From Lytechinus pictus (taxonomy: Eukaryota): a stretch of DNA of 64,000 nt. The stretch covers positions 7,318,001 through 7,382,000 of the forward strand of contig NC_087251.1 in NCBI RefSeq assembly GCF_037042905.1, given 5' to 3'. This document shows, one piece after another, positions 1 to 64,000 of this stretch; position 1 is the first letter of the stretch, and each line of letters opens with the position of its first letter. The notes under the pieces were generated by a model, which was given only the letters and a program-made list of their open reading frames with translations, was not told the DNA's origin and ran no database searches. A program made the position numbers and the translations under genes.

Positions 1-229
1 CTAAATCCTGACTTTTTTATTTTTTGTTCAGGGGGTAGCCCCCACTAAAGTCTGAAGTTTTAAGAACATCTTATTTTTTTTCTCACAAACAAGATCAGAT
101 ATCTGATAAGACAGGAGTGTGTCCAGGATTTTGCACCCGAGGGCCCGACCTGATTTTGGTGCCCCCGTATACTTTTCGAAAAATGGCGCCCCCCCCCCAT
201 GAACATGAACCATAAACACGATGTTTATC

Positions 230-1360
230 TAATAAACATTTTATGCGAGCGGGTAGCGTGAGCTGAAATTTTTTTATATTCCGACACGAAACTGGACATT
301 CTAGCTATCTTTTTTTAAACCATGAACAGGATGGATATCTATCTACACAATATTGATGCAAGCGTAAAGCGCGAGCTGAACAATTTCGATATTCTGACCT
401 AAGATTTTGGCATTTCTAGAACACTTTTGGTGATCATGAGCAAGACGGGTATCTAACTAAACATTTTATGCGAACACGTAGCGCGAGCTGAAAATTTTTG
501 ATATTCCAAACCCAAAACTGGACATTCTAAGCACATTTTGTAACCATCAACAGGATGGGTATCTACATGTATCTAAACAATCCAAATTTTTAGATATTTT
601 GACTTAAAATTTGGACATTCTAAGCACTTTTAGTAATCATGAACAAGATGGGTATACTAAAAAGCATTTTTAGGTAAGCACGAGCTGAAAATTTTTGATA
701 TTCCGACCCGAAACTTGTGATTCTAAGCACTTTTTGTGACCCTGAACAGCTAGGATGGGTATTTATCTAAACAATTCATGCGAGCGCGAAGCGCGAGCTG
801 AAAACTTTGATATTCTGACCTAAAATTTAGACATTCTAAGCACTTTTGGTAATCATGAAAAGGATGGATGTCTAACTAAACATTGAATGCGAGCGCGAAG
901 CGTGAGCTAAACATTTTTATATCCTGACTTTTGGTAATCATGAAAAGGATGGGTATGTAACTAAACATGTTATACAAGTGCGAAGCGCGAGCTAAATTTT
1001 TTTGATATTCTGACCTAAGATTTAGACATTCTAGGCACTTTTGGTAATCGTAAAAAGGATGGATATTCAACTAAACATTTTATGCGAGTGTGAGGAGCGA
1101 GATGAAAATAAGTGATTTACTGAATTGAAAGGGAACACTTAATTCAATTTTTTGTTGCTGTAATTCATGAAGAGAATACGTGTTTTTTATATTCAGTAAT
1201 TTTTGTAAGCAAGAACAGAATGCAAAGAAAACTCGATTCACGAGCAAAATGATTTGTGCATATTGACTTTAAAATGAGATATTCAAAGCTCCATGAAATC
1301 TACGTGAGCAGATTATCTTCTTGTACAGGGAATGTGAGCGCGAAGCGCGAGCAATATTTT
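230..1360. repeat. Degenerate ~110-bp tandem repeat (GCGAGCGCGAAGCGCGAGCTGAAA...GGACATTCTAAGCACTTTT unit) within an interspersed repeat
   Basis: Unit recurs at about 245, 358, 470, 780, 889 and 980. The same motif family recurs at ~7200-7620, ~55420-55950 (reverse) and ~57278-57672. Confidence 0.75.
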
Positions 1361-3469
1361 GATTTTTATGGACCCGAGTTTTTTCCCCCTATTATTCCCC
1401 TCCCCTTATTTAATTCACGTTTCTTCTTTTCTTTTTTTTTTATATTGCTCTAATGTTTTTCTTCTTCCTTTTTTTCGAGCGGGTGGGATCTAGGGAGCAA
1501 ATCCCCTGGCAGCTTCAAAATTCTGATATTTCTAAGGGTATTTTATAAGAAAGAAATATTTATCTGAAATCAACATTCTAAAATTGTCAATTTAATCTCA
1601 TTAATGTTTTTTTAAGGTATAAGACCAGGCAAAAACAATAACCATGTTTTTTTCTTTTATATATATATAAAATTGAAAAAAAAAATCACTGATGATGATG
1701 ATGATGATGGGTTCTTGTATAGCGCCTGTATCCGCCTCAGCTGGGCGCTCATGGCGCTTGCTCACAAATAAGAAATATCTCACAAATTTCAATGTCTTCA
1801 AACAGTGCTTAGGATCATCATTCGGTTCAAGTACTGTCCAAGTAAGGCTACAATTGAGTTATTCTTGCAATAATGTTGGAGTGGGGAACAGAAAAGTCTT
1901 CAGGTAAGACTCAAAAGTTGATTGGGTACAATATAAATCTAAAGTGCAATAATCAATCGTGCTCTATAATAATTTGGATAGTACTTATTTGATTATATTT
2001 TATTAATTCGCAAGTAGGCCTATCTATTCATTTCATGTATTTTCTCCTATATTCTGTGAAATTTGTAAGCAATAAACCGAATTGAATTTGAATGTGGGAA
2101 ATGAAGGGTTTTTAAGGAAAACTGAGGAAATGCGAGCTTAGCCTAGCGCAGAGAGTAAGCTTCGAAAGTTGCGCGCATTTTCAGGTGCAAATCTATTTCT
2201 TTCAATATTTTTGTGTTTCCAGTCTTTTCACTACTATTCGTTATATTTCTTATAATATTGCATTATGAAGGGTAATAAACAAATTCCCGAGTTATATAAT
2301 GGAGAGATTTGATCTAAACCTCCTTCATTTTGGTGCGAACAAATATTTTGCTTGTCAATTTTTTTTTCTTAACAAAATCGTATAAGAAACAATTTTGAAC
2401 TTTATGTACTATTTTCCACAGTAAAAATTGTAATTTTTCGCTATTCTATATAGGTTTCAAATTTTTTGGTTTCAGCTGTTCAGTAGGCCCTACACTTATT
2501 ATCGTTTATCCTTTTCCTTTCCTATTTTCTCTTTTTCTTTTTTTCTTTCCTTATTCCTTTTTTCCTTCCTTTCTTTTTTTCTTCCTTCACTTTCTTTTTT
2601 AGGGAGGGGGGGGGGGGAAATTTAGGGGGACGCGTCCCCCCGTCCCCCTCCCGCTTCCACTGCCTATGTAATCCCCCTTCCCCCTGCTCACACTGATCGT
2701 CATTCTGAATAATACGAGGAGCGTTTTATCACGCTTGCAATTTGACAAGTTGACAGACAGGTTGTTAAACAACTTTCCTTGATTTTGATTGGCTGAAATA
2801 CAACTCACAGATTCTTATAATGATAAATTTTTGATATACTTCTTCGGTTAAAGAATTAATGTCCATCATGAAATGCTCTGATCCATGACATATTTAATGA
2901 ATTTATATATTTAGAAAAAGGGGTAGGCATGTTACTAATGGGATGGTGCAGGTGCTTCAGAAATTCAATGATACGAAAATACAGTATTTTTCGTATCATT
3001 ATATTTATGAAAAGTATTGCACTATCCCATTATAATAGTATCGTGATTCGTATTCTTTGTTCCTCATTAGATTCTATCATAAGCGTGATTCCATCTTTCA
3101 GTTCATTAACATTGTGTACTGCACATTTATGCTGCTTACACGAAGGTGCCAGATGAATAACATGATGGAAAATATGTTCTAATGAAGCATCTGTTGTGAC
3201 GACTAACAATAGCCTGCTTGGGCTGGGGGGAAAAATAGCGTAATTTTAATGGGGGAAAAAAAGCTGGGAGCGAGCGAAACGACCGAACAAAAATTGACAT
3301 TTTTTATACAAAAATAAAATTTTGTGATGACGTACTATTCAGAATGTGATATCGTATTTCACCACTCTCCAGTCCCCCTCCCATTTTTTTTACTCCTAGC
3401 TGTTTGTCTTGTGAAAAAAATATGGGATGGCCCCAAGCCTCCCCCTCCAATCGGTACGCCAGTGACCTG

Positions 3470-6400
3470 GGGCGGTATTCTGAAAACGTTCTTATCTTAA
3501 TTTTGTTCTTATCTACGTCACGTTCTCAAATTGGTATTCTGAAAACGTTCTTATCTTTTTCTTATCTTTTGTTCTTATCTTTTTCTTATCTTGCTTTCCA
3601 TCGATGCTGAGCGCGTAAATTTATAATTCGCGCATATGATACAAAAGCGCGCTAAAAGATAAGAACAAAATAAAGATAAGTGGTATTCTGAAAACGTTCT
3701 TATCTTTTATCTTTCTTATCTTTTTACGATATTTATGATAATATTTAAGATAACTAGAGGGTTATCACATCTTACGATGTCCGCGTTCTTTCTTGCTAAA
3801 AATCGATGGCCACTCGTAGTAACAAGTATTCCTCCCACCCTTTCTTTCATTCACCCTTTATTTTGCCCGTCTCCTTTGTCTTTCCCTTTTTTCTTTCTTT
3901 CTTTCGTTCTGCCTTTCTTTATTTAATTTATTTATTTTATCTTTTTCTTCCTTTCTATCTGTCTGTCTTCCTTTCTTTCATTCTTCATTTATCTTTTGTT
4001 TTATTCTTTTGAATCTTTTAACTTCTTCTTTATTTTTCTTTTGCCTTATTTTATTTATTTTTTATATTTCTTCCTTTCATATTTTCCCTTTTCGATTTTT
4101 TCCCTTTTTTTCTTTATAAAGTTTTTTTTTCTTTCCCCTTTTCTCTCTTTCTTTCTTTTTTTCTTTTCTTTTCTTCCTTCACTTTATTTTTTTGTAATCT
4201 TCTTATTTCTTCATTCTTTTTCTTTCTTTCACTCACTCTTTCGTCTTTATATATTCTTTTTCTTTTATATTTATTCATTTTATTTGTTCCTTTTTTTCTT
4301 TCTTTTCTTCTTCCCTTAATTTTTTTATTTTTTCCCCTCATTTTTTTTTCTTTCTCTTATAATTTCTTTCATTTTATTTTTTGGTTCTTTCATATGAATT
4401 TGTTACCCCCTATTTTGTTCACCTAATATGAAGGTTTTATTCAGCTTGGGTCGGCTGTATTTGGCAGTTAATGATACGCGTACCGCCTTGACCGAACTGT
4501 GCGAAGTCTGTGTGGTCTGTGTGGTAGAGATAGGCCGGGCCGTAAACACTACTTCTTGGGGGTGCATAAATTGCCCTAATTAAGTTTATTAATTGTGACA
4601 AAATAGAATCACTGTAATTTGTTTATGATATTGACTGTGGTACGACATAAGGATAACGGAGCAGCTTCTGTTTATGTTAAGATATAGACATGTAAGGAAA
4701 TGTTTTCTTCTGACCAAAAAGTGAGAATAATTTTCTCTGATTCTGTACTCCTTCCCTCGATGTACTCCCGAGTTCAGGTTCAGTTGTCTTAGCGACGCGT
4801 TGTTTACTACTGCGCGCATTGTGTGTGTACGTGATTATTGCATAGAAAGGTATTCGGCGTATTGTGTGGTGTATACACCGTTCATGCTCTGCACGTATAC
4901 GTATATGCACCGGTATGCACACATTATTCATCCCTGGATTTGGCTTCTTAAAATGAGACAAGCATGATTTAACGTGAAAATTGACGGAGCTAAATGATCA
5001 ATCAATATGAATTTTATATGTATGAAAAGCTTACATGTTACATATCCCTGTCTGGGAACGAGGATTTCCAAATCTAACGCAAAACGCGCTGCTGCCAGGT
5101 TGAACATCGTATACCAAAATCCAATCGAGCACAGTGCGACCAATTAATGGATATTGTGCATGATAAGAACAAAAAAGTTAATTGCATTGTAAAGTTTAAC
5201 CTAGAAGTGACGAATTTTTTTTTCAAGAATGGACATGATTTTACATGTAATGAAAAGGAAATGTTCTCTTCTTCTTCTTATATCTAGGACGAGGATATTG
5301 TACCCCCTTTCAATTTTTGATAGGAGAGGAAAGAATATAAAGAGTTGATAGGCATACTAAAATAGACAATGCGCAGTGCGACTAATCAATAATTTATTAA
5401 CGTAGATTATGCGTGATAAATACAAAACAAGTTCATTGGATTGTAAAGTTTGACCTAAAAAACCAATTAGGTTGAACCTTATATCACAAGAAAGAGTTAC
5501 AACCTGTCTATCTGATAGTCGTTGAACTGAGAAATTTTGATACGAAAGTCAGACGCTGTAAGAGAAGATCGAGCCCAAAACCGTGCAAAAAGTGCTTCTC
5601 TCACACAAAAACACGAGAAACTGTGTATTTTCAGTCAAAAAAACACGGTTGTTTTTTTAATCAGAATATAAAATGACAGATATCATGAGATGTAGAACAA
5701 GTCTAAGATTAAGAAACCGTTTGAACCCGTGAAAAATCTCGAGCGGTTTTTGAGATATGAGTTAAAAGAGCCGAAAATTGGTCTATTTTGTCAAGTTTTT
5801 GACGCCGGAATAGGGGATTTGCCACGGTGCGCGTTAAGTGAACACAACAAATTCATATGTTTCACTCGTTCGTTTGCTCTTTCTTTGATTCTTTTTATTT
5901 CTGCTTTATGACACTAAATGTGTGCCTTATTTAGGCCTATTTTCTTCTTTCTTTCTTTCTTTATTCTATTTTATTTTTTTCTCGCTCATTCTTATTCCGC
6001 TCGTTTTTTATTTTCTCTTTCTTCTATTAATTAAAAAAATCTTTTTCTTTATTCTTTCCATTAATCTTTCTTTGTTTTCTATTTTTCATTCATTCTTCAT
6101 TTTTCCTGCCTTTTTATTTTCCCTTTATTTTTCTTTCCTTCTTTGAATTTACCTTTCTTTTTATCTTTCTTTAGTTTTTAATTTTCCTTTAATCTTTTAT
6201 CTTCTCTCACTTATCTCTTTCTTTGTCTCTCTCTTTCTTTATTTCTTTGCTTCATTTTCCTTTTTTCTCTCTTCCTTCACTTTTTTATATTTTTTTTATT
6301 CCTTCCTTTTCTTTTTTTCTTTTTTACTTTCTTACATTCGTTCTTCTAACTTTATTTGGTTCTTTAGTCCTTCATTTTATCCTTTTTAATCTTTTTATTT

Positions 6401-6848
6401 TGTCCTTTTTCGTTTTCTTATTCAAGTTTCTTTCCTCTTCCTTCTTCCTGTTTTATTCTTTATTCGTAACTGCTTTCTTTACTTCTTTTTCTTTACTTTC
6501 TTTCTTTCTTTATTTTGTGCACGTGTCTCAAAATAATAATCAGTCATTGCGTGTAAAATACATATTTCGCGCAATGCGCCAGAAACAGTGTACGCGCAGC
6601 GCCCATGATATTTTCTTGACATAAGGGACGCTTCTATTGGTTAAACTGCCAATATAAAGCGCATTTTGATTGGTAATATCTTAAAAATGGGCGTGTTGAA
6701 GATAAGAAGGAGGCAGTGCTTACAGAGATAAGAACGCGTTAAGAAGATTTTCAGAATACCGATTTAAAATGATTTTAGCGTCTTCTTATCTCATTGAGAT
6801 AAGATAAAAGATAAGAACAAAGATAAGAACGTTTTCAGAATACCACCC
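3470..6848. mobile_element. Non-autonomous PIF/Harbinger-type DNA transposon (~3.4 kb)
   Basis: TIRs GGGCGGTATTCTGAAAACGTTCTTATCT ... AGATAAGAACGTTTTCAGAATACCACCC, with a 3-bp CTG duplication at 3467-3469 and 6849-6851. Interior has two long pyrimidine-rich tracts (~3830-4390, ~5860-6515). Confidence 0.75.
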
Positions 6849-7039
6849 CTGGAATCAAGACGAGAAGTCGTGAAAAAGATGGAATATGATTATTGACTAT
6901 CATCAAAGGCTGATTCAACCCTAATTTGGTTTGGGTGCCTTTTTATTGTAATTCTTACTGTGGGGTGTGACTTCAACAGTGCGCCACTTTTGTTCTTTTA
7001 TGAAGTTAAACTGAAGTTATCGCGTTTATACAAGGAAAA

Positions 7040-7150
7040 GTTAACGGACGGACTGACAGACAGGCGGAAGAACGGACGCACGGACACCGAGCGTGATACT
7101 CATACACTCGTGATAATCATAATACGTCCCGTAGGACGGGCGTATAAAAA
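7040..7150 (+). mobile_element. Probable 3' end of a Helentron-associated non-autonomous element
   Basis: (GACG/GACA)-type microsatellite, then hairpin ATACGTCCCG-TAGGA-CGGGCGTAT and an A-run. Confidence 0.45.
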
Positions 7151-8501
7151 GGTAAATTATAAGCAAATTTTTGTAATGAAGATATACCTGTCTCACTAAA
7201 CAAACAATGCGAGCACGAAGCACGAGCTGATTTTTTTGTTTATATTGACCCAAACAGGGACATTTTGATATCTATTTTTTAGTAGTACATGAAGAGCATA
7301 CATATCTCACCATTGTCATCTAATGCGAATGCCTGCTGATTTTGTTAGAATTACACTTCCTGTATTCATTGTAATAATGGACATTATCTATCTCCCACTA
7401 ATTAAATATTGTGAGCGCGAAGCGTGAGCTGGAAATTTTTGAAATTCAGACCTGAAGAGGAGCATTCTAAGGCTTGTTTGTAAGAATTCACTAAGACCAT
7501 TCGTATTTCACTAACCAAAATGATGCGAGCGCAAAGGAAAAGCGACTTCTTTTAAGGACTGTTTTAGAAATTCATGAAGAGCAGACATAATTTATCTCAC
7601 CAATTCACTAAGCACGGAATGGAAATGTTTTACATTCAGACATTAAAAGAGGGTAATCACTTTAATAAGTCATGAAAAAGAAGCATATGTCACTACATAT
7701 GAAACAATGATAAGTCGAAGTGCGAGGAAATATATTTGGTGTTTTCCTATATTGAATTGAAAACGGCATGTTTCAATACAACAGGATTATATATCTCATT
7801 ATAGAGACAATGCAAGCACCAGGAATGATGAACACAAGCAAAAATTATAAACAAATTATATGTTTCATATGAAACATATATTTCTTATGTAATATTATGC
7901 ATATAGTGCATGCTTAGGAGTTTAATATACCATAATATAAGTGTCCACAGATTTCAAATTCTCGCGTGTGTTTTTATAATATAAGCGCACAAGACTGAGA
8001 AATTCGAAATTTATGTATACAAGTGATATTGTATATTGAACGTCAATTAGCATATGTGTTATATAAAGATGAGAACACTTCTGACTTGAAATTCTGAACT
8101 TACCTGCGAGCGAGCATTTCTTTGATCCAATGATAGTCACCGTCATCTGGCTATGTGCATCTTAATGAGAACATACAGGTGTTGTGATAATAGCAATTAC
8201 CATGACTACCAAGACGTCCCCGGTCTTGATGTCTGTTGGCTGATGCCCTGTTTCAGTATATGCCTTTTAATTAACATGCTTTATAGTTAGAGCAGGAAAT
8301 TCGAGAAGCAGACAATTCTTGTGATATAAAATATGATATTCGATCCGCTCACACATAAGGATCTCAGCCCCCCCCCCCCTTTTTTTTTACACGATTTATA
8401 CACGTTATGTGCAACGTATTATGATCCGGAATATTATGAAGAAACTTGGGAACATAGAATTTAAAATGGTAAACATTCCCGTAAACAATCAACCACAAAA
8501 C

Positions 8502-9255
8502 TATGGAAGCTTAAAAGTGCCATCCTTTATGTTCAAAATCATCTCGTAATGTCTACATCTTTTAGGGAAAAGGATAAGATGACGAGATCTCGGATCTCGT
8601 CATGCTACTTCCCGTGGGAGAGATGAAAAGATGACAAGATCTTGCATCTCGTCATGTCTACTTTTTTTTTAGAAGAGATGATCAGATGGCAAGATCTTGG
8701 ATCTCGTAATGTCTACATCATTAAGAAGAGATGATCAGATGGCAAGATCTTGAATCTCGTATTGTCTACATCTTTTAGAAGAGATAATCAGATGGCAAGA
8801 TCTTGGATCCGAGATCTTGCCATCTGATCCTCTCTCCCACAAGATGTAGACATGACGAGATCCAAGATCTTGCCATCTGATCATCTCTTCTAAAAGATAA
8901 TAATAATAATAACTGGATTTATAAAGCGCTTTTTGCCTGAGGATACAAAGTGCTGCTATTATTACACCGGCTTTAGCTCGAGCTACCATCACCGGCGCTC
9001 AGTGTATTCAAGAAAATAATCCTGCCGGGTACACATTCACCTCACGTGGGTCGAGTGCAGCACATTGTGGATAAATGTAGATAAATGAAGATGTAGATAA
9101 TGACGAGATCCAAGATCTTGTCATCTGATCAGCTCTTCTAAAAGATGTAGACATGACGAGATCCGAGATCTCGTCATCTTATCCTTTTCCCTCGGAGATG
9201 TAGACGTGACGAGATGATTATTTGAATACCTAGGTGGCACTTTTAAGCTTCCATA
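8502..9255. mobile_element. Palindromic MITE with internal ~53-bp tandem repeats
   Basis: TIRs TATGGAAGCTTAAAAGTGCCA ... TGGCACTTTTAAGCTTCCATA. Repeats of GAGATGATCAGATGGCAAGATCTTGGATCTCGTCATGTCTACATC invert at ~8810. Absent from the paralogous site at ~31375. Confidence 0.75.
8897..9077 (-). mobile_element. 5'-truncated SINE, same family as 21361-21645
   Basis: Reverse complement of the SINE body and (TAT)n tail, inserted inside the 8502-9255 MITE. Confidence 0.75.
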
Positions 9256-9587
9256 CAAATTACTGCCTCTATATTAAAATATGCAGACATTTCCCCAAAT
9301 AAAACACGTGGTACTAATATTTCCAATGTTAACAAGAACTGCACATCGATTTTCAATGATTTCAGTGATTTATTATTCGCGTATTTTGTGAAATATATAT
9401 CAATCGAAAACTGCTTCAGCAGGCCCTCCTCACGGTGACGATAGGAACCAAAATAGGAACTAAAATATGAAGAGAATGGTATTCAGATGACAATAACAAT
9501 TGCCTGCTAGTGAGTCTATTATAATCGATGAATGTCCATCTCTTCATAGGTCCATGGTATTAGGTAAACAGCATTATAACACGTCAG

Positions 9588-10417
9588 GGGCGGTATTCTG
9601 AGGTCATTTTATCTTTAAAATATTTTATTTTATCTCTTAAAATGAAATTGGTATTCTGAGATGACATTTTATCTCTCAGATAAAATTGAAAATTTTATCT
9701 TGCGTATAAATTTTATCTTGCGTATATATGATGATACGCAACAGAGCAGTGGCTGCGTAGACATACACATCGCGTATCTGGCCATTGCAACGCGGGTGAT
9801 GTGCTTGCGCCCAAGTTACTTTGAAGAAAAAATGAAATAAACTTAAAAGAGGGTAGGGGCTATTTTATCTCCGCGACGTTGATTTCGTCAAAATTTCTAG
9901 GTGAATTAACTCCAAATGTTGGCATGAAAATTAAGAAAAATTATATATTCATTGAGAACAACACCTTAAAGTTATTCCTGTACAAAATCAGGAATCATTT
10001 CATAAGACTTTTCTTGACTAATATTGTCTTTGAAATGAAGCTTGAAAAGATGCGATATAGACTTCGAAAAAAAGATGAGAGTATTGCCATTTTTGTTAAA
10101 AAGAAATCTCTGTAAAGACGCGCAAGCGTATAGTGCAAGCGTATTGAAGTCAATAAATTGACGCAATCTCACTCCTTCGCCACACCTCCTCGCGGAATGG
10201 ATTTCCATTGGTTGAGTGATATGAGAGAGCTATAAAAGCGCATTTCTAATTGGATATTGATTAAAAAATAGGTGTGTCTTGCAAAGATAAAATGAAGATA
10301 AAATTGTTCTCAGAATACCAATTCGGAGAGATTTTAAGGGTATTTTATCTTACTGATTTTAACGGAGATAAAATATTTTATTTTATCTGAGATAAAATGA
10401 ATCTCAGAATACCACCC
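9588..10417. mobile_element. PIF/Harbinger-type MITE
   Basis: TIRs GGGCGGTATTCTGAG ... CTCAGAATACCACCC with CAG duplication (9585-9587, 10418-10420). TIR related to the 3470-6848 element. Confidence 0.75.
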
Positions 10418-10745
10418 CAGGAATCCAGTTGACTATTAAAATGGCAGACCCATGCAGCTTTAGCTCCAACTTCAGTTGCTAAACAGGCGCTTGGTGCAGT
10501 CAAGGAATTAATCCTGTTGAGTCCACTCACATTCATATTTAGTTCCCACCCCTTTTAAAATATATATTGATTGGGCTTGTTTATTCTTTTTACTCTGATA
10601 TATACTGAGGCCTACATTTATAAAAATAATTTACAGTTTCGCTCTGATGAATGATAATGACATTGGCTAATCATGAAATTCTCCCCTGTGAAATCTGTTT
10701 AGATCAGGTGAGGTTTATCCTATTTCATGTCTAACATGAACATAT

Positions 10746-11197
10746 GGCCCGTATTCTGAAGTCGGGTTTAATTTAACCTTTTAATTTGTGGTTTAACTAT
10801 GGAAAGCCAGTTGTTACATAGTAAATCTCTAACAGAAGAGGTTCAATGTATCAGCTCATTTGACTCCAGAAGCATTATTAACTAACTGGGAAGAATAAGT
10901 ATGACAATAATTGTCTTCACCATTAACATGATTAAAGAATTAGTAAAGAGCACAGTAAACATGAGAAGCAATCGCTGTAAACAAAATTTTGAAACATGTG
11001 CCTTCCCATAATTTTAGCATAGAGTTGGACCATGGTCTAAGTTAAACCCGACTTCAGGCCCCTGTTGCCATGGTAGTTGCCATTATGGCAACAGGGCTCA
11101 GCAGCCAATAAGAATCAAGGTTACAATGGTAGTTGCCATAATGGCAAAGTTACAACAGTTGCAAGTCCTTTATGAAACGGGCCCCAGAATACGGGCC
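10746..11197. mobile_element. Harbinger-type MITE with a second MITE (11058-11184) nested in its right TIR
   Basis: Left TIR GGCCCGTATTCTGAAGTCGGGTTTAA. Right TIR is split as TTAAACCCGACTTCAG [insert ending GAAACGGGCCC] CAG AATACGGGCC, with CAG duplicated. Confidence 0.65.
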
Positions 11198-11611
11198 TTT
11201 GTCGCAAGGATTCTATTTTCCACAAAATAAGTTCCCCCCTCTCTCTCACTCTTTCAACAAAAAAATTGTATGAAGGGGGCCCATGTCTGCGCACCTAAAA
11301 ATTCAACTTGGGATTTAACATGAATTCTTCTTTATTCCACACAAAAATTGAAGTTGATAAGGTTCCTTATATCCTAATGAGTAAGGGTACCAAACAAGTT
11401 ATAAAATTATAAGAGAAATAAAAGATTTTCTTGGAAAAAAAATCTCGGCCAGTCATTTTCAGATTGAAAAAAAAAAATAGCGTCCCATGTCTGCCCACAC
11501 TTCACTTTACACACGATTTGGGGGTTTTGATGATAATGGCTGCTTTTTTGAGGCCGTGACATGAAATGTCCGAAAATCGTTATTTCCACCATTTTTAGTC
11601 AGTTTTTTTAA

Positions 11612-13297
11612 ATGAATAATAAATCATTATTAGAGGAACCGTGCCAGACAGTATAAAACTTGCAAAGATAATACCAGTATATAAAAAAATAATGAGGATA
11701 ATATTGAAAATTATAGGCCTGTGGCTTTATTATCAGTATTCAGTAAAATTCTAGAAAAGCTGATGCACAAAAGATTGTATGATTTTCTAAATAGATTTAA
11801 AATTCTTATTAATGACCAATTTGGTTTCCGTAAAGATTTTAGCACATCTCTCAATATATTAAATTTTATCGATTTTATCTTAAAAGAATTAAATAGAGGT
11901 GATTCTGGTTGTGGAGTATTTATGGATTTATCCAATTAAGGCTTTTGACACCATCGATCACCACATTCTTTGGAAAAAAAAATTATTATGGGGTTCGTGG
12001 TATGCCACTGCAGTGATTTGCCAGTTCTTTATCCAATCGTAAACAGTATCGATGGTGTTGAATCCAATCACATGAATATTGATGTCGGTATTCCACAAGG
12101 TTCAGTTTAGGGGCCGCTTTTGTTTATTTTATATGTAAATGATATTCTTTTCTCATCGAAAATGTTTAAGTTCTCATTGTTTGCAGACGACACTGCTGTT
12201 TTATGTTCTCACTCTAATTTACCTAAATTGATTTCTACAGTTAATTCTGAATTATGCAACTTAAATGACTGGTTCAAATGTAATAAACTACAACTTAATC
12301 TTGAAATTAAAAAAATGTCATCTTCCATTCCAAAAAGAAAAAAATTGTAATATTAATTATGTGAAAATTGATGGCATTGCTATTGAAAGGAAACACTGTA
12401 TTGACTTTTTAGGTGTCACTATCCACGAAAACTTGGAATGGAAAAAACACATTGATCATGTTTGTAACAACGTTTTAAAATGTATTGGAGTTCTGTACAA
12501 ACTTAAGGATTTTTTGCCCCTCAGCTTATTACTTAATATTTATTATTCTATATTATTTCCCCATCTTAACTATTGTAATATTATTTGGGGTAACACCTTT
12601 AAATCAAGTTTATCTAAATTGCTTATTTTACAAAAGAAAGCTGTTCAAGTGCGCCGCTTTTTGTTAAACACAGAGTGTTACCTTTATTTGAGTTAATTCG
12701 TTTAAAAACTTGGACTTTTATGTTTAAATTTCACAAAGGCACCCTTCCAGAAAATTTCTCACGAATGTTTCAAACAAACTCTCAAATTCATAATTACTCT
12801 ATTATAGACATCAAAACAACTTACGTATTCCTTTTTCTAAACTTAATTTTATTCGTAATTCGATCAGATATATAGGGGCGAAAGAAAGGTATTCTCTCAC
12901 TTATGAAATTAAAAACAGCTCAACACGATTTAAGTCACTATCAAAGTCATTTTTGTTCAATTATTTAAACAACTCCAATCCCCCTGTAATTGCAATTGTA
13001 TTATATCATATTTTTTTTATCTTGTCTTATCTTCTGTTCTATTCTATCTTCTGTGTTTTTGCATTGTGTGATGATGTGTGGGTGTGTGTGTGTGTTTATT
13101 TATAACCTTTTTTTTACCGGTTATGATATTTGTGTATTTGTAGGGCCCCGGCTATAAGCAGGTTTGCTTCTTAGGGGTCCTGACCATTAAGTAATTTGTA
13201 ACCTGTTATATTTTGTATTAGTTTGTTGGTATCAATGATATTTTGTAAATATTTTGATGACTTTTTAATGGACAATAAATTGAAATTGAAATTGAAT
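11612..13297 (+). mobile_element. 5'-truncated, decayed non-LTR retrotransposon (CR1/L2 group) reverse transcriptase with 3' UTR
   Basis: ORF fragments give NYRPVALLSVFSKILEK, QFGFR, FMDLS, AFDT, PQGSV*GPLLFILYVND, LFADD, FLGV and LNYCNIIWG, with frameshifts and stops. 3' UTR has (TG)n, AATAAA and a (TTGAAA)n tail. Confidence 0.9.
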
Positions 13298-15329
13298 ATC
13301 ATTGTATGTATTGCAAGTGTAAAGTTTGTGGTCGTCGCGTATCTTCTTTTACTAGTATCACGCAAACACGAGTGTGCGTAGACAAGGGGAACTTAACTGC
13401 GCAGGGGACCTTACCACAATCTAGAAGTGTTTGTGTGTGTTGGGGGGGGGGGGCCATTTATTTGTCCATGGTGGGGGAGGGGGTGTGCGGAGCGCGCGCG
13501 TGTGTATATTTCAACTTTTGTAATCATTTCTTCTGTCGTAGTTCTTACTTGTCACATTTTGAAAGATTGATTTTCTTTTATAACCGTATGATTAATATTG
13601 CTTCAATTTTCATCATTATTGAGATATCTTAATTTTTAAGAGAGATTAAATCAAACCTAAAAGTTCCAAACCCAAGGCGAGAATCAATTTACTGCAAGAG
13701 TAAAATGTGAGGAGCAATCCAAAACAAGTTTCATTAAAATACATTGTAAAATAAGAGTTATGAAATTTATCTTGCAACACTTTCTATGTCTATAGGGATC
13801 CTAAAACTGGAAAACGTGCTACAAAGTGGTTGATCATTTGGTATGTACACAAAAAATGACGTCTTTCTGATATCTCCTATACTGATCTGACTGTTCTGAC
13901 ATAATGGTGTGAATTATATTTGTCCATGAAATAAATATATTGTGCTCAGGAGGGGGGCAAGATGTGATTTGAGAGATAAGGGGCAAAATCTAAAAATTCG
14001 GTACAAAATAAACGAGTTTTCCACAAAATCAGCCATTTTGGAGCATGTTTGCCATTTCGAGGATCCCCACAGAAAGTACAAGACTTTTCAAACTTCCTCA
14101 ACTCCCTTATTTTATAACCGAATTTGATGAAACTTAATTTTAGGGTTTCGGTTTTCTTTATAATACCGATTAAATTGAAATCCTATGTCAATGGACTGTT
14201 GAGTACAGGCTAAATTTGCAAATGTGGCGATCCTGTTTTGACTTTGAATATTCTTATAAAAATGTTCATATATTCTGCCCGTTACCCTCACTGCGGCAGT
14301 CCGAGTGGCGACGTCACCTGGGCTATCCGCCCCCCCCCCACAGTCTATCTGAACCACTGCGTTACATTGCTACGACACGAATGTCACATTCCTTTCCCTT
14401 TTTAAGGAGAAATATCTGATAGAAACAAATTAATGGAGGTGTGATCCATCCAAGAATGACAGATATGTACATGTAAGAGAGCAGCTCGTATGTGACGTCA
14501 CAAGATAAGAGTACAAGAAATATCTGATGTGGTCCTGTTTCTTTCATTTTGTTTCTACCCTACAACTTATTAAACACCACATGCACGGATCTAACCTGAT
14601 ATCAAACAGGAATTTGAAAACAGAGAAAGGAAATAATTTCTTTCATCCTGACTAGTACCCTGCAACTTATCTCACACCACATGCACGGATCTTACCTGGC
14701 ATGCCTGGTATCAAATGGTAATAAAATCAAGAAAAACAAATTCTCTCCTTCCATTCTGACTTCAGAAACGAATAAATGAATGATACAGTAATTCGTCACC
14801 ATCATGGGCGTTTGTTGTTGTTTTTTTTTTTTTTTAATTCACCATTCCAACAGAAAGCAATACAACAAAATGAATCTCGACTATTAAGTAGAATTCCCTG
14901 AAGGCGGGGATGGGGTATATGGTATGGGCATAATCGCAATTGGGAGTATTAGGCCTACAACTTCTTGTATTCTCGTTTATCAGAGTTTTGAGGTGTATTC
15001 ATCTCCATTATAGAATTGCAGTAATCCCATATCACGGGATTCGTGCAGGGTAGCAAAATCATATGAAATTAGAATGGAATTGTAAATTCAAGTTGCTTTC
15101 TCATTATTATAGGCCTTATGCCTATTTGGCATTCAATGTAAGCTGGTATGACGAACCACATTAGAGATCGTTGAATAAAATGTTAAACGGTGGTTTAATT
15201 ATGTGTCTTTTTAACGAGTGAATCCTGATAATTCAACCGATAAGGATTTTAAACATGAAAGTCTATCTAAAAAAGTTCATTATAATAATTTTCCAATCGA
15301 CCTCGTGTCTTCATTCAAACAGAAGTTAA

Positions 15330-15903
15330 AGGACAAGTTCACCCCAACAAAAAGGTTGTTTTTTAATAAAAAGGAGAAAAATCCAACAATTAAGTATATA
15401 TCACTGATAATTTCATCTAAATCTAATGTAAAATAAGACAGTTATTACATTCTTAAGTTTCGTTTTATTTCACAAAACAATTATTATGCACATCCTGATC
15501 AGTATGCAAATGAGGAGACTTATGACGTCATCTATTTACTATTTCTTTTGTATTTTATTATATGAAATATTCTAATTTTCACCTCATTGTCAAATGAAAC
15601 AACAATTAATTCCTCCCTGAACATGTGGAATTAGCATTGATTAATATATGGTTCAGTCAAGTTAGTCCTTATTGTCAAATCTGCAAAAAATGAAATATTG
15701 TATAATTCAAACATTAAAAAAATGTGAGTGAGGGACATCATCGTCTGTCTCATGTGCATATTATTTTGTGAAAAATAAGCGAAATTTTAAAATGTCACAA
15801 CTTTCTTATTTTACATCCGATTTTGATGAAATTTTCAGTGTTATGCTAGTTTGACTCTTCTCTATATATTGAAATCAACAATTTTCTGGGGTGGACTTGA
15901 CCT
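15330..15903. mobile_element. Kolobok-type MITE (TTAA TSD)
   Basis: TTAA|AGGACAAGTTCACCCCA ... TGGGGTGGACTTGACCT|TTAA. Same family as 51107-51709, in the opposite orientation. Confidence 0.75.
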
Positions 15904-16231
15904 TTAAAGAAAATAACAGTCCAGAGTACAGCATGATGGCATGTTGATATCAGCAAATAATGGAGTATTGCTTGCAAAGTTTCACCATAAAAATCTATGT
16001 TAATTCGTGTCAATTTGGTGATCGGACCTCCTCGTTTATTATTCAATACTTCTTTTCTTGCAGCACCCCTTTTAACTTTCCCGTACTCCCTTGTCAATAT
16101 TTCCAATATTAACATTTCATTCTATTATCAAACATGACAAAAAGACATATAAAATATTATCCAATACAGCTCTATATTAATATTATTACAACGCCCTGGC
16201 CATCATTCTTCTTGTGAAATGTCATATGTAC

Positions 16232-16388
16232 CAGGGGCCAGGGGAACGGTTATCAAAGTGGGGGGGGGGGGGCTGACCATGCAAAAAATCACAATCCTAT
16301 GGTCATTTTTACGATTTTGTACACGGTTTTGGAAAAAAGTGTGGGGGGGGGCTTCAGCCCCCCCCCCCCCCCGCTTCCGCGGCCCCTG
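16232..16388. mobile_element. Short hAT-like MITE with 5-bp TSD
   Basis: CAGGGGCC...GGCCCCTG termini flanked by TGTAC/TGTAC. Sister copies at 33415 and 44365. Confidence 0.8.
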
Positions 16389-16987
16389 TGTACATTACAC
16401 GGGTATGATTTTTAAGCTGTTAATGAATTCATGTGCTTAAATAATCAATTCGGATTCCAACTGACATGATTACTTTTTATTAATGTCAACCTACAATAGT
16501 GATTATTCTGGATGAATATTGCACTTTCAAGGCCTACACAAGACATGCCCTTTTAAGAATATTTGTGGATGAACGTTGACGATTTTCTGTTTTAATGTAA
16601 TTTTAAACAGATTATTACATATTTTGTTTGTCCCATTCGGGGAGGGGGCGTAGAGTAGTAAGTAAAATATTGTATATATTGCGAAGTGAAAAGGGTGTTA
16701 CATGTTCACAATATAAGAAAAAAGTTACAATAATAAGTAACAAGAAATTAACATTAATTTTACGCAGCAGAGAATATTTTGATTTCTAGGCTTTTGAATT
16801 TACTTTCGAAAGGGTAAAATCACAAGACGTGGTTCAAATTGGATGTAATTCGGAAGCGGCATTTCCATATTTAGAAAGTTGGAAAAAAGTAAACTGATCT
16901 TAAGTTCGTTGAAAGGCAAAACTGAATAAAACTTACGGCTTCAACTCAGATTGATTATGACGTCACGGCCAGAATGGTACCGTATAG

Positions 16988-18177
16988 AACAAGTGGAACG
17001 CCTCTGGCAGTCTCGCCTGCATGCATTACGCGATTTAATATAGCAGCAGTGCTAACTTTGAAAACTACTATAAAATAATCATTCACAAAAACACCGTTCA
17101 TATAATGACATAATACCACGTTCATTGACCATAAATGACATTTGAACGGTGACTTAAGACTTGTCAACTACACCCTTGTCCATATTTATTCACTCTATCC
17201 ATAAACTTTCAAAGTTATGATGGCAATTCAACAATTACCCCAACATGCATGGCTTAAGTTTATTGACCTTAACTGACCTTTGACCTTGGTTTTGTGACCT
17301 GAAACTCACAGGGGATGTTCAGTGATACTTGATTACTCTTATATCCCAAGTTTTATGAACTAGATCCATAAACTTTCGGAGTTATAGGATGGTAATTCAA
17401 CAAATACCCCCAACACGGCCAAAGTTCATTGACCTTTAATGACCTTTGACCATGGTCATGTGACCTGAAACTCGTACAGGATGTTCCGTGATGCTTGATT
17501 ACTCTTATGTCCAAGTTTTATAAGCTAGATCCATAAACTTTCAGAGTTAGGATGGCAATTTAACAAATACCCCCAACACGGCAAAAGTTCATTGACCTTA
17601 AATGACCATTGACCATGGTCATGTGACCTGAAACTCCCACAGGATATTCAGTGGTACTTGATTAACCTAATGTCCAAGTTTCATAAACTAGATCCATAAA
17701 TTTTAAAGTTATGATAGTAATTCAACAAATACCCCCAACTTGACCAAAGTTCATTGACCCTAAATGACCTTTGACCTTGGTCATGTGACCTGAAACTCGA
17801 ATAGGATGTTCAATAATACTTGATTAAACTTTCGCCCAAGTTTCATGAACTAGGTCCATATACTTTATAACTTATGATGTCATTTCAAAAACTTAACCTT
17901 CGGTTAAGATTTTGAAAATAATTATCCCATCATGTTCTAAGTTCATTGACCCTAAATGACCTTTGATCTTAATCATGTGACCTGAAACTCAGGCAGGATG
18001 TTCAGTAATACTTCATTAACCTTATGTCCAAGTTTCATGAACTAGGTCCATATACCTTCTAAGTTATGATGTCATTTCAAAAACTTTACCTTAGGTTAAG
18101 ATTTGATGTTGACGCCACCGCCGCCGTCGGAAAAGCGGCGCCTATAGTCTCGCTCTGCTCTGCAGGCGAGACAAAAA
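16988..18177 (+). mobile_element. Helentron-associated non-autonomous element with five ~163-bp internal tandem repeats
   Basis: Subterminal inverted repeats GTCTCGCCTGC (~17010) and GCAGGCGAGAC (~18162), 3' hairpins and a terminal A-run. The core TGACCTTTGACC(T/A)TGGTCATGTGACCTGAAACTC recurs at ~17281, 17447, 17610, 17772 and 17964. A 5' fragment also occurs at ~20978-21120. Confidence 0.65.
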
Positions 18178-18954
18178 TGGTCATATATAAATGAATCGAT
18201 TTATACAATTAAAATTTCTTTTTCAAACTTTTTACATCAGTTCTAAAATTAAAGTTTTGTTCTTCTCTCTCGTAGTACAAACATATCATGTTGTGCGTGA
18301 TAGGCTTTCAAATTTGATATTTTGAGTAAGCATGCCAAGCGTATCGTTAATTTGCAATATGATCCGAATGCTCAAAACGTGCTGTAGACTGGCCTAGATT
18401 AAAGCCCTAATAATTGCATTCAATAATGTCGGGTGTTTCTAGGGAAGCGTGTGCGGAGATTTATTGTCATGGGAGAATTAAGGGTAAGCGGGAACTACAA
18501 AACTCGCCAATGGGCTATTATACACGATGCTGTTTTTGTATGATCCCTATACATAATTATTACGAGAATCTGCGCCCGCAATACTATTATCATTATGGTA
18601 ATGTGTACAACAAAAAGCTAATTGGGAGCGTTAACGGGTTCGTTCCGCCTATTTTCCTTAAATAAAGACTGGCTTAATACCTGATAAATTATTGATCATA
18701 CTCATGATAAGCGATGATTAGTATATGAACAGTAGGCTATGTTGTCGATATGAAATACAAAATGGCGTGGTTGATCAATCAAATCCAAACTATTACAGTA
18801 TAAACACTTGTTAATGTCGGCCCTAATTATCATTAAAATCATTTTAAATGAGATCATCAAGTGGGGACCATTTTCTTATAATGAATTTGTTGACATTTTC
18901 TATTTCCAGTCTTGCAATGGTATCCTCAATATATCTTTTATAAGAAATAAATGA

Positions 18955-19350
18955 TGTTAATAATAAAAATAAAAATAATAATGATAATAATAATAACAAT
19001 GATAATAATAGCAATAACAAAGATAACAATAATAATAATAACAAAGATAATAATAATAAAGATAATAATAATTATAATAATAAAAGGCATTTGTATAGCG
19101 TCATCTATCTAGAAACATGTATTCCGAGGCGTATCGTTATTACCCCGGCTTTAGCTCGAGCTGCCTTTCAGCGCTCGTGCATTCAAGGAATTAATCGATC
19201 CTGCCGGGTACCCATTCGCCTCACCTGGGTCGAGTGCAGCAAAGTGTGAATAATTTTTTTGCTGAATGAAAACACGCCATGGTTAGGATTCGAACCAACG
19301 ACCCTCTGTTTGGAAGGCGAGAGTCAGAACCACTAGACCACGACGCGCCC
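18955..19350 (-). mobile_element. tRNA-derived SINE with expanded (TAT)n tail
   Basis: Reverse strand begins GGGCGCGTCGTGGTCTAGTGG (A box) and GGTTCGAATCC (B box), and has the core CTCGACCCAGGTGAGG-GAATGGGTACC. Confidence 0.85.
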
Positions 19351-19793
19351 AAATACAATATACATCTCATACAAAGATTCTTGTAATTTCATTGGTTGAA
19401 AGCTATTCAATATTTGATCAATTTTTGCTGCATGCAAATTTTATTTTCCATTGCATGGCAACAGTGCATTTTTTCCATAGCACGGTTGACCTCTCTCCCT
19501 CCACTAAGCAAGTGTGTGTACGTACATTTTGTATGTCTGTGGGTCTAACGTGTGGGTGTGTTTGCGCGCATCGAAGTAAGCGCATCAACGAGGCTGACTG
19601 TGCGCAATCGATCAGATTCATGAATCAAAGAGCTTCACATGAAAAAATGAAAAACAACTGCTTTTATACATGGGAAAATAATCAGAGAAAATTAATTGTC
19701 AGACAAAGGCAAATATGATTTTAATTCCATCTGCTTTTATTTTTGCTTCTACTTTGTCAAATAACACGATCTCGAAGAGTCGTTGTATAAACC

Positions 19794-19948
19794 AAATGAT
19801 GCATAGTGTTCATTCGTCCATTATGCGACCTATCCACTCTCGTTGAGACTGTGTTCACGCCATTGCACTCAGCCTATCGATGAATTTGAACAGAGCCTCA
19901 ATTCGAGTGACGATAGATCGCATAATGAACGCATGTGCATGCATCATT
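19794..19948. repeat. Imperfect ~155-bp palindrome (old MITE)
   Basis: AATGATGCAT...CATTATGCGACCTATC is mirrored by GATAGATCGCATAATG...ATGCATCATT. Confidence 0.5.
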
Positions 19949-21360
19949 ATATCATACGCATGCCGGAGTTAAATCAATTTAACATGAGGTGAAAAAATGT
20001 AATTATCATGTAATATACAGCTAGTAATCTCAAAACAAATTGATTGAATCATCTGTATTGTGTCTGACGTGACTCAAATTAATGGTCTTATTAATTAGGC
20101 ACATTATTTTGGGGCCACAGAAAGACACCTTTAGTGTGTTAATTACATATGTACACATTTTAACGTACGTATTTTTTAATGTATGCCTTGTTTAATCGAT
20201 ACAAATTTTTTGTGATTGTGTTTAAATTATCTTCATTATTATAGGGTCGCAAAGGGATGGAAACTCTTAGGAAATTTTGGCAAATTTCCATGGAAAGTTT
20301 CGGGAATTTACATTTTTCACAAAAACTGATCAATTGTGTTTTAAAATACAAAATTATAAATTGAGGTCCTCAGACATTGTACTTTCCATTTGTGTAAAAC
20401 TATTCTTCATTCTTTGAATTGCCCACAGTATAGAATATTCATCAAACTGTACATATAGACCTACATTATGCATTGTATAGGCCTATATTACTGTAAGTGC
20501 AACATGATGGAACATGATGTACAAAATGAAGCTTTTTATCAATTCAACATGAAAAAATAAAACATCGCATTACACTATTTTTCATTTTTCTATAAATGTC
20601 AAAGTTTCTTTGATGTAAGAATGCTTCTATTTACTATTTTAAACCTGTTAATAATGTATATTGCATCATGCATTTATGCAGACACAGACCCTTATTGAAA
20701 CTTTGATCCACAAGTGGGTCTTCACACGAGACTAGCACAGATACAATTTTCTGTTGAACTATAGAGGTGCTTTTTGTACACAAATCATATAGGGAGGGGC
20801 CTTAAGCGGCATATTTAGACCATTATCCTCTAGTGAAGGGTCTGCACAGCATCCTCCCAGCAGCTATGACACTGGCTTTAAGTATTTGTAGATGGAAAAC
20901 ACACCAATGTTTAATACTAATTTATTTCTGAGATGACCCCTCCACCCCCCCCCCAAAAAAGGGCATATAACAATATAATGGAAGACCTCTGGCAGTCTTG
21001 CCTGCATTATGCAATTATAGCAGCAGTGTTGACTTTGAAAACAACCAAGATGAATTATTTTTCACAAAGGGAGAAAAACACGCTTTAAATTTGTTGACTT
21101 CATAATGACCTTTGAGCTTTATTGAGAATCTTGCTATTAAGTTCACATCTTTTGTAATATCATACCAGTTTCTTTTAATTCTATCAAGCATTTTGAAAAT
21201 AGTGAACAAAATATTCATTCCTAACAGAGTTCTGAACCACGAGCTGTAACAACGTGTAAACGCAAAACCAAAAGCCGATTCTGCATCGGCTGTTGGTTCT
21301 GAACCAAATGCCGATTAAGTGTAAACACGGTATTAGCATCCTCAGATGCGCTGCCCGGAT

Positions 21361-21645
21361 GGGCGCGTCGTGGTCTAGTGGTTCTGACTCTCACCTTTCA
21401 AACAGAGGGCCGTGGGTTCGAATCCTAGCCATGGCGTGTTTTCCTTCAGCAAGAAATTTATCCACATGCACTGTGCTGCACTCGACCCAGGTGAGGTGAA
21501 TGGGTACCCGGCAGGATTATTTTCTTGAATGCACTGAGCGCCGGTGAGCTCGAGCTAAAGCCGGGGTAATAATAGCAGCGCTTTGTACCCTCAGGCAAAA
21601 CGCGCTTTATAAATCCAGCTATTATTATTATTATCATTATTATGA
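21361..21645 (+). mobile_element. Full-length tRNA-derived SINE (Meta-domain-like core, L2-like tail)
   Basis: A box TGGTCTAGTGG, B box GGTTCGAATCC, core GCACTCGACCCAGGTGAGGTGAATGGGTACC, tail AGCGCTTTG...GCGCTTTATAAAT..(TAT)n. Confidence 0.85.
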
Positions 21646-21859
21646 TTAATCGATGCAGCGTGTAAACACGATAAATGTTTCACAATGTTTTGTTTTTATT
21701 ATCACCTGTATCAGACATCTAATTTACAAAACCGTATTGCCCTAGATTTTCCGAATATCGGGAAGGGATAGGTATATTGTTTGTATTTTACTCGGTCTCT
21801 ATGCGCGTATTGACTTTCCATGCAGAGTCTACGCAAAATATACCTTTGTATTTTCCCTG

Positions 21860-22073
21860 GGTGGTGTTTCACAAAGATTTCAGTATGACTTATAGAGTCG
21901 CACTTAAATACCGAATTGTGTACGGTATGAAAGGCTCGATCGCATTGGTCAGATCGTGTCATGAGGACGCGCACTAATGTGTAACTATCAATAAAATCGC
22001 GCGTTGCATATCATGTACGCGTCGGTATTTAAGTGCGACTTAAGTCATACTTAAATCTTTGTGAAACACCCCC
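21860..22073. mobile_element. Harbinger-type MITE (CTG TSD)
   Basis: CTG|GGTGGTGTTTCACAAAGATTT ... AAATCTTTGTGAAACACCCCC|CTG. A second, interrupted copy lies at ~23514-24125. Confidence 0.75.
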
Positions 22074-22155
22074 CTGGTCTCACATCTTGACATTTGAGGA
22101 TGCGTAGAAAGAGATGCGCTTCATAATGATCCGCGCAACAACATTATACGTCATA

Positions 22156-23024
22156 GGCCGTGTTTACACTTAAAGTGATTGGTTAACATTGGTTTGACTT
22201 TTTAAAAATCTGAGCTAGAAGTCACACTTGTCACCTGTGTCTGTGATATGTTACAAAAATGAAGCCCAGAAAAAATTGCGTTCTAAAATAATTATTTAGT
22301 GCTTCAAAAATTGAAATATAAAGTGACCGAAAACACCATCTTAATTTCATCCCATACACTTATGTGTACTATTTATGCGTCTATAAGACGCCTATTTACA
22401 AAATCGGGGTTTGCCTTCTAGTTTTAGCTTTTCATTCTCAATAATGGTTGTTTTCAGGGTTTATTAGTTCTAATACATGCACTTGTACACATGTTTCATC
22501 TTGGTTTGAGAATTTTATAAATCGGCTGCTCACAAAGTTAAACAACACCTTTAATCGGCTTCTGGTTCAGAACCAAAAGCCGATGCAGAATCGGCTTTTG
22601 GTTCATCTTGCACTGCGTTTACACGTTGCATCGGCTCGCGGTTCAGAACCGGCTTTTGGGGTAAAAACCTGAAATGATCCGCGCACCAACAATATACGTC
22701 ATAATAAAGACATCGCTGGATCCGTGCGCTTACAATTACGTGACAATTAATGGTAAAGTAAATGAAATACGCGCCAATTGCCGATGCAGAATCGGCTTTC
22801 TGTTTAGTATTAAAATTAGCCGATTCTGCATCGGCTCGCGGTTCTGAACCTATTACTTTGGTGGTGCAAATTGCCGGTTCTGAACCGCGAGCCGATGCAA
22901 GTTACTCGCGTTTACACGCTATGAGAAAGCCGATTCAAAAGCCGATTAAGTGTAAACACGGTATTAATTGCGTTTACACGCTATGAAAAAGCCGATGCAC
23001 AAGCCGATTAAGTGTAAACACGGT
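22156..23024. mobile_element. Harbinger-type MITE family with CCGTGTTTACAC termini, interrupted by a Kolobok-type insertion
   Basis: GGCCGTGTTTACACTTAA[insert]TCGGC...GTGTAAACACGGTA, with the right end tandemly duplicated. Related copies at ~21230-21332 and 23622-24076. Confidence 0.65.
22174..22550. mobile_element. Kolobok-type MITE (TTAA TSD) nested in a MITE
   Basis: TTAA|AGTGATTGGTTAAC ... GTTAAACAACACCT|TTAA. Removing it restores the host end CCGTGTTTACACTTAATCGGC, the reverse complement of the host right end. Confidence 0.75.
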
Positions 23025-23621
23025 AATAGTAAAGACAACACTTGATCCGGGCGCTGGATATGCGTTACAAGGGACGCGATCTTAGAATTACAAGTAAGTC
23101 ATAATGGTAAAGTAGAGAGCCTTGATCTAAACATGACACAGTAGAACCATATATTCTTGAAAGAAATATCTCAATTTTCATGATTTTTGCTATTAGTTTC
23201 TGATTTGGATGATAATAAAAATATTGACTGGCACTTCTTTCGGGGAACTTCACATATATTACCCTTAAAAGAACCATTATTGACCTCGTCTAAAGACTCG
23301 GGCCAATATGGTTCTTACGTGGGCAATATATTTGATGTTCCCCTCAAGGCCAGTCAATATTTTATAAATATTTTCTCTTATGCCATCTTTTTGTTCCATA
23401 CAATCCCATACAATGTATTATACATGTTTAATATAATTTTTGTATTTCTCATACCCTGAAAGGGGTCGACAGAAATTTGCAAATAAAGTTCAAGTTCAAA
23501 GTCGAAGTTCAAGTTCACAAAGATATAAGTATGACAGTCGCACTTAAATGCATATTTGCGCGCGGTATAAAAGACATCACCGCATTGGCAGATTATGGCA
23601 AGTGGACGCGCACAACTGCGT

Positions 23622-24076
23622 TACCGTGTTTACACGCTGCATCGGCTCGCGGTTTAGAACCGCGAGCCGATGCAGGTTCGGCTTTTTTTCTACGTGTAAA
23701 CGCGATTAACTTGCATCGGCTCTCGGTGCAGAATCGGCAGTTTTGCACCACCGAAGAAGTAGGTTTTAGAACCGCGAGCCGATGCAGAATCGGCTTTTTT
23801 TAACGTGTAAACAGAAAGTCGATTCTGCATCGGAAATAATTGGCGCGCATTTAAGTTACTTTACCATTGTGACGTACTTGTAAGCGCGCGGAACCAGCGT
23901 TGTCTTAATTATGACGTATATTGTTGGTGCGCGGATCATTTCAGGTTTTTGCCACGCGAGCTGATTCTGCATCGGGAGCTGTGACAGCGTGTAAACGCGG
24001 GCAAGATAAACCAAAAAGCCGATTCTGCATCGGCTATTGGTTCTGAACCAAAAGCCGATGCACGTGTAAACACGGT
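23622..24076. mobile_element. Harbinger-type MITE (TACCGTGTTTACAC termini) nested in another MITE
   Basis: TACCGTGTTTACACG ... CGTGTAAACACGGTA, with internal GCATCGGCTCGCGGTT/AACCGCGAGCCGATGC palindromes. It interrupts a copy of the 21860 family. Confidence 0.65.
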
Positions 24077-24943
24077 AAGATCGCGTGTTGCATATTCATG
24101 TACGCGTCGGCATTTAAGTGCGACATATTCCCCGGGGAAAATACAAAGGTACATATTTTGTATCGTTTCTGCATGCAAAGTCAATACACGCACCTGCGCA
24201 CAGAGACCAAGCAAAATACAAATAATATACCTATCCTTCCCTATATTCAGAAAATATAGGGTAATACAAATATGTAAATGACAACGGTTTCCGATGGATT
24301 GCGAATTTGAAAGAACCTCACTGGTCCCTGAACAGCATTTTACACCAAATGCGCGCGTAACATCTAAATTGATTGATCAGTTCATTTAGCGATTGATCGC
24401 TATTCTTTGTGTTATGGAGCCCAGCTCAGATGTCAGATACGGGTACTAATCAAATTTAAGCTATATATTTAATGTGAATTAATTGCAATGCACAGTCAAA
24501 CACGTTCCTTTTGACAATGTGTGCTGGGGATCTATTCGGTCTGTTTTTCTAATTCCTCGTTGCCATGGTTACGATTTAACGAAAGCAAAATTAGTTGACT
24601 ATTTAAAAAAAATGAGTCTGTCGAAACTGATGGTAATCGGTGTAATGTGCATGGTTGCTATTTACAAAAACCATTTACATGTGATTTGCTGTCAACCAAA
24701 GTGATACATCAAAGTTCATAATAAATGGGGATAGTGTCGTGTCGTAATGATAGATACGTGTTTTACTAATAACATCATAACATGTAATACATTTTAGATT
24801 TTTACAGAAAATGTGTTTTAAAACAAAATATTACAAAAGAGCTTACTGGAATTTTTGTTAAATACAAAATGTGTAGTAATCCGTCAGATTTCATACAATA
24901 TTTGGCGCGCTTGCTTATTACAAGTCAGAATGGACTTCGTTTA

Positions 24944-25156
24944 TACCTAGTTCCAACTGTCACGAATTGCGCCACGCTTCAAACGACGTACTTGATCGTG
25001 GAGTAATCGTAGTGATCTTATCGGATCATATTAAATCAGCCGTGGTAATCATGTAGATCGTAGAAAGGTTCTGAATGGTTCAACAATTTTAGCGATCAGT
25101 TACGAAAGTCCAATCGTGGCGATCGTAAAGGATCGCCCGACAGTGGGACCGAGGTA
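24944..25156. mobile_element. Harbinger-type MITE (TTA TSD)
   Basis: TTA|TACCTAGTTCCAACTGTC ... GACAGTGGGACCGAGGTA|TTA. Confidence 0.6.
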
Positions 25157-25704
25157 TTACAATACCACTTTGTGTTCCGATTCTTTACCATCACTAAGTA
25201 TCTTTATAAGTTGTTACCATAATTAATCGTTGTCATCTTTATCATCATTCTTCATCATTGTTGCTGGTTAATACCAAACTAAAACCACCAAGCAGAGCAC
25301 ACAATGCTCTAAGTTTGATGAAAATGTCAGAGGCATAATGAGGAAGAAATGACAGAGGAAAAGTGGGTCTTTCACCTCCACCAATTTACCTCTGTTTTAC
25401 ATATTTTACCTCTGGTAGTTCTATCTCTTACAGTGATTTTTTTTCCTTGCACCCAGACCATCTTCAATAAACTAGTAAAGACGAGGACACCTGACTATGA
25501 TAGGCCCCTAAATAATAAAGTAGCTGTAGCAACCTAGAAACATTTAAATCGAAATTGATAAATTGATGAAACTCAAGACATAGCAGAAATGTTGGAGTGC
25601 AGATGAAGAATGTGTTCAAAATACAACAAAATATAGTTTCACAACCAAAACGGTCCAAGTGTGCAGAATACCATCACAGTGATTGGTACAGTTTTTGTTA
25701 TTCT

Positions 25705-26967
25705 TCATGAGGGTCCAACCCTCGGACGGCGGCAGCGTTGTTGACATCCAAAGTTAATCATATTCCGTCTCAATGTTGGGTTAGTAAGGCCATAGAGGAT
25801 AGGATTGAGTGCAGAGTTACCCCACAGTAGACCATTTACCACCTCCCATGTTGTCTCAGAGAAGCAATCATCTTCGCCGCACATCGCCTGTAGGATGCTC
25901 ACTATCTCGTATGGAAGCCAGCACGCAAGAAACGTCCCTACCAATATGGACAACGTCAAAGCAGCTTTCTTGTGCCTGGCGAATAAACGCTTGTGACGGC
26001 AATATGTCGCTATACGTTGAGTCCCTGGATTATGATTCGTCTGGAGACCAGAGCACGAAGGACCATTAACTTCAGGGAGTGGACGGGACTGATTCCTGCG
26101 ACTGCCTAATACTTCTACCAAAGGTTTTACCCATCGATCTGTGTGTACATTGGATACAGAAGGAAGATCAGAATGATCTGCATGCGACATACCTGGCATC
26201 TGACTATGTGATTGATCATTGCGTGGATCGGTTGAAGGCAGACCAAGGTTGGATTTGTATCTTCGCAGATTCTGTGATCGCTGATGAATCTGATAATATA
26301 CAGATATATTCAATAATACGATGATTGGTAGTGGAATTCCAAACTCGAAAATAAGAATACCGATTGTAAAAGGCAATAAGTACACAATTTCTAGTTCGCA
26401 TTCATCTTGAAAATCCACTAGGTTTGCATCTGTCATTGCGAATGCGATACAGACATAGACGGTGATGCTAAATGCCCAGCATACCAGGGTGATGATGGTG
26501 ACTCTCTTACGAGTCCACACTGTTCGATATCGAGTCTTCTGATACATTAATAAAAACCGATCAAGACTTATTAGCATGATTGTTATCGTTGACATATAGC
26601 TTACAGTGTAATCAAGAATTGACCAAAGTCTGCAAACAACCTCACCAAACATCCAGGAGTCTTCGGCTACCCAATGCAGATTGATGGTCAATATCATGAC
26701 ACCAATTAGGAAGTCAGATATTGACAGACTGAAGATGAGTGTATTGGTTGGGACGGCACGTACCTGAGAATGGCGGCAGTAGGCTAAGATCACTAGCAGG
26801 TTACCTATGACAGTGATAACAATAACCAAACTATAACCCCATATTAATGGTATTCGATTAAGACTGGGTCCGGAGTCGTAGTCATCCTCTAGAAGAGTAG
26901 ATTGATTAGTGTTCACGATTAACGATCCTTCACTTACCACATCCATACTTTCAGTTATCACCTCCAT
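25705..26967 (-). CDS. Intronless class A aminergic GPCR, histamine H3/H4 (muscarinic-related) receptor-like, 420 aa
   Basis: Seven hydrophobic segments with GNxLV (TM1), LSISDFLIG (TM2), WxFG-xxxC, LWSILDY (D3.32), ISLDRF, TM4 W, EFGIP (E5.46), FLACWLPY and LLWGNSALNPILY. Confidence 0.93.
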   Translation of the reverse strand: MEVITESMDVVSEGSLIVNTNQSTLLEDDYDSGPSLNRIPLIWGYSLVIVITVIGNLLVILAYCRHSQVRAVPTNTLIFSLSISDFLIGVMILTINLHWVAEDSWMFGEVVCRLWSILDYTVSYMSTITIMLISLDRFLLMYQKTRYRTVWTRKRVTIITLVCWAFSITVYVCIAFAMTDANLVDFQDECELEIVYLLPFTIGILIFEFGIPLPIIVLLNISVYYQIHQRSQNLRRYKSNLGLPSTDPRNDQSHSQMPGMSHADHSDLPSVSNVHTDRWVKPLVEVLGSRRNQSRPLPEVNGPSCSGLQTNHNPGTQRIATYCRHKRLFARHKKAALTLSILVGTFLACWLPYEIVSILQAMCGEDDCFSETTWEVVNGLLWGNSALNPILYGLTNPTLRRNMINFGCQQRCRRPRVGPS

Positions 26968-27669
26968 GTCATAAAATCAGTTTCATTTCTTTAACGTTAG
27001 GACAACTAAAAAAGGTTCAGAATCGGTTGGATGCAGGAATCACATAAGAATATAAAGTCATGAGTGGGAATTGCCTTCTCCGAGCTTTTTTCGCCCTATA
27101 TAATGCGCCCCTATGCTTTCGGTATTTCAAACTTCATGGAAAGGAATAAAGCTTCTAAAGATATTTTTTGAAATACAGGTCGTCGTTCACTCACCTCAAC
27201 ATCATAACATTTTCCTTGACTCTTGACATATCCGAGCAGTGTGTAATGCAAGGAAAATTTGTGATTCGCGTCAAACTTACAAGCCCCGAGATGGTTAGTC
27301 ACTTATAATTCTTCAGTACTTCATCCAAAAGATGTAGGCCTATAATTATGTTAAGCCGATTAAGACACGAGGTACGTTACTTCAAATGGTTTTAGTGATT
27401 GTCCACAAGGAGGCAGTAAATTGTTTTTAAATAATGCACTTAAATGACGACTGTAGTGGACGGTTAGACTGTGAATTAGCGGTAAACGTTGGAGATAAAC
27501 GCCAGCTACAGTGTTCATGCTACCGTGGAAAGAAGTCGAATGAAGAATCTTTGCCGAGGCATCCAAACCTCTCTTCTCAGTCGAAGTCGTGTGCAAAAAA
27601 AAAAACACCTTAAGCTTTATAAAAAATAATGGTTGTATCGTTTCATGGTTGCATTTACCCGACGACGTA

Positions 27670-28430
27670 AGACCACCGTGTAAACATCTCTACATTGTTA
27701 GTACACAATGTGCCCACAGTGTGAACATCTCCACACTGTTATTACACAGTGTGTCCACAGTGTAAACATCTCTAAACTGTTAGTATACAGTGTGAAAATC
27801 TCCACACTGTTAGTACACATTGTATCCACAGTGTGAACATCTCAACGCCGTTAGTACACAGTATGTCCTACACTGATATTACACAGTGTATCCATAGTGT
27901 GAACATCATGAACTGATAGTATACAGTGTGAACATCCCCACACTGTTACTACACAATGTGCCCAGTATGAACATCCCTACACTGTTAGTACACAATGTGC
28001 CCACAGTGTGAACATCCCAAGCTGTTAGTTCACAGTGTAAACATATACACACTGTTAGTTCACAGTGTGAGCATATCCACACTGTTAGTTCACATTTTAT
28101 CAACAGTGTGAATATTTCCACACTGTTACTACACAGTGTGTCCAGTATGAACATCCCTACACTGTTAGTACACAATGTGCCCACAGTGTGAACATCCCAA
28201 GCTGTTAGTTCACAGTGTGTCCACAGTGTGAACATCCCTGCACTGATGGTACACAGGGTATCCACAGTGTGAACATCCCCACACTTTTAGTACAGTGTAT
28301 CCACAGTGTGAACATCCCCACACTGTTATTACACAATGTGCCCACAGTGTGAACATCCCAAGCTGTTAGTTCACAGTGTGTACACAGTGTGAACATCCCC
28401 ACACTTTTAGTACATAGTGTGTCCGCAGTG
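27670..28430. repeat. ~40-bp minisatellite (CACAGTGTGAACATCCCACACTGTTAGTACACAATGTGCC)
   Basis: Roughly 20 degenerate tandem units are visible. The ORFs across it are repetitive translations. Confidence 0.9.
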
Positions 28431-28508
28431 TGATTATTATTAATATAGTGAATCAGCCATTCAATGAACACAATGTATTAGTATATATATATACAGTATA
28501 TATATATA

Positions 28509-29068
28509 TGAAGAGTTTAGTTTTGCAAGTAAACTGAAATTAATCCAATCTCTTTTGATTAAAAAAGTGATTTTTCTTCGCCACTTTCATTCACGTTTTC
28601 ATTTGAATTTCAACTTTTCTTTGGTATCATCTTATAGAGCTACTAAAAAGTCTATACATTGAGACATAAAAATCATTGGTTGCAAAAGGGGTTAGGTCCA
28701 CTCCAAGAAAATCATTTTTTTTATACTTCCATATTGCAATATTCTTATGCGAAACTGAATTTCCACAATACTCTACCATGAGAACATAATTGGGTATAAA
28801 ATAAATCTACCTGTCTTCATATTTTTTAAGATATTCTTTTCCAAAAAAAAATTCTGAGTGGACCTTTTGCAACTAAACTGAAATGGACCTAACCCCTTTT
28901 GAAAAAAAAAGTGATTTTTCTTTATGATTTTTCTTTGCCATTTTAGTTCACTTTTTAATAGGAATCTCAACTTTTCTTTGGTATCATCTGATAGAGCTAC
29001 TAAAAGTCTATACATTGAGACATAAAAATCAAATTTGATGAAAAATTGTACCTTTTGCAAGTGAGCTC

Positions 29069-29072
<4 letters not shown>
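28509..29072. mobile_element. Non-autonomous TIR element inserted in a (TA)n microsatellite
   Basis: (TA)n-TGAAGAG...TTGCAA ... TTGCAA...CTCTTCA-(TA)n, with an internal ~130-bp direct repeat (~28560-28675 and ~28905-29030). Confidence 0.6.
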
Positions 29073-29116
<44 letters not shown>

Positions 29117-29164
29117 GAGATGAGGCGAGGCCAACTCAACAGATGACGCAGGACACCATTATTT

Positions 29165-29204
29165 GCTTTAGCTTTCGTCTTTTAATTGAGACTTCGTCAG
29201 AAGC
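29165..29204 (-). ncRNA. Minimal type I hammerhead ribozyme motif
   Basis: Minus strand reads GCTT CTGACGA A GTC-TCAATTAAAA-GAC GAAA GCT A AAGC: core boxes, stem II GTC/GAC, palindromic AGCT stem III and stem I GCTT/AAGC. Confidence 0.75.
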
Positions 29205-30108
29205 GTCTGAAAAATATAAGGTGATACAACATCCAAGTTTGTTTTGCACATTAATGAATTATCACCAAGTTGAATATATTCCATAATGAAAAATTAATGA
29301 ATGAACAGATAAATAAATTAATGAATAATAAATAATTAATTCAATTAAAATAATAATGATATAAATGAAAAAGACATACCTGTAATTACAGACTATTGTG
29401 ATAGTTAAGTATGACCGTATCCTATCTCGTTCTTTAGGAAAGTGGCAAAAATTGCAAAAAGAAAACATTGGTTGCTAGGTGGTGAAAGCGCAAAACTGAT
29501 GTTACAAATGTGACCATGGTGTCACTAATTAAATGATTAAATGATCTTTTTATACTTATTGTTGTGTATTTGTTAGGTGCTTTCTAGATGACCCAAGCTC
29601 GAGAAGTGAGACTTTTGGTCATTACGCGAATTATCAACAATTTTATTTATAATCTTTACTCGATTTGATCTCAAAATTTATATCGTTTCATAGAGATTTA
29701 ATTACTATGCTTGTAAGAACCAATGTTTCGTCATCATCCTCCAGCTTACGATATCTAATATCATGAATATTCATACTCATTGTGACATAAATTTTATGCG
29801 CATTACCAATGCGCTTTGCGCTTTCACCACCTATATAGCAACCAATGTTTTCTTTTTGCAATTTTTGCCCCTTTCCTAAAGAACGAGATAGGATACGGTC
29901 ATACTTAACTATCACAATAGTCTGTAATTACAGGTATGTCTTTTTCATTTATATCATTATTATTTTAATTGAATTAATTATTTATTATTCATTAATTTAT
30001 TTATCTGTTCATTCATTAATTTTTCATTATGGAATATATTCAACTTGGTGATAATTCATTAATGTGCAAAACAAACTTGGATGTTGTATCTCCTTATATT
30101 TTTCAGAC

Positions 30109-30148
30109 GCTTCTGACGAAGTCTCAATTAAAAGACGAAAGCTAAAGC
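30109..30148 (+). ncRNA. Minimal type I hammerhead ribozyme motif
   Basis: GCTT CTGACGA A GTC-TCAATTAAAA-GAC GAAA GCT A AAGC, with predicted cleavage after CUA. Confidence 0.75.
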
Positions 30149-30251
30149 AAATAATGGTGTCCTGCGTCATCTGTTGAGTTGGCCTCGCCTCATCTCATTA
30201 TGTTTAATATTCACAACTCAACAGCGATTGGTAGAAGTAAACTTATCATCA

Positions 30252-30303
<52 letters not shown>

Positions 30304-30363
30304 TTTATATGTATATAATGAGATGAGGGTCAACTCAAAAGATGACGCAGGAGACCATTCTTA

Positions 30364-30399
30364 GCTTTAGCTTTCATCTATTAAGACTTCGTCAGAAGC
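30364..30399 (-). ncRNA. Minimal hammerhead ribozyme motif
   Basis: Minus strand reads GCTT CTGACGA A GTC-TTAATA-GAT GAAA GCT A AAGC (G-U pair in stem II). Confidence 0.65.
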
Positions 30400-30753
30400 G
30401 GTCTGAAAAATACAGGCGGATACAATATATATCCAAGTTTGTCTTATAATCACAAATTAATGCACATCAATGAATTATTCTCAAGATGAATATATTCCAT
30501 AATCTCATTAGACAGATGAATGAATAAATATGTTAAATGTTTTCATTTTGCAATTTGTGACTATTTCACTGAGAACGAGATACATGTAGGCATCCTATTT
30601 TACTGCCACAATAGTCTGTATTTACAGGTAAGTCCTCTCTATTTATATAATTATTCTTTTAATGCAATTAATTAATTTATATTTATTTATCAATTTATTT
30701 ATTCATTCATTCATCTGTCTAATGAGATTATTTAATTAGAAAGTCAAAAAGGG

Positions 30754-30792
30754 GCCTAAGCTTTCGATCCTAGCAGAATCTTCGTCGGAGGC
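30754..30792 (-). ncRNA. Hammerhead ribozyme motif of a third family, core U4>C variant
   Basis: Minus strand reads GCCT CCGACGA A GATTCT-GCT-AGGATC GAAA GCT T AGGC. Stem I covaries (GCCT/AGGC) and stem II is 6 bp. Confidence 0.6.
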
Positions 30793-30907
30793 AAAATGAC
30801 CAAAAAAAAAATTATTTAATATATTCAACTTGTTAATAATTCATTGATGTGTATTAATTTGAGATAAGCCAAACTTTGATTTTGTATCCCCTTGCATTTT
30901 TCAGACC

Positions 30908-30940
30908 GCTTCTGACGAAGTCCTAGACGAAAACTAAAGC
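30908..30940 (+). ncRNA. Hammerhead ribozyme motif, stem III palindrome mutated
   Basis: GCTT CTGACGA A GTC-CTA-GAC GAAA ACT A AAGC. Confidence 0.55.
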
Positions 30941-30947
30941 TATAAAG

Positions 30948-31692
30948 CCATGGACCTATGAAGAGATGGACGATTAATCCGAGCATTTCTTTGATCCAAT
31001 GATAGTAACCGTCACCTGGTTATGTGCATCTAAATAAGAACATACATGTGTTGTGACAATAGGTATTACCAAGACTACTAAGACATATTTGATCACTTAA
31101 AGACAGATCAGTTTCCCGGTCTTTGTTTTGTTGGGTGATACCCTGTTTCAGCATTTGCCTTTTCAATCAACATGCTTCATATTTGGAGCAGCAAACCTGA
31201 GAAGGAGACTATTTCTTTAATATGAAATATTCGATCCGGACACTTCCGGACGCACGTAAGGACCTCGATAACATTGAGAGATACAAGTCATGATCTATAG
31301 ACGTTATGTGCCACGTATATCTGAAATATTATGGAGAAAATTGGGGAAATTGAATTTTAAATGGTTAACAATCAATGACAAATTTTCCTCTACATTAAAA
31401 TATGCAGATATTTCCCAAATAAAACACATGGAACTAAGATTACCAAAGGTAAACAAGTCATCGATTTTACATGAATTAAGTGATTCGGTGTTACCTCCAT
31501 GGTGTTATCAATTGCGCATACAATCTGTGAAATAAAGTTCCAATCACGAACTGCTTCAGGCCTTTCTCGCGGTACTAACGATCATAGGACCAAAGTAGAC
31601 AAGTATGAAGACAATGTTATTCATATGACAATAGCAGTCATCTGTTAATGAATTCATTATCTATTCTAGGCGACGAATGTCCATCTCTTCAG
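30948..31692. mobile_element. TIR element (CCATGGACCTATGAAGAGATGGAC), paralog of 8110-9557
   Basis: Left TIR is intact and a partial right TIR GTCCATCTCTTCA is at ~31679-31691. Colinear with 8110-9557 once nested insertions are removed. Confidence 0.65.
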
Positions 31693-31809
31693 GGTATAAG
31701 TGCTCCATTATTTCTACCCAGCTTAGGGCGTACGTATTGGACAATGGAAGTAATTTGTTCCATATTTTGTGCTGACGGTAAATTGATCCTTAATGAGGAT
31801 AGTGGTGTT

Positions 31810-33392
31810 CAGTGGCGTATCCGGCGGGGGGCAGGGGGGGCAAGCTGCCCCCCTGGAGGAGCTCACCGGGAAAAAAAACGGGAAAAAGAAAAAAGGGGGA
31901 AGAAAGGGAAAGGGAAAGGAAAGAAAAAAAGAGGAAAGGGGGAAAGGGAAAGGGAAAAGAAAACTAAGAAAGAAAAGGAAAACGGGAAAAGGAAGGAAAA
32001 AAGAACAAGTCAGATAAAACAATTCTCCCCGATACAAATACATAGCATGATCAGTAACACAGGGAAATTAATTAAAGATGACAAAAAGGCAAACAAAAGC
32101 GGGAAATGAAGGCAGAATGGAATTAGCCAAAATCTAAATTGGAAAATAAAGAAAAGGGACAAGATAACGTACACTACCGGGCTGCCGAGGATTGAAGATA
32201 ACGAGCGGGAAGAAATATGGATGGTATACATAGCATAATGTCGTACATGTCATATGAAAGTCTATCATAATCTTGCTAAATCTCTAAAGCTACCGGGGGC
32301 TCTGTCCAAGAGTCAAGACCCCGTGCAGTGGGGGCTCTTCATCTGTAACCTTTAATGGGTTCTACATGTATAACGGGTCCCTATATGGACCCTTCCTGCA
32401 TTAAGCTTTGCGTTGAAGCACTGGTGTACGGGGGAGGGGTGGTTCCGCAGCCAAGGGGAATTAAAAGAAAATAAAGGAGGCAGCGAAATGACATGAATGA
32501 AAAAAATATATGACATGATATTTGCTATGATGTAAAAATCTATCACATAATTAGAATTTCATTTTAACAGGCCATTTTTCTTTCTGGCTCGCTTCGCTCG
32601 CTGGCGACTTTTTACAAATTTTCCCACATTTTCTATATGGTGTGCCCCCTCACAATATTTGGATGATTACGATACACAACTGCGCTGAATTTATGTGTTG
32701 TGTGAAAGCTATATAAATATACACGCAATTTGATTAAAATAAGTGGACATCTGTAAGGTTAAAATGGCTTTAATATCAAGAGGTTCCGGGGCTCTGCCCT
32801 GGACCCCACCCATAAAGCACTGTTACATGTATATGGATGAGTTTGGACAATGGCCTCCCAAAATTCTACAACCAAGCAAAAAAAAATTAGGAAAGAAAGG
32901 GAAGTGTTTTATATTTTTCTGAATATCACGTTAAATTCTATCTTCATGTTAGATTCTCATGAAAAGGTGATTTTTTTATCTCGCTCGCTTCGCTCACACG
33001 GGACCTATAGTAAGCTACTTCTTGCCACAAGCGCCATACTCGGCCCCCTCGAGCATATAGAGCTTCGCCCTGATGCTCACAATTATAACAAAAATCCTGT
33101 TCACCGTGGCGTACAAAAGAAGAGAGAAAAAAGGAAAGAGAGGAGGGTGAAATATGATATCATCTTTTTAACATCATGTCAAAATCTATCACAAAATTGG
33201 ATTTTTGCAATAAAAATGTCAAAAATGTTTGCTCGCTCGCATTTACATATATATATTTGCCCGATACGCTATATCGCCCCCTCAACATTTTTGCCTTATG
33301 ACGCCATTGCCTGTTCCATTGATATGACCGGGAAATTTTTGGCTCTTGCCCCCCCCCCCCCCCCCTGGCCACTGACCCCTGTTACTCCGCTG
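31810..33392. mobile_element. hAT-type non-autonomous (composite) element
   Basis: CAGTGGCGTA ... TACTCCGCTG termini with 8-bp flanks GTGGTGTT/GTAGTGTT. Purine-rich interior. Confidence 0.55.
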
Positions 33393-33414
33393 GTAGTGTT
33401 GGAAGGGTCACTGA

Positions 33415-33534
33415 CAGGGGCCGCGGAATGGTTTTCAAAGTGGGTGGGGGGCTGACCATGCAAAAAATCACAATCATATGGTCATTTTTACGTTTTTGTA
33501 CACGGTTTTGGAAAAAGTCCCCCCCCCCCCCCTG
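33415..33534. mobile_element. Short hAT-like MITE with 5-bp TSD
   Basis: ACTGA|CAGGGGCCGCGG ... CCCCTG|ACTGA. Confidence 0.75.
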
Positions 33535-33659
33535 ACTGATATGACAAACTGTTTTTCAAACTGCTTTTCAAACTGTTTTTCAAATTTATGCCGGTGCCGT
33601 CACGGGACGGTGACACCGCTTTAAATCCGCTATAAATGCATTCACATAGCAGCAGAAAA

Positions 33660-33875
33660 GTTATCCCAGCACAGACCCGGGATAAATTTGCATGTACCCA
33701 TTGACACTGCAGTAAGTGATTTTTATTACCTCCATAACAAAACACATGTAGGTTTGTGACCCCATGAGTGACCCGACTCTGATACACCGGAAATACTTGA
33801 GGGCGGGGAATCGAAGCCATGCACGTCCTTCAGATTGAAAGACGAGAATCATAACCACTAGACCACGACGCCCCC
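33660..33875 (-). mobile_element. tRNA-derived SINE (diverged)
   Basis: Minus strand begins GGGGGCGTCGTGGTCTAGTGG and has a B-box-like GCTTCGATTCC and the core AATGGGTAC. Confidence 0.6.
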
Positions 33876-34207
33876 ATGTACATTATAGTAAACATATCGC
33901 GAGTGGTTTATTCCGGTGTTGTAGCGGTGTGCCTTCACACTGAAGGAACACCGCGACAGTCGTAGGGTTGTCCCGCTGCTATATATGGCTTGCCTTGCGA
34001 GTTTGTTGCGGTGTAATTGCGAGGAAAATTTATCCCGAGTAGTTTATTGTGGGTCCGAGAATTCACACTGCAGGCAACACCGCTACAGTCTCGGGACAGT
34101 CCCGTTACTGTAGCGGTGTTTGTGGCCAGAGTGAAGAGGGTATGGGATAGCTTACGACCCGGGCTTACGATATGCGGGATGTGAATGCTTGGTTAGTGAA
34201 TGAAATA

Positions 34208-35374
34208 TTCCGAACTTTTCGTATTTACTACGGAGAAACCCTCGACAACGCATCAATTCCTTCGAAAATGCTAGTTAAATCACAATGGAGAGCTGATCTG
34301 AGACACTTTTAAGTCTTATCTTGATAAATTGAGAGTATTGCAGAAAAGGGCGATATGACTTATAACAAATTCTAATTATAGACATCCAAGTACTCCGTTA
34401 TTTCTTCGTCTGAAAATGCTACCACTAAGTGCACTTGTGTCGTTCAATTGTGCATTGTTCATGTTCAAACTACAATCGATGCCCCAAGAATGTACTTTAA
34501 AAAAATTATTTCTTCAGAATTCACAAATACATAGTTATAATACACGTCAAAAGGATCTTATTCGTCAGCCATTTGCGAGAACAAATGTCACTCTGACCTC
34601 CTTTCATATATCATGTATTAAAGAGTGGAACAATTTACCTGTTGATATAAAAAATAGTAAAACTCTTTTCATGATCAAAAGATTATCCAAAACTTACTTT
34701 CTTGACAGATTATGATTATTTTCCTTCAATATGTATTTTAAGTTGATGTATTTGCATTTAACATGTTTAAGTTGATGACCTACTCAGAATTTATGTTTAG
34801 TATGTGCATATGTGGGTGAATGTGGTTGTGTGTGGGTGTGTGTGTGTGTGTGTGTCTGTAACAGTTTCCATTCTATTTTTAGCATCTTAACCTTATATAT
34901 ATATTTTTTGTCTCTCCTTTTGTATCTTGTAGATTAGTATATATCCTATGTTGTATGTTAATAATCATAAGTATTTCAGGGCCCTACTCACAAGCTTTGC
35001 TTTTAAAGGGGTCCTAAAACCAATTCATCTATGCTATAATCTAATTGATGTATGTTTATGTACTCATTTACATTGTATGTATATCCATTTTGATTATGAT
35101 GTGATGTTTTTTTGGTTTTGAATAAATAAACTTGAACTTAAACTTGACTTTTGTCGAAAGTTGGTGGACGGGGGACAGCATCGGAATCTCTTGACTCTGG
35201 ACAACGACATATTTGCCTTTATTCGTCCGGTGCAAATCTTCGAATGATCTGCTGTCCCAGTCCACCAACTTTCGACAAAAGCCTCATTGTAATTTTAATT
35301 GCATTTTCAAAGGAATCGATGCGTTGTAAAGAGTTTCCCCCGTAGTAAATGCGAAAACTACCTATATATCGGAA
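34208..35374. mobile_element. Palindromic MITE split by a LINE 3' fragment
   Basis: Outer arms TTTTCGTATTTACTACGG...CAACGCATC and GATGCGTTG...CCGTAGTAAATGCGAAAA. An uninterrupted relative is at ~63035-63300. Confidence 0.6.
34310..35148 (+). mobile_element. 3' fragment of a CR1/L2-group LINE
   Basis: LQKRAI..IT, PLF, HSYNTR and WNNLP motifs. 3' UTR has (TG)n, AATAAA and a (CTTGAA)n tail. Confidence 0.85.
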
Positions 35375-35800
35375 GAAGAGAGGTGATCTGTCATGCATCC
35401 TATCGTATGCTCTCTATTTCTTTCCTGTCTACTCCATCCCAGTCCCAATCTCCCTTTCCTTCTCCCCCTCTCCTTCCCCCCTCTCCCCTCTATTTTTATT
35501 TTTCGCCCCCTCTTCATCTCTCCATATCAACATATTCCTCTCTCTCATAATTTGTCCTCTTTATTTTGATTGAGAATTCCTGTCTATAGAAGTAGGCTGT
35601 AAAAAGTGATCAGCGGACAGAGGCCTACTCTTCTGTAACATGAATGGATGGCGACTGGCGTTATTATTTTTTTAAGTCGTTTTCAACATAAGTACTGAGA
35701 GTGAAATGACATAAATTATAGGGGATACATTTGCTATATAAATTCAATGAATTTAATATTCGCAAAGAAAGTCACCAAAAATTGTTTTAATTACAACAGT

Positions 35801-35835
<35 letters not shown>

Positions 35836-37062
35836 TAGTAGTAATAGTATGCAAATGAGGGGACTGATGACGTCACTTACTTACAATTTCTTGTGTATTT
35901 CATTACATGAATATGAAATATTCTCATTTTTCTTATTCTCATAGTCTTTGTGACAAATGATTCTGTATAATTTGAAAAATCCATAAATGACATTTGTTAA
36001 AAAAATAAGGGAGAATTTTTTTTTAATGAATACAAAATGAACTAACGGTAAGTGTTGATAGAACATTGAAAATGCGGTAGTTAATCCCGCGCCATTCTCT
36101 TTTATATACGGCGTGACTTTATTCAACGACCGTGTTAAAAGTAAACCAGTAGAATGTCGCTCAATATGAGAAAGGAGCACTGAACTGGAATCATCGATAA
36201 TTTCTACAACGTGAACATTATGTCGTCTAACGATGTGGAAATCTAATGGAAAAGTGCTGCACGCAGTTAGAAAAAAAAAAGCTTCAGCAACGAGGCCACT
36301 TAGAACGAGTTAAGCCCTATTTCTTTTTTTTCGAAAAAAAAGCAAGCAATCATTTTTACATTTTATATTTCACATCGAGTATGAGTCAAAAGCCGAAAGG
36401 AACTGCTGATACAAATGCGTTACTACACCCCTGGATTTTCTGATGATATCAACATTATTGTGTTGATTGTAAACCAAGCCTAAACGTGAAGGGAGTGCAA
36501 AAATATTGAAATGTATTCTGAAGCGATCAATTTTGGTTAACGATATAGGTTGAAATTAAAATCTCATAATCACACAATGCTGATAAGAATAAGATTCGTT
36601 TGTAAAGGTATTCGATAACTTGTCACACTAACAAGACAAGAAGCATGCACTCTGAACATTATTTTATGCAATCAATGTTTCAAGGTGTGAAGGAACAAAC
36701 ACTCGCTATGTTATGTAAGGTGTATGATGTGAGAGATATTGTATATTATTACCCAGATATTTCGAAGATTACGAATGGTATAAGCTCAACAAAAAAATTA
36801 AAACAACACTGGTTAGGGTAGCGGGATTTACTTCCTCCATAGGTTTTACTTAACAAATTTCCTTATATCTAAATGATTGAATCGGGGTTTTTTAAACTTC
36901 ATAATATTATGTAAATTATTAATTTCCTATTTCTTAAATACAATTAACAGAAAGGAAGGGTATGAAATTCTGCATTGAAAATAATTATTGTTTATTTGTG
37001 GATGCAATTTAACTTTTAACAATTTAAACAAAACGAAGTGGTTTGAATCAATTAATACTGAA

Positions 37063-38502
37063 CAATCGCGTAGCCAGGATTTCATTTTGGAGGGGGCGGT
37101 AAATGCACGCGAAGCATGCCAACACTTACAGAGCGCGCTCCCTAGGGGGTGGGTGCAGGGAGGGGGAGTTTCCCCCTCCCTTGCGAAGCGCAAAGCTTTC
37201 GGTGTTTCATAAATTAAAATGAAAAGGAGCCGTCTCTCTTGTCTCTAGTACCTATATCAGCTACGATTCAGTTGACTATGTTGTGATTTTGAACCTTGTT
37301 TTTAAAAGTGATTGTGAACGCACAAAAAGGGATAAAATTGAGAAAATTAAAATAATAATTACCCCGCGCGAAGCGCGGAAGCTAAAGCGTTTTATCAATT
37401 TTTTTTTCTAAAGAAAAGGGTCCCGAGATAAGGGTATTTTATAAGTTATATTGAATGCTTCCCTTGGAAAGATCAGATTTGATTACAAACAATTTAGCGA
37501 CAGTGCATATCTTTAACTCGCAAAACAGAGGAGAAGAAGGGTATATGCGGGGAGGAAGATATTCCTCCCCGCGCAGTGCAATGAAACTCTGAAATTTCAA
37601 AGGGCGGACGTTTCATCAAATGCAGATATCTCTAATACCCCATCGGCTCTAATTCAATTGATTTTCTCAGATTATTGAACTTCATTACAAGGAAAATAGT
37701 GCGCAAAAAGTTGAAACTTCTGTGATTTATTGAAATTATATACTATAAAAAAAGGATGATGTATGATTTATTTGACTTATCCTGAAGCGTTTCATTTTCA
37801 ATGATAAAGAAACTTAAGTGTCATTCAAAATTTCAAACTGAGGGCGCGAAACAGGACAGGAGATGAATGTGCAGGGAAATGACATGAAGTTTAATAGAAT
37901 TTGATAAAAAATATATTGAACTGTTTTTTATTTAATACGACACGAAATTTATAACTTCCTCTTTTTAAATTAGGAACCTGTTTGCCCCCAATTATGGTTG
38001 TTTAGTAATGAGCTGAAAAAGCGGGAGAAGTTGCTTATATGGAGGTGACGGGAGAAATTAATATCAAGATTTTACTCGCCCGGAGTCGACCCGACCAGAA
38101 GTTGCGCGATCAATGTGAAAATAAAGATAACTTCTTATACTTCGGCCTATTACTCTAATTCCATGCCCTAATGTATACATTTGAACATTTCAAAGACATA
38201 GCTGAGGTGGAAAAACAGGGTTTTAAAAAGGGCTGGGGAAACAAAGGAGAACTGCAATATTGTCATTTAACCGCGCGCAGCGCGGAAGCAAATTTCATAT
38301 AAATTTAGAGCAAGAGTGAAGGAGTTTCTCTTTTGAGAAAAAAAGAAAAAAGAAAAAGACAAAACCCACAAAGCTATACCTTTCTTACCTTTCCTTCCTT
38401 CGCTTTTCTTTTTTCCTCTCTTTTTCTCTTCTTTTTTTTTCTTTTTGGGGACGTTTTTTTGGGGGGGCGACCGCCCCCACCGCCCCCCTGGCTACGCGCC
38501 TG
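37063..38502. mobile_element. hAT-type non-autonomous element
   Basis: CAATCGCGTAGCCAGG ... CCTGGCTACGCGCCTG termini with 8-bp flanks ATACTGAA/AAACTGAA. Confidence 0.65.
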
Positions 38503-38826
38503 AAACTGAAGTGGTATTAGCATTGGTCATATAGGCGCGAAAGTTAAAACTAAGTCACATCACCTGGGTGGAGGGCAGCACAATGTGGGATTTTTTTCTT
38601 GCTTAAGGAATTACAATTCGAACCCACTTCCCTCCGATAGAAAGACGAGAGTCGGAACCTTGCATGGTTGTATAACCACTAGACCACGATCACCCAATGT
38701 ATCACTTTTTGTTAGTGCTCCTTAATTCAAGACAAACTCGCCGCGGACATTATGATTAGAAAACTCACTTTTGTTGACAGTACTATTCACTTAGCAATAT
38801 CCAGCCATATAATTATCTACGTTTGT

Positions 38827-39175
38827 GGAAGCGTCGTGGTGCAACAGTTCTGACTCTCGCTTTGTAATCAGAGGGTCGTGTGTTCGAATCCCACCGCGGT
38901 CAAGCGTCCTTTGGCAAGGCGTTAATCCACACTTCGCCATTCTCGACCCAGGTGTTAAATGGGTACCCGGTAGGATGTGAATGTCAATGTGATTAGATTG
39001 GCACGTGTGCACCGATAAACGGTTGCCTGGCCAGGATACTCCCAAGGGAGTGGAGGTGGTGCACTTCATCATGTGTGGAACGCTGCTGGATACTAAGACC
39101 GGAGTAATAATAATTTACAATGTAAAACACTTGGAAGCCAACATAGGAAGCGCTATATAAATGTAACTATTATTA
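38827..39175 (+). mobile_element. tRNA-derived SINE, related subfamily
   Basis: GGAAGCGTCGTGG head, TGTTCGAATCC B box, CTCGACCCAGGTGTTAAATGGGTACC core and AGCGCTATATAAAT..TATTATT tail. Confidence 0.75.
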
Positions 39176-41535
39176 TCTACAAGGACGTACAACAATCGCT
39201 TATTCATAAATCACTAGTAATGTTTATAATGACAATTTTCCTTTTATGCCGTATATGTTAATAATTTATGATAGAACAAAATCATATCGCAAACAATAAT
39301 TTACCTATCTAGAAAAGAATGCTTGCTACAACGTACAATTTTTCATATCTTCCATACGAATGAAATCATTTAATGCGAAGTCGTGAGTTATTACCTTCCC
39401 GATATACGGCCTTGAAATTGACAGACCGATTGTGTACTACATCATGCTATTATTTGCTACATAGTAAAGCATAAAAAGTTGAGACAAAGATTGACGACAT
39501 TTCATAATGTTCCTTCACGACTATTTCGATAAAGGATTCAATATTAAAATTCAATAACTTCGATATTTCTTATCAGATTTTGATGAAATTTTCAGCATTT
39601 TGCTTTGTGAATTTTACTCTATTTATTTAGATATAAATATTTTCAACCCGGAGTACCCCTTTAAAATAAAAAAAAGTGAAAAGATGAAGTAGAAATTATA
39701 CCATAATATAGAGCCTGAGCATTAGATCAAGTAGCTATTAGACCAAATGCCCTAATGCTCAGGTGGTAGACAATCTGATAAGTAATCCAACTACGTGAAT
39801 ACAAGTGGATATCTCAAAGTCTCAGAACCATACAGTCTTTTTTATGATTCTGTTTTTATTATATAACAAATTGAAGTAAATCACAAAATTTACAAATGAT
39901 TATTAGGTGATATCAAATCACATATTGTCATCCAGATAACTGATTAGAGGTTGTAATTTTCAGGTTCCTATTTGACACTACATTTCCCATTTTGTAAATT
40001 GCTCCCTAAAAGGGCTGTTACATGCGTGTTATTGTACTGAGTGGCCCGCCTTTTTCTGCTTCAATCATATTTCTTGGAAACAAGAATCCCATTCTTGATA
40101 TCAGTTATTGCATTTGCTAACAAACAGAAAGAAAAATCAAAGGAGTCACATTCTTTATAAGATGAATAATTTGTTGTTGTGAAAAAGTGCTATTGTGACA
40201 TCGAGAAATATGTTTAGATGAAACATTCAGATGTAACAGGCAGTCCCTTTACGAGTGCAATCTCTATACACACTTTATCTCAGGTGATCAACCTGCACTA
40301 TATAATATATGTCCCTATGTCTTAGTATATTGCCTTACAAGTCACAAAGGAGTTTTCTTTCTTTCTTTTTTAGCTTAGACATATCAACGAAACATAACTG
40401 AACCGCTGATTTATAAATTTGGATACCGTATAGGCCTGATAACCCGTAGGGAAAATATTAGAATACAATCATGAAATGGGGAATAAAGTTCAAGATCAAA
40501 TTTTGAAAAGAACCATGACGGATACTTGATACAATACCTCTTGGAGAATTTATTGTATATCAAATTGTTTTAAAGACTGTGTAAAGCTTGGTAAAGGATA
40601 AATAATGTTTCTTATGCTCCTGTAGAATTCAAAATTCCAATGATTCCAATCTAACACACGAGATAGTGGCCGCTGAAACGCCTTTCAACGGCTTTTTCTG
40701 TACCCCCCCCTCCAAAAAAAAAAAAAAAACATTAAAACCTATTTCCATATCCACCTTCTCTCGGAAAGTGGTGAATTCGTCTGAAGACGGCCAATCATGA
40801 AGACAGCTCTGGATATATACTTTTTAAAGGTTAGCAGCTCTGGGGTCAATTCAATTTATGCATGTATCCATGTAATAGCTTCCAGTGCCTGTGTATGATT
40901 GAGTACCCACCTTAAGACTGCATGGTTCCACTGCGGGTGACACTTATGTTTCATCATGGACCTATTTGTAATAGGTCCATGGTTTCATACAGTGGGTCTG
41001 CATGTGGTTGGTCTCGTGTTGTGGGTGCTCAAGCATGCAAACATGGTATATTTATGTATATTTATTTTATTAATATATATATTTACATGTATTATTTTGA
41101 CGTATTTATAGTTTGTGATTGATTATTCTTTGTTCCTATATGCACTTTTTTATAGGAGTCTGATGATAATTTTTGTGTTTTTTAATTGAATATGACAATA
41201 AAAAAAATTGAATTGAATTGAAATGTCTTAACTTTTCTTAAAATTTGACCCTTTGAGCATTTAGATTACAATTTAGTAATTGGGTATCAAAAAGTAACAA
41301 GGTTTATATCCTAAAAATGTCAGCCCATTCTACGAATGAAAAGTGTTTATATAAAGAAAAAAATATCCAACTAAAAAATCAATGGACATCGTCTATACAT
41401 TCTGCCTTGACAAACATGGGAATGATGATTTGCATCATAGTCTCTGTTGGCGATGATACGAATGAAAAGATCTGTCGCTTTTATCCAGCCTGAGGATGTT
41501 GAAATGTAACTCCTATAATTTTGCTGGTTCTATTA

Positions 41536-41930
41536 TTAGCTGATTGTATGTCGCCGACCATGTCTCGTGCTTGTCGTGAATTTTCTCTCAAAGTTTGTTG
41601 AAAATTGGTCAAACCTTGTCTCTGCCTGCTCAGGTTCTTCATCAATGGTTGATAATTCAGCAGGCTGACAGAAGTCGATGTCCATATCACCAGAACCAAT
41701 GACAGTCTTAGCACGTGTACGACCAACATCGATACTCGTGATCGACGGACGTGGAATTAACTGGCGATCAGGTCGTCGAGGTGTTATTCCGATAGGATGG
41801 ATGGAAATGATGTTTATGAAGGGCGCCGATGATACATTTCCAACAACATTACCTTCGCTTCGTCTATAATAGTATAGGATAAATGGAAATAGGATCCCGG
41901 CTTCCAAGATGAATAGTATACACTGCATGA
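41536..41930 (-). CDS. SLC51A: OSTalpha-like gene 1, terminal exon 7
   Basis: TTTTTCCAG| acceptor, last TM (MQCILFILEAGILFPFILYYYRR), long cytoplasmic tail and TAA stop. Confidence 0.88.
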
Positions 41931-44900
41931 CTGGAAAAAGACGAACAAGAACATTAATTTGATAATGAATTTATAATCTTGAAAACTACAATGAGTCTTC
42001 GTTTGGTAGAAAAGTTTATCTATTAACTTTAATTTTCTTAATCTATTCCGTTTAATTCAATTCAATTCCATGTGGAAAAGGGGTCGGAGAAGTTAAGCCC
42101 TACCATTAAATATTATGGAATTAATGTGTTGATTTTTTTAAATCTTATTTTATATAAAGCGTTGTACTGGCATGTTTTATTTCACTGGCGTAGAGATGGG
42201 GTGGGGGCTTTACCCATGTCCCCCTTCCCCTATTTGACTCAGCTCAGAGAAAAGGGAGAAAACAAGAAGAAAGGGTAATGAAAAGTGAAAAATCTTTATC
42301 TGGATATTATGTAAAAATCTATCTAAAAATTCGTTGTTTGTATTAAAAGTCCTGTCTTGCTCGTTCGCTTCGCTCGCTCTCAACTTTGTATAATTTTTAC
42401 CCCATAAGTCATCTCTGCATGCCCCCTTAAAAGTTTGAGTTCTTTGCGCTACTTTTTTAGTTATATTTAGACCTTATTCAATTCCTTATATTGATAAGAC
42501 TTAAAATTAAAATTCCAGCTTATTCAAATCAATCAATCATGCAATATATCACAATAATTTGAAAAGGAAGAAATATTACATGGGGTTTTGGGAGAGGGTA
42601 GACTGAAGTAATACGGAGTGAAGATAAATAGTGAAGGAATACTTACAATTGGCTCTTGCCTGATTAGAGAAAGGAAAGGTACATTCTAACAATCGGAATC
42701 TCATGATTAGACTAAGTAATGCCGGTTGAATGTTACAGATCACAATACCAAGTTTGATAAAAGTAAACTTAGTCCTGACATGGAACGGCTGAAGAAACCT
42801 AGTAGAAGCTATGTAAATCATATTTAATGCCATCATTGCAATCACTGATGAAAATATGGTCGTGGTATTTACAATCGCAAGTGGTCTATCTGAAGCCATC
42901 TGTATAAGAAGAACACAGGAGGAGCATGTTTCATACTTATCGGGTCTGTAATCTGCATACATTTTTAAAAGTGTAATGATAATGACTCTTGCAGTTATTC
43001 CGTATACATTATTCTGACTTGATTTATTACTAAAATTAATGTGTGTCTTTGATTTCCTGCAGTAATAAATGGGACTAGTACTAGGCCTATATGAGACTAT
43101 ATAGCGTCTCATCATACGTCAGCTTCACTCTTAAAAATGTTGGGCAACACACTGTTCACACAATAATTATTGGTTAAAACGTTATTCAATTCTTGGTAGT
43201 TTTAAACCAATAATGCTTTTGGATGAAAACTATACAGTATTGGTTGAAAACCACAAAGAGTCGAATATTTTTTGTCACAACTAATTGTTGTGTGGACAGT
43301 ATGTTGCCAAACATTTTAAAATTGTACGAAATGCTATGCACTACACCTCAAATTAATTATTCAAAAAGTATAAGAGATCTTTATGAAGCAAATACTTGAT
43401 CGGGACCTGATCAAAGATTGTGCATGAATGGATTCGAAAGAAGATATGTGATCCATAAGAAAATGTGCATGAAGTACAAATCACCATTCATATAAATTAT
43501 TGGAAATTAATTGAGGAATACATCCTCTCATGCGCCGGATACTCTTATAAAAATTATTAATTTTCTTCGATTGACTGTTTCATTTTTCGATCGGGAATTT
43601 TAACACAATACTTCTATATATTTACTTAAATATGAAAAGGCCTACTCATACGGGAAAGAATGAAATTTAAGACGGGACTAAAATACCTTATCAGTTAAGT
43701 AGACAGCATCTAACCATATGATTACTCCAATGAATGATGTAACTGGTTTGAAGATGGCCACTTGTAAGACAGCGATTTTCAACCATTTGAAACTGCGCCT
43801 GTAGTTAAGGTAGATGAAAAGTGTATTTAACGTTAACACATGCAGAGTACTGTCATCTCCATCTTGAAATATATTTTCTTCTGATCGGAATCGTTCAACA
43901 TCTCAATTGGATCCAGATAAATAATGGGGGGGGGGGTAAACGTTTTCTATAATGTGTAATCTGCGAGGTAGTATAAGGTCTGTTTTTTTTCTTCAAAGAT
44001 CAAAGCAAGCAAGCTTTACAAAATATACAGTACACTCTAAAGACAAAGAGGGCGGATAGGGTCGTAAAAGTACCAAAAGAGACAAGATTTCCACGCGTTT
44101 CAACAAAATAATGATGTTACTCCTCACCCCTGTTTTCATTGGTGATTTAACCCTTTCCACCCTTCCACGTTTAGAGTTTCTCACGTTCGCATTTTGCATT
44201 TAATGAGATATAAACTCCTAAAAAAAAATTGGAAATCTGACTTTGATCGATAATCCCTCCTCGGTCTTAGTGAATTATTATTATGCGTAATTGATACCAA
44301 TGAATAGATCATTAAACAATTTCTTTAAAATGATTCCCTACATGATAATGATTATGGTTCACATCAGGGGCCGCGGAAGCGGGGGGGGGGGGCTGGGGCC
44401 CCCCCACTTTTTTCCAAAACCGTGCACAAAATCGTAAAAATGACCATATGATTGTGATTTTTTGCATGGTCAGCCCCCCCCCCCCACTTTGAAAACCGTT
44501 CTGCGGCCCCTGCACATGGAGGTGCAGTGCCTTGAAATGTGGGGCAAGTTCGAAATTCAAAAGTTGCAAAATGACAGAATATTGAAAGTCTCTGTTTTTT
44601 TTTTCCGCATTGATGTGTGAGTTTCTCAGCGGTTTCTTTTGTTTTCATGCAACATTAACATGGAATCAATCATACCTTTGCACAAGCAAGTACATAACTA
44701 ACAAACAAACAAACATGCATGGGTATTTCAAACCACGACTCAAGCCATGTTAACTCACAGAACCATCACTACATAAACCACAATAAAACATCAAAAATGA
44801 AGAAGCATTGTCTTGATTTGAATGGATTTTCATCTCTGTTGACACTGACAAAAGAATCATGTTCTTTATTGACCCTTCATGACTATTTCTGCTAGTTTTG

Positions 44901-47900
44901 TTGCTTTTCAAACCAGATCTCATCCAACGTTTTTGAATCCTACTCTTTTCGTGATGGCATGATCATAACAAGCATGATATCATTTTAAAGAAAATTAAAT
45001 GATCTTTTGAATGATATCTAATAAACATTGTGTAAAATTGGGAATTAGGAGAAATTAATGGCCAAAATCAGATTTCCAAACTTTTTTGAGGGGTATATAT
45101 CATATTCACAAGCATTAGACCTATATATGGCGTTTAAATTATCTCGTTTTCAATTCAATATAGATTGAAATACTTTAGTTTGCGCTTCATATTGCGTAAT
45201 CTTTTTTTTTTTTTTAAGCGATGAAAAATAAATGAATCTGAATGTGAAATAAATCAATTTGAATATAAAATTATGATTGATTTCTTTTTTTTGGCGGGGG
45301 TAAAAGACTCAGCTAGCGCTTCACGCTCGCATTATTGGTTCAGTGATTTACGTACGATATCCTGTTCATCTAACATTGCTTGAAATGCAAAATTTCGGGT
45401 CAGTATAAGCAAAACAAATTTCTTCTAGGTCGCTTCGCTCCCTCGCAATATGAACCCCCACATTTCCCATTAAATCATGTGCCACCTTTAAAAATCCATG
45501 GACCAGCCCTTGGTGTTAGTGCATTGCCTTACAAAAAATAATTATATGGATAAACAATATTTTAAAAAATCAATGAAACAAACAAGCAAGTTCAATTCAA
45601 TGAAAACACTGACAAACAATGAGTCAAGTATATCAATTTTTCAGATATATGTAATTGTAGATCTAAAAAAAACCTTTGAAAAAAAATATAAAAAAGTGGT
45701 AGTTGGTATAGAGATGTTCTAAAATGAAAGTATGATGGGTAAGGGTTTGCACCACTGCTCTGTAAACTGATTTAAAAGCACGTGTACTGATAGACACTTG
45801 TGCAACTGAATAGAGGAAAATGAAGGATGATTGTAAATTGTTGTTATGATTGTTGAGCTAAATAATAATCATATCCATATAGGGTATATACCTTGTTAAT
45901 CTTTTCTCTGGTAAAAACAGACAGCAACATGTGAGTGGCGTGCTTGCTAAAGGGAAGGTGAAACGCTCGGCAGAAAAACGATACATCATTTTCTCATAGC
46001 CTCCATAGTAGTTCATAACGATGACCAGGAATTTAAACATTGTAAAGGAATAGCACCTGAAAAGAAAATCACAATCGATGTTGTTATTATTAATATTATT
46101 ATTATTATTGCAAACAACATGACCTGGCCGCAAGCTTCATTTAAAGGACAGTCCATCATTGAGAGAGTATACTAATCGATAAGCAAAGCAAAATGGTGAT
46201 GGGGGAGAAGTCCCTATCTTAAACTTCGCAATCCCTTTATACCATAATGAGAACAATATAAAATCAACATAAGGGAAGCGATCTGGAGCGATTCAAAATG
46301 CTAAAATTCACAACTCTTTTTTTAAAACCCACAGTAATTGCTGGGGGCATGTATCCACGACCCCCCCCCCCCCCCCATTATGAGACATAACCAATGGTCG
46401 CTTTTAAATCTAGTATAAGCCTATTTATTTCTTTGAAAATTGCTGTTTGATGTTTATATATTTATTTTCTAAAACATGATTATCAGATTAGATGTAGATT
46501 TACATAAAGTAATAATCCTAGTAAGAAAGGTCGGATCACCCGGAATTCCCATCGAATATAGGAATGATAACAGTTATTTTTAACGGTTTACTTAGCAAAT
46601 TAATTAAAACTTAGGACCTCATTGTATGCGTTGATTGTGATGTTAAAAAATATTCATAGATGTCATAATGAAAAACAAAGAAGTATAATTGCCATTATAA
46701 AGAAATCTGTCAAAAAGATTTTGATAAGACTATTTTCATTTCGTATAAAATGAACCATTAAGCAATCATTCAGCTTTTCCATACTGTAGCCTTATTAATC
46801 TAGGAGGCCTCTCAACCCACCCCCCACCCGAAAAAAAATGAATTAATAGAACAAGACAAAGTACAATTACGATTAGATAAATAAGTATTAATTGAAAAAA
46901 TATATATATATGCCTATTTTAGTTGATTATGATTGCAAAATGAATACTTTTACAGAAAGGAAGAGTTTCATATCCATAATCTATATGAATCTTAAAATCA
47001 GGCAACATTTTCAAAAGGGCAAGGTATACTTACAATGATGCTACTAAGTTACAAAAAGTTGCTGATACAGGCGAGTATACTCCAGGTAAAACAACACAAC
47101 TCATCACCTGTATATATATATGGAAGATATAATAACAATGTAAAATGATTAAATAACGTTTTATTTAAAGTTGGGATGGCACCATGGTATCTTGATTGGA
47201 GAGAGAAAGAATACAGGCTACTGAAAAATATGGACTTTTTATACGGGATACATGCCGCATGCCCTTTTTATTTTGTAAAATTGTATTTGATTTGTATTAC
47301 TTTATATTACTTTGTATTATGTTTTGAATGGAAATGGAATGAAGAATTGAATTGAATTGAATTGAATTGAATATTTATATTCTTCTTCGCGTCGTTGTTT
47401 TTGCCCTTTTTCTTGAAAATAATAGGGAGTGTTTGCCCCTTCTGCCTCCCCCCCCCCTGTGGCCAGAGCCGCAATTGAATTGAATTGAATTGAATTTATT
47501 ACCAAATATCACTGTCAGGTACAATTACAAGGAATAGTACATCACATATAAACAAAACATTTGGTAATTGGAGTTAACATAATAGCAAGAGGCTAATCGA
47601 GGTTAACCTCAAATAATGTCATTATAATAGTTCAAACAATAAATTTAACTAAATCTCAATATTGTACATCAAATTCAGTACTAATTCTACTTATTACTGT
47701 TGCAGAAAATTTCGATCATTTTCAGTGAACATATTTACACTATTTACAAGAAAAAAATATCTTAATTATTCACAAAATCTTTATATAGAATTATTTGTTT
47801 TCAGGCAGTATTTTACCATACGAAATTAATTATAATCTTCCAGTAGCATTAATTTTAACGATTTGCTAAATATCTTACAACTGGGGGTGTTTCTAATATT

Positions 47901-50900
47901 ACTTGGCAGATGATTCCATAAAGTAGGACCAGGAAATGAAATTGATTGTTTTCCCAAATTGGTATTATTTTTGTCAAGATTAACATTTCGCTTTTCTCTA
48001 TTTCTTGTATTGTAAGGATGGTCTATAAATGAAAAATAATCAATAAAACTATGCGGCAACCGATTATTAATTAAATCGTGCATAAATACTCCTATCAAAT
48101 ATTGGTATTGTTTGAAAATATCGAGAATATTTAGATCATTAAATAAAGGAGCAGAGTGATAAGTATGATGGTTGAACGTCATTATTCTAGCTATTCGTTT
48201 TTTGAAGTAATAATATAGGGTTCAGGGTTGTTTTGCACGTCCCACCCCATACTTCCAGACCATACGTTTATATGTGGTAAAATAAATGAGTTGTATAACA
48301 TAACTAAGATTCTCTTTGTTACATAATTCCTCAATCTATAAAGTATTCCATTTTTTTGCTTAGCAACAATGTCAACCTGTTTCTTCCATGTAAGGTTTTT
48401 GTCAATACATATACCAAGAAATAGTGTTGATTCAACCAGTGACAATTGTCCTTATATCAAAATATTTTTCCGTCTATTTTTAAACAACATATATTTGATT
48501 TTCGTAACATTGATTGTCAATTTGTTGGCATTGCACCATGCTATTATATTGTTTAAATTGAGACTAATTTCTGATAAATCAATATGTTGTTCATTACAAT
48601 TGAAAGTATGAAATAAATTTGAGTCATCCGCAAAAAGACGGAAATTGAAATAATTTAATGAGTTTGCCAGATCGTTTATATACAACAAGAACAAAGTTGG
48701 ACCCAAAACTGATCCTTGTGGAATACCGCATGAAATCGACCTGTATTCGGAATTTACACCATCATAATTAACAAATTGCTTTATGTTTCGTAAATAATCA
48801 TTAAACCATTCTACTGCCTTACCACGAATGCCATAGTGTTCTAGTTTCTTAATGAGAATAGAATGATTAATCGTATCAAAAGCTTTAGCAAAATCGATGA
48901 ATATTCCTACTGTCACCTTTCCTTCATCAGTATATCTTGTAATTTAATTAATCAGATTTATCAGTGAAAGTGTCGTACTGTATCCATTTCTAAAACCATA
49001 TTGGTGTTTATACAATATTTCATTCTTTTTTATAAATTTCATCAATCGTGCATTCACTAGTTTTTCAAATATTTTGCTAATCGCGGGTAAAATCGATATT
49101 GGTCTATAATTTCCAGGTAATTCTTTATCTCCCTTTTTTAATACTGGTATAACTCTTGCAACTTTTAATTTATCTGGAAAAATGCCTGTGGTAAATGATA
49201 GATTGAATATATGCGAAAGAGGTTTGCAAATACAATTCATAGCATATATCAACGGTCGAACTGATATGTCATCATAGCCACTTGCTTTAGATTGATCAAG
49301 AGTGTATAACATTTCTTTAACTTCTGAACTTGTTATTGGCAGGAAGAAAAATGTTTGACTAATGTATGGACCCATGAACTCTCGGTAATTAACATTTGGC
49401 TCCTCAATTTTCTCAGCTAGATTTTTCCCAATAGTAGAGAAATAATTGTTGAGTGAATTTGCTATATCAACAGATGAAGTAATTTCGGAAGGTTCATTTT
49501 CTTGGTTAACAACTAATTTGTTAATTTTTTAATTCAGATTCGAGCCACTATTTTTATTCAAAAGTTCATTGATATGACTCCAAGTTTTCTTTTAATCTTT
49601 TTGTCTGCTTCAAACTTATGTTCATAATGCATTTGCTTTGCTTTCCTTAAGACGGTTGATAACTGATTTCTGTATTTTTTATATTTATTCAAACAATCTT
49701 TATTATAATTTGATTTTATAACTTGAGAAAAAAGTTTGTGCTTTTTCGATATTGAACGCTTAATACATCGAGAAGTTCAGAATAAAGTGATATATGGGGA
49801 AATGCGATATTTACTCTTATAATGTTTGAGAGAAGTTTGTGACCAATAATGTTTGTAACACAGTTTTCTCTTCTCTTCGAAGTACAAAGAATCTCACTCA
49901 TGTTTCGAATTCAAGGGCAAACAAACTTGAATATAACCATGTATCCCAAAAATTTCATTCTTTGATCCAAATTGAAAGGTTTAATCCATTTTGTTTTCCT
50001 TAATGTCATTTAATCTACGACACTGAAATGAATTTTTTAAAATTACACCTGCTTGTCTCCTTCCATTCTAACCTAATTTCTATTTCAAGGAGTTAAAAAA
50101 AGAATCGATTTGAATCTTTAGAACAGTTCTTTATTTCGATTTTTCTATACATCTCCACTTAACGCGCATAATGAATAATAATTACGAAGAACCAATTGCA
50201 ACATATAGGGGGATTTATAATTTTTACAACTTTATCTTTCTTATTTGCTTAAAAATCATAACGCGTTTTATGATTTGATCACATAATTCGAAAGTCATTT
50301 AAATGTACAGTGATTTTCCATGAGATGAGACAAGTGAATGTTTATTTGATACGGGATTGTTTGACCATGGACCTACTAACATGGTTTGACTTACCGGCAA
50401 GACAGCAATCATCCACCATGTTGTTATACGATGATTGGAAACTGATGAAAGTTGGACCTTATTACTCAGAAAACATGCTGATTCAATTAAAAAGGCTACA
50501 AGTAAAACTGTCACTAACGTGCACGCGATAAGCAAAGTCAAGTTGACGGGCCTCTCCGAGATTCCTGAATTATAAAGGTTAAAAAGGGAAAAAATAAAAA
50601 ATAGAGAACGGATAGGATGAACAGGTGAGATCATAATAAGAATTTAAAGTTTAATAAGGAAACAACTTTTCTAAACTGTTATAGTTATTAAAGCCTGCTT
50701 GACATTGTGACAGGGCATAATAAATCAGGATGTGATTTAAAAAATCGTTTTAGGAGTATATTTATTCATGAATAAGAAAGAACTTTTTAAGCATATTTAT
50801 TAACCGCTAGTGCGATTTACAGCGCATATTGAAAAAGAATTTTATTTTTCCTGAAATCCTTAAATGAATCGAATTAACCATTTCACTACAACCATCATTG

Positions 50901-53900
50901 TCAATCTTTGTTATGATGATATTTCAATTTTGTGAACAAGGCAGGATATTGCATGGGCGCAGTGAGAATGTTGTTTGAACTCTGATTGGTATTGATATAT
51001 ATTGACCTGTTCCATGACTATATCAAATAACAAGATAAGGAATAAAGTAATGTTAAATCAATTCACTTGAAGCTTTCTAACGAGTAATTTTTGAACAACA
51101 TATTAAAGGTCAAGTCTACCTCAGAAAAATGTTGATTTGAATCAATAGAGAAAAATCAGACAAGCACATTGCTGAAAATTTCATCAAAATCGGATGTAAA
51201 TTAAGAAAGTTATGACATTTCAAAGTTTCGCTTATTTTTAACAAAATAGTTATATGAACGAGCCTGTTACATCCAAATGAGAGAGTCGATGATGTCACTC
51301 ACTCACTATTTCTTTTGTTTTTTATTGTTTGAATTATACAATATTTCAATTTTTACGAATTTGACGATTAGGACCTCCTTGCCTGAAGCACAAAATGTTA
51401 AAATAATGGAATTCCACGTGTTCAGGGAGGAATGAAACTTCATTTCACATGACAATGACGAGAAAATCAAAATATTTCATATTTCATATGATAAAATACA
51501 AAAGAAATAGTGAGTGAGTGATGTCATCAGTTCCCTCATTTGCATACCGACCGAGATGTGCATATAACTGTTTTGTGAAATGAAGCGAAACTTTAAAATG
51601 TCATAACTTTCTTATTTTACATCCGATTTTGATGAAATTTTCAGTGTTATGCTCGTTGAATTTTTCTCTTTTTATTCAAATCAAGTTTTTGTTGAGGTGG
51701 ACTTGTCCTTTAAGGGCAAGCAATTAATTCCAATCGCTCCCTCCCTCCATACATCAACATGGGGCTCTTCCCTTCCCGAGAGCATTCGCGATGCCCGAGT
51801 AAAAAAGAATATGAAAACATAAGAAACTCATCAAGAAACATAACATCAGTTCTTATGTTCCCTCAAGGAAATCAAGTCTTCTTATTCTGAAAGATGAAAT
51901 AATCCACACTGATACTATAATCCACACTGATAATAAGTAGATATACTCTTGGGTTCGTTCTGCAGTGTTTGTAATGAGCCATTCACTATCAATTTGGGTT
52001 TCGTATCATTAAGGAAATGGGTCGCAGTACGTCCATGCTATCAATTATCAAGAGGGTCAACCCATTTTTGTCTGGATACTGTTTGATGAAAACTGTCTTA
52101 TTTAAAGCATTTTCATCATTTGTATGATTAAGTCTAATGAATGATGATTAATGATAAATACTTTCTAGTGCAATTCGTATTTTGCTTTCTAAATACAAAA
52201 TTCTTATATAATAGGTACTTTCAATGAAGTTTTATCGATTTCTAAATTCCTCATGTACTTTCACTCAAATAATAACAGTTTACAATTATAAAAACGTATG
52301 TAACATATAATTTAAATGCATATATAACCCCCCTTGATTTCTCGTAATTTCCGATACTTGTTCCTTTTGATTACTCAAATCATTCTCTATATTGTAATTA
52401 TATTATAATGTAATAATGTTGACTTCATATTGTGTTGTAGACTATATCAAATAACAAGATAAGGAATAAAGTAATGTTAATCAATTCACTTGAAGCTTTC
52501 TAACGAGTAATTTTTGAACAACCTATTAAGGGCAAGCAATTAATTCCAATCGCCCCCTCCCTCCATACATCAACATGGGACTCTTCCCTTCCCGAGAGCA
52601 TTCGCGATGCCCGAGTAAAAAAGAATATGAAAACACAAGAAACTCATCAAGAAACATAACATCAGTTCTAATGTTCCTTCAAGGAAATCAAGTCTTCTTA
52701 TTATGAAAGATGAAATAATCCACACTGATAATAAGTAGACATACTCTTGGGTTCGTTCTGCAATGTTTGTAATGAGCCATTCACTATCAATTTGGGTTTC
52801 GTATCATTAGGAAATGGGTCGCAGTACGTCCATGTTACCAATTATCAAGAGGGTCAACCCATTTTTGTATGGATACTGTTTGATGAAAACTGTCTTATGT
52901 AAAGCGTTTTCATCATTTGTATGATTAAGTCTAATGAATGATGATTAATAATAAATACCTTCTAGTGCAATTCGTATTTTGCTTTTTAAATACAAACATT
53001 CTTATATCATGTATGTAATAAGTACTTTCAATGAAGTTTTATCAACTTCTAAATTCCTCATGTACTTTCACTCAAATAATAACAGTTTACAATTATAAAA
53101 ACGTATGTAACCTATAAGTTAAAAAACGAAACCGAGATTAAGCGATGATTTATCGCAACTTAATCACAAATACAATAAACAAATGACCTACCAATGTAAA
53201 GCTTAGAATCTCCTCTTTCATCTGATATTACTTAAATTATTCCACATTCACGCATGAGTGAGCAAAACAATTTGAAGAAAGGATACAAAAAACTCATTTG
53301 GCGGGGGGTATCTGAATTTCAAAAAGAAAATCACATGCCTAAAAAGTTCAATATCTGCTCTTTTATTTGATACCTTAATCACAATCGAAACAATGCTTGT
53401 ATTCCCATAATTTCATTAAATAAACGTTTTTTCACCGGTTTCCCACAGAAGCTATCGCATGGTTAACAAAAGATGCATGGCTGATCGTCAACAAAACGGA
53501 GTGTCAAGTGAGTTTGAACGCTAGCCTGTAGAACCTCTTAATTTTATGAAATTATTGAAATTCAAGCCTTATTTAAAATAACCAGAACTTTGTTATTTCT
53601 TGACTATTTTCTGTAATCGAGGTATCAAATTAAAGAGCAGATATTCAACTTTTTAAAAATGTGGTTTTCTTTTTGAAACCCAGATACAGCCCGCCAAATG
53701 ACTTTTTGGTATCCCCTCTTCAAATTGTTTTTGCTAACTCATGCGTGAATGAGAAATAATCTAAGTAATTTCAGATGAAAGAGGAGATTCTAAGCTTTAC
53801 AGTGGTAGGTCATTTGTCTATTTCATTTGTGATTAAGTTATGATAAATCATCGATAAATCTCAGTTTCGTTTTTTTTTGGGGACGCATTGTATAACTCCC

Positions 53901-54516
53901 CCCCCCCTTGATTTCTCGTAATTTGCGATAATTACTCAAATCATTCTCTATATTGTAATTATATTATAATGTAATAATGTTGACTTCATATTGTGTTGTA
54001 TATAATGTGTTTTTATGATTGTTTTATGTATATAATTATGTTTTGTGCAGGGCCCTGGTTGACAACAGTGTGTCAATCACTGAACAGGCTACCCTGGGTA
54101 AAGAAGACGAATCAAATAAAAATAAGTTATCACAATTTCATTATGATGATATAGACGCATTTTGTTAAAAATGATGATAAAGTTTTATTTATATCTTACA
54201 CAATTTTCAGTATACATGTGAAGTATTATATTTAACCAGAAGACTGTTTTCTTATTAATTGAAACTATAATCATTTGATCACTTTTATTTTCATATAACA
54301 GTTGTAATTACCACGTCAGAACAATTGCTTATAGCCAATGTATCAACGTATCCGCACAGATTTACGTCATGCCGTTGGTAATATATTTTTTTTATTCATT
54401 CAATGTACAGATATCTTAATCATCATCATTTATAGTACTTTACTGTTCTTACCTGCAAGATAATCACTCGTGCTTGGTATTCCACTAGAGTTCTCTAAAC
54501 AGTCTAAGGAAGCCAT
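41536..54516 (-). CDS. SLC51A: Organic solute transporter subunit alpha-like (OSTalpha), complete CDS: complement join 54453-54516, 50395-50564, 47034-47107, 45892-46056, 43687-43798, 42647-42899, 41536-41930 (1233 nt, 410 aa)
   Basis: Seven exons, all GT-AG, with consistent phases (1,0,2,2,0,1). Family motifs YYGG, PLTCCCLFLP, K..VLQVAIFKP, KF..IKL...I.NIQ and C..PFS...RA, I.E. Confidence 0.88.
42647..42899 (-). CDS. SLC51A: OSTalpha-like gene 1, exon 6 (MASDRPL...FSNQARAN)
   Basis: TACAG| and |GTAAGT, 253 nt. Confidence 0.9.
43687..43798 (-). CDS. SLC51A: OSTalpha-like gene 1, exon 5 (RSFKWLKIAVLQVAIFKPV...)
   Basis: TACAG| and |GTATTT, 112 nt. Confidence 0.9.
44365..44512. mobile_element. 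Short hAT-like MITE with 5-bp TSD (intronic)
   Basis: CACAT|CAGGGGCCGCGG ... GCGGCCCCTG|CACAT. Confidence 0.8.
45892..46056 (-). CDS. SLC51A: OSTalpha-like gene 1, exon 4 (YYGG...PLTCCCLFLP)
   Basis: TTTTCAG| and |GTATAT, 165 nt. Confidence 0.9.
47034..47107 (-). CDS. SLC51A: OSTalpha-like gene 1, exon 3 (VMSCVVLPGVYSPVSATFCNLVAS)
   Basis: ACAG| and |GTAAGT, 74 nt, phase 0 to 2. Confidence 0.85.
47475..49720 (-). mobile_element. 5'-truncated CR1/L2-group LINE in intron 2 of the OSTalpha-like gene
   Basis: ORF pieces give KASGYDDI, GNYRPISILPAISKIFEK, QYGFR, FIDFAKAFDT, GIPQGSVLGPTLFLLYIND, LFADD and WNHLP. Broken by stops and frameshifts, ends AATAAA(TTCAA)n. Confidence 0.92.
50395..50564 (-). 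CDS. SLC51A: OSTalpha-like gene 1, exon 2 (ISERPVNLTLLIAC...WWMIAVLP)
   Basis: TTCAG| acceptor and |GTAAGT donor, 170 nt, contains a transmembrane segment. Confidence 0.85.
51107..51709. mobile_element. Kolobok-type MITE (TTAA TSD)
   Basis: TTAA|AGGTCAAGTCTACCTCA ... TGAGGTGGACTTGTCCT|TTAA. The empty single-TTAA site is in the duplicate at 52526-52529. Confidence 0.85.
53121..53890. mobile_element. Long palindromic Tc1/mariner-type MITE, left terminus deleted
   Basis: Arms AAAAACGAAACCGAGATT... and ...AATCTCAGTTTCGTTTTTTTTTGGGGACGCATTG|TA. Absent from the first duplicate copy (~52320). Confidence 0.7.
54453..54516 (-). CDS. SLC51A: OSTalpha-like gene 1, coding exon 1 (MASLDCLENSSGIPSTSDYLA)
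   Basis: AAGATGG start context and donor G|GTAAG. Phase 1 matches the next exon. Confidence 0.7.
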
Positions 54517-55272
54517 CTTTATCTCAATTCTCCAGAGTATTAACCACACTAAACATATATTTGCGAAATTTAGTGATGAATAACATATCTGCTATGACTT
54601 TTGTTTGAATCCAATATGCTGATGATGATCAAGTAATTTTTTAGGAAACGATATTTCTCAAAGTTTATTATGTGACTTCTTAAGTTTTCAAGATTTCTTT
54701 AATAAACAGGATATTGATACGTTTATCGCAATACGTAATTATCGTAACATCGCTATGAAAAACCGCAATTTGTTGTGGTGAAGTGATTTTATCATACTAA
54801 ATACAACGTGCAAGGCTGTCAATGATTAATTTAGGTGATTTTAATCACCTTGATCACGTTTTGTCCTTCCATAATTTGATAAGAAAGAATCAGAGTGTAA
54901 CGTTCAAGGATAATCATTAGATAACGGTGATTGACTGGAAAATTAGGGAATTTTGATAGTGATAGAGTAAATAAACATCAATCAGTTTGATCAACTTCCT
55001 CAAATCCATGACTGAATCATACATTTTTAAAGACAAATCCAGCCGAACGCAATGAAATTGTTTAGACATCTCTTACGTGTTGATTTTGGCAACCCGAATC
55101 TTGTCTTAATTTAAACAGATTTGATTTCAAGAAATTAAATTTGTTTGCATGATTGATATACTAGAATACTGTAAATTTTGATATAAGCCTATTTTTATAT
55201 TCTTTCAGGTTTTAACTGTTACGTACACTCTAAAAATGAAGTGATAAATTAGCACTTAAGTAGCTTGCATAG

Positions 55273-55970
55273 CAGGGGCGACGGAACCGGGGGGGGGGGG
55301 CAGGGGGCACTTGCCCCAAAAAATTCCCCATAGGAACAAATCTCCTTTTTCCAAAATGAAATACCCATTTGAAGTAAAACATAATACATTTTGGTTTAGA
55401 AAGTCACAATTATTTTTTGGGCTCGCGCTTCGCGCTTGCATCAATTATTATTAGGTATATATAAGGTATTATTAGGTATATATATATATATATATGTTCA
55501 TGGTTTATACAAAGATGCATAGAATGTCCAATTCTCAGGTTGGAATATATCTCATTTTTGGCTCGTGTTTCGTGCTCGCATCAATTTTGGTATACTCACT
55601 CTGTTCCTAATGATTACAAAAAAGCTTAGTATTTCCAGTTTTCAGGTTAGAACATCCTAAATTTTCAGCTCGGGCATCGCGCTCTCATCATTCGAATGGT
55701 GAGATATGTATCATATTCATGAGTTACAGGCTCTTTTCTGGTCAGTACGTTAATTTCCGCTCGCGCTCGCGTTAATTCTTTAGTGATACACATATTTTTT
55801 TCATGATTACAAAAAATGCTCGGAATTCAATTTATTTTTCATTGCTTTTCATTCGCGCTCGCATTATCTCGCAAGGATAGCGCCATAATTGACCAAAGAG
55901 CGAGTTTTACAACTTCAGATTTGAATTTTTTTCCAAACTGCTCGCTCGCGGAAATACAAAACCTAAATAT
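55273..55970. repeat. Interspersed repeat with GCTCGCGCTTCGCGCTCGC units
   Basis: Starts CAGGGGCGACGGAACC and carries reverse-orientation units of the motif seen at 230-1360. Confidence 0.5.
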
Positions 55971-57277
55971 ATATCTTATCAATCAGAAATCACTTTAAAA
56001 TCACTGTGCTCAACTTAAATACTACAAAACACATAACTTCTTCACACAGATGATAATCTAATGGTAAAAATACATGTTTGCACCAAAATGCCCATTTTGA
56101 CATATAAGTGCCCTTTTTTGGCTTTGCCCCCCCCCCCCAACGAAAATACGTTCCGCCGTCAGGGGGGGGGGGGGCAAGCGAAAACTTTTGTGTAAGGTGA
56201 GGTGGTAGTAGGCATGGACGTATAGGCACAGCTTTTTCAGGGGGGGCTGATTATCATTGCCCAAATATCAACTTCACAGTTTTTTATTTTCGAGCGAGCA
56301 AAGCGAGCGAACATTTTTTCAATTATTATTTAGCCTTTTTACATGATGTGAAACGTGCAGAAATTATACATTCGGTCATAAAATTACCAATACACGAGGT
56401 TATTTAGGCACCTCGCAGTCCTCGTTGCCCTGCATTTTGCAGCCCCCCCCCCCATACACGTTTGGATGTGTAGGTCTGGAAGTGCACTGAAGGTGGTAAA
56501 GGTTACCCAGGGGGTGCCAAATAAAACAGTTGGGATCTGGCTACCACTGATATTTTCTATCGGGCGATTGCACTTTATTGTCGAAATTAATTCTTTTTTT
56601 GTGTGTATCATTCCAAAAATGAAATGTATTGGATTTCTAATCAAGTGGTGATTGCAATGTTTATATTTAAATACTTTTTTATTCCTCTTTGAAGGTGTTT
56701 ACATTATGTTCCAAATTCTGCTCATTTGGAGACGTTATAAAAGAGGTATTTGACATTGAAATCAGTTGTTTTTATGTATTGATTTGCATTTGTTTTATTT
56801 CCATATACACAGTTAAAACAAAAATAGATGCATCCATTCACTCATTAAAAAAATAAATATGAACGTGAAAATATATGATATATCACTATATAATAGGGGA
56901 AAATCACACACTCACTGGCAGGAATGTCAGAAGGTTGAGGGAATTGAAATTGGAGAAAGATAGGTGGACGAAGGGATCGGGAACATAGGATAGAAAGGGG
57001 GGACGGTAATAACCAGAGGAATGTGTAAGCAGGGGTATAGCTAGGCCTTTTCCAGGGGGGGGGGGGTGGAGGCCCTTGATTACCGACAGATATCAGTACC
57101 GATTACCGACGTCCGACGACCAATACTCATCTATGTCCAACCCATGGGCAGTTCCAGGATTTTCAAGGGGGGGGGGACAATTTTGTTTACAAAAATTTTG
57201 ACAAGCCCCACCCCCAAAAGTCTTCTCTTTCACTTGCACGTGCCTAACAATTTACAAAAAATAATATAAAAATAATT

Positions 57278-57672
57278 GCGAGCGCGAAGCGCGAGCTGAA
57301 TTAAAAAAAAAATAGACCTAAAACAATAAATTTTGTTCACTTAATTATGAGTAGGATGGATATCTTCCTTAATAAATTATGCGAGCGCGAAGTGCGAGCT
57401 AAATATTTTATTACTCCGACTTCAGAACTGGATATTCTAAGCACTTTTAGTAACCATGAACAAATTGGTTTCTAACTGAATAATTAATTGATGCGAACGC
57501 GAAGGGCGAGCTGAAAATTTGAGATATTCCCTTCTGAAAAGTGGACATTCTAAGCACCTTATTTTTAAAACTATGAACAAGATGGTAGTTAAAAACAATT
57601 AATTGGTGTGAGCGCGAAATGCGAGCTGAAATTTTTTGATATTTCGACCTGAAAACTTTACATTCTAAGCAC
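57278..57672. repeat. ~110-bp tandem units, same family as 230-1360
   Basis: Four GCGAGCGCGAAGCGCGAGCTGAA...ATTCTAAGCAC-type units. Confidence 0.7.
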
Positions 57673-59842
57673 CTCGGGGACAAGTTAACAAGTCATTTGA
57701 CCTATAATTTTTTTTGTGTGTATCGCTCTTTTATTCTCCCCTCTCTCGCTCACTTTCCCTCACAAAAACGCACACATACACATCTCACTCTCACACACGC
57801 CTTTTTTCAACACACACACACTCACCCTTACACACACAAATGCATACAAAAAACAGTCTCCAGCTTATCTCTTCCCCCTTTCTCTCTTCCTCTTCCACAT
57901 ATCCTGTTCTTTCGCTCTCTCCATCTTTTTCCATAATATAATGATACACTTCTCACATTTGATTGTATCTGCTAACATGTTGATTTAGATTTGTCATCTC
58001 ATTTGTAAACTTCAATTCCTTCGTAAACACTTTGCATTTGAAATGCACCAGTGAAAAGCAAATTTCCCGTATTAATATAAGGTTCTGATTCATTACTATA
58101 ATGGAAATTCAAAGTCAATCCCAGCGTTTGAACTAATTGAATAATGTAGGTGAGGTCAAAATCGGATTGATAAAACGATTATTGTGATATCACTGAAAAT
58201 AATGGCCATGATAGGACATACGTTCGAGCGTAAGACAATCAAACTAAATGCTTTATCATCGTCCTGTTTGAACAATGTTTTATTTGATGAACATTTTCCT
58301 GCTTATGAACACAGCGAATCGCTATGACTCTTGTTTACCCATTATATTGATTACCCCCATTAGTTGGCAACGACCTCCCCCAAAAAAATTAAAAAAAATC
58401 TTCGAGAATAAATCCTACATACCTACACAGATATATTGAAATGATTTAATCTGGAGGAAAATAATTAAATCGTACAAAAACAGCACTTGAAATAAGATGA
58501 TAACGCATTCATCAATAGCCTACCCACTGGTATTTTTCCCCTTTCGCCACGTCATCAATACAGTATTAAAGGCCAAGCTCCAACTAAGAAAACAAATTAT
58601 TTTAATAACTAGTGCAAAATTCATTCTTAAATAATGTTTTTAATGTTCAATATAGTATGTTGTTAAATATTATCAGTTTTTATATATGTAACTTGTATGT
58701 ATTGATTTAATTTGTAATAGGAAGAGTAATATAAAGTATTTATAAAGCGCCAAATCCACATTGATTATGTGTTCAAGGCGCTGAAATATACTTGGTATAT
58801 TATTATTACCCCGGCTGTAGTAATTTAGTAATTCAATATATTTTGTAAAGCGCATAGAGAGTCTTTTGACTATTAAGCGCTATATAAATTTCAATTAAAA
58901 TTATAATTATTATTAAAATCAAACAGGTATAATGCTCAAAATTTGTCAAAATCAGATGTAAGATTAGAAAGCTATATGACATTAAAAATGTATTTAATTA
59001 CTTATTTTCTCAAAACAGTTCTTATAGTTATATGCACAGTTGACAGCCAAATAAGAGAGCCGATGATGTCACACACTCACTATTTATTTTGTATTTTATT
59101 ATAGAATATTTCAATTTTTGCAGGTTTGACATTAAAGGAATCCTTGTTCATTGAACTATAAAAGGTTACAAAAAGACGCAATCCCATGCATATTTCAGGG
59201 AGGAAACATTATAATGGGGAGAATTTCATATTTCACTTTATAAAAACAAAAGAACTTGTAAGTAAGTGATGTCATCATTTCCTCATTAGTGTAGTCAAAA
59301 TACCCACCACAAAAATCTAGGATGCATTCATCAAATATACAATTATTTTTCTCTTGTTTGACAAACATCATATTAACCATCATTTCTTAAACATGAAATA
59401 CTTTCAAAATACATGTACAACAAAATATGGTAAACTAATGTTTTCTTTTAAATTTCATTTATTAAATAAGTTTTTATAGATGTGTTGCATCATGCTTTCA
59501 GAAAGAATTAAGACATTTGGAAAATGCCTTAAGCAACTGATATCCAAACTTATTAAAGGCATCTTCCTTGTATATAACCTTCTCTTATTTTTTAAATAGC
59601 ATTTAAAATCTAAACGTATTGTTGGTGACATAAGTTGTCTCGTATGTCTCAGTTCATACACAAACTTAGTGAACAATAACCGGGACAATAACCTAGCTTA
59701 TTTTTGTTGTAAATTCACAATATTATAATTAGTAATTTTTCAAAGTCATTCTGTTTTAGTTTACTATGAATATGAAACGTCTGCTGTTGTTTTGCATGAT
59801 AATGATAATTACAGCAATAAAAAGAATATAATTACGACCAAG

Positions 59843-60044
59843 CAGTGGCGTAATAAGTCAAATATTTTGAAGGGGCCAGATGTGGCTCATCAGGAAATAT
59901 TGATAAAAAGTTATGAGCAAACGAAGCGAGCGAGTAAAATTTTTTGATATTTTTATCACAAAAATCTATTTTTCCCCTTTTCTTTCTTTTACTTGGTCGT
60001 GAAAATGGGGGGGGGGGGCCCAAGCCCCCATCTGTACGCCACTG
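59843..60044. mobile_element. hAT-type MITE just downstream of the paralog's stop codon
   Basis: CAGTGGCGTA...TACGCCACTG with 8-bp flanks CGACCAAG/CAACCAAG. Confidence 0.7.
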
Positions 60045-60097
60045 CAACCAAGGTAATAAATTTTATGATAGATATTTAATTGCAATGATCAATTAAT

Positions 60098-60393
60098 TCA
60101 CATGGTTATGTAAGAATTAAATCCGATCGAGGATGAGCTTCTTGATTTAGTTAGGGGTAAACTGTCATTGGTTCCTGTTCTTAACCTCTCAACCTGTGGG
60201 TTAGCTGGAGGGGTTCCTCCGTAAAATCCTTCGTAGTTGAATGTTGGATTGAAGTTATCAGTAGGGGCTTTGGTGAACTTGAAACGAGGGATTTCTAGTA
60301 CACCTACCATGTTACCATTCCTGGTACGGAAGTATTTCAGAGCGATTGGGAAGAGAAGCGCGGATTCGACGATCAGAAAGAGACATTGCCAAC
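60098..60393 (-). CDS. SLC51A: OSTalpha-like gene 2 terminal exon (WQCLFLIVESALLFPIALKYFR...YITM*)
   Basis: CACAG| acceptor, open to TGA, homologous to the gene 1 last exon (LFP...Y.R...GN.VG). Confidence 0.87.
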
Positions 60394-63300
60394 CTGTGAG
60401 ATCGTAAGGAGATTGAGATAAAAATTATCTTCAAATAGAAAAAAGGGAGTAGAAGAAAGAAGTTTGAATATTCAACTTCTTTTTTTAATTATGTATGTTA
60501 AAATGATATTATAAGATCTCATTGAAAGTACCCTGTGTAAGAAGATAATAGGTCTACAAATAGTAAAGGGATGTATTTTTGAAAACTGTCTGCATAGATC
60601 ATTGTAGTAGAATGCAGCCTATTTGATCTTTTTAATACTTGTATGCCAAAGCATGACAGTAGGGACCTGGAAACGATTTTTCAACAGGGGGTGCTAGTTT
60701 AAACTTGACAAGCAAAAATAACAAAAACGGGGGTTGCAACAAAAAGAAAGTGATTCACACCCTCGATACAAAATGAAGTTGATTAAAATGTGTGCCACAT
60801 CACGCCACCGCTGTACTAATCACTTAAATCAATCACATGATTTATTGAATTGGTCATGGTAATCTGTATGGAGCTGATATATGACCGATTATGTTATAAA
60901 GAAATATATTGGAGAAATGGAAGAAAATAATGCCGCGTGCCCTTTCACTTTCTTCTTTTTAATTTGGGGGTATGGTATAAATAGTCCATTGAAGAATGGC
61001 AATATAATTGATAAATAATCTTACTACTGCCTCTTGTTTCCCAATCAAATGGCTTGGAACACTTGATGACGTCAGTAAATGTAAGCACATCAAAGAGAAG
61101 AATCTGAATATTACTGAAATACATAGCGAGACCGACGATCACGAATTTAATGGTGATAAAGAAAGCCCTGAGATGTTCTCGTGATGCGAGGAAGAGAATG
61201 ATCAGGGCGATGATGGCGACCAGAGATGATAGAAGAGTGAACAGGTTAAGATAGACGTATGCGTCGTTGATGGTGATCTAAGTTTAAATCAAATAAGTAA
61301 ACTCATTATTTCATTATTTTATTCACTTATTTATTTAATGATTTATGTAACTGGTATCTGTCTATTATTTAACTCATTCATTCAACATTATTCATTACTT
61401 AATTGATTCATTGCATATATGTATGTATTTCTTAATAAATCTATATATTTTTATGTAAGGATCAAGCGCTTACCATATCTCACCCCCCCCCCCCCCCTTA
61501 TGCCTATAAGGGAGTTTCCAGGGTTGTTATTCAGTCAAGGTAAGATTATGCAACTCCTGCAACCATTAATGTCGATAGGTTATAGAAAATACAAGTTCAT
61601 TGCCTTGCTTGTAACTAGAGATGCATTTTTTCAATTATCTGTTTGATACAAATCAAATATTTTGTTAGATACTCTGTTTAGAGTATATTAATTTTTAATT
61701 TGTTCATGAACAAGTTACAGGAATCAATAAATGAAATAAAAATTAATGTATCAAGTTATTTATTGATAACTGACCAAATGATTTAATCTGGACTGGTCTA
61801 TTTACCGTTGCGAAGAATATGCAGAATATATTGATAAAAATATAATATTTTTGAAAACATATATATAGAAAACAATATTACCAATATAAATAGTTATATA
61901 CCATCAATAATGATTATATCAGCAAAGAATATTGTGTCTAGTTTGCATTTAAACTCCTATGTGAGAGTGAATTCAATGCAAAGACGACAGGGATTATCGA
62001 TATCATTTTGAATTATGAACTGTTTATTATTTACGAAGGCTTGCTGAAAAAAAATCTTCATATTTCATTAAGACTGAATTTTCGTGTTTTATGTTAAGAA
62101 AAGTAAGTGTATATCAATGTGAATATGTTTTGACTAATGGAGGAAATAAGACCAGACATTTTCAGTAGAAACGACCCGGATATTCTTTATTATGTTAATA
62201 TTGTTTGTAGACTCTGTAATCTGTTGTTTGGTTATATCTAATTGACAAATATAAAGAGATGAATCGACTAATTATCAAATAAATCAGTTTATGATAACAC
62301 AAAGAAATAATACTTAAAAATCCATACGGCAAAAATCGACAGTAATTCTGCAAAGGTAATAATTCATTCCACTTCATAAATAGATCCACAACTCGTACAA
62401 TTTTCAAAACAATTTCAATTTGGATTTAACGTATGGATTTTGCCAATGTGCTTTATTTTTTTCCAGCCACATCCATCACCTTTATTTTGTGGATAGTAGA
62501 ATTTATCGCATGGATAGTAGAAAGAATTTAGGAGGGGCAAATAAATCCGAAAACAAATTCAAAGGCGAAGTTGTCAGGAAAATAATGGTATATGGGTTTA
62601 GTGTGGATTTCCGATCATTTATTAAAGGTATAGGTATTATATTCAGAAGATTGCAACGTTACCGAACTTGTGTCGTAAGATTCATTCAACCATAGGATGT
62701 CCTCGATGAACAGGACGACAGGGCGAAGTAAAGCCATTTGATATATGCAAATTTTAAGTCGATAAAAGCTCTCCCTGTTTCCATAAAAAGAAAATAACAG
62801 GGAAGTAACTGTCAATTTAGCCATCGTATTATTCCTTCAACCGTGTAGTTAGTTTTAAGATCAAATTTTATACGCATCGTTTCCTGTGATAAAATACTTT
62901 AAGGCCTATTTAACAATTTTTAAATGAATACTTAAGCAGGGACTGATCGGGGATTTTCCAAAGGAGTACATTTTTATTCAGAATACTCTGACAAGCACAA
63001 AAGGGGGATGCGGATGTGCCCACAATAATTTAGTTTTCGCTTTTAGTACGCGGAAACTCTCTACAACGCATCGACTCCTTTGAAAAAGCACACTGGAGAG
63101 CTGAGAGGTTTTTGTCAAAAGTTGGTGGACTGGAACAGCAGATCATCCGAAGATTTGCCGCGGAAGAACAATTGCAAATATGCCGTTGTCCAGAGTCAAG
63201 AGATTTCGATGCTGTTCCGGTCCACCAACTTTGATTTGACTAACATTTTCAAAGGATTGGTGTTGCACTGTAGAGAGATTCCTCCTAGGAAATTCAGACT

Positions 63301-63800
63301 GTACGATAATATCGTTAGCGAGATGTAAAATTATTGGACATTAATAATAATGTTATAGAAATTACAACAGACGTTGCATGAGTTTGTATATAAACTTATA
63401 GAATTGGCATGTAGGCCTACATCCAAATCAGGATTTTTGAAAAATACGGCTTAAAATAAAGGTGACGAAAGGCAGAAGGAAAGTGGAGGAGGTTAACATC
63501 TAAACTGTACATTTTAATTTGATTCGAATTTCTTTTTTTTTTAATCATCATAATATTTAATCATGGACCATAATGAAAAATCCTCGCCATGTAAAATTTG
63601 TTTGTTTTATTTTGAATAAAAAATGCCCTATTACTGTAAAAAAAAAAATGAAGCGATTAAAAAATACATATATATCTTACTCGGTAAGTTGGAGTGTGCC
63701 TAGTATTTGCATCTCACTTATCTTGGTCACAGTAGCATCATGGCCGCCATAATAGTAAATGATCAACTGTACAAAATGGTAGAGACTGACCGAAAAGAAG
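60098..63800 (-). CDS. SLC51A: Second OSTalpha-like paralog, partial (last four coding exons: 63681-63800, 62663-62774, 61025-61277, 60098-60393)
   Basis: GT-AG exons with phases 2,2,0,1 identical to gene 1, and exon sizes 112 and 253 nt identical. Motifs YYYGG, KICIYQMALLRP, IKF...SNIQ, C.KPF...RG and IVES. Confidence 0.87.
61025..61277 (-). CDS. SLC51A: OSTalpha-like gene 2 exon (ITINDAYVYLN...FDWETRGS)
   Basis: CTTAG| and |GTAAGA, 253 nt. Confidence 0.88.
62663..62774 (-). CDS. SLC51A: OSTalpha-like gene 2 exon (ESFYRLKICIYQMALLRPV...)
   Basis: AACAG| and |GTAACG, 112 nt. Confidence 0.87.
63035..63300. mobile_element. Palindromic MITE, relative of 34208-35374 (intronic)
   Basis: AAAGTTGGTGGAC...GTCCACCAACTTT inner inverted repeat with matching outer arms. 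Confidence 0.6.
63681..63800 (-). CDS. SLC51A: OSTalpha-like gene 2 exon (FFSVSLYHFVQLIIYYYGGHDATVTKISEMQILGTLQLT)
   Basis: CTTTTAG| and |GTAAGA, 120 nt. Confidence 0.82.
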
Positions 63801-64000
63801 CTAAAAGACAATCGCAGATCGATAGGTAAATAAACAAAAAGACAGAGATACAGACAGACATTTAAAAGATATCATTTAGTATATTCAGTATACAGAAAAA
63901 AAAATAGAAGGCGGAGGCAAGATTGGTTGGTCGTTTGAGGGGGGGGGGGGGGTAGGGAGAGTAATAGAAAGATTATCCCCCATCTTCAGACGTCTATCAC

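Follow-up and report, generated by a model that had tools for sequence, protein, structure and literature searches.

Five hammerhead ribozyme motifs stand within 1.8 kb of non-coding inverted repeats in the genome of the sea urchin Lytechinus pictus, and the question is what kind of mobile element left them there. The window analysed here is the forward strand of NC_087251.1 from position 7,318,001 to 7,382,000 (64 kb), and all positions below count from its first nucleotide. The GC content is about 35% for the whole window and 31% for the hammerhead-bearing non-coding repeats. An initial annotation had read the cluster as a retrozyme system linked to Penelope-like elements (PLEs). We prefer, with a probability of roughly 70%, to read the stretch as dead, 5'-truncated copies of PLE ends (pseudo-LTRs), which are arranged as head-to-head pairs in TA repeats and carry a minimal hammerhead directly behind a retained intron. 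Published work is cited for the sections of each source that we consulted.

The window also contains a rhodopsin-family GPCR, encoded by a single-exon ORF of 423 aa (25705-26976, minus strand; PF00001, E 2.9e-49), and several exons resembling organic solute transporter alpha (OST-alpha; 36309-61277, minus strand), apparently from more than one paralogue, one of which is a PF03619 match. Debris of LINE-type reverse transcriptase (RT) is present elsewhere. Just upstream of the GPCR ORF there is an array of units of about 41 bp and 30 bp (27641-28431), in which inverted ACACTGT/ACAGTGT motifs are abundant. An AT-rich repeat occurs twice in direct orientation, about 350 bp apart, between TA tracts (28521-29031), immediately to the left of the first hammerhead-bearing insertion.

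All five motifs were found where the initial annotation had placed them, and judged by sequence pattern they are real hammerhead motifs. Two minimal type I motifs of family A are intact, at 29165-29204 on the minus strand (predicted cut after 29169) and at 30109-30148 on the plus strand; for the latter the cut expected after CUA falls at the correct predicted position, A30144. A minimal motif of subfamily B (30364-30399, minus strand) is intact except for a G-U pair closing helix II. The remaining two are a family C motif (30754-30792, minus strand) and a degenerate subfamily B motif (30908-30940, plus strand). A CUGACGA core and a palindromic AGCU stem III had been ascribed to all five, and each was found in four: the core of the family C motif is CCGACGA, and helix III of the 30908 motif is the non-palindromic AACU, with a predicted duplex energy of +3.1 kcal/mol versus -4.5 for AGCU.

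A strict type I descriptor, run over the whole 64 kb, returned four of the five motifs and no other match, while 100 block-wise dinucleotide shuffles of the 64 kb gave a mean of 0.06 matches (maximum 1), or 0.01 when a palindromic helix III was required. A relaxed descriptor recovered the fifth motif together with one weak unrelated match at 31139-31166. The published consensus of minimal type I hammerheads (U-rich flank, CUGANGAH, G10.1-C11.1, GAAA-palindrome-UH; PMC4209133, suppl. fig. S3) is matched in full by three of the five. Such minimal PLE hammerheads are described as weak and as cleaving only as dimers (PMC4209133; the dimer study is Lunse et al., RNA Biol, as cited in PMC6765202), and the match to the consensus supports the earlier assignment to this minimal, dimer-type class. 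In the Rfam search of 24000-36000 none of the 30 listed matches (E<=10) was to a hammerhead family; the listed miRNA matches came from inverted and TA repeats, with scores far below gathering thresholds. None of the six stretches that were folded had a significant z-score (0.19 to -1.11), an outcome to be expected of minimal hammerheads; the case rests on motif and context. The A and B motifs fold as minimal ones, and an extended helix I (by 5 bp) is predicted for the C motif only, whose core is altered.

The motifs had been divided into three diverged families with covarying stems. There are two independent families: A and B are subfamilies 77-82% alike, and C is a third motif type with a flank that cannot be aligned to either. 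We compared the pairing of the five motifs and one outside motif (L002, described below) in a table of five distinct rows and eight pairs (40 cells), in which helix positions pair in 95% of cells. Changes on both sides occur in 4 of the 8 pairs (5 cells), every one of which involves the C or the L002 motif, and between A and B no pair is changed on both sides. Covariation was thus not shown among true copies; the two-sided changes represent conservation of the motif between unrelated families.

Although insertion A (29115-30254) resembles a MITE, it consists of two copies of the same end, fused head to head. The left part of its target is a (TA)n tract at 29072-29114, and a second tract with a degenerate right end (30255-30317) separates it from insertion B. 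The first copy is inverted, 5'-truncated and about 380 nt long (29115-29494, minus strand), and ends directly in (TA)n without a tail. The second is a longer 5'-truncated copy (29519-30201, plus strand), followed at this end only by an optional tail of 53 nt (30202-30254, plus strand), which is family sequence and not flank. What appears to be a spacer (29519-29814) is the upstream part of this longer copy. At the junction stands an inverted filler of 18 nt (29497-29514) adjoining a GTGAC/GTCAC hairpin; its reverse complement is 17/18 identical to the sequence that two contigs of a public sequencing run (X3) carry upstream of 29519, so the junction holds a small fold-back filler. A perfect 11-bp stem (30171-30181 with 30214-30224, plus strand), reached by 5 of 5000 mononucleotide shuffles, joins the arm end to the tail, and the short terminus at 30201 lies inside its loop.

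The arms of insertion A (about 380-385 nt) are 99% complementary, differing by two substitutions and one 4-nt indel; the outer ends read TA/ATGAG...CTCAT/TA, and there is no coding capacity. These features would suit a DNA transposon of the MITE or foldback kind, with terminal inverted repeats of 385 bp and a TA target duplication, in which a hammerhead was captured by chance. The public sequencing runs speak against it. Four of the 24 listed runs were aligned at 85% likeness to 29470-30250, a stretch within insertion A, and 289 contigs of X3 aligned. Their summed depth was 12-20 at 29470-29523 and 66-305 across the remaining spacer; in the arm it was 430-1644 over the first half and 8269 at 30172-30198, and in the tail 2003. 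Such summed depth does not measure copy number, and at 85% likeness related subfamilies inflate it near the conserved end. A transposon with fixed inverted ends should give a flat 2:1 step, and is therefore unlikely given a depth that climbs toward the 3' end and varies about 25-fold within the spacer and about 20-fold within the arm. X3 also contains an additional strand-switch joint (29973/30172), so that three different inversion points are seen in A, B and this copy. Moreover, intron-less forms exist in the runs. Fixed terminal inverted repeats with a uniform layout are contradicted by the coverage gradient, the variable junctions and the one-sided tail, and we regard a DNA transposon as very improbable.

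The same runs bear on the 3' end of the family. In contigs of X3 (30157-30247) and of a second run, X1 (30172-30250), the arm end is continuous with the tail, while other contigs, from X1 and a third run, X2, pass from 30201 straight into TA. This means that the A family has two 3' termini. As to expression, the public record lists no RNA data set that carries the sequence, and a raw RNA run gave four reads in the 6% sampled, none more than 95% alike, which is no evidence for or against it. Between 29655 and 29945 the copy in the window differs from the aligned contigs at about nine fixed sites, among them several changes of C to A or to T. Insertion A therefore comes from a minor sub-lineage or from another population than those runs.

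Insertion B (30318-30941) is a head-to-head pair older than A, with a different junction and no spacer. It consists of an inverted 5'-truncated copy of about 215 nt (30318-30535, minus strand) and a longer copy (30536-30941, plus strand), which lost its 3' end beside a repeat starting near 30948. That repeat has short inverted ends (30948-31692) and starts exactly where insertion B breaks off; its longer relative at 8111-9557 has foldback sequence nested inside. The association with (TA)n that had been proposed is supported for A and B, both of which sit in TA tracts, where a target duplication is unreadable for either. A third insertion, C (74 bp; 30737-30810, minus strand), belongs to the unrelated family and contains the hammerhead and little else. 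It is nested in the intron of B and flanked by a 10-bp target-site duplication, ATTATTTAAT (30727-30736 on the left and 30811-30820 on the right, plus strand), for which the sister arm of B provides the empty site as control. The motifs had been described as facing outward on both strands; the one at 30754 departs from this description, being a separate nested insertion and not an end.

The layout of these insertions matches what is reported for PLEs: inverted 5'-truncated copies, a 30-40 bp tail and TA bias (PMC8557442), and head-to-head junction palindromes with 8-10 bp duplications (PMC3846280). At this locus, 5' truncation is variable (coverage gradient, differing copy lengths), head-to-head inverted 5'-truncated copies occur in A, B and the one X3 joint, an intron is retained in a genomic copy (29934-30106), and the targets are TA tracts for A and B and a site with a 10-bp duplication for C. 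The 53-nt tail of A is longer than usual for a PLE and counts against this reading. The link to PLEs made in the initial annotation is supported by the inverted truncated copies, the optional tail, the retained intron and the consensus motifs, and it is well supported that A/B works like a PLE end.

The motifs themselves resemble those of metazoan PLE pseudo-LTRs (Cervera and de la Pena 2014, PMC4209133), with the same type I topology, 4-bp helix I, extra base after A9, palindromic 4-nt helix III, U-rich 5' flank and pairs on opposite strands; the sea-urchin examples there share the CUGACGAA core. Opposite-strand pairs 100-700 bp apart were already ascribed to truncated PLEs in that work. The A/B family is absent from the two Strongylocentrotus rows of its suppl. 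fig. S3. The helix III AGCU of A/B is that of the Schistosoma 3, Oikopleura and Marsupenaeus rows, with helix II short here (3-4 bp). With Neptune-type endonuclease-positive PLEs (PMC8557442), A/B shares the (TA)n bias and hammerhead-bearing ends; it differs in that no ORF was linked to it. Poseidon of Anolis (PAc; PMC11167929) likewise has an optional tail and AT-rich targets, and its two 3' termini also lie on a stem-loop that follows the hammerhead. The PAc ORF starts within the hammerhead, where no open ATG frame starts here, and the termini of A/B are 53 nt apart.

Animal non-LTR retrozymes are likewise non-coding, of low GC, equipped with type I hammerheads and probably PLE-dependent (PMC7229834; preprint 10.64898/2026.07.22.740005), and the 2026 preprint argues that they derive from PLE pseudo-LTRs. 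The 31% GC repeats studied here agree with a system in which hammerheads cut monomers that circularise and reinsert. However, retrozymes of animals are described as repeats of 150-450 bp in head-to-tail tandem, with circular RNAs and with canonical hammerheads, in which loop 1 contacts loop 2 (PMC7229834; the preprint; review PMC6765202), whereas A/B is head-to-head, variably 5'-truncated, minimal and intron-bearing. The locus has no head-to-tail unit, no unit-length go-back joint was present among the five joints listed, and same-strand neighbours belong to different subfamilies or are damaged. In addition, the copies retain 53-110 nt beyond the cut site on its downstream side, which a monomer template cleaved at that site would have lacked. 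The retrozyme system originally put forward is therefore not supported, and it is the least probable of the readings considered.

The earlier observation that no RT or GIY-YIG ORF is evident was borne out, as no ORF of at least 100 aa overlaps 29113-30945. The tail frame (ATG at 30200, 18 open codons) gave no protein match at E<=10 with three candidates, a weak test covering one of three frames. The exact family pattern had no match in metagenome contigs or in GTDB contigs, which is also a weak test, and one search of the PMC8557442 supplement did not find the A/B motif. Region and contig searches yielded no RT/GIY-YIG ORF tied to A/B or C. One explanation is that A/B derives from a PLE but is non-autonomous: it would be a pseudo-LTR with promoter, intron, hammerhead and tail, which never had its own ORF and was moved in trans. 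The family sequence of at least 730 nt (29519-30254) without an ORF of 100 aa and the tail frame without a protein match are in line with it, and pseudo-LTRs are described as sufficient for mobilisation in trans (PMC3846280) and non-autonomous derivatives as known (PMC8557442). But the splice sites are conserved in both subfamilies, which is most easily understood if a coding transcript had this intron in its 5' leader (PMC2377424). Copies without an ORF are normal for autonomous families too, owing to 5' truncation, and coverage keeps dropping upstream with no defined 5' end. We consider this explanation rather unlikely.

A relaxed pattern search returned eight matches in metagenome contigs and none in viral contigs. 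Four matches (L001, L003, L007 and L008) were chance matches in prokaryotic coding DNA and were dropped. The other four (L002 and L004-L006), from one organism, have an AGCU hammerhead directly behind TTTTCAG. Downstream of L002 there is an 884-aa ORF with an RT domain (PF00078, E 2.5e-7), in which GxKF, DKG, CxxxxCxxC (a Neptune-like Cys linker) and GIY-YIG-like motifs could be recognized by eye. L005 and L006 mark hammerhead-ORF-RT units 7.2 kb apart. At about 242,700-256,000 of their contig, identical hammerhead ends enclose long ORFs and PLE-type RTs that differ from each other and are separated by blocks of simple repeats, a composite layout that we take to be Terminon-like. L002-L006 have no DNA similarity to the A/B family and are analogues only.

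The detail that A/B adds to known PLE ends concerns its intron, which stops two bases short of the ribozyme and is joined out in public data. The GT-AG intron of A is 173 nt long (29934-30106, plus strand; CAG/GTATGT ... TTTTTCAG), is retained in the A copy and has its mirror copy at 29207-29379 on the minus strand, while the longer B copy has one at 30628-30904 (plus strand; CAG/GTAAGT ... TTTTTCAG). The splice acceptor is preserved in all four arms, including the short B arm, from which the donor is absent, and the donor in all three arms long enough to contain it. One joint in X1 skips 173 nt with GT..AG ends and corresponds to the spliced form of 29934-30106. The identical 173-nt join occurs in X3 with one substituted base, and five further X3 contigs carry exon sequence before 30104. 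Each of the two joints comes from one contig, with a short side of 21 or 24 nt, and the RNA or DNA labels of X1 and X3 are guesses. Since CAG stands at both intron ends, a deletion in DNA is possible instead of splicing.

A 5'-leader intron within the pseudo-LTR is described for Penelope (PMC2377424), and in Drosophila virilis the intron end maps to helix I of the hammerhead (PMC4209133). Both systems thus have a pseudo-LTR intron abutting helix I and retained in copies, together with inverted copies and a tail. The differences are an intron of 173 nt here versus 75 nt, a helix I that is wholly exonic here, TA targets here, and a joined intron form seen here in a run guessed to be DNA. The Nasonia, Saccoglossus and Cotesia rows of PMC4209133 suppl. 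fig. S3 also have, by eye, a pyrimidine tract and AG shortly before helix I. The U-rich flank of published minimal hammerheads may often be a splice acceptor.

We suppose that these insertions were made by a PLE protein that combines RT and GIY-YIG endonuclease and whose gene lies elsewhere; as PLE work suggests, it is probably of the Neptune type, which targets TA. The endonuclease would cut both strands of a TA tract, and reverse transcription would start inside the RNA at two nearby stem-loop sites, here 30201 and 30254, giving one end without a tail and one with it; for PAc, two RT start sites on a stem-loop create the tail and both strands of AT-rich DNA are cleaved (PMC11167929). Both cDNAs would stop early and be joined head to head with short fold-back filler, from an RNA template that would be mostly unspliced. 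In the parent element the pseudo-LTR would act as promoter and 5' leader, spliced for translation, and its hammerhead would cleave slowly, as an AGCU dimer or with protein help; the protein-assisted hammerhead was dispensable for insertion in vitro (PMC11167929). The local A, B and C copies are probably inert: in the predicted fold of a read-through transcript of A the two arms pair with each other and bury the hammerhead, and of the three motifs outside A two carry damage.

A tentative idea, which we hold to be on the unlikely side, is that splicing switches the hammerhead. The UCAG of the intron would pair with the CUGA of the core, so that unspliced RNA would keep the ribozyme unfolded and survive as the usual template, while spliced RNA would fold the ribozyme; both forms would be copied into DNA, including a rare spliced sense template that would yield intron-less copies. 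Of 24 sequence windows for A, 22 showed more predicted helix I pairing once the intron was spliced out, and two showed less. In B, for which one arm's exon was combined with the other arm's hammerhead, pairing rose in 11 of 15, with three ties and one lower. The intron-joined forms in X3 (one with the junction substitution), a run whose DNA status is guessed, are a further basis of the idea. For D. virilis it had been suggested earlier that the hammerhead defined by the spliced form differs from that of the unspliced one (PMC4209133). In the literature listings searched, including those on sea urchins, we found nothing on intron-less PLE copies or splice-gated PLE hammerheads; supplements of published work may list the A/B family.

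Minimal hammerheads in truncated, inverted PLE ends are already known and are abundant in animals, including sea urchins. In the A/B family a retained intron abutting the ribozyme and a stem-loop with two 3' termini occur together, possibly alongside DNA copies that lack the intron. If true, splice-gating would explain why PLEs keep their introns, and together with intron-less copies it would settle whether the sense or the antisense RNA is the template in vivo. The family thus lends itself to testing two questions raised in the PLE literature: why introns persist through retrotransposition, and what purpose the weak hammerhead serves.
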